Assembly: GCA_046290465.1 (NCBI GenBank)
Contig: JBKAGP010000001.1
Location: 1,440,001-1,504,000 of the forward strand
Direction: 5' to 3'
DNA from: Planctomycetota bacterium
Lineage (GTDB): Bacteria > Planctomycetota > UBA1135 > UBA2386
DNA length: 64,000 nucleotides
Position numbers and translations under genes: made by a program. Below the pieces are notes generated by a model, which was not told the origin of the DNA, did no database searches, and worked only from the letters and a program-made list of their open reading frames with translations. How positions within the stretch are numbered: position 1 is the stretch's first letter; each line of letters opens with the position of its first letter. Positions 1-64,000 of the stretch are shown in pieces.

Positions 1-592
1 GATCCTGGCCGAGGTCAAGAAGGACCTCGGCGTGCCGGTGCTGACCGACGTGCACGAGGCCGGCCAGTGCGCCGCCGTCGGCGAGGTCGTCGACTGCCTG
101 CAGATCCCGGCGTTCCTGTGCCGCCAGACCGACCTGCTGCTGGCCGCCGCGGCGACCGGCCGGGTCGTCAACGTCAAGAAGGGCCAGTTCCTCGCGCCCG
201 AGGACACCGGCAACATCGTCAAGAAGGTGCGCGAGGCCGGCAACCCGAACGTGATGCTGACCGAGCGCGGCACGTCGTTCGGCTACCGCACGCTGGTGGT
301 CGACTTCGCCGGCTTCCCGACGATGCGGTCGTTCGGCCAGCCGCTGGTGTTCGACGCCACCCACTCGGTGCAACGCCCCGGTGGCGCCGGCACCTCGACG
401 GGCGGCGACCGCACCAAGGTACCGTTCCTGGCGCGCGCGGCGGTTGCCTGCGGCGTCGACGGACTATTCATGGAAGTGCACGAGGATCCCGACAACGCGC
501 CGAGCGACGGCCCGAACATGCTGCGTCTCGACACGCTGGCGCCGCTGCTCGCAGCGCTGCAGCGCGTGCAGGAGGCCGTGCGCGCGACGTGA
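1..592 (+). CDS. kdsA: KDO8P synthase (3-deoxy-8-phosphooctulonate synthase), 5'-truncated by window edge
   Basis: Motifs [55 protein letters not shown]. Confidence 0.96.
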
Positions 593-2502
593 GCGCCGAC
601 GATCCGCAACGCGAGGACCTGCAGCCGGGCCGGCACGACTTCGGCCAGGCACGCGACTTCTACACGTTCGCGCCCGAGACGCTGGCACAGGACCTGCCGG
701 CGTTCGAGCTGGTGCGCGAGGTCGGCAAGGGCTCGATGGGCATCGTGTTCGAAGCGCGCCGTCGCGACGGCGGCGAGACCGTCGCACTCAAGGTGCTGCC
801 GCCGAGCCTGACGCTGACCGAACGGGCGCTGGCGCGCTTCCTCCGCGAGGGCCGGATCATGGCGCGCGTGCGCCACCCGGACATCGTCGGCTTCCTCGAC
901 CAGGGCCACAGCGGCCGCCTGTACTGGTTCGCGATGGAGTTCGTCGACGGCGTGACGCTCGAGCAGCGTCTGCAGGTCGGCCCGCTGCCGGTGCAGAAGG
1001 CCTGCCAGATCGCCGCCCGCGTCGGCCGCGCGCTGCAGTACGCGCACGACCACGGCGTCGTGCATCGCGACATCAAGCCCGGCAACATCATGCTGCGCGA
1101 CGGCGACATGGACGGCATGGACGTCGCCATCACCGACTTCGGCCTCGCCCGCGAGACCGGCACCGGTTCGATGACGGAGAGCGGCGCGATCGTCGGCACG
1201 CCGATGTACATGGCGCCCGAGGTCGTGCTCGGCGGCACCCAGGCGGCCAGCACGCTGGCCGACGTCTACGCGCTCGGCGCGACCCTCTACGCGCTGGTCA
1301 CCGGCCGGCCGCCGTTCGACGAGCCGACCGCGCAGGGCGTGCTGAAGGCCGTGACCGAACGCGCCCCGCCACCGCCGCGCCGGCTGCGCCGCGACCTGCC
1401 GGAAGCGGTCGAGGCGATCCTCGAGAAGGCGATGTCGCGCGATCCGGCGCTGCGCTACGGCTCGGCGCTCGAACTCGCCGAGGACCTCGAACGGTTCCTC
1501 GCCGGCGAGCGCGTGCTGGCGCGCCGCGCCGGCCTCGCCCGGCGCGCGATCCGCTGGTGCAGCCAGCGCCCGCTGATCACCGTGCTGGCCGCGGCGGTGC
1601 TGATCCTCGGCACCGGCTCGGCGTGGCTCGCCCACGAACGGCACCTCGGCGAGATCCAGCGCGAACTCGCCGACGCCGAGCGCCTGCTGGCGCTGGCCTC
1701 GACGACGCGCGACGAGCAGGACCGGCCGCGCACCGACCAGCAGCGCCGCGACCTGCTGCAGGCCGCGGTGGCCGCCGCCTCACAGACGATCGCGCGCGAC
1801 GCCAGCGTGGCGCTGGCGTGGTTCGTGCGTGCCCGCGCCCACCATCGGCTGCGACAGTACGAACAGGCCGTTCGCGACCTCGACACCGCCGAACGGCTGC
1901 GCGGCGCGGCGTCGCCGGAGCTGCTGCACTACCGCATCGACGCGCTGCGCCAGCAGGGCGATCCGGCGTCGCTGCGGCGCATGCAGGCCGACCTGACCAG
2001 CCTGCTCGAGCTCGACCCGAGCCCGCAGACGCGCGCGCTGGTCGCCGAACTGCTGCTCGGATTCGCAGCGCAGGCCGACACCCGCGAACGGCTGGCCGCG
2101 CTCGGCCAGGTCGAGGAGATCCTGCTGCCGGTCGGCGACGACTTCGCCCGCGCCGCGGTCGCCCGCGCCCGCCGGCTCGAGCTCGAGGGCGCGACCAACG
2201 CCGCGCTCGAGTCGATGCGCACGGCGCTCGAACGCCACGCCGGCGACCTCTACGTGCACCTGCAGGCGGCGGCGATGTTCGACCGCCACGACCTGCAGGA
2301 GGAGAGCGCGCGCGAGCACGCGCTGCTGCGCCGCATGCAGCCTGCCGGTGCGTCAGAGCCGGCGACGTCGCCGGTCGACCTGCGCGACGTCAACAGCTTC
2401 ATGGGCGAGGTCGAGCGGGTGCTGCAGGCGCTCGACGGCGCCGCTCCGGCCGGCAAGCGCAAGGACGAAGGCAGCGGCGACGGCGTCAAGCGGGACGACT
2501 AG
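589..2502 (+). CDS. Hanks-type Ser/Thr protein kinase with TM helix and TPR-like C-terminus
   Basis: [42 protein letters not shown] start overlaps kdsA stop (GTGA). Confidence 0.92.
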
Positions 2503-2619
2503 TCCGCACGGCGGGGCGCCGGCTGGAAGCCTCTCCGACCCACCGCATTGCGACCATTCTTCACAATCGATTGGTTGACGTTGCGCCGAGGTCGGGCACG
2601 CTGCATCCACTCGCCACCG

Positions 2620-2814
2620 ATGCCCGACACCACGCCTGACCTCCTGCTGCTCTTCGGCGCCGGCCTGATCCTGGTCGTGCTCGCGTCCCTCGGACGCGGA
2701 ACGCCCCGGGCAACCCGCCGACGCCCTCAGCCGCGAAACAGCGCTGCCGAGGCGAACTCGCCGCCCAGCACCGGCCGGGCCTCGATGCCGACCCAGGCCA
2801 ACATGTCGGCGTAG
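2620..2814 (+). CDS. Possible small membrane protein
   Basis: ATG followed by hydrophobic LLLLFGAGLILVVLASL and a basic tail; 3' half overlaps the opposite-strand DUF1501 remnant. Confidence 0.3.
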   Translation: MPDTTPDLLLLFGAGLILVVLASLGRGTPRATRRRPQPRNSAAEANSPPSTGRASMPTQANMSA

Positions 2815-3030
2815 AGCCTGCGGAAGTCCATCGTGGCGACGACGTCCCCGTCGTCGAGCCGGCCGAGGTCCGGAGCCTCGCCGAGCACGCCGCCGCGCGT
2901 GCCGCCGCCGATCACGAACGCCGGTCCGGCCGCGCCGTGGTCGGTTCCCTGGCTGGCGTTCTCGGCCACCCGCCGGCCGAACTCACTGTGCACCAGCGTG
3001 CACACCTGCTCGAGCCTGCCGTGCGCGCGG
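2727..3030 (-). pseudogene. C-terminal remnant of a DUF1501-family protein
   Basis: SEFGRRVAENASQGTDHG...DFRRLYA motif; only about 100 codons remain and the upstream frame lacks coding character. Confidence 0.75.
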
Positions 3031-3146
3031 GATCTGTCCCGATTCGGGCCCCCATCCGACGTTCGGCCCGGCGCAGACCTGTTGCCCGGGCCGTCTGGGT
3101 TACTATCTTCCCGGGAGCGCCCTCCCGCGCGTTCGCCGACCCCGCC

Positions 3147-4262
3147 ATGAACCACCGCAACCTGTCGATCCTGATCGGGACCGCCTGCCTCGGAATCGCC
3201 GCTGGCATCGTGTTCTTCAGCCAGGACACGCTGGCGACGTCGCTCGAGGAGCAGCCGGACTACCTGCAGGCGCCCGAGGTGGTCGAACCGGTCGCCAAGA
3301 CCACGGACCTCGGCCCGGTGGCCCCTGCCGACGGCGGCTACCGGTTCTCCGACGGCGCGCGCGCCGAGCCGGCGCCGGTCCGCCAGGACACCGAGGGCTG
3401 GACCTCCGGCGTCATCCGCGGCGACGTCGTGCTGGCCGTCTCGGCGCTCGAACAGCTCGGCTCGATGACGGTGATCGTCGAAGAACTACGCAGCGGCTTC
3501 GACCGCAACGGCGCGCAGCCGAAGCGCATCATGCAGGCGGTCGAACGCGGCCGCGGCACGCCGACCTTCGAGGTCCGCGACGTGCCGTTCTCGGAGCATC
3601 CGTACCGCGTCACGCTGCACGCACCCGGCCTCAACGCCAGCGCGCGCACGCTGACGGTCAACGAGCAGAACCCGCTGCACGACGTGCGCATCGCGATCAC
3701 GCCCGGCGCCCCGTACTCGATCCTGCTGCGCGACCAGGACGGCGGCCCGCACCGCGACATCGACGTGCTGCTGCGACCGCAGGGCCTGCCGCACGGCCGG
3801 CCGCGCCTGGCCGGCAAGACCGACAACTTTGGCAGCGTGGTGTTCGAGAGCGTGCTGTCGGGCCAGTACGAACTGGTCGCGAGCCTCGAGGGCCAGACCT
3901 TCGGCGAGCCCGAGATCGTCACCGTGGCCGAGGGCCAGCGGCTGGTGCACGGCAAGATCCGCGGCCAGGGCCACGTGATGACCATCGCCCGCGGCGTGCA
4001 GCTCGACATCGAGGTCGGCGACGGCGCCTACGGCATCGAGGGCGCTGCGGTGACGCTGGTGCGCACCGACCGCCGTCGGCTGAAGGAGTTCGAGGGCACC
4101 ACCGACGGCCTCGGCCGCGTGCGCTTCCCGCACCTGCAGCCCGGCCAGTGGCAGCTGACGATCGAGCGCGACCACTTCCATCGCGTCGACCGCCAGTTCA
4201 CGCTGCGCCCCGACATGGAGCCGCAGCTGAAGCGCATCAAGATGGCGCGCACCGGCTACTGA
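3147..4262 (+). CDS. Membrane-anchored protein with carboxypeptidase-regulatory-like (Ig/transthyretin-like) repeats
   Basis: N-terminal TM; repeated TDxxGxxxFxxLxxGxY/W motifs. Confidence 0.75.
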   Translation: MNHRNLSILIGTACLGIAAGIVFFSQDTLATSLEEQPDYLQAPEVVEPVAKTTDLGPVAPADGGYRFSDGARAEPAPVRQDTEGWTSGVIRGDVVLAVSALEQLGSMTVIVEELRSGFDRNGAQPKRIMQAVERGRGTPTFEVRDVPFSEHPYRVTLHAPGLNASARTLTVNEQNPLHDVRIAITPGAPYSILLRDQDGGPHRDIDVLLRPQGLPHGRPRLAGKTDNFGSVVFESVLSGQYELVASLEGQTFGEPEIVTVAEGQRLVHGKIRGQGHVMTIARGVQLDIEVGDGAYGIEGAAVTLVRTDRRRLKEFEGTTDGLGRVRFPHLQPGQWQLTIERDHFHRVDRQFTLRPDMEPQLKRIKMARTGY

Positions 4263-4346
4263 CGGCTACGAACACGCCCCCAGAGGCCGATTGTCGGCGT
4301 TTCGCGCCGGACATCGTCCAGGCGCTGCGGTAACGTGCTCGCCCGT

Positions 4347-4826
4347 ATGGGCCAACCGATCGTCGACCTGGACAGCCTGGACCTCACCCAGCACGTCGTC
4401 CCCGAGGAAGAACTGCGCCGCGCGCTGCCGCAGCGCGACACGTTCCAGCTGCTGGACGGCATCGTGCACCTGGACCGCGAGAACAACGTCGCGGTCGGCT
4501 ACAAGGACTGGGACGACAAGCCCTGGTGGGCTGAGGCGCACGTGCCGGGTCGGCCGCTGTTCCCCGGCGTGCTGATGATCGAGGGCGGCGCGCAGATCGC
4601 GACGTTCCTGGTCAAGCAGCAGCGGGAGTGGGCCTCGGACCAGATGATCGGCCTCGCCGGCATCGACGGCGTGCGGGTGCGCGGCCAGGTCACGCCGCCC
4701 GCACGGGTCTACTTCGTCAGCAGCATCGAGAAGATCAGCGGCCGCCGCCTCGCCCGCATGAACGCCCAGGTGTTCTGCAACGGCTCGATGGTGATGGAGA
4801 TGGTCGTCATGGGCGCGATGCTCTAG
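4347..4826 (+). CDS. fabZ: 3-hydroxyacyl-ACP dehydratase, FabZ/FabA hot-dog family
   Basis: LPQRDTFQLLD; AHVPGRPLFPGVLMIEGGAQ (catalytic His/Glu). Confidence 0.8.
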   Translation: MGQPIVDLDSLDLTQHVVPEEELRRALPQRDTFQLLDGIVHLDRENNVAVGYKDWDDKPWWAEAHVPGRPLFPGVLMIEGGAQIATFLVKQQREWASDQMIGLAGIDGVRVRGQVTPPARVYFVSSIEKISGRRLARMNAQVFCNGSMVMEMVVMGAML

Positions 4827-4883
4827 GCACCGGCCCCCACCCCGCCACCGCAACGACGCCGCAACGACGCCGCCGGGGTAACC

Positions 4884-6830
4884 TTGCAGGACGTGACCTC
4901 GACGCCGTGGTGGTTCTGGTTGTTGCCGGTGCTCGGCGCCGCGATGTGGTGGCCGATCGGCCCCTACTTCGCCAGCGACGACTTCCTGGCGGTCGCCTAC
5001 GCCAGCGAGTTCCACCGCGTCGCGCACGACTTCGTCGGGCCGCAGTACGCGGCGACCGACGTGTGGTCGTTCTACCGGCCGCTGATCACGTTCAGCTTCT
5101 GGCTCGACCACGCGATCGGCGGCGCCTTCCCACCGGTCGGCCACATCAGCAACGTGCTGGGCCACGGACTCAGCGCGCTGCTGGTCGCACGGATCTGGCG
5201 GCGGTTCCTGCCCGATGCACAGGCCTTCGGCGCCGGCGTGCTGTGGGCGATGATGGCGAGCCACGTCGGCTCGATCGCCTGGGTCGTCGGCCGCGTCGAC
5301 AGCCACACCACGGTCTGGTGCCTGCTGGCGGTGTGGCTGTGCCTGCGCAGCGTCGAACGCGGCGGTGCGCGGTGGCCGATGGTGCTGGCGACGGCTGCAG
5401 CGCTGCTGAGCAAGGAGCTGGCGCTGATGGTGCCGCCGCTGTGCTCGTGGCTGGCGTTCCTGCGCGCGCCGGGCGGCTTCCGCGCGCGCCTCCTGGTGGC
5501 CTGGCGGAGCAGCTGGCCGGCGTGGCTGCTGCTGGCGATCTACCTGCCGTTCCGCGTGCTCGTGCTCGGCCGATTCGGCGGCTACGACGCCAGCCGCTTC
5601 GACGCCGAGCGGATCGTGCTCGGCACCGGCAGCATCGTGCTCGACCTGCTGGTGCCGCTGCGCTGGATCGGCCGGCCGACCGGCGACTCGCTGCTGCCGA
5701 TGGCGACGTTCCTGGTGACCGCGGCGGTCCCGGTCGCGATCGCGCTGCTGGTCGCGATCGTGCGGCGGCCCCGCCACGTCGCCGGCGCGCTGGTCGCCTG
5801 GCTGGTGGCGCTGACGCCGATGGCGGCGTTCCTGAGCGTCTGCGACAACCCGCACAACCTTCGCTACCAGTACCTGCCGTCGATCGCGATCGCCGGCGTG
5901 CTCGCCGCCGGCCACCGCTGGATCGTTCCGGCGGTGGCGCTGGCGTGGCTGTGGCCGATGGTCGCGGTGCGCGTCGAGCAGCACGCCGCCGACCGCGAGT
6001 CGGCGCGGATGCACGCGGCGATGCTGCGCGAGGCGCCCGAGGTGCCGGCGGGACCGATGTTCGTCGCCGGGCTGCCGCACGCAAACGCGTCCGGCACCGC
6101 GGTGCAGCTGCACTTCGGCGTCGACCGCATGCTGCGCGCGCCGTTCTGCGAACGGGACGTGCCGCTGTATGCGTGGCGGCCGCTGCGGCCGCAGGCGGAC
6201 TCGATCACGCTGCAAGGCACCGACGGCATGCCGTTCGCGTTGCCCGAGGGCAGCACCTGGTGGTTCGCCGACGCGTCCGCGCTGGGCCGCGCGCCGGCGC
6301 CCGCGCCGCTGCCGGTGCTGGTCGTCGCAGGCGACCGGGACGGCGTGCTCGAGATCTCGTCGGCCGAACTCGACACGTGGCTCGGCCGCTACGAGCAGAT
6401 GATCGCCGCGCGCGAACCGTCGTTCGGATTGACCTTCCCCGGCGTCGCCGCGATGGGCTTCCGGGTGACGATCTTCACCGCCAACGGCTACCTGAGCTGC
6501 TGGTGCCCCAACCACGCCCTGCCCGGCAGCACCGACGCGCGGCTCGACATCGTGCGCATGCTCGGCGGCGACCGGCACAACCCGGTCTGGCCGCAGCCGG
6601 CGCTGGTCGTGCAGCGGTTCGACCCGAACGGCCCGTTCGTCGGCGACATGCTGCCGGTGCCGACCACGATCGACCTCGACCCGAGCTTTCCGGTGCTGAT
6701 CGAGGCCGGCAGCTTCCAGCCGGCCAAGGGAACGTTCACCCCGACCCACCGCGCCCGCCGTCTGGTCCGCTTCCGATTCGACCGCAACTACCCCGACTGG
6801 GTTCGTCGCGCACAGGGACAGCAGCGCTAG
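4884..6830 (+). CDS. Polytopic membrane protein, GT-C-like glycosyltransferase
   Basis: SDDF near N-terminus, FYRPL, ALLSKE, RYQYLP; many TM helices. Confidence 0.7.
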   Translation: MQDVTSTPWWFWLLPVLGAAMWWPIGPYFASDDFLAVAYASEFHRVAHDFVGPQYAATDVWSFYRPLITFSFWLDHAIGGAFPPVGHISNVLGHGLSALLVARIWRRFLPDAQAFGAGVLWAMMASHVGSIAWVVGRVDSHTTVWCLLAVWLCLRSVERGGARWPMVLATAAALLSKELALMVPPLCSWLAFLRAPGGFRARLLVAWRSSWPAWLLLAIYLPFRVLVLGRFGGYDASRFDAERIVLGTGSIVLDLLVPLRWIGRPTGDSLLPMATFLVTAAVPVAIALLVAIVRRPRHVAGALVAWLVALTPMAAFLSVCDNPHNLRYQYLPSIAIAGVLAAGHRWIVPAVALAWLWPMVAVRVEQHAADRESARMHAAMLREAPEVPAGPMFVAGLPHANASGTAVQLHFGVDRMLRAPFCERDVPLYAWRPLRPQADSITLQGTDGMPFALPEGSTWWFADASALGRAPAPAPLPVLVVAGDRDGVLEISSAELDTWLGRYEQMIAAREPSFGLTFPGVAAMGFRVTIFTANGYLSCWCPNHALPGSTDARLDIVRMLGGDRHNPVWPQPALVVQRFDPNGPFVGDMLPVPTTIDLDPSFPVLIEAGSFQPAKGTFTPTHRARRLVRFRFDRNYPDWVRRAQGQQR

Positions 6831-6919
6831 CGCCGGTGCCACCGGGGAATCCGGCCGAGGGTGGCCGAGCAGCCCACCGAAATCCGCTGCGCGCGCAGTA
6901 GGCTTCTTCGCCGGAAATC

Positions 6920-8575
6920 ATGGCCGAGAAGAACGAGATCCCTGCGACGACCGAAGCGAGCCCCGCGCCGAGCCGCGCCTGGCTGCTGTTCGGCCTGGTC
7001 GCCGCCGCGGCGCTGCTGCGGCTGCCGCTGCTCGGCCGGCCGATCTGGTTCGACGAAGCCTGCATGTCCGACCAGCGCATCGGCACCACCGCGCAGTGGT
7101 TGGCGACGCTCTACGTCGACATCCACCCGCCGCTGTTCGTGACGTTCATGCACTTCTGGAACGGCCTGTTCGGCGACGGCGAGGTCTCGATGCGGATCCC
7201 GGCGCTGGTCTCCGGTCTCGCGTGCATCCCGCTGACCTGGTGGACCGGCCATCGGCTGGTCGGCGACCGGGCGGCGCTGTTCGCCGCAGTGCTGCTGGCG
7301 CTGTCGCCGGTGCACGTCTGGTACTGCGCCGAAGCGCGCCTCTACGCGCCGATGATGACCTGTGTGCTGTTCGCGTTCGGCTGCGTCGACCGGCTGACCG
7401 CCGCCGACGGCGCGCGCCGCCCTGGCCTGTTCTGGCTGCACACGGCCAACGTCGCGGTGATGCTGGCCCTGCACTACTACCTCGCGGTCGTGGTCGTCGC
7501 GCTGGCGCTGCTGGCACCGATCCTGACGCGCCGCATCGGCGGACGCGCGCGCAGCATCCTGCTGGTGCACGGCATCGGCACGATGCTGCTCGGCGTGTTC
7601 GTGTTCGCCAAGCTGCAGCTCGGCCAGTTCGAGACCAGCCAGGACTACCTGCGCGCGCTCGACGCGGACGAACTGTTCGACTTCCTGTTCGTCTGGACGT
7701 GGACCGGCAACACCATGCAGGCGTCGGGCAGCAGCCTGCTGCGCGGCCTCGGCATCGGCTTCCAGTGGCTCGGCGTGGCGCTGGTCGTGCTCGGCACGAT
7801 CCAGGTGCTGACTAGGCTCCGCTCGCGGCCACGCGCGCTGCTGGTGCCGTTCGGCGTGCTGCTGCTGCCGGGCTTCCTGATCGCCTGCGTGCTGGTCGGC
7901 TACGATAGTACCTACATCTCGCGAACGCTGATCGCCGCGGTGCCGTTCGTGCTGCTGCTGGCCTCCGCCGGCCTGCAGGCGTGGCCCGAACGGTGGCGGC
8001 CGCTCGGTAGTGGCCTGACGCTGCTGCTCGCCGCGACCGCGCTCGGCACCCTCTACGCGACGTTCGACACCCGGTGGACGCTCTACAAGCCGCACCCCGA
8101 CTGGCGCTGTGCGGCCGCCTACCTCGGCTCGGAGATCGACGCCGGCAACGGCGACGCGCCGGTGTTCACGTCGATGCCGAACCCGCGTTCGTTGAGCTAC
8201 TACGACGTGCGCATCCAGGACCGCAAGAACCTCGAGGTGCGGCTGTCGCCCGACGAGATCGCGCGCAAGGTCGAGCAGCGGCTCGGCACGTCGATCGGCC
8301 AGCTCGCCCGCGAGCTGTTCACCGAGTTCGCCGAGCACAACCGCGCGCTGCTCGCCGGCGCCCGGCTGGTGGTGCACCCGAGCCGGCCGACCCCGGAGCA
8401 GCTGGCGCTGCCCGAGGGCTTCGACGGCGCGTTCTACCTGGTCCGCAACGAGTGGCACCCGCACCGCAGCGTCGACGACTCGGTCGAACGGCTGCTCGCG
8501 CATCCGAACATCCAGGTCCTGCACGCCGAACGTTGCACCGGCGTCACCGTCTACAAGGTCCGACGAAAGCAGTGA
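6920..8575 (+). CDS. GT39/PMT-like (GT-C) membrane glycosyltransferase
   Basis: IWFDEA, HPPLF, EARLYA motifs; multiple TMs. Confidence 0.85.
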   Translation: MAEKNEIPATTEASPAPSRAWLLFGLVAAAALLRLPLLGRPIWFDEACMSDQRIGTTAQWLATLYVDIHPPLFVTFMHFWNGLFGDGEVSMRIPALVSGLACIPLTWWTGHRLVGDRAALFAAVLLALSPVHVWYCAEARLYAPMMTCVLFAFGCVDRLTAADGARRPGLFWLHTANVAVMLALHYYLAVVVVALALLAPILTRRIGGRARSILLVHGIGTMLLGVFVFAKLQLGQFETSQDYLRALDADELFDFLFVWTWTGNTMQASGSSLLRGLGIGFQWLGVALVVLGTIQVLTRLRSRPRALLVPFGVLLLPGFLIACVLVGYDSTYISRTLIAAVPFVLLLASAGLQAWPERWRPLGSGLTLLLAATALGTLYATFDTRWTLYKPHPDWRCAAAYLGSEIDAGNGDAPVFTSMPNPRSLSYYDVRIQDRKNLEVRLSPDEIARKVEQRLGTSIGQLARELFTEFAEHNRALLAGARLVVHPSRPTPEQLALPEGFDGAFYLVRNEWHPHRSVDDSVERLLAHPNIQVLHAERCTGVTVYKVRRKQ

Positions 8576-9375
8576 GCACGTCCAGCAACCAACCGACCGG
8601 GCGCCAGCAGCGCGGCAACGGCTCCTCCGAGACGGTTCCCGAGATCAGCGTCGTGATCGCCTGCTACATGGAGGAGGGCCACCTGGTCGACTCGATCGAG
8701 CAGCTGACCGCGACGCTCGAAGAGATCGGCAAGCCCTACGAACTGATCTTTCTCGAGGACCAGAGCCGAGACCGCACCGCCGAGATCATCCGCGAGCTGT
8801 GCGACGGCCACCCGCATCGCCGCGCCGTCTACCACCAGCAGAACGTCGGCCGCGGCGGCACGGTGACGGAGGGGTTCCTGCTCGCCAGGGGCCGCATCGT
8901 CGGCTTCCTCGACATCGACCTCGAGGTGCACTGCCGCTTCCTGCCGGCGGTGCTGCAGGCGATCGAGCAAGGCGCCGACGGCGCCACCGCCTACCGCCAC
9001 TACGCGGTCGGCTGGCGGCCGACCGCGATCGTGCGCCACATCCTCAGCCAGGGCTATCGCTGGCTGTTCCGCGCGATCTTCGACGTGCCGTTCAAGGACC
9101 CCGAGACCGGCTTCAAGTTCTTCGTGCGCGAACGCATCACCGAGGTCGCGCGCCAGACCAAGGACCAGGGCTGGTTCTGGGACTCGGAGATCATGATCCT
9201 CGCGCACCAGGCCGGCCTGAAGATCACCGAGGTCCCGACGCGCTTCGAACGCCGCGCCGACAAGGCCTCGACGGTGCGCATCTTCCGCGACGTCTGGGCC
9301 TACCTGGTCGCCATCCGCAAGTTCCGCCGCCGCCAGCGCGCCGAGAAGCGGGCGCTGGCGCAGGCTCGTTCCTGA
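8572..9375 (+). CDS. GT2 polyprenol-phosphate glycosyltransferase (Dpm1/GtrB-like)
   Basis: ISVVIACYME, EDQSRDRT, NVGRGG, FLDIDL (DxD), DPETGFK; GTGA overlap with upstream gene. Confidence 0.9.
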   Translation: MSTSSNQPTGRQQRGNGSSETVPEISVVIACYMEEGHLVDSIEQLTATLEEIGKPYELIFLEDQSRDRTAEIIRELCDGHPHRRAVYHQQNVGRGGTVTEGFLLARGRIVGFLDIDLEVHCRFLPAVLQAIEQGADGATAYRHYAVGWRPTAIVRHILSQGYRWLFRAIFDVPFKDPETGFKFFVRERITEVARQTKDQGWFWDSEIMILAHQAGLKITEVPTRFERRADKASTVRIFRDVWAYLVAIRKFRRRQRAEKRALAQARS

Positions 9376-9389
9376 ACGCCGCGCGGGGC

Positions 9390-10220
9390 TCAGTTTTCGT
9401 GGTGCGGGCTGTCGAGGCGCGGGCCTTCGATGCCGGGCGTCAGGATCTCCTCGACGTCGAGCACCGCGCAGTGGCAGCCGACGTCGAGCAGCCTCGCAAG
9501 CGACGGGCTGGTGCGCTGTTCGTCGCCGGAGATCCACTCCTTGACGTAGGTGCCGTGCTGGCAGACGACGCGCAGCTCGAGGGTCTGCTCGTCGCGGACG
9601 TCGAGTGCGAGCACGCGCAGGCGGCGCTCGCGCTCGAGGTCGGCACGGCGATGCGCGACGCGCTGCGGTGTGCGCTGCACGATGCCGCCAGCGAACGCAC
9701 GCACCGCGGCCAACCGTTCGTCGCTCGGCATCGACTGGATCGCGACATCGGCGCGGTAGACCTTGTCGAAGTGCGTCTCCTTCCAGTAGACGACGCGCTT
9801 GCGCTCGACGCGCTCGAACGGGGCCAGCTCGATCGCGCCCTCGGCGCGCTGTTCGATGTCGCGGCGCAGCTCTTCGAGGTCGAGGTTGGGGTTGCGCGCG
9901 CCGACCACCTCGAACACGAACGGTCGGCCCTGGCCGAGCATCAGCACGTCGATGTCCTCGCGGCCAGCACCGTGGAACTTGCCGAGTTTGGCCTGCATCT
10001 GCGGCACCATGCGGCGGCCGATCAGCTCCTGGACCGAATCCTTGGTCAGCTTGCCGAAGCCCTCGCAATGCTGGCAGCCGCGGCGGCGCCGGCGGTCGCC
10101 CTTGCACTTGGGGCAGTAGAAGATCGTCTGCGGCAGCCCCCGCCTGAGCTTGCGGTAGCGGCTCTCGAGGTAGAGGTTGCTGCGCGGACGCGGCTTGTCA
10201 TCCGGGACGGACTGGGACAT
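9390..10220 (-). CDS. pus10: tRNA pseudouridine synthase, Pus10 family (catalytic domain only)
   Basis: YRKLRRGLPQT, CxxC...CxxC insert, DSVQELI, FHGAGREDIDVLMLGQGRPF, QRTPQRVAHRR, GTYVKEWISGDEQRTSPSL. Confidence 0.9.
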   Translation of the reverse strand: MSQSVPDDKPRPRSNLYLESRYRKLRRGLPQTIFYCPKCKGDRRRRRGCQHCEGFGKLTKDSVQELIGRRMVPQMQAKLGKFHGAGREDIDVLMLGQGRPFVFEVVGARNPNLDLEELRRDIEQRAEGAIELAPFERVERKRVVYWKETHFDKVYRADVAIQSMPSDERLAAVRAFAGGIVQRTPQRVAHRRADLERERRLRVLALDVRDEQTLELRVVCQHGTYVKEWISGDEQRTSPSLARLLDVGCHCAVLDVEEILTPGIEGPRLDSPHHEN

Positions 10221-10278
10221 TCCGCAGAAGCAGACCCGACGCGGGCGCGCCGGGCAAGCTCACGCTGCGCCGGCCTGC

Positions 10279-10704
10279 CTATCGCATCGCCGGGGTGCCG
10301 CCGCTGCGCTCCTGCTTGCGCAGCGCGGAGTTCTTGCGGTCGGTGCGCCGCTCGAGGAAGCGGCCCAGCAGGCCGAAGAACTCCTTCACCGCGATCGGCG
10401 TCTGCACGAACGAGTGGATGTCGTACTTCGACTTGTCGACCGCCATGTCCTTGACGTTGCGCGGCGCCGTCAGCACGAACAGCTCGGTGGTCTTGTCGAA
10501 CGAGCGCAGGTGCTGGAGCACCTTGACGGTGTCCTTCTCGCGCGGGTCGACGCCGAGGAACACGCAGTCGAAGCGCTTGCTGCGCGCCTGGCTGACGCCG
10601 GCATGGCCTTGGCCCACCGTGACGTGGAACTCCTCGAACTGCTGGAGGCCGACCTTCACCTGGTCGCGGATCAACGGGTCCTTCTCGACGAGCAGCACTT
10701 CCAT
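10279..10704 (-). CDS. Stand-alone receiver-like (pseudo-receiver) domain protein
   Basis: VLLVEKD...FDCVFLG...FVLTA...FVQTP; CheY-like pattern but phospho-acceptor Asp absent. Confidence 0.75.
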   Translation of the reverse strand: MEVLLVEKDPLIRDQVKVGLQQFEEFHVTVGQGHAGVSQARSKRFDCVFLGVDPREKDTVKVLQHLRSFDKTTELFVLTAPRNVKDMAVDKSKYDIHSFVQTPIAVKEFFGLLGRFLERRTDRKNSALRKQERSGGTPAMR

Positions 10705-10807
10705 GGCTCGGGTATCGGCAGTTCGCGGCGACCTTTGGAGCGGTGCTGCCCAGATCGCGTTGGCATCGTGACTTGACGGTCGACCCGCGTTGGGCTGTCG
10801 TGCCGGG

Positions 10808-11773
10808 GTGAACTACCTCGCCGGCGTCGACGAAGCAGGCCTCGGCCCGATCCTCGGTCCGCTGGTGGTCGGCGGCGTCACGATGGCCGGCCCCGAGGGC
10901 ACCGCGCCTTGGCGGCTGCTGCAGCGTCACGTCAGCAAGCTCAAGCACGTCAAGGGCAAGGTCCGCGTCGCCGACAGCAAGAAGGTCAACTCGGGTCCGC
11001 ACGGGTTTCGGCGGCTCGAGGAGACCGCGCTGGTGTTCTGGACCGCGCTGCACGGCGAGCCGCCGGTGTCGCTGGCCGACTGGCTGCTGACCCTCGGCCA
11101 CGACCTCGAACCGCTGCGTCGCTGCCCGTGGTACGAGGGCCTGTCGCTGCAGCTGCCGCGCGTCGCCGACCGCGACTGGCTGTCGCTGACCGGCGAACTG
11201 GTCGCCCGCGCGCTGCGCAAGGGGGACACCGAACTGCTCGACATCGCCGTTCGCGCGGTCGACGTCGAGGAGTGGAACGTGCTGATCGCCGACACCGACA
11301 ACAAGAGCAAGGCCCACTTCCACGCCTACAGCGAGGTGCTCGGCGACCTGGTCGGCCGGCTGCTGCCGCGCATCGGTGCCGACGACGCCTGCCAACTGGT
11401 CGCCGACCGTTGTGGCGGCCGCATGCACTACCGCAACGACCTGGCGCGGCTGTTCCCGGCGGCCGACGTGCGCATCGTCGACGAGCGACCGAGCCGTTCG
11501 ACCTACCGCCTGCGCCGGGACCAGCGCGACGTCACCGTGACGTTCGCCGAGCGCGCCGAGGACCGCGCGTTCCCGACCGCGCTGGCCAGCTGCTTTGCCA
11601 AGTACCTGCGCGAGCTGATGGTCGAGTGCCTCAACAGCTGGTTCCGTTCGCGCGTGCCGGACCTCAAGCCGACGGCCGGCTACTACGTCGACGGCCACCG
11701 CTTCCTCGACGACATCCAGCCGCAGATCGACGAACTCGCGCTGCCCCGCCACCGGCTCGTGCGCGTTCGCTGA
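10808..11773 (+). CDS. RNase HII-like protein (long variant)
   Basis: AGVDEAGLGPILGPLVV, ADSKK, ALASCFAK, GYYVD. Confidence 0.8.
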   Translation: MNYLAGVDEAGLGPILGPLVVGGVTMAGPEGTAPWRLLQRHVSKLKHVKGKVRVADSKKVNSGPHGFRRLEETALVFWTALHGEPPVSLADWLLTLGHDLEPLRRCPWYEGLSLQLPRVADRDWLSLTGELVARALRKGDTELLDIAVRAVDVEEWNVLIADTDNKSKAHFHAYSEVLGDLVGRLLPRIGADDACQLVADRCGGRMHYRNDLARLFPAADVRIVDERPSRSTYRLRRDQRDVTVTFAERAEDRAFPTALASCFAKYLRELMVECLNSWFRSRVPDLKPTAGYYVDGHRFLDDIQPQIDELALPRHRLVRVR

Positions 11774-11801
11774 GCGTTCGGGGGCCGGGTTCGGCGTACG
11801 A

Positions 11802-11835
11802 AAGTTGGAGGATGAACCGCGTACCGTACGGCTAC
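11802..11835 (-). repeat. REP-like element family B, single arm (GTAGCCGTACGGTACGCGGTTCATCCTCCAACTT)
   Basis: Near-identical to the arms of the inverted repeat at 32624-32700; starts with GTAG; lies between convergent genes. Confidence 0.8.
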
Positions 11836-14414
11836 TTTCGGGTGGCTCGGGTGCGGGCTTCCTGGGCGAGCGGGTGGTCGTCGGGGATGTGGTCGGTGAA
11901 GGACTGGACGGCGCGGGCGGCGGCTTCGGTGGCGGGGCTGGGGCGGCCGGCGGCGTCGAGTGCGCGGGCTCGCAGCAGCCAGGTGAAGCCGGGGAACTGC
12001 GGCGGCAGCTGCTCGTGGTCGGCGCGCTCGAGGCGGCGCAGCAACTCGCCGGTGATCTCGTCGGCGCCGTCGACGTCGCCGGCGGCGAGGCGCGCCATCG
12101 CCAGGTTGTGGCCGGCGTTGAACGTCCCGGGATGCACCTCGCCGCGGTCGGCGCTGACCGCCTCGAACGCGCGCGCCATCAGCGTCGCCGCACCCCCGGC
12201 GTCGCCGCGCTGGCTCTTGGCCGCGGCGAGCGCCTGCAGCACGTCCATGGTGCGGTAGTCGCGCTCGCCGAACGTGCGTTCGCAGCGCACCAGCAGGTCG
12301 GTCGCCAGCTCGTGCAGCTCTTCGAACGCACGCTGCGCGTAGAGCACCTTGAGCAGGTGGTAGCCGCAGCCGATCGTGATCTGGTGGTCGGGCCCGACCA
12401 TCGCGTCGTACTCGGCCATCATCTCGCGGTGCTTCTGCGCCGCCTCGTCGAGCCGGCCGAGCTCGCGCCAGACCTCGGCCAGGTTGTCCTCGATCTGCAG
12501 CCGCGACGCCGCCGGCACGTTGCCGTCCCGACAGCGCTGCACCGCGGCCGACAGCGTGCGCTCGGCAGCCTCGAACCGGTCGAGGTGCAGCTGCAGGTTG
12601 CCGAGGTTGTGCATCGTCACGATGGTGTCGTCGTGCTCGGGTCCGAGCAGCCGTTCGCGCGCCGCCAGCACCTCGACGAACAGGTCCATCGCCTCGCGCA
12701 GCCGGCCCTCGTGCCGCAGCACGTAGGCACGGTGGTGCTGCACCGTCCACCACAGGGCGTCGTCGGCCGCCTCTCCCGGGAACTGCGCTACCATCGCGTC
12801 AACCACCGCCCGCGCCGCACCGGTCTTGCCCTGCTCTCGCAGCGCGACCAGCAGGTCGACCGCGCAGCGCACCGCCCGCGGCGAACCAGCACCCTCCACC
12901 TGCAGCCATAGCTCGCGCGCGCGCCGCAGGTGCGGCTCGGCGACCGCCGGCAGCGACAGGCTGCGGTAGGTGCCGCCGATCAGCTGCTGCAGCTCGGCCT
13001 CGATCTCCGGATCCTCGAAGGTCTCGTCGGCGAGGTTCGCCGCCGCCACGTCCAGCGCCTCGCGCACCGTGTAGTCGCGGCCGCGCGCCGACATCAGCGA
13101 CGACTCGGCCAGGAAGTCCTGGGCGAACCGGGCGACCCGCCTGGACACACGCCCGCGCCGCTCGAGTTCGACGTTCTGCTCGCGCAGCACCTGCTGGCCG
13201 CGTTCGAGCTCGGCGTTCTGCGCCAGCACGACGACCACGCCGACCGCCAGCAGCGCGACGATCGTCGCCAGCGACGCGACCAGCCCGCGCCGCCGCCGCG
13301 CGAACATGCGCATCTGGTAGAACGTGCTCGGTGCCCGCGCCCGCACCGGCCGCTCCTCGAGGAACGCGCGCAGGTCCTCGGCGAACTCCAGCACCGAGCC
13401 GTAGCGATCGTCGGGGTCGCGACGCAGCGCCTTCTGCAGCACGACCTCGAGGTCGCGGTCGGCGCCGCGCACCACCGTCGACAGCCGCGGCGCGTCCTGG
13501 TTCTCGACCGTCTCGGCGACGACCAGCGGCGTGGTCTCGTCGAACACGAACGGCCGGCGCCCGGCCAGCAGCTCGAACAGCACGACGCCGAGCGAGTAGA
13601 TGTCGCTGCGCAGGTCGACCAGCCGACCGCGCAGCTGCTCGGGGCTCATGTAGTGCAGCGTGCCGAGCACGATGCCGCCCTCGGTCAGGTCGGCGTCGCC
13701 GGCCATGCTGCGCGCGATGCCGAAGTCGATCACCTTGGTGCGGCCGCCGTCGTCGACCAGCACGTTCTGCGGCTTGAGGTCGCGGTGCACGACCCCCTGC
13801 AGGTGGCCGTGGTGCACCGCGTCGCAGACCTGCAGGAACAGCTCGATGCGCTGGCGCTGGTCGAGGTCCTGGTCGCGGCTGTGGTGGATCAGGTCGCGCG
13901 CGCCGGGCACCAGCTCCATCGCGAACCACGGCAGCTCGATGTCGCCCGCCTCCTGCACGCCGACGGCGAACACCTGCGCGATGCCGGGGTGGCGCAGGTT
14001 GCCGAGCACCTCGGCCTCCCACTGGAAGCGTCGCACCGCCTGCTCGCTGGCCAGCGCCAGCGACAGCACCTTGAGCGCGACCTTGCGCCGCGGTCGGTCC
14101 TGTTCGGCCTCGTAGACGGTGCCCATGCCGCCGCTGCCGAGCACGCGCTGCAGCTCGAACGCGCCGACCCGGGCGCCGACGCCGACCTTGCGCTGCGGCA
14201 TGAACAGCTCGGCGCCGCGCTCGAGCAGGCTGGCCAGGTCGGTGCGCTGTTCGTCGCAGGCCAGCAGCTCCTCGACGTCGGCGCGCAGGGTGGCGTCGCC
14301 GTCGCACTGCTGCGCCAGCACCGCGTCCCGTTCGCCCGACGGCAGATCGACGACCTGCTCGAACAGGTCCCGGACCCGCCGGAACGACGCCGCGCCGGAC
14401 GGATCAGGCGTCAT
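11832..14414 (-). CDS. Ser/Thr kinase with TM and C-terminal TPR repeats
   Basis: LGSGGMGTVY, HRDLKPQN, IDFGIA, GTLHYMSPE; TPR repeats (LGPEHDDT, HNLG); N-terminal 'LRADVEELLA' typical of ECF-coupled kinases. Confidence 0.93.
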   Translation of the reverse strand: MTPDPSGAASFRRVRDLFEQVVDLPSGERDAVLAQQCDGDATLRADVEELLACDEQRTDLASLLERGAELFMPQRKVGVGARVGAFELQRVLGSGGMGTVYEAEQDRPRRKVALKVLSLALASEQAVRRFQWEAEVLGNLRHPGIAQVFAVGVQEAGDIELPWFAMELVPGARDLIHHSRDQDLDQRQRIELFLQVCDAVHHGHLQGVVHRDLKPQNVLVDDGGRTKVIDFGIARSMAGDADLTEGGIVLGTLHYMSPEQLRGRLVDLRSDIYSLGVVLFELLAGRRPFVFDETTPLVVAETVENQDAPRLSTVVRGADRDLEVVLQKALRRDPDDRYGSVLEFAEDLRAFLEERPVRARAPSTFYQMRMFARRRRGLVASLATIVALLAVGVVVVLAQNAELERGQQVLREQNVELERRGRVSRRVARFAQDFLAESSLMSARGRDYTVREALDVAAANLADETFEDPEIEAELQQLIGGTYRSLSLPAVAEPHLRRARELWLQVEGAGSPRAVRCAVDLLVALREQGKTGAARAVVDAMVAQFPGEAADDALWWTVQHHRAYVLRHEGRLREAMDLFVEVLAARERLLGPEHDDTIVTMHNLGNLQLHLDRFEAAERTLSAAVQRCRDGNVPAASRLQIEDNLAEVWRELGRLDEAAQKHREMMAEYDAMVGPDHQITIGCGYHLLKVLYAQRAFEELHELATDLLVRCERTFGERDYRTMDVLQALAAAKSQRGDAGGAATLMARAFEAVSADRGEVHPGTFNAGHNLAMARLAAGDVDGADEITGELLRRLERADHEQLPPQFPGFTWLLRARALDAAGRPSPATEAAARAVQSFTDHIPDDHPLAQEARTRATRK

Positions 14415-15003
14415 GCTCCGCTCCGAGGTCGAGTTCGCGCACCAGGAACGCGCGCGCCGTGCGCCAGCTGCGTTCGACCGAGCGCAGCGACGTGCCGAGC
14501 GCGGCGGCCGCGGCGCGGTTGTCGAGCCCGCCGAAGAAACGCAGTTCGACCAGTTCGGCGAGCTGCGGATCGAGGGCCGCGAGCCGCGCCAGGATCTCGT
14601 CGATGGCGAGCAGGCTCGCGGCGTCGTCGCGCACCGCGACCAGGTCGGCGTCGAACGCGACGCGCCGGTCGGCCGCCCGTTTCTGGGCCTTGCGCGCACG
14701 GGCATGGTCGACCAGCACCCGCCGCATCGCGCGCGCGGCAACCCGCAGGAAGTGGCCGCGGTCGTCGTAGCCGCCACCGGGCGCGACCAGGCGCAGGAAC
14801 GCTTCGTTCATCAACGCGGTCGGCTGCAGCGTGTGGCTGCTGCGTTCGCTACCCATCATGCGGCCCGCCAGCCGATGCAGTTCGTCGTAGACCAACGGGA
14901 ACAGCTGGTCGGCGGCGCCGGCCTCACCGGCGCCGACCGCGCGCAGCAGGCGGGTCGTATGATCCCGCGTCGGCTGGTCGGGTTCCGGGGCGGCCTCCAC
15001 CAT
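14404..15003 (-). CDS. ECF sigma factor (kinase-associated, planctomycete type)
   Basis: LFPLVYDELHRLA, HTLQPTAL, AMRRVLVDHAR, VELRFFGG, VERSWRTARAFL; overlaps kinase start. Confidence 0.92.
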   Translation of the reverse strand: MVEAAPEPDQPTRDHTTRLLRAVGAGEAGAADQLFPLVYDELHRLAGRMMGSERSSHTLQPTALMNEAFLRLVAPGGGYDDRGHFLRVAARAMRRVLVDHARARKAQKRAADRRVAFDADLVAVRDDAASLLAIDEILARLAALDPQLAELVELRFFGGLDNRAAAAALGTSLRSVERSWRTARAFLVRELDLGAEHDA

Positions 15004-15138
15004 GGTCCGAGTTCTACCACGGATCGCCGGCCGGACGGCGGCAGCACGACTGGCTCGGGTCACGTTCACGTCGCGTGCGGCGCAAGAACGGCCCGCCGCC
15101 CGCCACGAAAGGTCGGTGGCGTCGCCGAAAATCGCGGT

Positions 15139-15609
15139 TCAGGCGTCGGCGAAGCCGTCGTCGTCGAGCAGGCCCGCGCCGTTGGCCGCCTCGACCGCCA
15201 GCGTGTCGCAGCGCTCGTTCTCGGGATCGCCACTGTGGCCCTTGACCCAGTGCCAACGGACCTCGTGGTCGGCGACCGCGGCGATCAGGCGCCGCCACAG
15301 GTCCTGGTTCTTGACCGGCTGCTTCGACGCGGTCTTCCAGCCGCGCTTTTGCCAGCCGGCCAGCCAGCCCTTGCTCATCGCGTTGACGACGTAGGTCGAG
15401 TCCGAATACAGGTCGACCGCACACGGCCGGCTCAGCGCCTCGAGGCCGACGATCGCGCCGAGCAGCTCCATCCGGTTGTTGGTGGTCAGGCGGTAGCCCT
15501 GCTGCAGTTCCTTGCGGTGATCCCCGAACAGCATCACCGTTCCGTAGCCGCCGCGGCCGGGGTTGCCGAGGCAGGCGCCGTCGCTGTAGATCGTGACGCG
15601 GTCCGTCAT
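15139..15609 (-). CDS. rnhA: Ribonuclease HI
   Basis: [43 protein letters not shown]. Confidence 0.97.
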
Positions 15610-15673
15610 GGACGACCGAGATACCCGCGCGACGCGCCGCGCTCAACGACGAGCCTGCGAAGCCGCAGCCGGT

Positions 15674-17284
15674 CTAGTCGACCACACCGCTGGTCGCCGC
15701 CGCCTCCGGGTCCGGCCGGAACGCGTCCGGGTCAGCCATCGCGAACGAGCGCTGCCAGGCCTCCGGGATCTCCTCGCCGAGCAGCTGGCCCTTCTTCAGG
15801 TAGGGATAGATCTCGCTGTAGGTCCGGATCTCGGTCGGCGACGTGCGCCGGTGGATGTGCCACGGCCGCAGTTCGTCCGGGTGCGACAGCCCCGCGGCGC
15901 CGAGCGTCTCGAGGAACGCTTGCACGGTCTCCTTCTGCCAGCTCGCGACGCGCTGCGTCTTGTGCGTGATCACCAACCCGCCAGAGAGGCCCGGATCCTG
16001 GGTCGCGACCCCGACCGGGCAATCGTTGCTGTTGCAGCGCAGCGCCTGGATGCAGCCGAGCGAGAACATGAAGCCGCGCGCCGAGTTGCACAGGTCCGCG
16101 CCGGCCGCGATCCGCTGCGCGATCTGGAAGCCGGTGATGATCCGCCCCGACGCGATGATGCGCACGTCCTGGCGCAGGCCGAAGCCCTCGAGCGCGTTGT
16201 GCACGAACACGATGCCCTCGGTCAAAGGCGTGCCGATCGAGTTGGAGAACTCGAGCGGGGCGGCGCCGGTGCCGCCCTCGCCGCCGTCGACGGTGATGAA
16301 GTCCGGCACGATGCCGGTCGCGACCATCGCCTTGCAGATGCCGAGGAACTCGGCGCGGTGGCCGACGCACAGCTTGAAGCCGACCGGCTTGCCCGACCGT
16401 TCGCGCAGCTGCTGCACGAACTGCAGCAGCCCGCGCGGTGTCGAGAACGCGGTGTGGTACGGCGGCGACAGCACGTCCTCGCCCAGCGGCACGCCGCGGA
16501 TCGCGGCGATCTCCTCGGTGACCTTGGCCGCCGGCAGGATGCCGCCGTGGCCCGGCTTGGCACCCTGCGACAGCTTGATCTCGATCAGCCGCACCTGCGG
16601 CAGCTGCGCCTTCTCGGCGAACGCTTCGATGTCGAACGTGCCATCGCGGTTGCGGCAACCGAAGTAGCCGGTGCCGATCTGCCAGCACAGGTCGCCGCCC
16701 GGCTCGAGGTGGTGCGCGCTGATGCCGCCCTCGCCGGTGTTGTGGAAGAAGTGGCCGATCCGGGCGCCGCCGTTGAGCGAACGGATCGCGTTGGCCGACA
16801 GCGAGCCGAAGCTCATCGCCGAGACGTTCAGCACCGCGGCGGCGTACGGCTGCTCGCAGCGACCTTCCCCCAGCCGGATGCGCGGCACGTCGTGCACCTG
16901 CCGCGCGGTGATCGAGTGGTTCAACCACTCGTAGCCGACCTCGTAGACGTCGCGCTGGGTGCCGAACGGCACCGTGTCGCGCTGCTTCTTGGCGCGCTGG
17001 TAGACCACCGAGCGCAGCTCGCGGCTGAACGGCTTGCCGTCGGTGTTGGACTCGATGAAGTACTGGTTGATCTCCGGCCGGATCATCTCGAACAGGTAGC
17101 GGAAGTGCCCGATGACCGGAAAGTTCCGCAGCACCGCGCGGCGGGTCTGCAGCGAGTCCTTGATGCCGAGCAGCACCACCGGCACGACGAACACGTAGAG
17201 CCAGTAGAGCGGCTGCCACAGCCACCCGAGGAACCCGACGAGCGCGAGGACGGCGACCGCGATGGTGTAGAACCAGTGACGCAT
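15674..17284 (-). CDS. FMN-binding glutamate synthase family protein
   Basis: SAMSFGSLS, NTGEGG, EIKLSQGAKPGHGG, DGGEGGTGAAP, GCIQALRCNSNDCPVG. Confidence 0.93.
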   Translation of the reverse strand: MRHWFYTIAVAVLALVGFLGWLWQPLYWLYVFVVPVVLLGIKDSLQTRRAVLRNFPVIGHFRYLFEMIRPEINQYFIESNTDGKPFSRELRSVVYQRAKKQRDTVPFGTQRDVYEVGYEWLNHSITARQVHDVPRIRLGEGRCEQPYAAAVLNVSAMSFGSLSANAIRSLNGGARIGHFFHNTGEGGISAHHLEPGGDLCWQIGTGYFGCRNRDGTFDIEAFAEKAQLPQVRLIEIKLSQGAKPGHGGILPAAKVTEEIAAIRGVPLGEDVLSPPYHTAFSTPRGLLQFVQQLRERSGKPVGFKLCVGHRAEFLGICKAMVATGIVPDFITVDGGEGGTGAAPLEFSNSIGTPLTEGIVFVHNALEGFGLRQDVRIIASGRIITGFQIAQRIAAGADLCNSARGFMFSLGCIQALRCNSNDCPVGVATQDPGLSGGLVITHKTQRVASWQKETVQAFLETLGAAGLSHPDELRPWHIHRRTSPTEIRTYSEIYPYLKKGQLLGEEIPEAWQRSFAMADPDAFRPDPEAAATSGVVD

Positions 17285-17293
17285 CGGCGCACC

Positions 17294-17872
17294 TTATCCG
17301 GAGCGCCGCGCGAACTCCGACAGCTCAGGCCACAGTTCGGCGAAGTCGGCCTCGAAGGCGTCGTAGTGGCGGCGCAGCTCGCCGGTCACCGTCGCCAGCG
17401 GCTGCGAGCGCCGGCCGCGGCGCGACATCGCGCGCAGCACCTTGTCGATCCCGTCGACGGTGCCGTACATGCCGAGCCAGCGGTGCCGGGCCATCCGTTC
17501 GTGCAGCGCGCGCAGCTCGGGTGGCAGCAGCTCGCGATGCCGTTCGAGATCGGCGTGCACGTCGTCGACGAACGCGCCGAGCGGGCGGCCGTCGCCGTGC
17601 AGGTGCCAGTCGCGCGCCAGGTAGTGGTCGTAGAACACGTCGAGCGCGACGCCCGCGAAGCGGCGCCACGGCTCGCCGAACCGGGCCCGGCTGCGGCGGT
17701 GCACCAGGTGCGCGTCGACGAAGCGATCGACCGCGCGGTGCTGTTCGATGCCGCGCCGCACGTCGGCATGCAGCAGGCTGGTGTCGATGCCGCGCACGAA
17801 GTCCCCCGCCAGGTTGCCGAGTCGCACCAGCGGCTCGTCGTCCGCCAGCCGCAGGTGCGCCAGCCAGTTCAC
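17294..17872 (-). CDS. acpH: Acyl carrier protein phosphodiesterase
   Basis: NWLAHL...GNLAGDFVRG...HRAVDRFVD...DVFYDHYLA. Confidence 0.88.
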   Translation of the reverse strand: MNWLAHLRLADDEPLVRLGNLAGDFVRGIDTSLLHADVRRGIEQHRAVDRFVDAHLVHRRSRARFGEPWRRFAGVALDVFYDHYLARDWHLHGDGRPLGAFVDDVHADLERHRELLPPELRALHERMARHRWLGMYGTVDGIDKVLRAMSRRGRRSQPLATVTGELRRHYDAFEADFAELWPELSEFARRSG

Positions 17873-18624
17873 GCGTCGTCCCCCAGGCGTTCGGTCTCGT
17901 GCCGCAGCGCGCGGCGCGCGATCCGACCGATCCAGACCACCACCGCCACCGTCGCGACGATCGCGAGCGCGGTCGACCACAGGCTGCCGCCGGCCTTCCA
18001 GTCGAGTTCGGACAGCTGCGCCCCGACCAGCGCGACCCCCACCGAGCGCGGCGCGATCCCGATCATGGTCGCACACAGAAACGCCCACGAGCGCACCCCG
18101 AACGCGGCCATCAGCAGGTTGGTCGCCGCGAACGGCATCAGCGGTGACAGCCGCAGCAGCGCGATCAGCCAGACGGTGCGGCCGAAGCTGCGGCCGAGCA
18201 GTGCAGCGTGCACGCGGCGCGCGTTCGGCGAGACGGCGATCGCTTCGAGCACGCGCCCGCCGACGACGCGCGACCACAGCGAAAAGCCGACCGACGCCGC
18301 GACCAGCACGACCGAAAAGCCGACCGTCGTGCCGAGCCACGTGCCGAACAGGTAGCCGGCCAGCAGCGAGGTCGCGTGCGTCGGCATCAGGCAGCCGGCG
18401 GCGAGCGCAACCCCGACCAGCCAGAACACCAGCACCTCGCCGCCGCCGCCGCCCTCGAACCACGGCAGCCACGAGGCCGACGTCGCCACCAGCACGATCA
18501 GCCCGACCAACGGCCCACCCGACGCGAACAGCAGCAGCGGGCCGGCCGGGCCGAGCGCGCGCAGCAGCCCGCGCACGCGCCCGACCAGTCCCGGTCGTCG
18601 GCTCGGCGCGTCGTCGTCTGGCAT
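17869..18624 (-). CDS. TVP38/TMEM64 (DedA superfamily) membrane protein
   Basis: LLAGYLFG, LLRLSPLMPF, TMIGIAP; multiple TMs. Confidence 0.85.
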   Translation of the reverse strand: MPDDDAPSRRPGLVGRVRGLLRALGPAGPLLLFASGGPLVGLIVLVATSASWLPWFEGGGGGEVLVFWLVGVALAAGCLMPTHATSLLAGYLFGTWLGTTVGFSVVLVAASVGFSLWSRVVGGRVLEAIAVSPNARRVHAALLGRSFGRTVWLIALLRLSPLMPFAATNLLMAAFGVRSWAFLCATMIGIAPRSVGVALVGAQLSELDWKAGGSLWSTALAIVATVAVVVWIGRIARRALRHETERLGDDA

Positions 18625-18706
18625 CGGCCGCAGGCTCGGGCATCGGCCGGCACCGCGCAAGCACCTTGTCGCATCCGTCGGCGGCGAGCGCGCGAATCCG
18701 ACCCGC

Positions 18707-19261
18707 ATGGAACGCCCCCGCCGCCTGCTCTGGTTGCTGCTGCCGCTCGCCCTGTTCGTCGCGATGGGCACGACCTCCTGCTCGACCACCTGGCCGCGCC
18801 GCGACCCGAGCGGTGAGGTGCTGCCGCAGGTGACCGGCACCTCGCTCGCCGACCAGCCGGTGACGCTGCCCGACGTCGCCGCCGGCGAACCGCTGCTGCT
18901 GCTGATCGGCTACGTGCAGGACGCGCAGTTCGACCTCGACCGCTGGCTGCTCGGCCTCGACCAGCTCGGCTGGAAGACCCGCACGTTCGAGGTGCCGACC
19001 CTGCCCGGCATGCTGCCGCGCATGTTCGGCAACTTCATCGACGAGGGCATGCGCGGCGGCATCCCCGAGGAGGACTGGGCGGCCGTCGTGACGGTCTACG
19101 CGGAGGCCGACAAGCTGGCCGTCTTCACCGGCAACGAGGCAACCCGCAACGGCCGCATCCTGCTGCTCGACGGCGACGGCAAGGTGGTCTTCTACCACGA
19201 CCGCGGCTATTCGGTCGGTTCGCTGAAGGCGCTGGTCGAGGCGCGGCAGGCGCTGCCGTGA
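18707..19261 (+). CDS. Putative lipoprotein, thioredoxin-like fold without CxxC
   Basis: Signal peptide with TTSC; VTLPD...ILLLDGDGKVVF pattern. Confidence 0.6.
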   Translation: MERPRRLLWLLLPLALFVAMGTTSCSTTWPRRDPSGEVLPQVTGTSLADQPVTLPDVAAGEPLLLLIGYVQDAQFDLDRWLLGLDQLGWKTRTFEVPTLPGMLPRMFGNFIDEGMRGGIPEEDWAAVVTVYAEADKLAVFTGNEATRNGRILLLDGDGKVVFYHDRGYSVGSLKALVEARQALP

Positions 19262-19332
19262 GCCGGTTCGGCGCCGGACGCTTGCACAGCCTGTAACGGC
19301 TCGGGTGCAGCGGGTAGCCTGCTCGCCCTCCG

Positions 19333-22300
19333 ATGAGCACCGAACTGCCTGAGAAATACGATCCGCAGACGCTCGAGCCGGCCGTGACCAAGCGGTGGCT
19401 GGACGCGAAGGCCTTCGCCGCGACGCCCGACCAGCGGGACGATCGCTACGTCGTCATGATGCCGCTGCCCAACGTCACGGGTGCGCTGCACATGGGCCAC
19501 GCGATGGACAACGTCATGCAGGACCTGCTGACGCGCTGGCACCGCATGCGCGGCGACAACTCGCTGTGGCAGCCGGGGCTCGACCACGCCGGCATCGCGA
19601 CCCAGGCGGTCGTCGAGAAGCGCCTGAAGGAGATCGAGGGCAAGACGCGGCACGACATCGGCCGCGAGGCCCTGGTCGAACGCATCCACGAGTGGGCCGA
19701 CCAGTCCAAGCAGCGCATCGTGTCGCAGCAGCAGGGCATGGGCTGCTCGTGCGACTGGGACCGTTCGCGGTTCACGATGGACGAGGTGTGCGCGCGCTCG
19801 GTGCGGCACACGTTCTTCAAGATGTTCCGCGACGGGCTGATCTTCCGCGGCAACCGGCTGGTCAACTGGGACTGCGCGCTGCAGACCGCGGTGGCCGACG
19901 ACGAGCTCTACAAGGAGGCCGTCGCCGGCAAGTTCCACTACTTCCGCTACCCGATCGTCGACCCGGCCGACGGCGGCCCGACGCACGTGGCGATCGCGAC
20001 CACGCGCCCGGAGACGATGCTCGGCGACACCGCCGTGGCCGTGCACCCCGATCCCAGGGGCGCGCTCGAGCAGGCGATCGCGGCGCAGCAGGCCAAGGTG
20101 GCCGCCGCGCCAGAGAAGGAGAAGGCCGACGCCGAGCGGGAGCTCGAGCGCCTGCAGGCGCGCATGGCCGACGTGATCCCGACGCTGGTGGCGATCTCGG
20201 ACCTCGCCAAGAACGGCGGCAAGGTGCGGCTGCCGCTGATGGAGCGCGAGATCCCGATCATCGTCGACGAGTGGGCCGACCCGACGCTCGGCACCGGCTG
20301 CGTCAAGATCACGCCGGCGCACGATCCCAACGACTACGACGTCTGGCAGCGCCACCAGGAGATCGGCGCGGTCAACATGCTGAACCCCGACGGCACCGTG
20401 AGCCAGAAGGGCGGCAGGTATGCGGGCCTCGATCGCTTCGAGGCGCGCAAGCAGGTGCTGAAGGACCTCGAAGCGGCCGGCCTGCTCGATCGCATCGAGG
20501 ACCGGCACATGGAGATCGACCACTCCGACCGCTCCAAGACCATCATCGAGCCGTACCTGTCCAAGCAGTGGTTCGTGAACATGGGCGACGTCGAGGGCGG
20601 CGTGCTGATGGGCCGCGGCACCCAAAAGGAGTTCCAGAGTCCGGGTCTGGCGCAGGCGGCGCTCGACGCGACCGCGGGCACGCTGCCGCCGTTCGCAGAC
20701 GGCACGCCGCGCAAGCAGGTCGGCTTCCATCCCGACCCGGAGCGCTACCGCAACATGCACGACCGCTGGCTCGGCGAGAAGCGCGACTGGTGCATCAGCC
20801 GGCAGCTCTGGTGGGGTCACCGGATCCCGGTCTGGCGCGGCGACATGGACGCGCAGAAGCTGCTGATGCTGGAGCCGATGCTGCAGGGCCAGCTCGAGCG
20901 CGACGACGTCTGCGCGTGGATCCTGCTGCCGGACGGCAACCGCCTGTCGCCGACCGACGCGTTCGCGCACCTGAAGGGCCCCAACGCGCCGGCAACGGTC
21001 GAGGTGCAGATCTGCTTCCTCGACGCGCAGAACGACGAGACCATCGGCCCGATGCTGCAGAGCGCCGGCCTCGAGCTGGATCCGGACGTGCTCGACACGT
21101 GGTTCAGCTCGGCGCTGTGGCCGCACAGCACGCTGGGCTGGCCCAACCCGGACGACGCCAGGGTCGGCGCGGGGCAGACTTCGCTCGCCGGCGCCGACGG
21201 CCGGCCGGACGCGCTGAGCTGCTACTACCCGGGCAGCTGCCTGGTGACCGGCCGCGACATCATCACGCTGTGGGTCGCGCGCATGATCATCGGCGGGCTC
21301 TACAACCTCGGCGACGTGCCGTTCACCGACGTGTTCCTGCACGCGACGATCCTCGACGGCAAGGGCGTGCGCATGTCGAAGTCGAAGGGCAACGGCATCG
21401 ACCCGCTCGACATCATCCACCGCTACGGCGCCGACGCGCTGCGCTACGTGGTCTGCGAGCTGCAGACCGGCACGCAGGACGTGCGCCTACCGGTGCAGGC
21501 GATCTCGCCGTTCACCGAGGAGGGCGAGGACGAGCGCCTCGTCGACCTGGCGACGGCCGAGGCGGGCCCCTACCTCGGCACGTTCGTCGACCCGGTGACG
21601 AAGCAACCGATGGACCTGATCGGGCAGTACGCGAACGAGGGCATCACGCCCGCCAAGGCGACCAGCGATCGCTTCGCGGTCGGTGCGAACTTCTGCAACA
21701 AGCTGTTCAATGCGGCGCGCTTCGCGTTCTTGAACCTCGACGGCACGACCTACGAGCCGCTCGACGTGGCGCAGCTGCCGGTCGAGGATCGCTGGGTGCT
21801 GTCACGCCTGCACCGCGCGATCGCGACCGTGCACGGCCATCTCGAGGGCTACAACCCATCGGCGGCGATCCAGACGGCGCGCGACTTCTTCTGGAGCGAG
21901 CTGTGTGACTGGTATCTCGAGATGCTGAAGCCGCGCATGAAGGACGGCGCCGACCCGGCGTCGAAGCGCGTCGGCCAGCAGGTGCTCGCCGCAGTGCTCG
22001 ACCAGACGCTGCGGCTGCTGCACCCGTTCGTGCCGTTCTTGACCGAGACGCTGTGGACCCGGCTCGACGAGCTGGCGCCCGAGCGCGGCGTCGCGACGAA
22101 GTTCGCAACGAGCGACCTGCTGGTGCACGCCACGTGGCCGCGGGCCGACGAAGGTTGGCAGGCTGCCGACGTCGAGGCGAACGTCGCCACGATGCAGGGT
22201 TGGTGCGTCGCGATCCGCGAGGCGCGCGCCCGCTACCAGGTGGCGCCGCGCGACCGCCTGGCGGCGCGCTTCCAGGCCGACGGCGCCAGCGCTCTGGTGC

Positions 22301-22647
22301 TGCGCGCGACGCTGCCGCTGCTGGCCAACATGGCGGGCCTGGACATGGGCGACGCGGGCGAGTCCGCGATCGGCCCGGACCAGCAGCGCACCAAGGACAG
22401 CGCGGTGGTCGTGCACGGCGACAGCAAGGCGTTCCTGCTCGGTGTCGTCGACCTCGACAAGGAGCGGCAGAAGCTCGAGAAGGAGCAGAAGACGCTCGAG
22501 GGCCGCATCGGCGGCATCGAGAAGAAGCTCGCCAACGAGGGCTTCCTCGCCAAGGCTCCCGAGGCCGTGGTCAAAAAGGAGCGCGCCAACCTCGAGGCCC
22601 TGCAGACGCAGCTCGCCGGCGTGCGCCAGAGCCTCGCCGAGCTCTAG
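19333..22647 (+). CDS. valS: Valine--tRNA ligase
   Basis: PNVTGALHMGH, DHAGIATQ, ATTRPET, DWCISRQLWWGHRIP, DVLDTWFSS, RMSKS, C-terminal coiled coil. Confidence 0.97.
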   Translation: MSTELPEKYDPQTLEPAVTKRWLDAKAFAATPDQRDDRYVVMMPLPNVTGALHMGHAMDNVMQDLLTRWHRMRGDNSLWQPGLDHAGIATQAVVEKRLKEIEGKTRHDIGREALVERIHEWADQSKQRIVSQQQGMGCSCDWDRSRFTMDEVCARSVRHTFFKMFRDGLIFRGNRLVNWDCALQTAVADDELYKEAVAGKFHYFRYPIVDPADGGPTHVAIATTRPETMLGDTAVAVHPDPRGALEQAIAAQQAKVAAAPEKEKADAERELERLQARMADVIPTLVAISDLAKNGGKVRLPLMEREIPIIVDEWADPTLGTGCVKITPAHDPNDYDVWQRHQEIGAVNMLNPDGTVSQKGGRYAGLDRFEARKQVLKDLEAAGLLDRIEDRHMEIDHSDRSKTIIEPYLSKQWFVNMGDVEGGVLMGRGTQKEFQSPGLAQAALDATAGTLPPFADGTPRKQVGFHPDPERYRNMHDRWLGEKRDWCISRQLWWGHRIPVWRGDMDAQKLLMLEPMLQGQLERDDVCAWILLPDGNRLSPTDAFAHLKGPNAPATVEVQICFLDAQNDETIGPMLQSAGLELDPDVLDTWFSSALWPHSTLGWPNPDDARVGAGQTSLAGADGRPDALSCYYPGSCLVTGRDIITLWVARMIIGGLYNLGDVPFTDVFLHATILDGKGVRMSKSKGNGIDPLDIIHRYGADALRYVVCELQTGTQDVRLPVQAISPFTEEGEDERLVDLATAEAGPYLGTFVDPVTKQPMDLIGQYANEGITPAKATSDRFAVGANFCNKLFNAARFAFLNLDGTTYEPLDVAQLPVEDRWVLSRLHRAIATVHGHLEGYNPSAAIQTARDFFWSELCDWYLEMLKPRMKDGADPASKRVGQQVLAAVLDQTLRLLHPFVPFLTETLWTRLDELAPERGVATKFATSDLLVHATWPRADEGWQAADVEANVATMQGWCVAIREARARYQVAPRDRLAARFQADGASALVLRATLPLLANMAGLDMGDAGESAIGPDQQRTKDSAVVVHGDSKAFLLGVVDLDKERQKLEKEQKTLEGRIGGIEKKLANEGFLAKAPEAVVKKERANLEALQTQLAGVRQSLAEL

Positions 22648-22898
22648 GAGCGCGTCCATGTAGTGGACACGCTGCCAACCGGGATCGCGGAAGCGGCGTG
22701 TACGCGTGCGGACAGGGCTTTGCCCGCTAGGAGCGCGTCCATGCAGTGGACGCGCTGGCCAACCGGGATCGCGGAAGCGGCGTGCACGCGTGCGGACAGG
22801 GCTTTGCCCGCTAGGAGCGCGTCCATGCAGTGGACGCGCTGGCCAACCGGGATCGCGGAAGCGGCGTGTACGCGTGCGGACAGGGCTTTGCCCGCTAG
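22644..22898. repeat. Three tandem copies (83/84/84 bp) of REP/BIME-like palindromic element family A
   Basis: Unit CTAGGAGCGCGTCCATGYAGTGGACRCGCT...GGGCTTTGCCCG; units begin at 22644, 22727, 22811. Confidence 0.9.
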
Positions 22899-23023
22899 CC
22901 GGCGCGCCTCCGGACGACGGCGCCGGCCGTGCCGTTCGCCGGGTTCGCCCCGGCGATCCGACGGTCGGAGAGGTTCGTCCCGGAACCGACCTTGCGGGCC
23001 CGGAACCAACCCGACGGACCGGG

Positions 23024-23995
23024 TCAGCGCTTCAGGTCGGCGACGAGCTTTTTGAGTTCGGCGAGTTGCTGCTTGATGGCGGCCAGCTCCTTGGCGACGC
23101 CGTCGGTTGCGGTCGGCGTGGCGTCGGCGCCGACGGCCAGGTGGCCGATGGTGGTGCCCCAGCGGGCGCGCGCCAGATCGCGCTGCGGCAGCAGCGTCGT
23201 GTTCCAGTAGCCGTTCAGCGTCTCGGGGTCGACGACGGTGCCCCAGTAGCGGCCGGCGGCGGCCTTCTTCTCGCCCACTTCGACGCCGAACTCGCGCTGC
23301 TTGCCGCGACGCAGGATGCGCAGCGACATGCGGTCGCCGACCTTCTTGGCGCCGACGGCCGCGCGCAGCGACGTGTCGGTGACCGACTCGCCGCCGTCGA
23401 CTCCGAGCAGGATGTCGTTCTTGCGCAGCCCTGCCTGCTCGGCCGGACCACCCTCGGTGACGCTCAGGATCAGCACGCACGCCTTGGCATCAAGGCCGAG
23501 GTGGTCGACCAGCGGCGCCGGCACGCTGCCGACCTGCACGCCGATGTAGGGCCGCGTCTGCGGCTCCGCCTCGGCGCCCTTGACCGGGTAGCCCCACTCC
23601 CCGTCCGCGCCGGGCTTCCGCCCGAAGTGGTAGGCGAGCGGCACGTTGCGCTGCCACTGCAACGCGTAGTCGGACACCCGGCTGCCCGCAGCCAGCGGCA
23701 TCGAGCGCAGCGCCTTGGGCGCGGCCGTCGGCGCGTGCACGGTGTAGCCGTCGATGACCGTCGGACGCAGCTTGCCGCCGGCCTTCGCGGCGGCGCCGAC
23801 CTTCGAACCGTTGACGGTGATGTTGGGCACGTCGCCGTGCCAGCGGATCACGATGCGGTCGTCGCCGCGCTCGATGACGATCGACCCCGGGTCGACGGTG
23901 GCGTCGACGCCCGCGTCCTGGGCGCAGAGCGACGCATGCGGGAAGAACGGCGCGAGCAGCAGCGCGCTCGCGAACAGGTTGGATCGCAGGTTCAT
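23024..23995 (-). CDS. Secreted PDZ-domain protein
   Basis: Signal peptide; PYIGV...GPAEQAGLRKNDIL...RILRRG PDZ pattern; C-terminal coiled coil. Confidence 0.85.
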   Translation of the reverse strand: MNLRSNLFASALLLAPFFPHASLCAQDAGVDATVDPGSIVIERGDDRIVIRWHGDVPNITVNGSKVGAAAKAGGKLRPTVIDGYTVHAPTAAPKALRSMPLAAGSRVSDYALQWQRNVPLAYHFGRKPGADGEWGYPVKGAEAEPQTRPYIGVQVGSVPAPLVDHLGLDAKACVLILSVTEGGPAEQAGLRKNDILLGVDGGESVTDTSLRAAVGAKKVGDRMSLRILRRGKQREFGVEVGEKKAAAGRYWGTVVDPETLNGYWNTTLLPQRDLARARWGTTIGHLAVGADATPTATDGVAKELAAIKQQLAELKKLVADLKR

Positions 23996-24070
23996 GGTTC
24001 GGTCTTCTCTCTCTCTCTCGAAGGGTGTGGTTCTGTCTCGGATATGGGTCCGCCTGGAAGCTGGGGCCGC

Positions 24071-24700
24071 CTAGAACTCGGTCGGTGGGATGTAGTCGGC
24101 GAGGTCGATCTGCAGCGGCTGCGGGCTGCCGTGTTCGTCCGGCGCCAGCGTCATCAGTTGCTTGACGCGGGCGCGCTCGACCAGGCTGCGCACGAACACG
24201 ACGTCGAAGCCGTCGCCGTCCGGTGCGCGCCGCGTCGACAGGGTCTGCAGCGGCAGCTGGTCGATGACGCGACCGGCGGTCGCCCCCTCGCGCAGGTAGG
24301 CCTGCATCAGCTGGTCCGGCGTCTGTCCGGCCGCCGGCATCGCGTCGCCCCCATCAGGCACGATCGCAGGCACGACCGCGGGCGCGCCCGCGGTCCAGCG
24401 TCCGACCACGAAGGTCAGCGCCAGCAGCGCCGCCAGCAGGCCGTAGAGCCGAACGTCCGGACCGGACTGCAGCCGTGCCTGCTCCACTGGCGTCTGCTCC
24501 GCCGGCGCCGGCGCCGGCACGTCCTGCGGCACCACCGCGGCCAGTTCGAAACGCAGCTCCGTCTCGGCCTCCAGCGTCGCGCACAGGCGCCGCCAGACGT
24601 CCGGGTCGGTCGCGGCGACGCGGTGCAGCCCGCGCCAGTCCTCGATGCCGGCGCGACCGTCGACGGCGCGGCTAATCCACAGTTCTTCGGATGCGTTCAT
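24071..24700 (-). CDS. Putative anti-sigma factor (single TM)
   Basis: Directly downstream of an ECF sigma; N-terminal ISRAVDG...WRRLC, one TM. Confidence 0.65.
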   Translation of the reverse strand: MNASEELWISRAVDGRAGIEDWRGLHRVAATDPDVWRRLCATLEAETELRFELAAVVPQDVPAPAPAEQTPVEQARLQSGPDVRLYGLLAALLALTFVVGRWTAGAPAVVPAIVPDGGDAMPAAGQTPDQLMQAYLREGATAGRVIDQLPLQTLSTRRAPDGDGFDVVFVRSLVERARVKQLMTLAPDEHGSPQPLQIDLADYIPPTEF

Positions 24701-25292
24701 GTCGTTCCTGGGTCCGGATGTCTCGATGTCGTTCGGCGTCGGCGCGTTCGCGCAGGTGCCGTCGCGCCCGCGCCAGCCGCGTCTCGACGGTCGTCTCGGG
24801 CACGCCGAGCACCTCGGCGACCTCGCGCTGCGTCAGGCCCTCGACGGCGCGCAGCAGCAGCGGCTCGCGGAACTGCGGCTCCAGGTCGGCGACCCGCCGC
24901 ATCGCGTGCTCGAGTTCGTCGCGCCAGCGCTGCTGCTCGGCGCCGTCGAACACCGGCTCGTGCGCCGGCGCCGGCTGGTCCGACACCGCCCGCAACCGCG
25001 CCGCGGTGCCGCTGCGGCGGCCGTGGTCGATCGCGACGCGGCGCGCCACGGTGCGCAGCCAGCCGCGCAGGCTGCCGGCGTCGGCGAGACCGTCGAGCGA
25101 ACGGGTCACCCGCAGCGCCACCTCCTGCAGCAGGTCGTCGAGCTCGCGCACGTCGCCGTGCGCCAGCAGCACGGTGGCGACCAGGCGCCGGTGCCGCTGC
25201 CACAGCGCCCCGGCCGCGTCGCGGTCACCGCCGCGCGCCCGCGCGACCAGCTGCTCGACCTCCTGGCTCTGGTGCTCGTCGCGGCGGGGCAT
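24672..25292 (-). CDS. ECF sigma factor
   Basis: DDLLQEV, GWLRTVARRVAID, EVAEVLGVPETTVETRLARAR. Confidence 0.9.
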   Translation of the reverse strand: MPRRDEHQSQEVEQLVARARGGDRDAAGALWQRHRRLVATVLLAHGDVRELDDLLQEVALRVTRSLDGLADAGSLRGWLRTVARRVAIDHGRRSGTAARLRAVSDQPAPAHEPVFDGAEQQRWRDELEHAMRRVADLEPQFREPLLLRAVEGLTQREVAEVLGVPETTVETRLARARRHLRERADAERHRDIRTQERHERIRRTVD

Positions 25293-25534
25293 CGCGCCAC
25301 TGGACGCACGAGCGCCGCGGATCCGTCACGATGGCCAGCATTTCCGTTGGGGTCGTCGGCAGCAGCGCGCGACAGCCGCTGCCCCCGCTCGCGCCAACGG
25401 GCCCGGGTCCTCCCGCCGGGAGATCCCGCAACCACAACGATGGCAACGACATGCGCACCCTGCTCGGCACGACACCGCTGGTCCCCGGCGCCGATCGGCG
25501 CGCCCGGCATGCATCGGCCGCCGCGAGAACCGAC

Positions 25535-27250
25535 CTACTTCTGCTCGCCGCGCGACTCCCAGTGATCCGGGATCGTCGCCAGGTCGCGCGTGTGCAGCCG
25601 TTCGGTCGCGCGCAGGATGCGCACGACGAAGCGCGGTCCGACCTGGCCGTCGAGCGGCCGCTGGCCGGAGTAGTAGCAGAACTGCGTCGAGAACGGCAGC
25701 GCATCGACGCCGAACGGCAGCTCCTCGATCAGCTCGAGGCGCGGGTCCGGTTCGAACCACTCGGTCTCGATGCCGTCGATGCTGCCGAGAGCGACCAGGT
25801 CGCCGGCCTCGAGCTGCACGCGATCCTCGAGCAGCGGCGCCAGCCCCGCGCGCGGCGCGTAGAACTCGAAGCCCCAGCCGCCGGTGAAGTAGACCCGGGC
25901 GCCGGGGTGGCGTTCTCGCGCGTAGGCGGCCGTGCTTTCGGCGGCATCGATCCAGGCGTGGCCCTCGACGTAGTCGACCGCCTGCACGAAGGCGCCGAGC
26001 AGGGCCGCACCGAACGCGATCGTGCGCACCGCCGCAGCCGTGCCGGCGCGGCGCACCGCCAGCCAACCGCCGGCCACCGTGAACGCGACCACCACCATCA
26101 GCACGCGGCGCGCCGCCGGGAACGGCGACACGACGAACGACGAGACGATCTCGCACAGACACCACAGGACCAGGAACAGCCGCATCGCGCGGCCAGCGGA
26201 GAGGCGCCAGCCGGGTTGTCGCCAGCCGGGCAGTCCGCGCAGCCCCGACCGCAGGTAGAGCCCTAGCGTGGCGCCGACGACCAGCCACGTGACCGCCGAC
26301 ATCGTCACGTACGCGATCGAGTCGGGCGCGCCATCGGCCAGCGTGCGCGTGCCGTCGTCGGGCAGCAGGCCGACGATCGCCAGCCCGACGACGTAGACCA
26401 TCGCCACCGCGATGACCACGCCGCGCCGCGCGCCCAAGCCGACGAGCGCCAGCAGCGCGCCCGGCATCGCCAGCACGCCGACCTGCTGGAACATGCCCTT
26501 GAACAGGTGGTCCCACTCGCGCGTCTGCGTGTCGGACAACTGCTGCAGGAAGTACGAGCCGCCGCCGTGCGACAGGCTCAGCAGACCTTCGACCGCCAGC
26601 ACCATGGCGACCGTCGCCGCGAAGCCGGCCGCCCACTCGCGCCAGCGCCAGCGCAACAGCGCCAGCAGGAACCACGGCGGGAACAGCGCCATCGCCGAGT
26701 ACTTGGTCTGGAACGCGAGCCCCCAGAACACCCCCGCCACGATCGCCGGCGCGATCGCGCGGCGGTCGAAGGCGCGCTGCAGCCAGACCAGGCTGGTCAA
26801 CCCGAGCGCCAGCATCGGGATCTCGAGCATCAGGTTGAGCCCCGGCAGCACCGCCGGCCCGAGCGCGATCGCCGTCGTGATCGCCACGGCACCGCGACGC
26901 AGCCAGCGATGCAGCAGCGACAGCAGGCTGTAGCAGAACAGCCACTGCACCGGCAGGAACCACAGGTGCCAGCCCACCACCGAGTCGCCGAACAGCCAGA
27001 TGCCGGGTGCCCAGTAGTACGAGTGCACCGGCGCCACCATGATCGTCCAGCCCGGCACCGGTTTCTGGTGCCAGACCGGCTCGAACTCGTACGGTGCCGT
27101 CGGCGCCGCGGCGACCTGCGCGGCGTAGTAGTGGTGGCAGACGTCGTCGACGGCGACCGGCTCCAGCAGGTTGGCCGCGTTCATCACGACGGCGAGCAAC
27201 AGCGCGATGGCAGCGAGCGATCGCTTGGGTGTGCTTGGAGCGGTCAGCAT
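25535..27250 (-). CDS. GT-C-like polytopic membrane glycosyltransferase
   Basis: VDD near N-terminus, LAFQTKY, many TMs. Confidence 0.7.
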   Translation of the reverse strand: MLTAPSTPKRSLAAIALLLAVVMNAANLLEPVAVDDVCHHYYAAQVAAAPTAPYEFEPVWHQKPVPGWTIMVAPVHSYYWAPGIWLFGDSVVGWHLWFLPVQWLFCYSLLSLLHRWLRRGAVAITTAIALGPAVLPGLNLMLEIPMLALGLTSLVWLQRAFDRRAIAPAIVAGVFWGLAFQTKYSAMALFPPWFLLALLRWRWREWAAGFAATVAMVLAVEGLLSLSHGGGSYFLQQLSDTQTREWDHLFKGMFQQVGVLAMPGALLALVGLGARRGVVIAVAMVYVVGLAIVGLLPDDGTRTLADGAPDSIAYVTMSAVTWLVVGATLGLYLRSGLRGLPGWRQPGWRLSAGRAMRLFLVLWCLCEIVSSFVVSPFPAARRVLMVVVAFTVAGGWLAVRRAGTAAAVRTIAFGAALLGAFVQAVDYVEGHAWIDAAESTAAYARERHPGARVYFTGGWGFEFYAPRAGLAPLLEDRVQLEAGDLVALGSIDGIETEWFEPDPRLELIEELPFGVDALPFSTQFCYYSGQRPLDGQVGPRFVVRILRATERLHTRDLATIPDHWESRGEQK

Positions 27251-27324
27251 CTTCGGGGCGGGCGAGAACGGTCCATCGGTCGACCCTCGAACCATACTGA
27301 AACCGCCACTACGCTTCCGCCCAA

Positions 27325-29031
27325 GTGCCCGACCTGACCGAATCCCTGCAGCAGCTGTACGGCTTCTCCGCCTTTCGCGGGCCGCAGCGCGAGATCATCG
27401 AACACCACCTCGACGGCGGCTCGGCGCTGGTGCTGATGGCGACCGGCGACGGCAAGTCGCTGTGCTACCAGCTGCCGGCCTTCGTCGGCGAAGGCCTGAC
27501 GATCGTGGTCTCACCGCTGATCGCGTTGATGGACGACCAGGTCGCGGCGCTCGAACGACGCGGCCTGCCGGCGACCTGCATCCACAGCATGCTCGACCGG
27601 CAGACCCGGCAGGCGCGGTTCGACGCGGTGCTGCGCGGCGACGTCAAGCTGCTCTACTGCACGCCCGAGCGCTTCCGCGTCGGCGCCGGCGAAGACAACT
27701 TCCTCGAGCGCATCCGCGCCGCCGACGTGCGGCGCCTGGCGATCGACGAGGCCCACTGCCTGAGCCAATGGGGCCACGACTTCCGGCCCGACTACCAGCG
27801 CCTCGGCGAGGTGCGCGCGGCGCTCGGTGACGTCCCGTGCCTGGCGCTGACGGCGACCGCGACGCCGCAGGTGCAGCAGGACATCCGCGCGACGCTGCGG
27901 CTCGACGACGCGCGCCTGTTCCACACCGGGATCGCGCGCGACAACCTTGGGCTGTCGGTGCACCACGCGCTGACCGACCAGGACAAGCTCGACCGCCTCG
28001 AGCAGCTGCTGCGACGCACCGGCGGCCCGGCGATCGTCTACTGCGCGCTGATCAAGGACCTGCGCATGCTCGAGGCCGAGCTGCAGCGGCGCGACTTCTG
28101 GCCGATGGTCTACCACGGCGACCTGTCCGCGCACGAACGGCGCACGCAACAGGCGAAGTTCCAGCAGCGCGACGACGCGCTGATGCTGGCGACCAACGCG
28201 TTCGGCATGGGCGTCGACAAGGCCGACATCCGCGCGATCGTGCACTGGCAGATCCCGCGCACGCTCGAGGCCTACTACCAGGAGGTCGGCCGCGCCGGCC
28301 GCGACGGCGACGGCGCGTTCTGCGAACTGCTCTACCGCGAGGAGGACCTGGTGATCCAGCGCAACTTCGCCGAGTGGGCCAACCCGAGCGCCGACTTCGC
28401 CTGCGACGTGATCGACCACATGGTGGGCCTGGGGGACCGCCTGCACGCGTGCGACGTCGACACGCTGCGCGAGACGTTCTTGACCAAGAACCGCCACGAC
28501 GGCCGCGTCGACACGGTGCTGCGGCTGCTGCGCGCGGCCGGCTGCACGACCGGCGAGGCCGGCCTCGACCTGCGGCTGGTGCGCGTCCCGGACGTGCGCG
28601 AGGTCGAGTCGTGGCTACCCGACGACAAGCGGCAGAACGACCTGATGGGCCTGCTCAAGATGGTGCGCTACGGCAGCGAACCCACCTGCCGCAAGCAGAC
28701 GATCCACGCCCACTTCGGCTTCGAGCACGACTTCGTCGACGGCTGCGGCTCGTGCGACGTCTGCGTCGACGTCGCCAGCTGGCAGGACCAGCACATGCCG
28801 ACTCCCCGGCCGCTGACGCGCGGCCGCGCCGAACAGCCGGTCGACGACGACGACCCCACCCACGGCCTGCAGCGCGGCGACTGGCTCGACGTGCAGGGCG
28901 TCGGTCTGTGCTGCGTGGTCCGCGTGCACCGCCACGGCAAGAACGTGCGCGTCGACGTCGAACGGGCCACCGACCTGAAGCCGCGCACCGTCGACCTGCG
29001 CCGCAAGAAGTGGCGGCGCGTGCAGAACTGA
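27325..29031 (+). CDS. recQ: RecQ-family DNA helicase (no recognisable HRDC domain)
   Basis: TGDGKSLCYQLP, DEAHCLSQWGHDFRPDY, ATNAFGMGVDK, QEVGRAGRDG, CRK...CGSCDVC. Confidence 0.93.
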   Translation: MPDLTESLQQLYGFSAFRGPQREIIEHHLDGGSALVLMATGDGKSLCYQLPAFVGEGLTIVVSPLIALMDDQVAALERRGLPATCIHSMLDRQTRQARFDAVLRGDVKLLYCTPERFRVGAGEDNFLERIRAADVRRLAIDEAHCLSQWGHDFRPDYQRLGEVRAALGDVPCLALTATATPQVQQDIRATLRLDDARLFHTGIARDNLGLSVHHALTDQDKLDRLEQLLRRTGGPAIVYCALIKDLRMLEAELQRRDFWPMVYHGDLSAHERRTQQAKFQQRDDALMLATNAFGMGVDKADIRAIVHWQIPRTLEAYYQEVGRAGRDGDGAFCELLYREEDLVIQRNFAEWANPSADFACDVIDHMVGLGDRLHACDVDTLRETFLTKNRHDGRVDTVLRLLRAAGCTTGEAGLDLRLVRVPDVREVESWLPDDKRQNDLMGLLKMVRYGSEPTCRKQTIHAHFGFEHDFVDGCGSCDVCVDVASWQDQHMPTPRPLTRGRAEQPVDDDDPTHGLQRGDWLDVQGVGLCCVVRVHRHGKNVRVDVERATDLKPRTVDLRRKKWRRVQN

Positions 29032-29050
29032 GCGGTACACTTCGCGGCCG

Positions 29051-29589
29051 ATGACCTCGTACACCCGCACCACGCGCGCCTGGCTCGAGCAGCGCTTCCT
29101 GATGCGCTCGGAGGCGGGCCACTACTTCGCGCACACGCCGATCTACGGCGTCGGCCACCCGGACGCCGAGCCCGGCCACGCCGCGCGGCTGTGTCGCATC
29201 TCGCGGATCCTGCGCGTGCTCGACGGCCTCGCGTTCGACACCATGCTCGACGTCGGCGGCGCCGAGGGCTACCTCGGCCATCTGGCGCAGACGATCTTCG
29301 GCGTCGAGGCCGCGACCTCCGACCTGTCGCTCGAGGCCAACCGGCGGGCGCGCGAGATCTTCGCGCTGCCGTCCGCGGCGGTCGACTGCTCGCGGAGGGC
29401 GCCGAGCAGCAGACGTTCACCGAGGAGTGCTCGGTCAAGTTCCCGCTCAGCAACGACGGCCAGCTGCGCACCGTGCGGGTCGTGCTGTCGAGCAACGAAC
29501 ACCTGCCCGACGAGGTGCAGTGGCTGCGCCTCGACCTCGCCGACGCGGCGTGCCAGGAGATCGACCTGCTGTCGCTGCGGCTGCTGTGA
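29051..29589 (+). pseudogene. Class I SAM methyltransferase gene with apparent internal deletion/frameshift
   Basis: LDVGGAEG motif in frame 29051; coding-like sequence switches frame near 29395 (EGAEQQTF...LLSLRLL*). Confidence 0.7.
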
Positions 29590-29592
29590 ACG

Positions 29593-29675
29593 CTAGGAGC
29601 GCGTCCATGTAGTGGACGCGCTGCCGACCGTGATCGCGGAAGCGGCGTGTACGCGTGCGGACGGGGCTTTGCCCG
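29593..29675. repeat. Solo copy of REP-like element family A
   Basis: Near-identical to units at 22644-22894. Confidence 0.9.
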
Positions 29676-29694
29676 CTCGCCCCCGGCGACCGCG

Positions 29695-30057
29695 CTACTC
29701 GCGCGGCTCGATGCCGGGACAGGTGCGTTCGACCAGACGCAAGAGCGCCGGGTCGTCGAGCAGCTCGGGCCAGAACGGCCACTCGCCGCACTTCGCCGGG
29801 CGCACCGGATAGATGCTGCAGCTCGCCTGCGCGCCGTCGCGCAAGAACACGCAGCGGTTGCCGAGGCCTTCCTTCAGGCGCGCGCCATCCGGCTGCAGGT
29901 AGCGGCTGGCGAACGCCTGCTCGTCGAGATCGAGGTGCTCGGCGATCGCCGCGCGCTCGGCGGCGCTGACGCGCACGAAGCCGCCGGGGATCGAGCAGCA
30001 GTTGCCCGACCGCCGGCAGCGGAAGCGGAACGGGAAGCCGTCGCGCTCGGTGCTCAT
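29695..30057 (-). CDS. YkgJ-family (CxxCxxCC-type) cysteine cluster protein
   Basis: FRCRRSGNCC, CVFL, CSIYPVRPAKCGEWPFW, CPGI. Confidence 0.9.
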   Translation of the reverse strand: MSTERDGFPFRFRCRRSGNCCSIPGGFVRVSAAERAAIAEHLDLDEQAFASRYLQPDGARLKEGLGNRCVFLRDGAQASCSIYPVRPAKCGEWPFWPELLDDPALLRLVERTCPGIEPRE

Positions 30058-31151
30058 CGCCGACGTCGCCGGGTCGGTCGCGCGTCGCGGCGGCCCTGGC
30101 CGAGCCGCGGACGCGCGTTCTGCCGCTGTTCGAGTTCGCGCTGGTGGCGGCGCTGCTGCAGGAAGGCGTCGACCTCGTCGATCAGCTGCTGCGGGCTCTG
30201 GAAGCGCATCTCGACCTCCTTGGCCATCATCTTCTCGAGGAAGTAGCGCAGCTGCGGCGACAGATCGAGCGCGCGGATGCGGTCGCCGCTCAGCGATTCG
30301 AGCACCTGCTTTCTGAGCACCTCCTCGGAGGTCTTGCCCTCGAACGGCAGCGAGCCGGTGGTCAGGTGGTAGAGCGTCGCGCCGAGCGCGTAGATGTCGG
30401 CGCGCACGTCGAGCTTGCCCTCGCCGCGCGCCTGTTCCGGCGCGATGTAGTGCACCGTGCCCGCGGTCGTTTCGCCGCCCGCATCGTCGTCGCCCTGCAG
30501 CGCGAAGCCGAGGTCGATCAGCACACCGCCGCGATCCTCCGACCAGATCACGTTGCCGGGCTTGACGTCGCGGTGCACGAGCCCCTGTTCGTGCAGCGCC
30601 TGCAGCGCGCCGGCGATGTCGACGACGACCTGCAGCGCGGTCTCCTCGTCGAGGCGGCCGCCGGCGCCTTCGACCGACAGGCCGAAGTCGTCGTCGGCGA
30701 GCACGTCCTGCAGGCAGCGGCCCGGCAGCTTCTCCATCGCGAAGAAGATCGTGTTGCCCTCCTTGGCGATGCGCAGGCCCTTGACCAGGTGGTCGTGCTC
30801 GAGGCTCATCAACAGCCGCGCCTCGCGGATGAAGCGCTCGGTCTGCACCTCGTCGCTCGCCAGCTCCGGCTTCAGCACCTTCAGCGCGACCTCGCTGCCG
30901 TCGGTCTTGTCCTTGGCGGCGAACACCCTGCCGACGCCACCTTCGCCGATCATCTCGCCGAGTTCGTAGCGGGTCAGGCGCGGCCGCGTGCCGCCTTCGG
31001 TGGCGAGCCAGTCCTGCCACTGCTGCGCATCGCAGATGCCCTTCTGCACGAGGAACGCTCCGGGGTCACCGGACGCGAGCGCCGCGTGTGCGACGTCGGG
31101 CGCGACGACGCCGCGGTGCACGAGCATGGCTAGCAGCTTGGTCGACGACAT
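30054..31151 (-). CDS. Cytoplasmic Ser/Thr protein kinase
   Basis: GEGGVG, VALK, HRDVKPGN, IDLG, GTVHYIAPEQ, DIYALG; no TM. Confidence 0.9.
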   Translation of the reverse strand: MSSTKLLAMLVHRGVVAPDVAHAALASGDPGAFLVQKGICDAQQWQDWLATEGGTRPRLTRYELGEMIGEGGVGRVFAAKDKTDGSEVALKVLKPELASDEVQTERFIREARLLMSLEHDHLVKGLRIAKEGNTIFFAMEKLPGRCLQDVLADDDFGLSVEGAGGRLDEETALQVVVDIAGALQALHEQGLVHRDVKPGNVIWSEDRGGVLIDLGFALQGDDDAGGETTAGTVHYIAPEQARGEGKLDVRADIYALGATLYHLTTGSLPFEGKTSEEVLRKQVLESLSGDRIRALDLSPQLRYFLEKMMAKEVEMRFQSPQQLIDEVDAFLQQRRHQRELEQRQNARPRLGQGRRDARPTRRRRR

Positions 31152-31297
31152 GGCGTGCGTTGTAAGCCTTGCGAGGTCGGGGAACTGGGGCGATCCCAGA
31201 GTACCGCGTCAAGTCGGTGAACCGTCCCACCCGATCAAAGGCAGGTCAAGGACCAGGGCACAGGGACATCAACTTGAAGCATCCAGGGGCTGCGTTC

Positions 31298-32623
31298 GTG
31301 ATCAAGTACTTCGACTTGATCGACGAGTTCATCAAAGTGCGCTGCTGCAGCGACGATTTGCTGCAGGAGCTGCACCAGGCTCCGATCACCAACAAGTCGG
31401 ACTACCGGCAACGAGTCGTGCGCTCGTGCGTGCCGTCGTTCGAGAGCGAGGTGCTCGGCGCCGTCCGCCGCATGGACGAGGGCTACGATCCGGAGATCGT
31501 CGAGGAGCTGCTCTACCAGATCTGCATCGACGTCAACCCGTCGCTCGAGATCCACCAGGTCAGCATCCCGACCAACGAGGACGGCACGACCGAGGCGAGC
31601 AGCGAGGACCCGTTCTTGCCCCGTCCGGGCAACGACCAGGCCCGCCAGTCGCTGTTCCGTCGCGTGACCAGCCTCGAGCGCAACCTGCGCCAGCAGATCA
31701 TCGGCCAGGACGACGCGATCACGTCGCTGGTGCGCGCCGTCAAGAAGGCCGCCGTCGGCCTCAAGCGTCCGACCCACCCGGTCGGCACGTTCCTGCTGGT
31801 CGGCCGCACCGGCACCGGCAAGACCGAGCTGGCGAAGTCGCTGGCGCGCAGCCTGTTCGACGACCCGAGCGCGATGATCCGCGTCGACTGCAGCGAGTAT
31901 GCGCTGCCGCACGAGTACGCCAAGCTGATCGGCTCGCCGCCGGGCTACATCGGGCACAACGAAGGTGGCTTCCTGACCGAGGGCATCAAGAAGAAGCCGA
32001 CCAGCGTGGTGCTGTTCGACGAGGTCGAGAAGGCGCACTACAAGGTGCACAACCTGCTGCTGCAGCTGCTCGACGAGGGCATCATCACGGACAGCAAGGG
32101 CCAGACGGTGTCGTTCAACCAGGCGCTGATCCTGATGACGAGCAACCTCGGCATCGAGAAGATCGACGCGGTGCGCACCCGCATGGGCTTCTCCGCCGCG
32201 CACAAGCGCCAGAGCCTGCAGGACATCGACCTGCGCGACGTGACCAACGAGGCGCTGCGCGAGTTCTTCCGCCCCGAGTTCGTCAACCGCATCGACGAAG
32301 TCATCATGTTCAACCCGCTGGACGAGAAGGTCTGCCAGCGCATCGCCGGCAACATGCTGCGCGAGGTCGCCGACCTGCTCGCCCGCCGCGGCATCAAGGC
32401 GACGTTCTCGCCGCAGGTGCGCGTGCAGCTGGCCAAGGACGGCTTCAGCGAGGAGTTCGGCGCCCGCGAACTGCGCCGTCTGATCAAGCGCAACATCGAG
32501 GACCCGCTGACCGAACTGATCCTCGACCACGACCTCGGCCAGGGCTCCAAGGTCGCGGTCCGCTGCCGCAACGGCCGCTACACCTTCGCCTGCGAAGAGG
32601 CCAAGGTCACCCAACCCGCCTGA
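31298..32623 (+). CDS. ClpA/B/C-like AAA+ ATPase with only the D2 module and an unrecognised N-terminal domain
   Basis: GRTGTGKT, LIGSPPGYIG, VLFDEVEKAH, FRPEFVNRID, FGARELRR; no D1 module. Confidence 0.88.
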   Translation: MIKYFDLIDEFIKVRCCSDDLLQELHQAPITNKSDYRQRVVRSCVPSFESEVLGAVRRMDEGYDPEIVEELLYQICIDVNPSLEIHQVSIPTNEDGTTEASSEDPFLPRPGNDQARQSLFRRVTSLERNLRQQIIGQDDAITSLVRAVKKAAVGLKRPTHPVGTFLLVGRTGTGKTELAKSLARSLFDDPSAMIRVDCSEYALPHEYAKLIGSPPGYIGHNEGGFLTEGIKKKPTSVVLFDEVEKAHYKVHNLLLQLLDEGIITDSKGQTVSFNQALILMTSNLGIEKIDAVRTRMGFSAAHKRQSLQDIDLRDVTNEALREFFRPEFVNRIDEVIMFNPLDEKVCQRIAGNMLREVADLLARRGIKATFSPQVRVQLAKDGFSEEFGARELRRLIKRNIEDPLTELILDHDLGQGSKVAVRCRNGRYTFACEEAKVTQPA

Positions 32624-32700
32624 GTTGCCGTACGGTACGCGGTTCATCCTCCAACTTCGCGTTCCGCGAAGTTGAGGATGACCGCGTACCGTACGGCAAC
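32624..32700. repeat. Long inverted repeat (REPIN-like, family B); possible terminator
   Basis: Arms 32624-32660 and 32666-32700 are complementary apart from two 1-nt indels. Confidence 0.88.
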
Positions 32701-32777
32701 CTGGTGGGGTGGCGATGCTGGACGTGGCGGGTCGGCGGCCCTACCTTGCCGGCCGCCTGCCCGGCAGGCCCTGATCG

Positions 32778-34037
32778 ATGCTACTGCTCGTTCTCGCCGT
32801 CACCTTCTCGCTGCTGTTCTCCTTCATCTGCTCGATCTCGGAGGCGACGCTGCTCAGCGTCGGTCCCGCCCAGGTCGAGAGGCTGGCTCAGGGAGGCACG
32901 CGGCTGGGCCGCCTGCTGCAGCGCTTCCGCATCGAGCCGGACCGCCCGATCGCGGCGATCCTGATCGTCAACACGATCAGCAACTCGGGCGGTGCCGCGA
33001 TCGCGAGTGCGCAGTTCGCCGAGGTGTTCCCGCAGGTCGACGAACTGTGGTTCGCGGCGGCGTTCGTGGTCACCGTGCTGGCGGTCACCGAGATCGTGCC
33101 CAAGACGATGGGCGTCGTGCACGCCGACAGCCTGGCGATCCCGGTCACCGGCGTCGTGCAGACGATGATCGTGGTGGTCTGGCCGCTGCTGTTCGTGACC
33201 CGCTGGCTGGCCCGCCTGTTCGCGCGCGCCGACGGCGGCCCGACCACGTCGCTCGACGAGATCCGGGTGATGGCGACCGCCGGCATGAGCCAGGGCGCGT
33301 TCGGACGCATCACCGGCGAACTGATCCAGAACGCCACCAAGCTGCGCGACCTGACCGCCAAGGACGTGATGGTCTCGCGCGATCGCGTCACCTACCTGTC
33401 GGGCAACCAGCCGACCGAGGCCAACCTCAAGCGCGTGCACCGCACCGGCCACAGCCGCTTCCCATACACCCCCACCGGCGAGCTCGACGACGTCAAGGGC
33501 GTGGTCTTGACCAAGGAGCTGCTGTTCTCGCTGCGCGACGACCAGGAGCCCGACTGGGAGTCGCTGCTGATCGAACTGCTGATCGTGCCCGAGTCGGCGA
33601 CGCTCAACCACGTGCTGCGCCGCTTCCAGCTCAGCAAGCGCCACCTGGCGATCGTCGTCGACGAGTACGGCTCGACCGAGGGCATCGTCACGCTCGAGGA
33701 CGTGCTCGAGGAGATCGTCGGCGAGATCGAGGACGAGTCCGACATCGACCAGAGCCTGATCCAGGAACGTCCCGACGGCGCGCTGCTGTGCCTGGGTTCG
33801 GCCGAGGTCGCCGACGTGTTCCGCCGCCTCGGCCTCGACGGCGTCGAGACCGACAGCAAGACGCTGTCCGGGTTCCTGGCCGAGCGGCTCGACAACGTGC
33901 CGTCGGCCGGCGCGCACGTCGACGTCGGCGACTTCCGGTTCGAGGTGCTCAAGGCCAACAACCGGCGCGCCGAACGGATCCGCGCCGCGCGGATCCCGCC
34001 GCCGGACGAAGCCCCGCAATCGGGCGGCTCGCAATAA
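32778..34037 (+). CDS. CNNM/CBS/CorC hemolysin-family transporter
   Basis: [45 protein letters not shown]. Confidence 0.92.
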
Positions 34038-34131
34038 TCTGGCGGCGGCCCCGTCTGAGCGCGCCCAATCCCGCGTCACGCTGCGTAACGTGGGCCCCGA
34101 GAACGCCCGCAGGAAGATGGGCGAACGCGTC

Positions 34132-36249
34132 ATGACCAGATACCTCGTCGCCGCCCTCGCCCCCCTCGCCGCTCTGGCCACCCTGCTGCCCGCCCAGGGG
34201 CCGACCTTCGTACCCGCATCGCCGCCGCTGGTCAGCATCCGGGCCACCGGGGTGCCCCGGCTGCTGGCGCAGTGGCCGCAGACGGCGCTCGGCAAGCTGT
34301 TCGCCGACGAGGACGCCAGGGCCGCGGGCGAACTGGGCGTGCGCTACACCGCGAGCCAGATCCGCCGCCAGCACGCCCTGCGCATGGCCGTGCAGGAGCT
34401 CGACGACTTCGGCGACCTGCAGCCCTACATGATCTCGATGCTCTACCGGCTCGAGGAGTCAGAGATCTGGCGGCTGCTCGAGCAGCCGGTCGAGCAGGTG
34501 CAGTCGGTCGAGCTGACGATCGCCGCCGACCCCGAGAAGGGCATGCGCAGCTACCCGCACGTGCTGCGCACGATGGCGTGCCGGCCGCGCTACGAGGGCC
34601 AGTGGACCCAGAGCTTCGACGACGAGGCGCAGGCGCGCGACCGTTCGCGGCTGTTCCGCACCGTCAAGGACGCCAAGGTCGACGGCTTCCCGGCCTACGC
34701 CTTCCAGGTGCCGAAGGAAGAGCTGCAGGGCGGCAACACGATGATCCCGCCGCAGCAGTGGATGCTGCACCTGCCCGGCCGCTTCGTCTACGGCAACGGC
34801 ATGCCGAAGGAACTCGGCAAGGTCGACGTCGGCCCGGCGCGCACCGAGGCCGAGATCTGCCTCGAGATGGACCTCGCGGTCTACACGGCGATGTTCCAGC
34901 AGATGGGCCGCGGCGTCGACCGCGAGTTCCGGGCGCTCGGCTTCGACACCCTCAAGCACCTCAAGTGGAGCGGCACGTTCGTCGGCGACCTGTTCCGCGA
35001 CGCGCTCACCCTCGAGCTGTCGCAGGAGCCGGGTGGTCTGGTCGCCGCGCTGCTCAACGCGAACGCGCCGCTGCCGGCCCAGGCGCTGCCCGACGGCGGG
35101 CTGGCGCAGCTGCGCGTCGCGATCGACCTGGCCTCGACGTTCGAAGAACTCGCCAAGCTCGACAACGACCTCGAGCTGCCCAAGGAGATCACCGAGGCGG
35201 CGCTCGCGGCCTTCGACGGCGGCCTCGCGATCGCCTGCTGCGCGCCGCCGCCGGGCGGCCTGATCCCGCGGGTCTACCTGACCGCCAACCTGAAGGACGC
35301 AGCCGCGTTCGAGAAGCTGCTGGCGATGTTCGTCAACGACAACCTGCCGGTGAAGGAGCTGAAGTTCGGCGACGTCGCGGTCCGCGCGCTGCGGATCCCG
35401 GACGCACCGCAAGGCCTGCAGCCGGCCTGGTGCGTGGTCGACGGCAAGCTGCACGTCGCCGAGTCGGCGCGCAGCCTGCGCTCGTTCCTCAAGACCCAGA
35501 AGGGCGACGCCGTGGCGATGGACGTCGACGGCATGGAGGCGCCGGCGGGCGACGGCGAGCTGATGCCGACGTTCGACCTGCGCTACGACCCGGCGGCGAT
35601 CTACGAGAACTTCTACGAGCACTGGCTGCCGCTGTTCGAGCTCAGCGGCGCGTCCGACCTGCCGCCGCCGGTGCGCCGCCGCGACTTGCCGGATCCGGAC
35701 GACATCGGCGAGTTCCTCGGCAAGGGCCGCGGCGTGCTGCGCCGCGACGGCAAGCGCTACCAGCTGATCCAGGCCAGCCCGACGGGCGGCCTCGAGACCA
35801 CCGCGCTACTGTTCACGTGGAGCACGATGCTGGCGCCGCAGGCCTACGACTACTACACCGAGCAGTACTCGCTGATGGTCGCGCGCAGCAAGCTCGAGAA
35901 GGTGTTCGAAGCGCTCGAACGGTTCCAGAAGCGCGAGCAGCGGCGTCCGCGCGACCTCGCCGAGCTGTTCACCGCCGAACGGCTGCCCGACGACGCGCTG
36001 CTGCTGCCGGCCGACGACCTGGCCGAGGAGCTGGCCCTGCCCGACGGCCGCAAGGTGCGCACGTCGTTCCGCTACTACCCCGAAACGACCCAGTTCCAGG
36101 GCCTGCAGCAGAACAACGCCAAGGTGCTGCTGATCGAGGTCCGGGCGCACCGCTACAACCGCGCGGTGATGTGCGAGGACGGCAGCGTGCCCGAAGCCTA
36201 CGGCGTGGACTGCCGCAAGGAGATCGATCAGTTCGGCTCGGGCCGCTGA
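34132..36249 (+). CDS. Secreted hypothetical protein
   Basis: Signal peptide, strong GC3 bias, long ORF. Confidence 0.75.
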   Translation: MTRYLVAALAPLAALATLLPAQGPTFVPASPPLVSIRATGVPRLLAQWPQTALGKLFADEDARAAGELGVRYTASQIRRQHALRMAVQELDDFGDLQPYMISMLYRLEESEIWRLLEQPVEQVQSVELTIAADPEKGMRSYPHVLRTMACRPRYEGQWTQSFDDEAQARDRSRLFRTVKDAKVDGFPAYAFQVPKEELQGGNTMIPPQQWMLHLPGRFVYGNGMPKELGKVDVGPARTEAEICLEMDLAVYTAMFQQMGRGVDREFRALGFDTLKHLKWSGTFVGDLFRDALTLELSQEPGGLVAALLNANAPLPAQALPDGGLAQLRVAIDLASTFEELAKLDNDLELPKEITEAALAAFDGGLAIACCAPPPGGLIPRVYLTANLKDAAAFEKLLAMFVNDNLPVKELKFGDVAVRALRIPDAPQGLQPAWCVVDGKLHVAESARSLRSFLKTQKGDAVAMDVDGMEAPAGDGELMPTFDLRYDPAAIYENFYEHWLPLFELSGASDLPPPVRRRDLPDPDDIGEFLGKGRGVLRRDGKRYQLIQASPTGGLETTALLFTWSTMLAPQAYDYYTEQYSLMVARSKLEKVFEALERFQKREQRRPRDLAELFTAERLPDDALLLPADDLAEELALPDGRKVRTSFRYYPETTQFQGLQQNNAKVLLIEVRAHRYNRAVMCEDGSVPEAYGVDCRKEIDQFGSGR

Positions 36250-38102
36250 GGCTCACCGTCCGCACGCCGCGGCGCCGAGGTGTCGAGGCGCGTGTAGACC
36301 TGCTCGGCGACCGAACGCGGCAGCCCGGGCATCGCCAGCAGGTCCTCCTTCGAGGCCTGCTTGAGCGCCGTCAGCGAACCGAAGTGGCGCAGCAGCGCGC
36401 GGCGTCGCGTCGGCCCGACGCCGGGGATGTCGTCGAGTTCGCTGGTGATCTTGCCGCGCTGCTTGCGGTGGTAGGTGATCGCAAAGCGGTGCGCCTCGTC
36501 GCGGATCGCCGCGACCAGCAGCATCTCCGGCATGTCCTTGCCGAGCGGCACCGGCGTCTCGGTGTCTGGCAGGAAGATGCGCTCACCGCTCTCGGCCCGC
36601 GCGTCGCCGACGCCCTGCAAGCGGCTCTTGGCCAGCCCGCACAGGCGCAGGTCGTCCTGCAGCCCGAGTTCCTCGACCGCGCGCACCGCCGCCGCCAGCT
36701 GGCCCCGGCCGCCGTCGACGATCAGCAGGTCGGGCAGCTCCTCGTCCTCGCGTTCGACGCACAGCCGCAGGCTGCGCCGCACCGCCTCCTCCATCGCGGA
36801 GAAGTCGTCGCCGGCGTGCTCGGCGCTGATCTTGAAGCGGCGGTAGTGCGCCTTGAACGGCTGGCCCTCGTGGAAGCAGACCCGCGAGGCGACCGTGCTG
36901 GTGCCTTGGATCGTCGACACGTCGAGGCAATGCAGCCGCTGCGGCACGTCGTCGAGCTCCAGCAGGTTGGCCAGCCGTTCGGCCGCCGCACGCCGCCGCG
37001 CGTCGGCGTCGACCGCGACCGCATCGCCGAGTTCGGCGTTCTGCATCGCCAGCGCCAGGTGCTTCCTGCGTTCGCCGCGCTGCGGCACGTGCAGCTCGAC
37101 CCGGCCACCGCGCTTGTGCTCGAGCCATTCGCGCAGGATCGCCGGCTCGTCGGGCATCTGCGGCACCAGCAGCGCGCGCGGCACGAACCGGTCGCCCTGG
37201 TAGAGCCGCGCCAGCACGTCGGCGAGCAGCAGTCCGTCCGGCGCTTCGCTCTTCAGCGTGTGCCGGGTGCACTGCTCGAGCGCCCCCTCGCGAAACGCCA
37301 GATAGGCGATCGTCACCTCGTCGCCGCGTCGGAACACGCCGATGGCGTCCTCGTCGCCGCCGCGCGCGACCACCGACTGCCGCTCGGCCACCCGCTGCAG
37401 CGCCTGCATCTGCTCCTTCATCGCCTGCGCGCGCTCAAACTCGAGCTGCTCGGCCGCCTCGGCCATGCGCTGCTTGAGGCCGTGCACCAGCGGGCCGATC
37501 TCACCGCGCAGGATGCGCACGGCCTCGTCGAGCAGCCGGTCGTATTCCTCGCGCGTGATCGCGTCGACGCACGGCGCCGGACACCGGCCGATCTGGTGCT
37601 TGATGCACGCCCGCGTCCGGTTGTGGAACACCGCGTCGGCGCAGTCGCGCAGCGGCACCACCTTGTGCAGCAGCCGCAGCGTGCGGCGCGCGGACTTGGC
37701 CGACGCGAACGGCCCGAAGTACATCGCCCCGTCCTCGCGCCGCCGCCGCACGAACCGGAACCACGGCCAGTCCTCGCGCCGGTCGAGCCGCAGCAGCAGG
37801 AAGGCCTTGTCGTCTTTCAGCTTGATGTTGTAGCGCGGCTTGTGCTTCTTGATGACGGTGTTCTCGAGCAGCAGCGCCTCGGTCTCGGTGCCGGTCGCGA
37901 TGAACTCGACGTCGCGCGCCTCGCGCTCGAGGAAGCGCAGCTGGTAGCGGCCGTCGCCGCCGGGCGTCAGGTAGTTGCGCACCCGGGCGCGCAGGTCGGC
38001 CGCCTTGCCGACGTAGAGCACCTTGCCATCGCCGTCGCGGAACAGGTAGACCCCCGGCCCCTTCGGGAAGCGGGACACCTTGTCGCGGATGCTCTGGTCC
38101 AT
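36228..38102 (-). CDS. uvrC: Excinuclease ABC subunit C
   Basis: PGVYLF, YVGKA, EALLLE, DGGRGQL, IRDEAHRFAI, HhH (IPGVGP). Confidence 0.97.
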   Translation of the reverse strand: MDQSIRDKVSRFPKGPGVYLFRDGDGKVLYVGKAADLRARVRNYLTPGGDGRYQLRFLEREARDVEFIATGTETEALLLENTVIKKHKPRYNIKLKDDKAFLLLRLDRREDWPWFRFVRRRREDGAMYFGPFASAKSARRTLRLLHKVVPLRDCADAVFHNRTRACIKHQIGRCPAPCVDAITREEYDRLLDEAVRILRGEIGPLVHGLKQRMAEAAEQLEFERAQAMKEQMQALQRVAERQSVVARGGDEDAIGVFRRGDEVTIAYLAFREGALEQCTRHTLKSEAPDGLLLADVLARLYQGDRFVPRALLVPQMPDEPAILREWLEHKRGGRVELHVPQRGERRKHLALAMQNAELGDAVAVDADARRRAAAERLANLLELDDVPQRLHCLDVSTIQGTSTVASRVCFHEGQPFKAHYRRFKISAEHAGDDFSAMEEAVRRSLRLCVEREDEELPDLLIVDGGRGQLAAAVRAVEELGLQDDLRLCGLAKSRLQGVGDARAESGERIFLPDTETPVPLGKDMPEMLLVAAIRDEAHRFAITYHRKQRGKITSELDDIPGVGPTRRRALLRHFGSLTALKQASKEDLLAMPGLPRSVAEQVYTRLDTSAPRRADGEPQRPEPN

Positions 38103-38191
38103 TGCAGCAGGCCTGACGATGCGCCACGAACGCGGCCGCGACAAGTCACAGTTCGCTGTCACGCCCGCGCCGCGCCGTTCGTCCAGAGGGC

Positions 38192-38710
38192 ATGGACGAC
38201 ACCCTCGCGACCCGCCGCCGAGAGCTGCAGGCCTTTGGCGCCCACTTCGACTACGACGTCACTTACCTCGAACGGCTGATGGACGCCGCCCCCGAGGCCT
38301 ACCTGGCGTTCGCCGACGCGCAGCCGCTCGGCCGCCGCCGCGCCGCGCTGCTGCCCGAGGCCCACGCGGTTGCCTGCACCGCCGTGATGCTGCACGACGA
38401 CTGCGGCGCCTGCGCGCAGCTCAACCTGCGCATGGCGGTCGAGGCCGGCGTCGACCGCGCGCTGCTGCAGACGATGCTCGACCGACCGGAGGACCTGCCG
38501 GGCCCGCTGCACGACGTGTTCGAGCACGCCCGCCAGGTCGTGCGCGGCAGCGACCCCGATCCCGAGCGCGTCGAACGGCTGCGCCAGCACCTCGGCGAGG
38601 CGGCGTTCGGCGAGCTCGCCGCGACGATCACCGGCGCACGCATCTACCCGACGATGAAGCGCGCGCTCGGCACCACGACCACTTGCCGCCGCCCGACCCT
38701 GGACTTCTGA
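38192..38710 (+). CDS. AhpD/carboxymuconolactone decarboxylase-like protein
   Basis: DCGAC CxxC motif; RIYPTMKRALG; adjacent to an ECF41-type sigma. Confidence 0.7.
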   Translation: MDDTLATRRRELQAFGAHFDYDVTYLERLMDAAPEAYLAFADAQPLGRRRAALLPEAHAVACTAVMLHDDCGACAQLNLRMAVEAGVDRALLQTMLDRPEDLPGPLHDVFEHARQVVRGSDPDPERVERLRQHLGEAAFGELAATITGARIYPTMKRALGTTTTCRRPTLDF

Positions 38711-39612
38711 TGCACCGCCCGATGCCCGTGCACGAAGCCTTCGAACGCGAACGCGACCACCTGACGCGCCTCGCCTACCGCATGCTCGGCGTCGTCGCCG
38801 ACGCCGAGGACACGGTGCAAGACGCCTACGTGCGCTGGCTGCACGCCGGCGAACCCGAGCTCGACGCGCCGCGCGCGTGGTTCACCCGCACGGTGACCCG
38901 GCTGTGCGTCGACCGCCTGCGCCGCGACGCGCGCGGGCCGGCCTACCCCGGCGAGTGGCTGCCCGAGCCATGGATCGACCCGCGCGCCGAACAGGAGCGC
39001 CTCGACGAGACGCTGTCGGTCGCCCTGCTGGCCACCATCCGCCGTCTGGCACCTCGCGCCCGCGCGGTGTTCCTGCTGCACGACGTGTTCGGCTACGCCT
39101 TCGACGAGGTCGCGGCCATGCTCGACCTCAAGGTCGACCACTGCCGCCAGATCGCCAGCCGCGCCCGCCGCGACCTGCGCGAACGGCCGGTGACCGCGCC
39201 GCGCGACCCGGCCGGCGAACGCCGCATCGGCGAGGCGTTCTTCTCGGCGATCCGCGACGGCGAGCTCGATCGGCTGCGCGATCTGCTCTGCGACGACGTG
39301 GTGATGCGCAGCGACGGCGGCGGCAAGGTCGTCGCGGTCCCCTACCCGCTGCACGGCAAGGACCGGGTGGTGCGCTTCTTCGACAAGATCTACCGCGGCA
39401 TCCCGGAGCTTCAGCAGCTGCGCATCGCCGCGTGCTGGGCCAACGGCGAGCCGGCGTTCGCGATGCTGACCGAGGACGGCATCGAGTCGTGGTTCACGTT
39501 CGTCTGCGTCGATGGCCGCATCGCCGAAGTGCTGGTGCAGCGCAACCCCGACAAGCTGGCCCGGCCGGCCGATGCGCTGTTCGGACGCGGCCGCCGCGAC
39601 GGGCTCAGTTGA
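38710..39612 (+). CDS. ECF41/SigJ-family sigma factor with SnoaL-like C-terminal extension
   Basis: AYRMLG..ADAED, YPGEWLPEP, SDGGGK, RNPDKL. Confidence 0.92.
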   Translation: MHRPMPVHEAFERERDHLTRLAYRMLGVVADAEDTVQDAYVRWLHAGEPELDAPRAWFTRTVTRLCVDRLRRDARGPAYPGEWLPEPWIDPRAEQERLDETLSVALLATIRRLAPRARAVFLLHDVFGYAFDEVAAMLDLKVDHCRQIASRARRDLRERPVTAPRDPAGERRIGEAFFSAIRDGELDRLRDLLCDDVVMRSDGGGKVVAVPYPLHGKDRVVRFFDKIYRGIPELQQLRIAACWANGEPAFAMLTEDGIESWFTFVCVDGRIAEVLVQRNPDKLARPADALFGRGRRDGLS

Positions 39613-40393
39613 CCCGCTCGAACGCCATCAGCTCGTAGGTCAGGTGGCCGGCGACGTAGGCGTCCCACTCGAGCGTGCCGCAGTCGAGCATGTCGTCGAT
39701 GTCCTTGCGGATGCTCGCCACGCGGCCCTCGTACTCGGCGATCCAGCGGTCCTTGTTCTCGCGCAGGACCTCCAGACAGCGCCCCGTCATCCGGTAGGCG
39801 GCGCGGCTGACGTCGCACTTGGTGCGCAGCTGCAGGCCGAGCTGCTGCGCCCCCTTCAGCACGCGCGGCAGGAAATGGAAGCGGCCCTGTTCGCGCGGCA
39901 CGTCGACGTGCAGGAACTGGTCGCCGATGTGCAGCCGTCCGCCGGGACGCAGCGCCGCGTGCGCGCGGCGCAGCGTGTCGATCGGGTCGTCGAAGTACTG
40001 GAACGACTCCTGGAACAGCACCCAGTCGTAGGCGCGCTGCGGCACGAACTCCTCGAACCGGACCACCTGGAAGTCGACCGCATGCCGCACGTCGTCCTGC
40101 GCCGCAGCCAGCCGCGCGTACTCGACCAGCGGCGCATCCGGCGAGATCGACGTCACCGCGACGTCCTTGCGCGACAACCAGCGCGCGGTCGCGCCGAGCC
40201 CGGCGCCGACGTCGAGCGCGGTCTCGAGCCTGCCCGGCCGGAAGAACAGGTTGAGCTCCATCATGTTCTCCTGGGCCTGGCCCGGATCCTCGTCGTCGGT
40301 CCGGAACCAGCCGAAGTGCATGTGGTCCGACCCCGTCAGCAGGCGGAACAGGTAGTACGGTGCCGGCAGCGTGAAGACGTCGGGGGCGCTCAT
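39605..40393 (-). CDS. Class I SAM-dependent methyltransferase
   Basis: HMHFGWF, LDVGAGLG, LRPGG. Confidence 0.85.
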   Translation of the reverse strand: MSAPDVFTLPAPYYLFRLLTGSDHMHFGWFRTDDEDPGQAQENMMELNLFFRPGRLETALDVGAGLGATARWLSRKDVAVTSISPDAPLVEYARLAAAQDDVRHAVDFQVVRFEEFVPQRAYDWVLFQESFQYFDDPIDTLRRAHAALRPGGRLHIGDQFLHVDVPREQGRFHFLPRVLKGAQQLGLQLRTKCDVSRAAYRMTGRCLEVLRENKDRWIAEYEGRVASIRKDIDDMLDCGTLEWDAYVAGHLTYELMAFERVN

Positions 40394-40455
40394 GCGCGCA
40401 GCTTGGCCATTGCCGCCCCGCTTGGCAACTGCCGGCCGCCGCGGTTGGCTGCCGC

Positions 40456-42522
<2,067 letters not shown>

Positions 42523-42671
42523 GGTTTACTCGAATCGCGCCCGGTCGCGAGCCTCGGCCCGGCCAAACCGACCGCCACCCCCCGCCGTTGGAGGACGTTG
42601 ATCCCCGGCGCATACGCCCTTACCGTCGTGCGCTCGTTCGCCCCCTCGACCCAAACCCGGCAGGTTCCTCC

Positions 42672-43988
42672 GTGGCCAGACGCCGCTCCTCCGCATCCCG
42701 TCGCAGCAGCTCCTCCGCCCGCTCCGGCGCCCGTTCCTCGACCTCGTCGCAGCGCCCCCGCGCCCGCACCGACGGCAAGGTCGACATCCAGTGCCCGCAG
42801 TGCGGCGCCGCCTACCGCGTCGGCGAGGACATGCTCGACGAGAAGATCGAGTGCGCCGACTGCCACCGCGTCTTCTTCGCCAAGACCACGGCCGGCCGCC
42901 GCGTGCAGAAGCCGGACTACACCAAGGCCTACGTCGGCTTCGGCATCGCCGTGGTCGTGATCGTCGGCATCTTCATCGCCCTGGGCGGCAAAAAGGACGA
43001 GCCGAAGAAGAAGCAGACCGTCGAGCAGCCCAAGGTCGAGCAGTACAGCCGCGGCACCCACCCGCGCGCGCGCGAGCTGGCCGCCTGGGCCAAGTCGATC
43101 GGCGACAACAACCAGCTGGTACTGGCGCGCCACAGCGACCTGCGCGCGCTGTCCAAGCAGCTCGAGCTCGCCGACAGCGAGTCGGCGACCGTCATCAACG
43201 GCCTGCAGCAGCACGAGTCGACCGAACTGCTGCGCACGATGGACTGCAGCAGCGCCGAGCTCGACACCGAGCAGGACATGACCACACAGACCGGCAGCGG
43301 CAAGATCTACGTGACGCCGAAGTCGGGCGACGAGCGCTTCAAGCGCAACACCAACGGCATCTTCTCGGTGACGTTCCAGGTCGAGAACGGTACCGTCAAG
43401 GTGACCAGCTTCACGAAGACGCGCGAGCCGATCTACGCGCCCGGCAAGGACCCGAGCGTCAAGCGCTACGAGGTCAACAAGAACATCGCTAAGGCCGAGA
43501 GCGTGACGATCACCGACTCGGCCGGCACCCGCACGGTGCAGGAGTCCAAGCCCGGCCCGATGCCGCACTGGGACAAGGCCACGCCGGCCCAGCGCGAGAT
43601 GGCCGACAAGTGCGTCGCCGACATCATCGCCAGCGCCGACGACAACGCGCCCGGCGGGCTGTTCAACCGCGCGACCCTCAAGATCCGCAGCATGGAGGAC
43701 AAGCAGGCGGTGATCCCGCGCGTGCTCAACGCGATGTACGAGCGCTACGAGGACCCGAACCCGCGCAACATGGAGCTCAGCCAGCTCAACCGCGCAGTCG
43801 CCAACTGGACCGGCTACGCCGTCAACTACCAGGTCCGCGACAGCGGCGACGCCGAGAAGGACAAGAAGGAACGCCAGTCCTGCGTGCGCCAGTGGTTCGC
43901 GTTCTGGCGCCGCTACCACAAGGACCTGAGCGAGTTCTTCGACGAGGGCGACAACCTCGAAGGCGAAGGCGACGACGGCGGCAAGTAG
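42672..43988 (+). CDS. Zinc-ribbon / TM protein
   Basis: CPQC...CADC N-terminal ribbon, one TM, soluble C-terminal domain. Confidence 0.8.
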   Translation: MARRRSSASRRSSSSARSGARSSTSSQRPRARTDGKVDIQCPQCGAAYRVGEDMLDEKIECADCHRVFFAKTTAGRRVQKPDYTKAYVGFGIAVVVIVGIFIALGGKKDEPKKKQTVEQPKVEQYSRGTHPRARELAAWAKSIGDNNQLVLARHSDLRALSKQLELADSESATVINGLQQHESTELLRTMDCSSAELDTEQDMTTQTGSGKIYVTPKSGDERFKRNTNGIFSVTFQVENGTVKVTSFTKTREPIYAPGKDPSVKRYEVNKNIAKAESVTITDSAGTRTVQESKPGPMPHWDKATPAQREMADKCVADIIASADDNAPGGLFNRATLKIRSMEDKQAVIPRVLNAMYERYEDPNPRNMELSQLNRAVANWTGYAVNYQVRDSGDAEKDKKERQSCVRQWFAFWRRYHKDLSEFFDEGDNLEGEGDDGGK

Positions 43989-44027
43989 GCCGCCGCGCCC
44001 GTCCTTGGCCCGACCGCGCTGCACGAC

Positions 44028-44078
44028 CCTCCCGCACAACTCCGCCTCCCGCACAACCCCGCCTCCCGCACAACCCCG
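44028..44078. repeat. 3 x 17-bp intergenic tandem repeat (CCTCCCGCACAACYCCG)
   Basis: Read directly from sequence. Confidence 0.9.
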
Positions 44079-44110
44079 ACCGATTCCGAGCGACCAGGAG
44101 CCCCCAACCG

Positions 44111-45352
44111 ATGAGCGTCATCCCGATCACCTGTGACAACTGCGGCGCGAAGTACAAGCTTCCGCCGACCTTCAAGGGCGACCAGGCCAAGTGCCAGAAG
44201 TGCGGCAGCGTGATCGACGTCGCCAAGCAGCGCGCGGCCGCCGAAGGTGGCGAAGAGGCCAAGCCCGCCGCCGCCGCCAGGCCCGCCGCCGCCGCCCGGC
44301 CGGCCGTCGACCGCAGCAAGCGCACGGCTGGTGCCGGCCGCAAGGCTGCCGCCGGCAAGGTGACTGCCGGCAAGGCTGCCGCCGACAAGCCGGCGCGTCC
44401 GACCCGCGGCCGCGGCCGTGCTGCAGCGGGCGATGACGACGGCGAGGAGCGCCCCCGTCGCGGTCGTCAGGAGAAAAAGAGCAACAACATGCCGCTGATC
44501 CTCGGCGGCATCGGGGTGCTCGCGATCGCCGTCGTCGCGTTCCTGATGATGAACGGCGGCAAGAAGGACGACGACAAGCAGGGCGACCAGCAGGCGCAGA
44601 CCGACACGAACAACACCGACGGCAACACCGACGGCAACACCGGCGGCAGCAACGCGGCGAACGCCAACGCCAGCGAGTCCGGCAAGCCGGCCGAGGGCGA
44701 CGGCAAGCCCGCCGAGAAGCCGGCCGAAGGGGACGGCAAGCCCGCCGAGGGCTCTGCCAAGCCAGCCGAAGGAGACGGCAAGCCCGGCGAAGGGGACGCC
44801 AAGCCGGCCGAGAAGCCCGCCGCGTCGTCGCCCGACGCGGTGCCGATGCCCGACGTCGCCGAAGGCGAGAAGAAGGAGCCGTGGATGCGCCAGCGCAACC
44901 CGGCCGAGACCATGGCGGACGTCAAGTCGGCCGGCGAGCTGTACGGCGACGTGCAGTGGCCGGAGAGCATCGACGCAGCCAAGAAGACCGAGCTGCAGGG
45001 CATCGCCGAGGACCTCGACGTCAACGGCGGCATCCGCCACATCCGCGCCAAGAACAAGCTCGCCAAGGAGGGCTACCCGGCCCTGTTCGCGATCCTCGAG
45101 CGGCTGCACGGCCTCGACTACCGTCGGGCCGAGGACGCCGCGTTCGGATTCGAGCTCAACAAGGTGATCGAGGACATCACCGGCGGCCTCAACGCGCGCT
45201 ACTCGGCGGTGCAGGCCGGCGAGGAGATCCACCCCGCCAAGGCGCAGTGGAACACCAAGACGGTGAAGGCGTGGATGTCGACGTTCGCGAAGTGGCCGGA
45301 CGAGGCCGCCTTCACCGAGGCGAAGAAGGAACGCGCCAAGAAGAACGGCTGA
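44111..45352 (+). CDS. Zinc-ribbon / TM protein with KPAEGDG low-complexity repeats
   Basis: CDNC...CQKC, one TM, KPAE repeats. Confidence 0.8.
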   Translation: MSVIPITCDNCGAKYKLPPTFKGDQAKCQKCGSVIDVAKQRAAAEGGEEAKPAAAARPAAAARPAVDRSKRTAGAGRKAAAGKVTAGKAAADKPARPTRGRGRAAAGDDDGEERPRRGRQEKKSNNMPLILGGIGVLAIAVVAFLMMNGGKKDDDKQGDQQAQTDTNNTDGNTDGNTGGSNAANANASESGKPAEGDGKPAEKPAEGDGKPAEGSAKPAEGDGKPGEGDAKPAEKPAASSPDAVPMPDVAEGEKKEPWMRQRNPAETMADVKSAGELYGDVQWPESIDAAKKTELQGIAEDLDVNGGIRHIRAKNKLAKEGYPALFAILERLHGLDYRRAEDAAFGFELNKVIEDITGGLNARYSAVQAGEEIHPAKAQWNTKTVKAWMSTFAKWPDEAAFTEAKKERAKKNG

Positions 45353-45368
45353 TCGCCGCGGCCGATCC

Positions 45369-45420
45369 CCGCAGCCGGGCGCCGCAACCGGGCGCCGCAG
45401 CCGGGCGCCGCAGCCGGGCG
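45369..45420. repeat. 4 x 13-bp intergenic tandem repeat (CCGCARCCGGGCG)
   Basis: Read directly from sequence. Confidence 0.9.
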
Positions 45421-45607
45421 CCCGGCCGGCTGGCCGCACTGCCGCCCAGTCCGCTCGCGGCATTGGTGCCATCCTTGCGGCCACCGCGACGCCGCTTCCG
45501 CCACGCCTGGATCGAAGGCGCGGCGCTGCCGCACGCAGGAAGAGTGGTTGCAGAAGGCGCGGCAGACGCGCATGCGCCGCCGGTTTGCGTATGCTGCTCG
45601 CCCCCAC

Positions 45608-47059
45608 ATGACCGACTTCGCCGCCGACCTCACCCCCCGCGAGATCACCCGCCGCCTCGACGAGTACATCGTCGGACAGCCGAAGGCCAAGCGCGCCGTC
45701 GCCGTGGCGCTGCGCAACCGCTGGCGTCGCCGCCAGCTCGGCGCCGAGATGGCCGCGGACGTCTACCCGAAGAACATCCTGCTGATCGGCCCGACCGGGG
45801 TCGGCAAGACCGAGATCGCCCGCCGCCTGGCGACGCTGGCGCGCGCGCCGTTCGTCAAGGTCGAGGCGACCAAGTACAGCGAGACCGGCTACCACGGCCG
45901 CGACGTCGAGTCGATGGTGCGCGACATGGTCGACGCGTCGATCGCGCTGGTGCGCGCCGAGAAGGTCAAGGAGGTCGAGCAGAAGGCCAGCGAGGCCGCC
46001 GAGGAGCGCATCTACGAGGCGATGCTCGAGGAACTCGGCCTCGAGGAGTACCAGGACGGCAGCGCCGGCATGCCCGGCATCATGGAGGGCGGCTTCTGGA
46101 AGCCGCTGCCGCAGCAGAAGGACCAGGACGAGGAACGCGACTACGACTCGCCGCAGGACCTGGCCGAGCGCGAACAGGCGCGCGTGCGCCTGCGCGACGA
46201 CCTGCGCGAACGCCGCCTCGAGGCGCGCACCGTCGAGGTCGAGGTCGCCGACTCGTCGACGCCGACGCTCAGCGTGATGGGCCCGCAGGGCAACGAGACG
46301 ATGGGCATCGACGCGGCTGCGCTGCAGGAGATGTGGGGTCGGTCGCCGGGCAGCAAGACCAAGGTCCGCAAGCTGACCATCAAGGAGGCGCGCGCGATCA
46401 TCCACGACGAGGAGGCGGACAAGCTGCTCGACCAGGACGCGATCGTGCAGGAGGCGCTCGACCGCGCCCAGAACGACGGCATCGTGTTCGTCGACGAAAT
46501 CGACAAGATCGTCAGCTCGGGCGGCAGCGACGGCCCGGACGTGTCGCGCGAAGGCGTGCAGCGCGACCTGCTGTCGGTCGTCGAAGGCTGCGCCGTCTAC
46601 ACGCGCTACGGCCACGTGCGCACCGACCACATGCTGTTCCTGGCGGCCGGCGCGTTCCACTTCCACAAGCCGAGCGAACTGATCCCCGAGCTGCAGGGCC
46701 GCTTCCCGGTGCGGGTCGCGCTGCAGTCGCTGACCGAGGACGACTTCGTGCGCATCCTCAGCGAGCCGAAGAACGCGCTGACGCGCCAGTACGTGGCGCT
46801 GTTCCAGACCGAGCACGTCGAGCTGACGTTCACCGAGGACGGCCTGCGGCGCCTCGCCGGGCTGGCGTTCCGCGCCAACAAGACCACCCAGGACATCGGC
46901 GCGCGCCGCCTGATGACGATCCTCGAGAAGTGCCTCGAGGACCTGTCGTTCGAGGCCAGCGAGCGGTCGGGCGACAAGGTCGTCGTCGACCAGAAGCTGG
47001 TCGACGAGCTGCTAGGCGAGACCGGCGACGACGAGGACCTGATCCGCTACGACATGTAG
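45608..47059 (+). CDS. hslU: ATP-dependent protease ATPase subunit HslU
   Basis: ALRNRWRR, GPTGVGKTE, VKVEATK, FVDEIDKI, SREGVQRDLL, IGARRL. Confidence 0.95.
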   Translation: MTDFAADLTPREITRRLDEYIVGQPKAKRAVAVALRNRWRRRQLGAEMAADVYPKNILLIGPTGVGKTEIARRLATLARAPFVKVEATKYSETGYHGRDVESMVRDMVDASIALVRAEKVKEVEQKASEAAEERIYEAMLEELGLEEYQDGSAGMPGIMEGGFWKPLPQQKDQDEERDYDSPQDLAEREQARVRLRDDLRERRLEARTVEVEVADSSTPTLSVMGPQGNETMGIDAAALQEMWGRSPGSKTKVRKLTIKEARAIIHDEEADKLLDQDAIVQEALDRAQNDGIVFVDEIDKIVSSGGSDGPDVSREGVQRDLLSVVEGCAVYTRYGHVRTDHMLFLAAGAFHFHKPSELIPELQGRFPVRVALQSLTEDDFVRILSEPKNALTRQYVALFQTEHVELTFTEDGLRRLAGLAFRANKTTQDIGARRLMTILEKCLEDLSFEASERSGDKVVVDQKLVDELLGETGDDEDLIRYDM

Positions 47060-47216
47060 CGGCAGTGCGGTGCGCCCAGCCGGCCCACTGGCAGCGCCGA
47101 TTCCAGGCCCCGGGGCCAGCAGCCGTGGTTGCCTCCGGACCGCGCTCGGCCGAGAATCCGCGGAACCGCAGCAACACCAGCTCGAACCACGGCGGCCTAC
47201 ACCGCCACTCTCGTAG

Positions 47217-47798
47217 ATGACCGAAATCACCAACGAACTCGTCCTCAAGGCCCAGACGGGCGACGAGGCGGCCAACCGGGCCATCGTCGAGGGCCTGCAG
47301 CGGCCGGTGATCGCAACGATCTATCGCTTTCTCGGACCCGGCTACCGACGCGAGGTCGAGGACCTCGCCCAAGAGGTGTTCCTGAAGGTGTTCCGAGCCA
47401 TCCAGAAGTTCGATCCGTCCCGCGCGAAGTTCACGACGTGGGTCTACACGTTCGTTCGCAACCACTGCTTCGACGTGCTCAAGAAGCGTCGCCTGAAGAC
47501 CACCAGCATGAGCTCGGTCGAGACGGACGACAACGACCGCGACTTCGCCGACCGGCGTGAGCTGCAGCCGACCGAGGACGCCGAGAACACCGAGCTCGGC
47601 CGGCGCATCGGCGAGGCGCTGTCGACGCTCGGCGAGGACCAGCGCATGGTGTTCGTGCTGCGCGAATACGAGCAGCTCGACTACCGCGAGATCGCGTCGA
47701 TCACCGGCGTCAACGAGGGCACGGTGAAGTCGCGCCTGTTCCGCGCCAAGGAATCGCTGCGCAAGCAGCTGGCCCCCTACCTGGAGGCCGGCGCATGA
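47217..47798 (+). CDS. ECF sigma factor
   Basis: EDLAQEVF, FTTWVY, LDYREIA, GTVKSRLFRA. Confidence 0.93.
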   Translation: MTEITNELVLKAQTGDEAANRAIVEGLQRPVIATIYRFLGPGYRREVEDLAQEVFLKVFRAIQKFDPSRAKFTTWVYTFVRNHCFDVLKKRRLKTTSMSSVETDDNDRDFADRRELQPTEDAENTELGRRIGEALSTLGEDQRMVFVLREYEQLDYREIASITGVNEGTVKSRLFRAKESLRKQLAPYLEAGA

Positions 47799-48655
47799 GC
47801 CCCCACGACCAACACGAACACGAGCCGGACCGGAACGGGGCGGAACGAAACGGGGCGGACCGAAACGGGGCGGGCGGCGAGCCGCACTGGAACGAACTGG
47901 ACGCGGTGCGCCGCTTCCCGTCCGAGGACGAATGGCTCGATCTGCCGATGCCGACCGACGAGCAGCTGCCCGACAGCGAACTCGACGGCAACGACGGCAG
48001 TTCGTTCGCCGACCGCGTGCTGCAGGCCAACCGCGAGGAGCGCGAGCTCGACGAGCGGCTGGCCGAGCTCGACCGGCTGCTGCCGCGCGAGCTGCTGCTA
48101 CAGTTTCGCGCGCCGGAGCCGAGCGCTTCGTTCGCGGCCGACACGACCGATCGCGCGCAGCAGGACCGGCGGCAACGCTGGGCCGAGACGCTGTCGCGCT
48201 ACGTCGCGCCGGAGCCATCGCCCGAGTTCGTCAACCGCACGCTCGCCGCGCTGCAGGACGACCAGGACCCGACCCGCGCGGCGGCCCAGCAAGGCAGAAC
48301 CCAGCAAGGCAGGTCCCAGCAAGGCAAAGCACCGACCAGCGCGACCACGACGACGCCCCGTCGGGCGGGCCCCTCGGCCGGCTCTCGGTCCAGCAACCGC
48401 ACCAACCTGCCGATGTGGGGCCTGCTGTCCGCTGCGGCCGCGGCGCTGCTGTGGCTGACGCTGACCGATCGCACCCGGCAACCGCTGGAGGTGCGCATCG
48501 CCGACCAGGCCCCGACCTCGGTCGCCTACGTCGACTCGACCACGCCGATGGCCGCGATCCTGTCGCACGTCGCCGACGACGAAGAGCCGCACGCGCTGTT
48601 CGACGAGCCGGTCGACGGTCTCTGGCTGGTCGGCGAAAGCGGGGAGCTGCGATGA
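47795..48655 (+). CDS. Putative anti-sigma factor (single TM)
   Basis: ATGA overlap with the ECF sigma; two APEPSxxF repeats, one TM. Confidence 0.65.
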   Translation: MSPHDQHEHEPDRNGAERNGADRNGAGGEPHWNELDAVRRFPSEDEWLDLPMPTDEQLPDSELDGNDGSSFADRVLQANREERELDERLAELDRLLPRELLLQFRAPEPSASFAADTTDRAQQDRRQRWAETLSRYVAPEPSPEFVNRTLAALQDDQDPTRAAAQQGRTQQGRSQQGKAPTSATTTTPRRAGPSAGSRSSNRTNLPMWGLLSAAAAALLWLTLTDRTRQPLEVRIADQAPTSVAYVDSTTPMAAILSHVADDEEPHALFDEPVDGLWLVGESGELR

Positions 48656-50112
48656 AGCTCGGTCCGGCGATCCTGCGGCTGGCGCTGGCAACGGCGCCCG
48701 CCTGGTCCGGCAGCGCGGTGCTCGCGCAGACCGAGGCGTCCGCGGACGCGATCGAGCGACTGCTCGCCGAGCTCGACGAACGGTTCGAGCGCGGCGACGT
48801 GCAGGGCTACCTGGCGCGGTTCGAACCCGACCACCGCGGCGCCGTCGCGATGGCCGGCCGGCACCTCGAACGCCTGGTCGCGGTCAGCAAGCGGCGCAGC
48901 CGCAGCTCGCGCATCTTCGCCGGTCCGAGCCAGGTCGGCAGCCGCACGCTGGTGCGCGTCCGCCACGACCTCGAACTGACAATCGGCGCCGGCGCGCCAC
49001 GCAAGTTCACCGAGGACTCCTACCTCGCGGTTCGCGTCGAGGACGGCGAGCTGATCCCGACGTTCGCCGTCGAGATGCCGCCGGCGATGAACTGCGTCAA
49101 GGGCAACAAGTTCAAGTGCCCGCCGTGCAACTACGAGATCGGCGGCGTCGACGGCTTCCTGTGCGTGCCGCTGCGCCAGGAGAAGTCGCTCGCCCTCGAG
49201 TCGGCGAGCTTCTACCTGATCGGCACCGGCGTGGTCTGCGACGTGCACGTCCAGGTGCAGAGCGAGCCGCAAAAGGCGCAGGTGGCGGCGCGCCGTCTGG
49301 CCGAGGCGTTCGCCAAGATCGAGCCGACCGCCGAGGTCGGCCTGGCGACCGCGTGGGCGCCGCCGATGCACGCCAAGGATCCGCCGTCGGGAATGGACAG
49401 CGCCCGCGTCGTCGTCAAGCTGCCGCAGGACAGCCCGAAGGCCGACGGCGAACGCACGATCTTCCACGTGGTGGCGTTCGGCGGCCTGCAGCACGTGCTG
49501 CTGGTGCGCGGCAGCACCGCGTCGCTGGCCGCGCACGCGGCGGCGCTCGACGCGTTGTTCCAGAGCTACATGCTGCTCGAGGTCGACTGCGACCTCGCCG
49601 AGGCGGCGGCGCGGCCGCTGCGCCATCACATCGGCGGCGCGTTCGACGGCAGCCGCTACGACAACCGCCGCTATGGCGTGACGTTCACCGGCCCGAAGGG
49701 CTGGCGCCCCGAGCACCGCATCGGCGGCGCGCGGTTCCGCGCCCGCTGGACTGGCCCGGACGGCAGCCAGCTGTGGCTGATCGGCTACGGCGTGCCGGCG
49801 GGCATGCAGGCCTGGACCAGCAAGCTGGCCGATCGCTGGATCGCGCACCATTGCGACAAGCACGGGCTGAAGGTCGCCGACCCGCAGCCCGAGGGGCTCG
49901 ACGACGACTGGCACGAGTCGGCGGCCGGCGCGCTCGAGCGTTCGTGCGTGCTGACCTGTGCCGAGCCGTCGTCGCCGACGACGCCGCGGCGCCGGGTCCT
50001 GCACGTGCAGCTGCACGACGACCTGCTGCTGATCGTCGACGGCTTCGGCGGCGGCAAACAGGCCGAACGCGCGGTGTTGACGACGCTCGGCTCGCTGGCC
50101 CGCAAGCGCTGA
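48652..50112 (+). CDS. Secreted hypothetical protein with CPPC motif
   Basis: Signal peptide, ATGA overlap with upstream gene, Cys-rich central segment. Confidence 0.75.
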   Translation: MKLGPAILRLALATAPAWSGSAVLAQTEASADAIERLLAELDERFERGDVQGYLARFEPDHRGAVAMAGRHLERLVAVSKRRSRSSRIFAGPSQVGSRTLVRVRHDLELTIGAGAPRKFTEDSYLAVRVEDGELIPTFAVEMPPAMNCVKGNKFKCPPCNYEIGGVDGFLCVPLRQEKSLALESASFYLIGTGVVCDVHVQVQSEPQKAQVAARRLAEAFAKIEPTAEVGLATAWAPPMHAKDPPSGMDSARVVVKLPQDSPKADGERTIFHVVAFGGLQHVLLVRGSTASLAAHAAALDALFQSYMLLEVDCDLAEAAARPLRHHIGGAFDGSRYDNRRYGVTFTGPKGWRPEHRIGGARFRARWTGPDGSQLWLIGYGVPAGMQAWTSKLADRWIAHHCDKHGLKVADPQPEGLDDDWHESAAGALERSCVLTCAEPSSPTTPRRRVLHVQLHDDLLLIVDGFGGGKQAERAVLTTLGSLARKR

Positions 50113-50169
50113 CGAGAACGCGACCGGCCGAAGGCTGACCGGCACCCGCGCCGCGGCTAGACTGCCGGC

Positions 50170-50529
50170 GTGAACATTCCCGCCGGCATGCAGGTGGCCT
50201 TCCAGGGCAAGGCCGCGTCGATGCGCGAGATCGCGCAGCAGCTCCAGCAGGCGGGCATCCGCACGGCCTCCGGACCGCTGCCCGGCGGCTGAGGCCCGCA
50301 CGCCTGGCTCGCGGTCGCGAGCGACGAACGGCAGCGCGCGATGGACGTGCACCAGCAGCACCTCGACGACATGGTGCGCCGGCAGGGCCTGCCGGTGCAC
50401 GACATCGTCACCGACCTCAGCGCCGAGCAGACCCAGTGCCCGGCGTGCCTGACCATGTTCGCGACCGAGGGCCGCACGCGCTGTCCCGACTGTGGCCTCA
50501 ACTTCGGTGGCCTCAACTTCGGCGGCTGA
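50170..50529 (+). CDS. Probable small selenoprotein (Sec at codon 41, GG-U-GP) with C-terminal zinc ribbon
   Basis: In-frame TGA at 50290-50292 between two high-GC3 segments in the same frame; SECIS-like hairpin immediately downstream; CPAC...CPDC. Confidence 0.8.
50293..50326 (+). promoter_or_regulatory. Bacterial SECIS-like element
   Basis: Stem GCTCGC (50307-50312) / GCGAGC (50317-50322) with GGTC loop, 20 nt after the TGA. Confidence 0.75.
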
Positions 50530-50533
50530 AACG

Positions 50534-52900
50534 ATGCGCATCCTCTCCCTGTCGTTCGCCGCCCTCGTCGTCGCCGCCGCCGCCTCGGCCCAGAAGATGG
50601 CCTGGCAGATCCCGGAGCGCGGCGCGCACGTGTTCGATCGCGTGACGCGCCGCTTCGAGGTCACGCCCCCGCCGTCGAAGTACCTGCCGCTGGTGGCCGT
50701 GCACGGCGGTCGCAGCGCGACGCCGCACCGGTGGCGCTACTTCACCTGCGCGCGCAACCAGATCCCGAAGGGCTTCGCCGCCCCCGACTACGACGACTCC
50801 GGCTGGTTCGTCGGCGAAGGCGGCTTCGGCCCGACGCCCGGCCAGACCGGCAACCACCGCACCGCCTGGAAGAACGACGTCTGCTGCCTGCGCACCAGCG
50901 TCGACCTCGGCCGCAGCAAGCCGAAGGCGCTGTGGTTCCAACTCGACCACGACGACGGCGTGCGCATCTGGCTCAACGGCGAACTGGTCGTCGCCGACGA
51001 CGGCTATGGCGTCTCTCGCGAGTACTTCGTCACCGGCAGGGCGCTCGACGCCTGGCAGCGCGGCGACAACCTGCTGGCGGTCCAGTGCAGCAACGTCGGC
51101 GGCGCGCAGTACCTCGACGTCGGGCTCAAGTACTTCCCGCGGCTGGCGCGCGGCCAGCGCCGCGTCGAGGACCTCAAGAAGGCCCTGCGCGACGAACGCA
51201 ACCAGGCCAACCGGGTCCGGCGCGCGCTGTTCGGACCGTTCCGCCCGCCGGCGATGCTGCTGCAGGGCGAGCTCGACGAGGACGCCACCCACGTCGTGCA
51301 CCGCCCGGTCGACCTCCGCGAGGTCGCCTGGTGGGTCGCGACCGACCTGCGCTGCGGTCCGTTCGGCGGCGCGGTCAAGCTCGACGCGCCGCGGATGTGG
51401 GAGCTCGGCGACCTGCGCGTGCGCGGCCGGGCGAGCGCCGTCGACGAACTCGGCTGGCAGACGATCAAGGTCAAGCTGGAGACGACCAAGGAGCCGGATC
51501 GCGGCAAGGACAGTAAGCGCTACATGCAGCACTCGGTGCTGCGCTTCGTGCACCACGGCTTCGAGGGCGACCTGTTGATCAAGCGCCGCCTCGACGTGCG
51601 GCCCGAGGGCACGCGCGTGGTGACGTTCGAGAGCAGCCTCGAGGGCACCATCACGCGCGGCGAGGACTTCAAGGAGGTCGCCGCCGGCGTCGTGCAGGAC
51701 GAGACCTGGAAGCTGAGCAGCACCCACGAGAACCAGGACACGGCGTTCCGGCTGCTGGTGAAGAGGGCGATCGAGAAGGGCGTCGCGCGGCTGCGCGAGC
51801 AACTCGGCAAGCCCAACGGCGAACGGCTGCTGAAGTCCGACGGCCCGAAGGCCGCGCGCAGCTACCACTCGGGCCGGCTCGCGATCGGCCTGCTGGCGCT
51901 GATCAAGGGTGGCCTGCCGAAGGACGACGAGGTGCTGCAACGGTGCCTGCAGGAGCTGCGCAAGCGCCCGCTGATCGACACCTACACGCTCGGCAACGCG
52001 CTGATGGCGCTCGAGAGCTACTACCAGCCGGCGACCGAGATCAGCCTGCTGCGGTCCGGTTCGATCGACCGTCCGCAGAAGCGTCAGGTGCCCGACGACG
52101 ACCAGGCGCTGATGCAGAAGTGGACCGACCGGCTGATGCAGAACATCGACACGCGCGTCGATCCCGGCTACCTGGTGCGGTTCAACTACGTGCGCGGCGG
52201 TCGCTTCGACAACAGCGTGCACCAGTACGGGTTGCTCGGCCTCTACGCCGCCCACCTGTGCGGCATCGAGGTCACGCCGACGACGTGGGAGGCCGCCGCC
52301 AACCACCTGCTCGACGTGCAGGAGGAGGACGGCAGCAAGCTGACGCTGCGGCTGATGGACTACCGCACGCACAACAAGCTGCAGTTCGATCCCGACGCCA
52401 GCGTCACGGTCGCCAGTTCGCCGAGCCGCGCCAACGGCTGGAGCTACACCAGCCCCAAGCACGGCGGCACCGAGTCGGGCATCTGGGGCAGCATGACCTG
52501 CGCCGGCATCACCGGCCTCGCGATCTGCCAGGCGGCGCTGCTCGACTACGAGGACGTCAAGCGCCGCAAGCTGCAGAACGACGCGTCGCGGGCCCGCAAC
52601 GACGGCTTCGCATGGCTCGCCGAGAACCTGACGGTGCGCTACCACCCCGGCGCGATGACGCGCCAGCGCCGCTGGCTCTACTACTACCTCTACGGCCTCG
52701 AGCGGGCCGCGCTGCTGAGCGGCGTCGCGCTGATCCAGGAGCGTGATTGGTTCTTCGAGGGGGCGTTGATGCTGGTGCTCGCGCAGCTCGAGAACGGCGA
52801 CTGGCCGGGCGAGCTGACCGCGGACGAGGCCGTCGAGCGGAATGCGATGGCGATCCTGTTCTTGAAGCAGAGCACCAGCCCGGTGCTGACCGGCAAGTGA
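50534..52900 (+). CDS. Secreted protein: galactose-binding-like domain plus alpha/alpha-toroid (prenyltransferase/squalene oxidase repeat-like) domain
   Basis: DHDDGVRIWLNG; DNSVHQYGLLGL, GSMTCAG, YYYLYGLER, QLENGDW. Confidence 0.75.
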   Translation: MRILSLSFAALVVAAAASAQKMAWQIPERGAHVFDRVTRRFEVTPPPSKYLPLVAVHGGRSATPHRWRYFTCARNQIPKGFAAPDYDDSGWFVGEGGFGPTPGQTGNHRTAWKNDVCCLRTSVDLGRSKPKALWFQLDHDDGVRIWLNGELVVADDGYGVSREYFVTGRALDAWQRGDNLLAVQCSNVGGAQYLDVGLKYFPRLARGQRRVEDLKKALRDERNQANRVRRALFGPFRPPAMLLQGELDEDATHVVHRPVDLREVAWWVATDLRCGPFGGAVKLDAPRMWELGDLRVRGRASAVDELGWQTIKVKLETTKEPDRGKDSKRYMQHSVLRFVHHGFEGDLLIKRRLDVRPEGTRVVTFESSLEGTITRGEDFKEVAAGVVQDETWKLSSTHENQDTAFRLLVKRAIEKGVARLREQLGKPNGERLLKSDGPKAARSYHSGRLAIGLLALIKGGLPKDDEVLQRCLQELRKRPLIDTYTLGNALMALESYYQPATEISLLRSGSIDRPQKRQVPDDDQALMQKWTDRLMQNIDTRVDPGYLVRFNYVRGGRFDNSVHQYGLLGLYAAHLCGIEVTPTTWEAAANHLLDVQEEDGSKLTLRLMDYRTHNKLQFDPDASVTVASSPSRANGWSYTSPKHGGTESGIWGSMTCAGITGLAICQAALLDYEDVKRRKLQNDASRARNDGFAWLAENLTVRYHPGAMTRQRRWLYYYLYGLERAALLSGVALIQERDWFFEGALMLVLAQLENGDWPGELTADEAVERNAMAILFLKQSTSPVLTGK

Positions 52901-53520
52901 TGCGCGTCGTCGCGTCGTGGTCGTCGCTGTTGCTGCTGGCCGCCTGCGCCGCGCCGCCGCCGGCCGCGCCGTGGCGCGAACTGTTCGACGGCCGCTCGAC
53001 GGCCGGCTGGACCGCGACCAACTTCGGCGGGGAAGGCCCGATCGAGGTCGTCGACGGCGCGCTGCGGTTCGACTTCGGCAGCCCGATGACCGGCCTGACC
53101 TGGGCCGGCGAACCGCCGTCCGGCGACTACGACCTCGAGGTCGTGGCGGCGCGCGTCGACGGCACCGACTTCTTCTGCGGCCTGACGTTCCCGGTCGGCG
53201 ACGCGCACCTGACGCTGGTGCTCGGAGGCTGGGGCGGCAGCCTGTGCGGCATCTCCAACCTCGACGGCGAGGACGCTGCCAACAACGACAGCAAGCGGTT
53301 GTTCCGCTTCGAGAACGGACGCGACTACCGCGTGCTGGTGCAGGTCCGCGCCGACCACCTGGACGTGCAGCTCGACGGCGAGCCGTTCTTGCACGTGCCG
53401 CTGAGCTCGCGCGCGCTGTCGCTGCGACCCGAGGTCGAGCTGTGCACCCCGCTCGGCATCGCCAGCTTCGCGACCCGCGCGCGGGTTCGCTCGATCCGCT
53501 GGCGGCCCGTGCGACCGTAG
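52900..53520 (+). CDS. DUF1080 (3-keto-disaccharide hydrolase-like) lipoprotein
   Basis: LAAC lipobox; LFDGRSTAGW, DFFCGLTFP, LGGWGG. Confidence 0.85.
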   Translation: MRVVASWSSLLLLAACAAPPPAAPWRELFDGRSTAGWTATNFGGEGPIEVVDGALRFDFGSPMTGLTWAGEPPSGDYDLEVVAARVDGTDFFCGLTFPVGDAHLTLVLGGWGGSLCGISNLDGEDAANNDSKRLFRFENGRDYRVLVQVRADHLDVQLDGEPFLHVPLSSRALSLRPEVELCTPLGIASFATRARVRSIRWRPVRP

Positions 53521-53832
53521 CCGAACCCGGTCCGAGGGTTGTCGCCCCGGAACCAGACCTGCGGACCGGAGTGGCGGCCGGCTCGGACGAGAGGGCGGCG
53601 GTCAGCGCCGCAGCAGCTTGCAGAGCCGTCGGAGCGCGTAGCCGGGCCCGCGCAGCAAGAAGTCGACGGCGGCCGAAGGCTCGGCCCTCGCCAGCACGTT
53701 CTCACGGAGGTCCTCATCGATGCGACGGACGCAGCGGTGCACCGCGATCACCCGCTCCGTGACCCACCCATCGAGCCGCCCCAGAGTCCGCCCCAAACCA
53801 CATCCCACACCGCTCCATCGTCCCCCACCCCA

Positions 53833-53897
53833 CCCAACATGAACCCGGTTCAGTATGCGGTGTTTGGCGCCGCATACTGAACCGGGTTCATGTTGGG
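53833..53897. repeat. Perfect 28-bp inverted repeat (family C); possible bidirectional terminator
   Basis: CCCAACATGAACCCGGTTCAGTATGCGG (53833-53860) and its reverse complement (53870-53897). Confidence 0.9.
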
Positions 53898-53911
53898 GGT
53901 TTTGGGTGGGG

Positions 53912-56900
53912 TCAGCGGCGGCGCATCAGGTTGCGGCGGGCCTTGGCTCGTTCCATCGCTTGTTGGGCGGCGGTCGGGGTCGACTTGCCGACCTGGAGGT
54001 GGCGGGCCAGGGCGCGAACGGTCGTGAAGCGGAACAGGTCGGTCACGGCGAGTTCGACGCCGAGGCGCTGGGTGATCTCCCGGTGCACCTTGACGGCGAG
54101 GATGCTGTGGCCGCCCGAGTCGAAGAAATTGTCCTCGACGCCGACGTCCTCGGTGCCGAGCGCCTGCTTCCAGATGCCGAGGATCGCGTCCTCGGTGTCG
54201 TCGGCCGCCGCCGTCACCTGCCGTGTGCCGGCCGCGACGACCGCCTCGGGGGCCGGCAGCGCCTTGCGGTCGACCTTCAGGTTGGGCGTGCGCGGCAGGT
54301 CCTGCATCGCCACGAAATGGCTCGGCACCATGAACTGCGGCAGCGAGCCGCGCAGATGCTCGCGCAGCTGGTCCGCCGTCGGCGCCGGCGAACGGGCGAC
54401 GAAGTAGGCGACCAGCCGGGCATCGCCGCCGTCGGTGCGCGCGACCACGACGACCTCGCGCACGCCGCTGTGCTGCGCCAACGCGGCCTCGATCTCGCCC
54501 AGCTCGATCCGGTAGCCGCGCACCTTGACCTGCAGGTCCTTGCGGCCGAGGTACTCGAGCACCCCGTCCTCGCGCCATCGCACCAGGTCGCCGGTCGCAT
54601 AGATCTTCGCGCCTTCGACCGCGCGGAACGGATCCGGCACGAACTTCTCGTCGGTCAGCTCCGGCCGACGGAAGTAACCGGCCGTGACGCCGTCACCACC
54701 GATCCACAGCTCGCCGGCGCTGCCGGTCGGCACCGGCTGCAGGTGGTTGTCGAGCACGTAGACCTGCTGGTTCTTCAGCGGCCTGCCGATCGGCACCGGC
54801 TCGTCGTCCCCGACCAGCTGCGTCGTCGACCAGACCGTCGTCTCGGTCGGCCCGTAGACGTCGTGCAGCTTCGGCACGATGCCCTTGAGCTTGCTGGCGA
54901 GCGCCGTCGGCAGCGCCTCGCCGCCGACCAGCATGTGCTGCAGCCGTCCGAACGCCGCCTCCGCCTTCGGGTCGAGCAGCAACATGCCGGCCATCGACGG
55001 CGTGCACTGGAAGTGCGTCACGGCGTGCTGCTCGATCAGCTCCGGAATGCTCGCCGCGGGGGTCGCCGCCGCCGCCGCCGGCTCGACCGCCGCCGCCGCC
55101 GTCGCCGTGTCGCAGCGCCGCTTGAGCTCCTGCAGATGCGGCAGGCTCTGCATGACGAGTTCGGTCGGCACGCCGAAGTCGACCAGGCAGGCGATCTCGT
55201 CGATCTTCAGCTTGCGCAGCCGGTCGACGATCCGCACGCAGCTCTCCGGCGTGCCGAACAGGCCGCTCTGCTGGTAGTAGCGTTCGAACGAGAAGTCGAG
55301 CAGCGCCTCGAAGTCGGCCGGCGTCAGGCCTCCGTTCAGCAGCGCATCCATCTCGCCCGGCTTGTCGACCCGATTCTTGAACGCCGGGAACGACCACGCC
55401 GCCTGCTTGACCAGGTCGAGGCTCGAACGCAGGTAGCCCTTCATCGGCTCGCGAACGGTCTCGCGCACCTGCTCCTCGTCGTCACCGACAAAGGTGTGCA
55501 GCATCAGCGTCACGTGGCCATCGCCGGCGTGGCCGGCCTTGCGCCACGCCTGCCGGTAGACGTCGAGCTTCTGGTCGAGTTCTTCGAGGCTCTGGCCGAG
55601 CAGGTGCGTCAACACGTGGCTGCCCGACTCCCCGGCCATCCGGTAGGTCTCGGGGTTGCCGGCGACCGTCACCCACGTCGGCAACCGCTCCTGGATCGGC
55701 CGCGGCAGCGTGCGGATCTTGTGCTTCTCGCCGTCGTGGCCCTCGAACTCGACCTCCTCACCGCGCCACAGCCGGTGCACCTGGTCGATCGTGCGCATCA
55801 TCGCGCCCTTGCGATCGGCGAAGTTCTCGGGCCGCAGCACGAAGTCGCGGCCGTGCCAACCGGCCGCGAACGCGATGCCGACGCGCCCCTTCGACAGGTT
55901 GTCGACCAGCGACCAGTCCTCGGCGATGCGGATCGGGTGGTGCAGCGGCGCCACGCACGAACCGGCGCGGATCTTGACGTTCTCGGTGATCGTCGCCAGC
56001 GCCGCGCTGGCGACCGCCGGGTTGGGATACAGGCCGCCGAACGCGTGGAAGTGGCGCTCCGGCGTCCACACCGCCTCGAAGCCGTTCGCGTCGGCGAACT
56101 TCGCGCCCTCGATCAGCAGCCGGTACTTGTCCTCGGCGTGCTCCCCTTCGTCGCTGGCGAAGTAGAACATGCTGAACGAGATCGGCCGGGTCGACGCCGC
56201 CTCCTTTTGCGGCGGCTGCTTCGGCTCCTCGGAGCCCTGGAACAGCACCACCTCGAAGCCGCGGCACAGCGTCCACAGCAGCTCCAGCACCGAGATGTCG
56301 AACGACAGGCTGGTCACCGCGAGCCACGTGCCCGGCTCGGGGTCGGGCTGGTCGGTGCCGAGCACCGCGTCCATACCGACGAAGAAGTTGGCGGCGTTGC
56401 GGTGGCGCACCATCACGCCCTTCGGTCGGCCAGTCGAACCCGAGGTGTAGATCAGGTAGGCGAGGTCGTCGCCGGTGGTCGGATCGTCGAGCAGCACCTC
56501 GGACGACGCGATCGCGTCGGCGTCGGCGTCGAGGTCGACGCGCGGACACGACGCGGTCGGCGCCGACGGCAGGCTGTCCCGATCGACGACCAGCGCCGCC
56601 AGCTCGGCGTCCTCGGCCATGAACGACAGCCGCTCGCGCGGGTAGCTCGGGTCGAGCGGCACGTAGGCCGCACCGCAGCGCTGCGTCGCCAGCGCGGCGG
56701 TGACCATGCCGAAGCCGCGCTGCGTGCAGATGCCGACCCGATCGCCGACCTGCACGCCGCGACCGCGCAGCCAGCCGGCCAGCCGGTCGACGGCCGCCAG
56801 CAGTTCGCGATAGCTGCGACGCTCGCCGCCGCAGACCAGCGCCGTGCGGTCCGGATGGCGCTGCGCGACCGCCGCGAACTGGCGGTGCACGCACGGCTCG

Positions 56901-58546
56901 GCGATCGCGCCGGTCGCGGTGTCGTTCCACGTGCGCAGCAGCCGTTCGAGTTCTGCCTCGTCGAGCACCGGCACGGCCACCAGCGGCTGCTGCGGGTCGC
57001 TGGCCGCCGCGCGGGCGAACACCGAAAGCCGCGCGGCCAGCGCGATCGCCCGCTCGTGGCTCAGCGTCGCGCTGTCGAAGCAGAGACGGACCGCGCCGTC
57101 GTCCGCCACCGCGAACGTCAACGTGCCCGCGGCGACCGGCAGGTCGCAGCCGACGGTGACCCGAACCGGCGGCTCCAGCTGGGTCGCCGGCGTCAACGCG
57201 TCGTTGCGGCGGCCGACCAGTTCGCGCAGCAGCGGCCCGCGCGCGGCCACTTCGGCGCGCGTCGCGTCGATCGCCTGCAACGCCTGCTCGACCGAGCTGC
57301 CGGACGCGACCCGGAACGCGGCCGGCGGACACGCGACCGAAAGGTCGACGGCGGCGCCGACGGCCTGCGCCATCGCCGCGTCGCAGTAGCCGAGGTCGGC
57401 GCCGAGCACGCCGCCGTTGCGCAACAGATACGCGACGCACAGTGACGCGGCGCGCGCACCGTCGACGCCACCGAGGTCGACCGGCACCTCGGAGGCGCTG
57501 GCGGCACCGTCGTTGGGCTGGCCATCGGGCACCGTCATCGGCATCGGCTGGCGCAGCGCTTCGACCCAGCGGCCCTCCCCCGCCGCGGCGAGCGCGCCGA
57601 GGTCGGTCCAGGCATCCCGCTGCGCCGGCGTCGCCGACGGCAGCACCGCGCCCGCATCGATCCCCATGCGCTGCAACGCCGCGGCGTCGAGCGGCAGGCC
57701 GCGCAGGCAGCGCGGCGCCTCGAAGCGCACGTCGCCGTCGGCGCAGGCGACCTGCACCGCGTCGTCGGCCACGGCGACGACCGTTCCGGCTGGCTTGCCG
57801 CTGGCCGGCAGCGCCCGGACCGCGCCGGGCACGAACACTCCGCCCGCAGCGCGCACCTTGGCGACCGCGATCGGGTTCTGGTAGCCGCCGTGGTCGAACG
57901 CGCGCACCAGCCGGACGACGTCGGCGGCCGGCTGCGAGAAGTCCACGACCGCCAGCGCGTGCGGGCGTGCGGTGCGGCCGAACCAGGTGCGGCGCGACAG
58001 GTCCTGGGCGCGGCGCTGCATGCCGGCGCCGGCGAGTTGCTCGCAGAGTTCGCCGAAGCTGCGCTGGCCGTGCTCGAAGCAGCGCGCGTTGAGCGTGAAC
58101 GCGGTGTCCTCGGGCTCGATCGCGAACGTCGCCTGCACCAGGATGTCGCCGGTGTCCGCCTTCGGCTCGACCACGTGCCAGGTGACCGCGTGCTCGGACT
58201 CGCCGTTGAGCAGCGACCAGCAGGTCGCGTTGAGGCCCGCGTAGCGCGGCAGCGGCCCGTCGTGGAAGTTGATCGCGGCCACCCGCGGCATCGCGATCAC
58301 CGGCGCCGGCAGCAGCTGCAGCCAGGTGATCGCGAACAGGTAGTCGAACGCGTCGCCGCCGAGCTGCGCAGCGAGATCGCCGGCCGCGGCGACGCAGCGC
58401 AGGCCGTTCTCGGCGCAGTAGCGGCGGACCTTGTCGGTGTCGGTGGCGACGGCCACGACGGAATGGCCGCGGTCGCGCCACGCTTCGAGGCACTGCAGCA
58501 GGAGGGTATCGGAGCCGACGAAGACGGCAGCGAGCGAGGACGCCAT
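53912..58546 (-). CDS. NRPS-like protein: formyltransferase, A domain interrupted by a MupA/Atu3671-type luciferase-like monooxygenase, PCP
   Basis: INFHDGPLPRYAG; YTSGSTGRPKG; WTPERHFHAFGGLYPNP; YGPTETT; QVKVRGYRIELGEIE; FFDSGGHS. Confidence 0.93.
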   Translation of the reverse strand: MASSLAAVFVGSDTLLLQCLEAWRDRGHSVVAVATDTDKVRRYCAENGLRCVAAAGDLAAQLGGDAFDYLFAITWLQLLPAPVIAMPRVAAINFHDGPLPRYAGLNATCWSLLNGESEHAVTWHVVEPKADTGDILVQATFAIEPEDTAFTLNARCFEHGQRSFGELCEQLAGAGMQRRAQDLSRRTWFGRTARPHALAVVDFSQPAADVVRLVRAFDHGGYQNPIAVAKVRAAGGVFVPGAVRALPASGKPAGTVVAVADDAVQVACADGDVRFEAPRCLRGLPLDAAALQRMGIDAGAVLPSATPAQRDAWTDLGALAAAGEGRWVEALRQPMPMTVPDGQPNDGAASASEVPVDLGGVDGARAASLCVAYLLRNGGVLGADLGYCDAAMAQAVGAAVDLSVACPPAAFRVASGSSVEQALQAIDATRAEVAARGPLLRELVGRRNDALTPATQLEPPVRVTVGCDLPVAAGTLTFAVADDGAVRLCFDSATLSHERAIALAARLSVFARAAASDPQQPLVAVPVLDEAELERLLRTWNDTATGAIAEPCVHRQFAAVAQRHPDRTALVCGGERRSYRELLAAVDRLAGWLRGRGVQVGDRVGICTQRGFGMVTAALATQRCGAAYVPLDPSYPRERLSFMAEDAELAALVVDRDSLPSAPTASCPRVDLDADADAIASSEVLLDDPTTGDDLAYLIYTSGSTGRPKGVMVRHRNAANFFVGMDAVLGTDQPDPEPGTWLAVTSLSFDISVLELLWTLCRGFEVVLFQGSEEPKQPPQKEAASTRPISFSMFYFASDEGEHAEDKYRLLIEGAKFADANGFEAVWTPERHFHAFGGLYPNPAVASAALATITENVKIRAGSCVAPLHHPIRIAEDWSLVDNLSKGRVGIAFAAGWHGRDFVLRPENFADRKGAMMRTIDQVHRLWRGEEVEFEGHDGEKHKIRTLPRPIQERLPTWVTVAGNPETYRMAGESGSHVLTHLLGQSLEELDQKLDVYRQAWRKAGHAGDGHVTLMLHTFVGDDEEQVRETVREPMKGYLRSSLDLVKQAAWSFPAFKNRVDKPGEMDALLNGGLTPADFEALLDFSFERYYQQSGLFGTPESCVRIVDRLRKLKIDEIACLVDFGVPTELVMQSLPHLQELKRRCDTATAAAAVEPAAAAATPAASIPELIEQHAVTHFQCTPSMAGMLLLDPKAEAAFGRLQHMLVGGEALPTALASKLKGIVPKLHDVYGPTETTVWSTTQLVGDDEPVPIGRPLKNQQVYVLDNHLQPVPTGSAGELWIGGDGVTAGYFRRPELTDEKFVPDPFRAVEGAKIYATGDLVRWREDGVLEYLGRKDLQVKVRGYRIELGEIEAALAQHSGVREVVVVARTDGGDARLVAYFVARSPAPTADQLREHLRGSLPQFMVPSHFVAMQDLPRTPNLKVDRKALPAPEAVVAAGTRQVTAAADDTEDAILGIWKQALGTEDVGVEDNFFDSGGHSILAVKVHREITQRLGVELAVTDLFRFTTVRALARHLQVGKSTPTAAQQAMERAKARRNLMRRR

Positions 58547-58702
58547 GTAGCTTGGATCGGGAGTTGCGAGAGCCGGTCTTGATATCCCCCCGGACCGGCT
58601 CTGCGCGATGCGTCGAAGGACGCAGACCGCGGCCGGGAACGACCGATGGCAACGAAGATATCGCGCCCGCGCCGGCGCGGCCCCCCGTAGTCTCTGCACG
58701 CC

Positions 58703-59520
58703 GTGAAGATTCGCATCCTGATCGCGCTGTTCTTTCTGATCACGCTCGGGGTGGTCTGGATCGTCGCCGGCAAGCTGCACCGCTTCGCCTACTGGATCGG
58801 CCGCAAGACCGACGCCGAGGTCGAGGCGCTGCAGAAGGACGGCTGGCAGGTCGACCGCCTGCAGGTCGACGACGGCGTCGAACTGGTCGGGCTGGTGCGG
58901 CCGCCGAAGGACCCGGCCGGCGCGGCAACGCGCTGGCTGCTGTTCGTGCCGGGCAACTCCGCCGGCATGCTCGACGGCTTCCAGCAGGTGCTCGACGACC
59001 TGCGCGGCGACGACGACGTCGGCGTCGCGTTCTGGGCCTACCGCGGCTTCGACGCGTCGACCGGCACGCCATCGCCCGACGCCCTGCGCGGTGACCTGGC
59101 CCGACAGTGGCAGCGCCTGCTGCAGCTCGGCGCGAGCCCCGAACGAACCGAGATCTGGGGCTACTCGCTGGGCTCGATGCTCGCGCCGCACCTGGCGGCC
59201 GAGCTGTGCCGGGCCGGCACCCCGCCCAAGCGGCTGGTGCTGCTCGCGTCCGGCCTCGAGATCCCGGTGCGGCCGTTCGGCGCGTTCGGCCGGTTCGGCC
59301 CGAGCGACCGCTACGAGGCGCAGAGCGTCGCCGACGACATCACCTGCCCGGTCGCGATCGGCCACGGCAGCGCCGACGACGCGATGCCCCTGCAAGGGGC
59401 GCAGCAGTTCGCCGAACGCCTCGGCGTCGAGCTGACCGTGTTCGACGGCCGCAACCACGTCGACCTGTGGCCCGACGCGCGCGCCGCGTTCTGGTCGACC
59501 GCGTGCTCTCCGTCGGGGCC
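58703..59520 (+). CDS. Membrane-anchored alpha/beta hydrolase (3' end uncertain; no in-frame stop until 61372)
   Basis: PGNS, YRGF, GYSLG (nucleophile), HGSADD, NH. Confidence 0.8.
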
Positions 59521-59521
59521 G

Positions 59522-61828
59522 CTATTGGATCCGGAAGGTGACGCCGCCGACGCCCTCGTCGGTGCCGAGCAACGTCGTCGGCACGTTCCAGCGCACCTCG
59601 ATCGGCTGGTCCTTCGGCAGTGGCGACAGCGGCACGAACGCAAAGCAACCGGGCGCCTGGTCGGAGTAGTCGACGACGACCCCGCGCAGCGGCGCGTTCT
59701 TCTCGAACGCCTGGCACGTGATCGACTGCCGGTACGACGCGCCGATCTCGCGCGCGAAGTGCATGGTGAGCGGCATGCCGACCTGCTGGTCGGCCTCGAC
59801 GCCGGCCGCCGCGAGCGCGGCCCTGGCCCGCTCGTCGAGCTCGCCGAACGCGACGCCGGCCGGCACGCCGCGCTGGCCCGCGCGCGGCCAGTGGATCGGC
59901 GGCCCGGTCCTGGTGCGTTCGGCCGGCAGCGCCAGGCCCAGCAGGAAACCACCGTCGTCGGACGGCACCGCGACCAGGTCGCGGCCCGGCGCGATCAGCC
60001 GGTCGCGCATCGCCGGGTTGCGCAACCACTCGGCCAGCGCCGCCTCGGCGTCGGCGGCGCGCGACCAGAGCACCGTGGTGCCGATCGCGGCCGGCGGCGT
60101 CGGAAACTCGACCGGCTCGACCTTGCGGCCGGCCTTGGCCTGCTTGTCGCGCTTCTTCTGCTCCTTCTCGGCCTTGGCCAGCGCCTTCTCGTAGCGGCGC
60201 ACTGCGAGGAAGTCCGGCGTGGTGTCGAGGTAGTAGCCGATTGGACCGACCTCGGCGTCGGCGCGCGCCTGGTTGAGCGCGTCGACCAGCGAACGAGACC
60301 GCTCGACCGCCTTGCGCGCCTTGCTCTTCTGGTTGGGCAGCGGATCGCGCTTCATCGCCGCGCGCAGCTCGGCGCCGCGGCCCCAGAACGTGCGCCACTC
60401 GGCGTCGATCTTCGGCAGCGGATACTGGGTGCGCCGCAGGAACTCGGCTTCGACGGCCATCGCGTCGCGCACCCCGCTGTTCTTGCTGGCGTCCAGCTCC
60501 AGCAGCAGCTCGGGCCGCCAGTGCGCCAGGTAGTGGCAGATCGCCCACGCCTTGACGCGCTGCTCGTTGGTGAACTTCGCCGCCTGGATCAACACCAGCT
60601 CGCTGCTGCGCGTGTCGCTCTTGGACCAGGCCGACTCGGTCGCGATCTTCATCCACGTATCGAGATCGGGCGCGAGCCGGCGCTGCGTGTGGCCCGCCGA
60701 CGTGCGTTCCTTGAGCTGCTCCTGCAGGAAGCACAGCGTCTGGTTGAACAGGAAGCCGCAGGCGGCGTGGCCGACGCCCTCCCACAGTCCGTCGGTTTTC
60801 GGTCCGATCGCGTCCTGCATGACGCCGCGCGCCGCGTTGTCGCGGTTGACGGCCATGCCCAGCTCGCCCTTGTAGACGCGCAGCGACTGGCCGCCGTGCT
60901 CGAGGAAGCACATGTCGACCTCGTCGCGCAGGAACCGGAACCGATCCTCCTGGAACGCGCCGCGGCACACCTCCATCGTCGCCGCGTACTCACCCTGGTT
61001 CTGCACGAACACGAGGTTGCGGATCCGCTTGGGCTCGAACACATGGCCCGGCGACACCCCGAACCAGGTGCGCGACAGCAGCAGCGAACGTTCGCAGTCC
61101 AGCGCCAGCTCCGTCAGCGTCGCCACCGGCAGCGTGCCCCACACCTCGAAGTGCTCGGAGCGCACGCCGCTGTGCGTCAGGCCGGCGGCCTCGAGCAGCG
61201 GCAGGCGTCCGTCGGGCATCTGCTCGACCGGGAACGCGGTGCGGTTGAGCCAGTCGCAGGCCAGGAACAGCGCACGGCCCCGACGCAGCATGCGCAGTTC
61301 GTCGGCCGTGCCCGTGAAGCCCTCGAACTCGCGGATCGCCAGCGCCTCGGAGGCGGTCTGGTCGCCCGGTGACATGCTGAGGATGCGCCGCCAGTGCTTC
61401 GCCGCGCGGTCGGGCTCGCCGAGCCGGGTCCAGCCGTCGGCCAGCTTGCGGTGCTCTTCGAGCAGCGCCTTCTCGAGCTTCTGCTGCTCGCGCTCGACCC
61501 TGCGCAGCTTGCTCTTCTTGGCCTTCAGGTCGCGATCGAGCACCAGCGCTGCCTCGTCGATCCGCCACAGCCGGCCGACCTGCACGAAGCCGGTCTTCTC
61601 CCGGGCGCGCTTGTCGTCCTCGTCGTAGTCCATCCAGATGGTCCGCCGCAGCTGCAGCGCCCGCGCGTGCTGCTTCTGCTCGGCGAACTTGTCGGCCAGG
61701 TCGTGCATGCCGGCGACCGCGGTCTTGGTGAGCTCGGTCTCGCGCACCGCCAGGGTGGTCGCGTCCTGGGCGGCCAGCAGTCCGCACAGCGAGAAGATCG
61801 TCAGCAGGGTTCGGGCGAGGGGTCGCAT
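59522..61828 (-). CDS. Secreted hypothetical protein
   Basis: Signal peptide MRPLARTLLTIFSLCGLLAA, strong GC3 bias. Confidence 0.75.
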   Translation of the reverse strand: MRPLARTLLTIFSLCGLLAAQDATTLAVRETELTKTAVAGMHDLADKFAEQKQHARALQLRRTIWMDYDEDDKRAREKTGFVQVGRLWRIDEAALVLDRDLKAKKSKLRRVEREQQKLEKALLEEHRKLADGWTRLGEPDRAAKHWRRILSMSPGDQTASEALAIREFEGFTGTADELRMLRRGRALFLACDWLNRTAFPVEQMPDGRLPLLEAAGLTHSGVRSEHFEVWGTLPVATLTELALDCERSLLLSRTWFGVSPGHVFEPKRIRNLVFVQNQGEYAATMEVCRGAFQEDRFRFLRDEVDMCFLEHGGQSLRVYKGELGMAVNRDNAARGVMQDAIGPKTDGLWEGVGHAACGFLFNQTLCFLQEQLKERTSAGHTQRRLAPDLDTWMKIATESAWSKSDTRSSELVLIQAAKFTNEQRVKAWAICHYLAHWRPELLLELDASKNSGVRDAMAVEAEFLRRTQYPLPKIDAEWRTFWGRGAELRAAMKRDPLPNQKSKARKAVERSRSLVDALNQARADAEVGPIGYYLDTTPDFLAVRRYEKALAKAEKEQKKRDKQAKAGRKVEPVEFPTPPAAIGTTVLWSRAADAEAALAEWLRNPAMRDRLIAPGRDLVAVPSDDGGFLLGLALPAERTRTGPPIHWPRAGQRGVPAGVAFGELDERARAALAAAGVEADQQVGMPLTMHFAREIGASYRQSITCQAFEKNAPLRGVVVDYSDQAPGCFAFVPLSPLPKDQPIEVRWNVPTTLLGTDEGVGGVTFRIQ

Positions 61829-61858
61829 CGCCGGCAAGGTAAGCGATGATCGGCATCC

Positions 61859-63967
61859 ATGCATCGCGCACGCCTGCTGCTCTGTGTCCTGGGACTCGCT
61901 CCCTGGCTCGCCTGCACGGGTCTCGCCCAGGAACCTGCCGCCGAGTCGCCGCCGGCGCGCGTCCTGATCGTGCAGAACCTGGCCCCGCACGCGCGCCAGC
62001 AGCCGGTCGCCTGCGTGGTGCCGTTCGCGCCCGGCGTCGCGTTCGCCCAACCGGCGCTGACCGTCGAGGACCATCCGACCGTCTGGCAGCCGTTCGGCGC
62101 CCGCTGGCCCGACGGCTCGTGGCGGCAGGCGCTGTGCCTGTTCCGTGTCGACATCCCGCCGCTCAGCGAACAGCGGCTGACGCTGCTGGCGGAGCGCTCG
62201 ACGCCGTCCCCGGCCAGGATCGAGATGCCGAAGGCCGAGCTGAGCGTGCTGGTGCAGAGCGGCCGGAGCAAGGTGCGCGCCACCCCCGAGCGGGTGCGCG
62301 ACCTCGAGTCCAACGCGTTCCGTCGGGTCGAGCTGCGCCGCGCCCGCATCGGCGGCACCGGCCTGGTGGTCGAACTGATCGTCACCGCCTGGCGCGACCA
62401 GGCCTTTGCCGACGTCGCGATCTCGGTATTCTTCTCGGACCCGGACTCCAAGGACATACAGCGGCGCGTCGACGAGTTGGCGATCGAGAGCCGCGGCATG
62501 GGCCTGGTGCTGCGTCACGGCGGCTACCTCGGCATCGACCAGCGCGCCACCCGCTACGGCAGCCGCACGGTGCTGCTGCAGAAGGCCGTGCTCGGCGACG
62601 GCCAGGGACTGCGCCGCGTCGGCGTGCTGGTGCCGCCGCTGTCGGGCGACAAGGTCGCCGACGAGACGCTGCGCGCGGCGACCATCGCGCCCCTGCTGGC
62701 TGCAACCAGCTGGCACGGCACCGACGCGTTCGGGCCGTTCGGTGTGGTGCCACAACCGCCGCCGTGGCTGCAGGGCGACGCGCTGCGCGTGCACTTCGCG
62801 CACCGGCACAAGACGTTCGTGCAGCGCGAGGCCCAGAAGGGCGATCCGTTCGGCGTGTTTCCGCACGGCCTGCAGCGCATGGCCGGCCAGACCGGCGATC
62901 AGGACGACTTCGGCACCTGCAAGCTGTCGCCGGTCGCGTGGAGCGGCGTGCCGAGCATGCTGCTCGAGGTCGAGCTGTCGGTGCTGCAGGAAGCGTGTCG
63001 ACCGGTGCACTTCTTCGAACGCGACGGCGCGCCGGTCGATCCCGCCGAGCACCCCGAGTGGGTCGTGTGGAGCGGCCGCACCCACTGGCACGCCGGCGTC
63101 AGCAAGGACCGCCTCGGCAAGCCGCACCCCGAACCGCCGAGCGAGAGCCACGGCTGGACCGGCAAGGACCGGCAGCACTGGTCGAGCAACTACCTGACTG
63201 CCTACGCGCTGCTGACCGGCGCGCACTGGGCCCGCCGCGAACTCGAGAACGAGGCGCGACTCTACCTCGCCGGCCAGACGCTCGACCCGCAGCTGACGAC
63301 CTCCAACTCCGGCGCACCGCGCGGCGCCGGACGCACGATGCTGGCGGCCGCGTGGAACCTGTGCGTCACCGACGACGAACGCCTCCGGCAACGCATGGAC
63401 CAGCGCACCGACCGCGTGCACTTCCAGCAATGGGCCGGCCGCACGCTCGCCGCCGACCGCGTGCGGCCGATGGCGGTCAGCGGCCCGGACGACCGCCTGC
63501 TGCGCGGCAAGCATCCGTTCTGGAACCCGTGGCAGGACGCCCTCGCCGCGGTCGGCTTCGCCGCCCAGCACCGGATGACCGGCAACGCCAATGCGCGGGT
63601 GCTGGCCGAGCAGTTGGCCAAGAACGTCGTGCAGCACGGCTGGCTGGTCGACGAACGCGGCAGCGAGGTCGCGATGGCGATCCGCTGGCTGAAGGGCGCG
63701 CCGTTCACCGCAGCGCAGTGGCGTTCGCGCGATGAGACGCTGGTGCAATGGGGCTTCGGCACGGCGTACTCGGAGTGGTCGATCGGCGCCGTGGAGATCG
63801 CGCGGGTGGCGGCGGCGCGCGACGGCGACGAGGAGCTGCGGGACAAGGCGGCTGGTATCCAGCAGCGCATGCGGAAGTCGCGGCGGCCACCGGCGGCGGA
63901 GTATCCGTATCTGCGCGGGCTCGATCGGTTCGGGGAGTGGGACGCGGTGCGTTGGGAGGCGAAGTAG
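61859..63967 (+). CDS. Secreted hypothetical protein (beta-rich N-terminus with RWPDGS, helical C-terminus)
   Basis: Signal peptide, strong GC3 bias. Confidence 0.75.
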   Translation: MHRARLLLCVLGLAPWLACTGLAQEPAAESPPARVLIVQNLAPHARQQPVACVVPFAPGVAFAQPALTVEDHPTVWQPFGARWPDGSWRQALCLFRVDIPPLSEQRLTLLAERSTPSPARIEMPKAELSVLVQSGRSKVRATPERVRDLESNAFRRVELRRARIGGTGLVVELIVTAWRDQAFADVAISVFFSDPDSKDIQRRVDELAIESRGMGLVLRHGGYLGIDQRATRYGSRTVLLQKAVLGDGQGLRRVGVLVPPLSGDKVADETLRAATIAPLLAATSWHGTDAFGPFGVVPQPPPWLQGDALRVHFAHRHKTFVQREAQKGDPFGVFPHGLQRMAGQTGDQDDFGTCKLSPVAWSGVPSMLLEVELSVLQEACRPVHFFERDGAPVDPAEHPEWVVWSGRTHWHAGVSKDRLGKPHPEPPSESHGWTGKDRQHWSSNYLTAYALLTGAHWARRELENEARLYLAGQTLDPQLTTSNSGAPRGAGRTMLAAAWNLCVTDDERLRQRMDQRTDRVHFQQWAGRTLAADRVRPMAVSGPDDRLLRGKHPFWNPWQDALAAVGFAAQHRMTGNANARVLAEQLAKNVVQHGWLVDERGSEVAMAIRWLKGAPFTAAQWRSRDETLVQWGFGTAYSEWSIGAVEIARVAAARDGDEELRDKAAGIQQRMRKSRRPPAAEYPYLRGLDRFGEWDAVRWEAK

Positions 63968-64000
63968 GCGGAGGGCAGGGGTGGCAATACGAAATTGGTG

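Follow-up and report, generated by a model that had tools for sequence, protein, structure and literature searches.

The window, meaning the whole 64,000-nucleotide stretch of DNA that was analysed, carries at 50170..50529 on its + strand a predicted selenoprotein gene that is hidden from mechanical ORF calling. The gene comprises 119 codons and a terminal TGA (50527-50529). Its frame starts at GTG 50170 and is closed upstream, three codons before that start, by an in-frame TAG (50158-50160). The only internal in-frame TGA lies at 50290-50292 on the + strand; this codon, which is conserved across relatives, is the putative selenocysteine (Sec) codon and would supply residue 41 of a 119-aa read-through product. 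ATG 50188 (Met7) may be an alternative start, being the annotated start of some homologs in databases. A mechanical ORF list splits the frame into 50170-50292 (40 aa) and 50341-50529 (62 aa, + strand), the second of which appears to be what results from stopping at the UGA and not a gene of its own. Numerous database fragments of 66-72 aa span only profile positions 45-113. Just downstream of the internal TGA is a candidate SECIS hairpin (50307..50322, + strand) with a 6-bp GCUCGC/GCGAGC stem and a GGUC loop, written in the DNA as GCTCGC (50307-50312), GGTC (50313-50316), and GCGAGC (50317-50322). From the A of the TGA to the start of the loop is 20 nt, and the letters of the hairpin also encode the last base of Trp46 followed by L47-A48-V49-A50-S51. 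An earlier note on this DNA had described the GTG start, the lone TGA, the 119-aa read-through product, and the hairpin loop at +20 nt, and all of these are confirmed on the sequence.

Both flanking genes are also on the + strand and encode predicted secreted proteins of unknown family. The upstream gene (48652..50112) is a conserved neighbor in the close clade only and adjoins the family gene in 40/117 loci, as judged by tblastn with the window's copy counted. The downstream gene (50534..52900) encodes a large protein and begins 4 nt past the stop of the selenoprotein gene; it is a conserved neighbor in 42/117 loci (tblastn, window's copy counted), with UGA and Trp-codon forms of the family gene alike. 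Neither flanking gene has a Pfam match, so the neighbors give no functional clue. An ECF sigma factor gene is also found upstream of the selenoprotein gene. In three of six Desulfobulbaceae loci, an AAA_2 (ClpX-like) gene lies upstream, which is uninformative.

An AlphaFold2 model built from a 60-sequence alignment (mean pLDDT 88.4) predicts an N-terminal beta-alpha-beta-beta-alpha domain at residues 7-71 (50188..50382, + strand), folded as one domain across the TGA with a pLDDT of 90-96. The modelled elements are beta1 (7-14), alpha1 (15-27), beta2 (32-37), beta3 (44-50), and alpha2 (51-71), followed by a linker, with Sec41 in the beta2-beta3 loop (residues 38-43). Structural comparison of this domain with VIA-align gives EscJ/PrgK at Z 9.3 (rmsd 1.0-1.4 over 57 residues) and PII/ACT-like chains at Z about 5. 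A Foldseek search against the PDB returned nothing at E<=0.001, with weak PII/PstA/ACT matches at E>=0.017, and a PDB sequence-profile search returned nothing significant. The C-terminal part is a predicted CPAC...CPDC zinc ribbon (50437..50493, + strand) formed by C90, C93, C105, and C108, four residues that are invariant in 60 aligned homologs and would make up two CxxC knuckles about 11 residues apart. Its Pfam matches, Zn_ribbon_5 (E 1.9e-4) and Zn_ribbon_3 (E 2e-3), are both under their gathering scores; the two zinc-ribbon HMMs score 21.5 and 18.0 bits against gathering scores of 29.3 and 27. Reading the translated sequence by eye shows no sign of a signal peptide. Our best guess at a role is a small cytoplasmic redox-active or metal-binding protein that would present a reactive selenol or thiol in an exposed loop, with the zinc ribbon perhaps serving as a binding module.

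The family gene was found in 38/61 genomes (60 related ones and the window's own) in a six-frame search. With a contig-end fragment covering residues 88-115 left out (G005), 37 loci from 37 genomes were analysed. Their proteins are 33-80% identical and align over residues 1-113 through the TGA, and the residue-41 codon is TGA in 33/37 and TGG in 4/37. A one-genome-per-species scan and a separate metagenome scan each returned 80 loci and extend the family to other Planctomycetota, to Desulfobulbaceae (cable bacteria, Desulfurivibrio, and others), and to Binatia. Three states are found at residue 41: TGA (U-forms), Cys (C-forms), and Trp (W-forms). The genome scan comprises 34 U-forms, 32 C-forms, and 14 W-forms, one of the last (L070) having been placed there by eye. 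Merged with the 37 loci it yields 101 unique proteins, 54 of them U-forms, 32 C-forms, and 15 W-forms. The metagenome scan has 31 U-forms, 31 C-forms, and 13 W-forms, besides two truncated and three unclassified loci, giving TGA in 31 of its 75 classified loci.

Around the TGA, the family shows the pattern of a translated sequence. The adjoining Gly codon varies (GGC 10, GGG 4, GGA 2, GGT 16) while the TGA is fixed. Residues are kept while their codons vary both upstream of the TGA (G13, E20, L25, P38) and downstream of it (A57, A85, P91, A92, G109, L110). This synonymous variation at conserved residues on both sides shows that both halves are translated in this frame. Genuine selenoprotein families are typically marked by a Sec/Cys pair set in conserved surroundings, and the family offers such pairs, for example GDGCGS-C-APKLWLAVAS in a Cys form aligned with GCGSG-U-GTKLWLAVAS in a Sec form. 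The residue lies in a Cys-rich context, a further example being CGQGC-C-GPELLL. Another Cys within six residues upstream is present in 46/46 C-forms, 17/67 U-forms, and 0/17 W-forms (unique contexts), and the window's own clade lacks this partner Cys. The search that the earlier note had proposed, for homologs with Cys or TGA aligned to position 41, thus turns up both, with 32 Cys forms from genomes and 31 from metagenomes.

The hairpin gains its weight from relatives. A loose scan of the 6.59-Mb genome for open frames in which a TGA precedes a GGT[CT]-loop hairpin of 5 bp or more gave 58 matches, mostly Arg/Ala-rich junk frames of the kind typical of high-GC DNA. With 58 comparable cases in the genome, the pattern in the window alone is not beyond chance, and it is the relatives that decide. 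Across the 37 loci, the hairpin codons are invariant (CTC 37/37, GCG 35/35, GTC 37/37, GCG 36/36). Among control columns, which are conserved residues with fourfold or sixfold degenerate codons, 0/12 are invariant compared with 4/4 hairpin codons; L110, for instance, is CTC 16, CTG 16, CTA 1, and TTG 4, and A92 is GCG 13, GCC 17, GCA 2, and GCT 4. Hairpin codons that stay fixed while control columns vary point to selection at the RNA level.

The hairpin also appears to track the codon state. The 12-nt core sits at +18 from the T of the TGA in 50/54 unique U-forms and at +21 in two. One U-form (L014) has a core altered by a single substitution in the 3' arm, and another (L108, of the Desulfobulbus type) has its own 7-bp hairpin with an AGGU loop. 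The core is present in 30/31 metagenome U-forms and in none of the Cys forms, whether from genomes (0/32) or metagenomes (0/31). Four Cys forms (L091, L166, L171, L177) have the identical WLAVA peptide, written with codons CTG/CTT, GCT/GCA/GCG, GTG, and GCC/GCG and giving NGUG loops. Five of the six stem pairs follow from the peptide that is encoded; U-forms specifically retain the C:G fourth pair plus the two bases, G and C, needed for a full GGUC loop. Taken together, these comparisons indicate that the hairpin is under RNA-level selection tied to the codon at residue 41.

The RNAalifold consensus is exactly the 6-bp hairpin. Neither RNAalifold nor column pairing finds compensatory covariation in it, as expected where the hairpin sequence hardly varies. 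One-sided compatible changes are seen (U.G replaces U-A in 16 sequences and C-G in three), and five sequences of the alignment have U.C mismatches. A longer stem pairing columns 20-23 with 40-43 was considered and rejected, as it pairs in merely 35-69% of sequences. The possibility that the hairpin is a dispersed repeat was also ruled out: there are three exact 16-mers in 6.6 Mb, and the other two lie in unrelated coding contexts. An Rfam search over 50100-50600 at E<=10 returned chance sRNA and miRNA matches and no SECIS model. The SECIS proposed in the earlier note is nonetheless borne out by the fixed spacing, the invariance at synonymous sites, the RNAalifold hairpin, and a GGUC loop shared with a second selenoprotein family.

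That second family served as a positive control. The hairpin scan also found a thioredoxin-fold gene in the same genome that reads SYT-U-PPF, matches T4_deiodinase (PF00837) with 31.5 bits against a cut-off of 27, and follows its TGA with GCA-GGTC-TGC, the loop being 24 nt after the UGA. TGA is present in all 46 matches to this family, which occurs in 33/61 genomes. Close orthologs keep GCAGGTCTGC in 17/17 cases, and other deiodinase-like subfamilies have GCC-GGTC-GGC. Because the control family keeps the GGTC apex, a GGUC apex on varying stems appears to be the usual SECIS feature in this group, and the window hairpin shares that apex. The decoding machinery is in place as well: the genome carries selA, selB, selD, and one tRNA-Sec with anticodon TCA, and its selD itself has an in-frame TGA. 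Curated cut-offs are passed by selB in 58/61 and by selA in 60/61 genomes (G000 included). Since nearly all 61 genomes have both, the presence of selA and selB fails as a separator of U-forms from W-forms.

The codon, the hairpin, and the decoding machinery are conserved. From this we infer Sec insertion at the UGA, and it is very probable that a single gene at 50170-50529 encodes a selenoprotein of 119 residues, with UGA 50290-50292 decoded as Sec. The core of the earlier note, a Sec codon with a SECIS in the gene of a small zinc-ribbon protein, has passed the codon, hairpin, and machinery tests. In the proposed mechanism, SelB with Sec-tRNA(UCA) would bind the GGUC-loop hairpin at 50307-50322 and so bring Sec-tRNA to the UGA, which lies 20 nt before the loop. 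The protein made would be a beta-alpha-beta-beta-alpha domain whose beta2-beta3 loop exposes Sec41, continuing into a long helix and a four-Cys ribbon. Across the superfamily, this position would be occupied by Sec or Cys, often after a second Cys (CxxxU, CxxxC, or CC). Given this frequent pairing, the likeliest ancestral role is in thiol/selenol redox chemistry or in binding a metal as a ligand. With the partner Cys absent in the window's clade, Sec would act alone there.

The alternative that holds up best is that the UGA is read as Trp, through a near-cognate tRNA-Trp or leakiness stimulated by the hairpin, so that U-forms and W-forms would yield one and the same Trp protein and the effect of the UGA would just be lower expression. 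A nested clade does have a Trp codon with the same hairpin, and the hairpin could serve a purpose other than Sec insertion. However, distant homologs carry Cys at this position, not Trp, within CxxxC or CC motifs, and the GGUC apex is also used by an established selenoprotein family of these genomes. The genome has complete Sec machinery, a single tRNA-Trp (CCA), and no UGA suppressor tRNA, and the gene's own terminator is also TGA. Reading as Trp is therefore a highly improbable account of the locus.

Still less credible is an arrangement of two small genes, in which a 40-aa peptide (50170-50292) would be followed by a 62-aa zinc-ribbon protein starting from ATG 50341, even though this is what mechanical ORF calling puts out and the 66-72-aa C-terminal fragments are numerous in public sets. 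The most conserved peptide of the family, W46-A50 (WLAVA), falls between the TGA and ATG 50341 in a segment with no start codon, so it could be made solely by reading through the TGA. The Met at this start, Met58, is unconserved, being M, L, V, or I in homologs. Cys and Trp forms are single uninterrupted ORFs of 107-131 aa, and the AlphaFold2 domain runs straight through the TGA. As for a nonsense mutation or assembly error that left a pseudogene of a Trp-containing protein, close full-length database homologs do read PGGWEPRAWLAVAS and TGG is one transition from TGA, but this explanation can be set aside almost completely, as TGA stands at this very codon in 54 unique sequences, drawn from independent assemblies and spanning 33-80% identity, and in 31 metagenome loci, conserved residues flanking it change synonymously, the adjoining Gly codon varies where the TGA does not, and the tree rules out the TGA forms being one recent clonal lineage.

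Decoding of the UGA as Sec is thus the preferred reading, and the points that weigh against it are the Trp clade, the lone Sec, the below-cut-off family score discussed below, the lack of covariation in the hairpin and of a longer stem, the absence of an Rfam match, and neighbors that offer no hint of function. Trp at an aligned position is atypical for a catalytic Sec. The earlier note had taken homologs with Trp at this position as a sign of a simple nonsense mutation. One clade does formally show Trp, yet the Sec claim stands because 54 unique sequences have TGA, there are also Cys forms, and the SECIS is kept even in the Trp forms.

The exact hairpin at the same spacing is present in 15/15 unique genome W-forms and in 13/13 from metagenomes. 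The 22 unique W-form sequences have diverged to 47-100% pairwise protein identity (median 65%), and each hairpin codon is the same in 22/22, compared with 1/17 invariant control degenerate columns. A hypergeometric comparison of 4/4 with 1/17 gives about 8e-4, a value that overstates significance because the sequences are related. The W-forms nest within the U clade (36 rows, of which 22 are U and 14 are W; SH-aLRT 98), and the tree places no Cys forms inside the Trp clade. Parsimony counts five changes on a quick tree, yet an AU test (p 0.172) leaves a single W clade unrejected, so recurrent toggling between TGA and TGG is not claimed. Whether or not there is a single W clade, the alignments indicate that the hairpin was kept while the W-forms diverged. 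In the sole Arg-codon form (CGG), the 3' arm has decayed (GCC GCC). The W-form genomes have selA and selB, and tRNA-Sec(TCA) is present in three of the four checked for it (G016, G029, G036); it was not found in the fourth, G024, which is 69% complete. The deiodinase-like gene retains its TGA in G024, G029, and G036.

A precedent exists, so far in engineered E. coli only, for Sec insertion at such a codon. Xu et al. 2013 in Nucleic Acids Research (PMC3834832) showed that when UGG stands ahead of a SECIS, E. coli components can insert Sec there, and that wobble of native tRNA-Sec(UCA) leads to a mixture of Sec and Trp with no truncation. Theirs was a recombinant rat TrxR1 construct with selA, selB, and selC overexpressed. 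The two cases share a UGG ahead of a functional bacterial SECIS and native tRNA-Sec(UCA), whereas here UGG and SECIS occur together naturally, in an arrangement conserved across 22 unique sequences, which is the pattern to be expected should Sec be inserted at UGG in nature. By analogy it is conceivable, if on balance rather unlikely, that in the Trp clade UGG with an intact SECIS is decoded partly as Sec through wobble of native tRNA-Sec(UCA), with SelB tethered to the hairpin delivering the tRNA to the UGG. Such reading would explain the 22/22 invariance of the hairpin, the absence of a Cys swap within the clade, and the decayed arm of the Arg form. It would amount to natural dual coding of Sec and Trp by a sense codon, sparing truncation under selenium scarcity. 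The W-forms may instead have kept the hairpin for a second role (SelB binding, pausing, or mRNA stability). Our literature search found no paper that cites PMC3834832 by title and mentions UGG. The window gene itself uses an ordinary UGA, and reading of UGG concerns its close relatives.

These SECIS-retaining Trp-codon relatives are the most interesting lead. The family provides a three-state natural comparison (UGA, UGG, and UGY), the SECIS accompanying UGA and UGG and being missing beside Cys codons, and it makes natural reading of UGG by the Sec machinery directly testable. Sec is usually found in the context of a thioredoxin fold; here a lone Sec would sit in an exposed loop of a small domain, of PII-like or ring-building-like type, to which a zinc ribbon is joined. 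Standard gene calling overlooks the gene, and the closest curated family model, NF049953, misses this Planctomycetota branch, which suggests that the selenoproteomes of these bacteria are undercounted.

That model, NCBIfam NF049953.1 (ribbon_DG_selen, zinc ribbon-containing (seleno)protein DG), matches the window protein with an E value of 1.1e-13, the match spanning profile positions 64-172 of 172 and window residues 12-113. The score of 51.5 bits is below the cut-off of 130, and annotation by this model would therefore leave the window protein unnamed. The two share the central domain and the C-terminal CPxC...CPxC ribbon, with Sec or Cys placed five residues before beta3. True members of NF049953 include Cys forms and one TGA form with its own hairpin (L108); those from Desulfobulbaceae, the TGA form among them, are 172-178 aa long and score 204-219 bits. 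They have an extra N-terminal ribbon (YCPxC...CxxC) within a part of about 60 residues that the window protein is without, and the window frame, which opens just three codons before GTG 50170, leaves no room for it. The window clade also differs in its lone Sec with no partner Cys and in its SECIS sequence. The proposal that the protein falls outside the classic selenoenzyme families is thus upheld in part, with a score below the cut-off, and limited in part, as NCBIfam curates a related model; the window protein is a shorter, divergent relative of a partly curated superfamily and is not categorically new. A literature search for (seleno)protein DG, or for this zinc-ribbon selenoprotein family in bacteria or Planctomycetes, found no paper among those listed, as judged by title and abstract, and no such family is named in the passages of Zhang et al. 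2006 (PMC1794560) that a term search picks out.

The N-terminal domain was also described in the earlier note as DUF2007-like, a description that may hold at the level of fold but does not at that of sequence. The topology of residues 6-65 is like that of DUF2007, PII-like, and ring-building-motif domains, and VIA-align gives 2hfv, which we take to represent DUF2007, at Z 6.5 (rmsd 3.1 over 62 residues), a value under the tool's distinctive level. Pfam DUF2007 (PF09413) is unlisted at E<=10 for the read-through protein and for each half. In a protein atlas, the neighbors of a Trp-form homolog (P0008) include clusters carrying DUF2007, with scores of 0.84-0.87, and zinc-ribbon clusters, all of which are weak leads. 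We know of no member of the DUF2007, PII-like, or ring-building-motif families with Sec in the beta2-beta3 loop.

Among known decoding signals, the window hairpin most invites comparison with the fdhF-type SECIS of E. coli, whose apex reads GCA-GGUC-UGC, as does that of the deiodinase-like gene. In both, a hairpin within the coding sequence closely follows the UGA and is capped by a GGUC loop. The window element differs in having a GCUCGC/GCGAGC stem, whose conservation extends over 6 bp and lends no support to a lower part, and its loop lies 20 nt after the UGA as opposed to 24 nt in the deiodinase-like gene of the same genome.

The selD gene of the window's own genome is itself a selenoprotein gene. 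It lies outside the window (G000:C1:1309619-1310557, minus strand; locus L003), carries an in-frame TGA in the context ...SSAG-U-AAKLPPG, and is adjoined by selA (C1:1310644-1311717). An 88-nt tRNA-like gene elsewhere on the same contig (G000:C1:4452296-4452383, plus strand, outside the window), reported by ARAGORN with a four-base anticodon (gatc) and no assigned identity, may be a false positive.

The same genome encodes a deiodinase-like selenoprotein of the thioredoxin fold (G000:C1:6461070-6461909, minus strand, outside the window; loci L213/L214), which scores 31.5 bits against PF00837, has Sec in the context SYT-U-PPF and is followed by a SECIS reading GCA-GGTC-TGC. A search of 61 genomes, G000 among them, gave 46 deiodinase-like matches in 33 genomes, and every match has the TGA. 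A weaker second paralog is found in G000 at C1:2322080-2322592. In the related genome G040, the zinc-ribbon selenoprotein gene sits about 135 nt downstream of the deiodinase-like gene on the same strand, placing two Sec genes side by side (G040:C1:3783368-3784278, minus strand; loci L039/L233). No such adjacent pair was seen in the window's genome.

Immediately upstream of the conserved three-gene cluster in the window are a gene for an ECF-type sigma factor with Sigma70_r2 and r4_2 domains (47217-47798, plus strand) and a 286-aa ORF that overlaps and follows it, the pair spanning 47217-48655 (plus strand). The ORF has no Pfam match and is possibly an anti-sigma factor. A planctomycete-type version of the cluster, at 75% identity, is found on contig 288 of genome G003 (locus L043, the same as L009), whose record bears the name of the gammaproteobacterial genus Luminiphilus. 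That genome groups in the window's genus, and the MAG has probably been given a wrong label or wrongly binned.

The sole Arg form found is a metagenome locus, L167 (residues GRPQYGWLAVAAAD), with CGG at the Sec position. The 5' arm and the loop of its hairpin (CTCGCGGTC) are retained, the 3' arm is lost (GCC GCC), and what is left looks like a decaying SECIS fossil. Some homologs, including the database protein P0003 and many proteins of 160-197 aa, match the profile in two stretches, and in P0003 part of the N-terminal domain is duplicated in tandem; these features suggest that the family includes duplicated or fused members. For the related family '(seleno)protein DG', an AAA_2/ClpB_D2-small (ClpX-like) ATPase gene is directly upstream of the full-length gene, on the same strand, at three (L099, L117, L122) of six Desulfobulbaceae loci examined, and in two Electrothrix loci the DG gene is followed by a glyoxalase-family gene.
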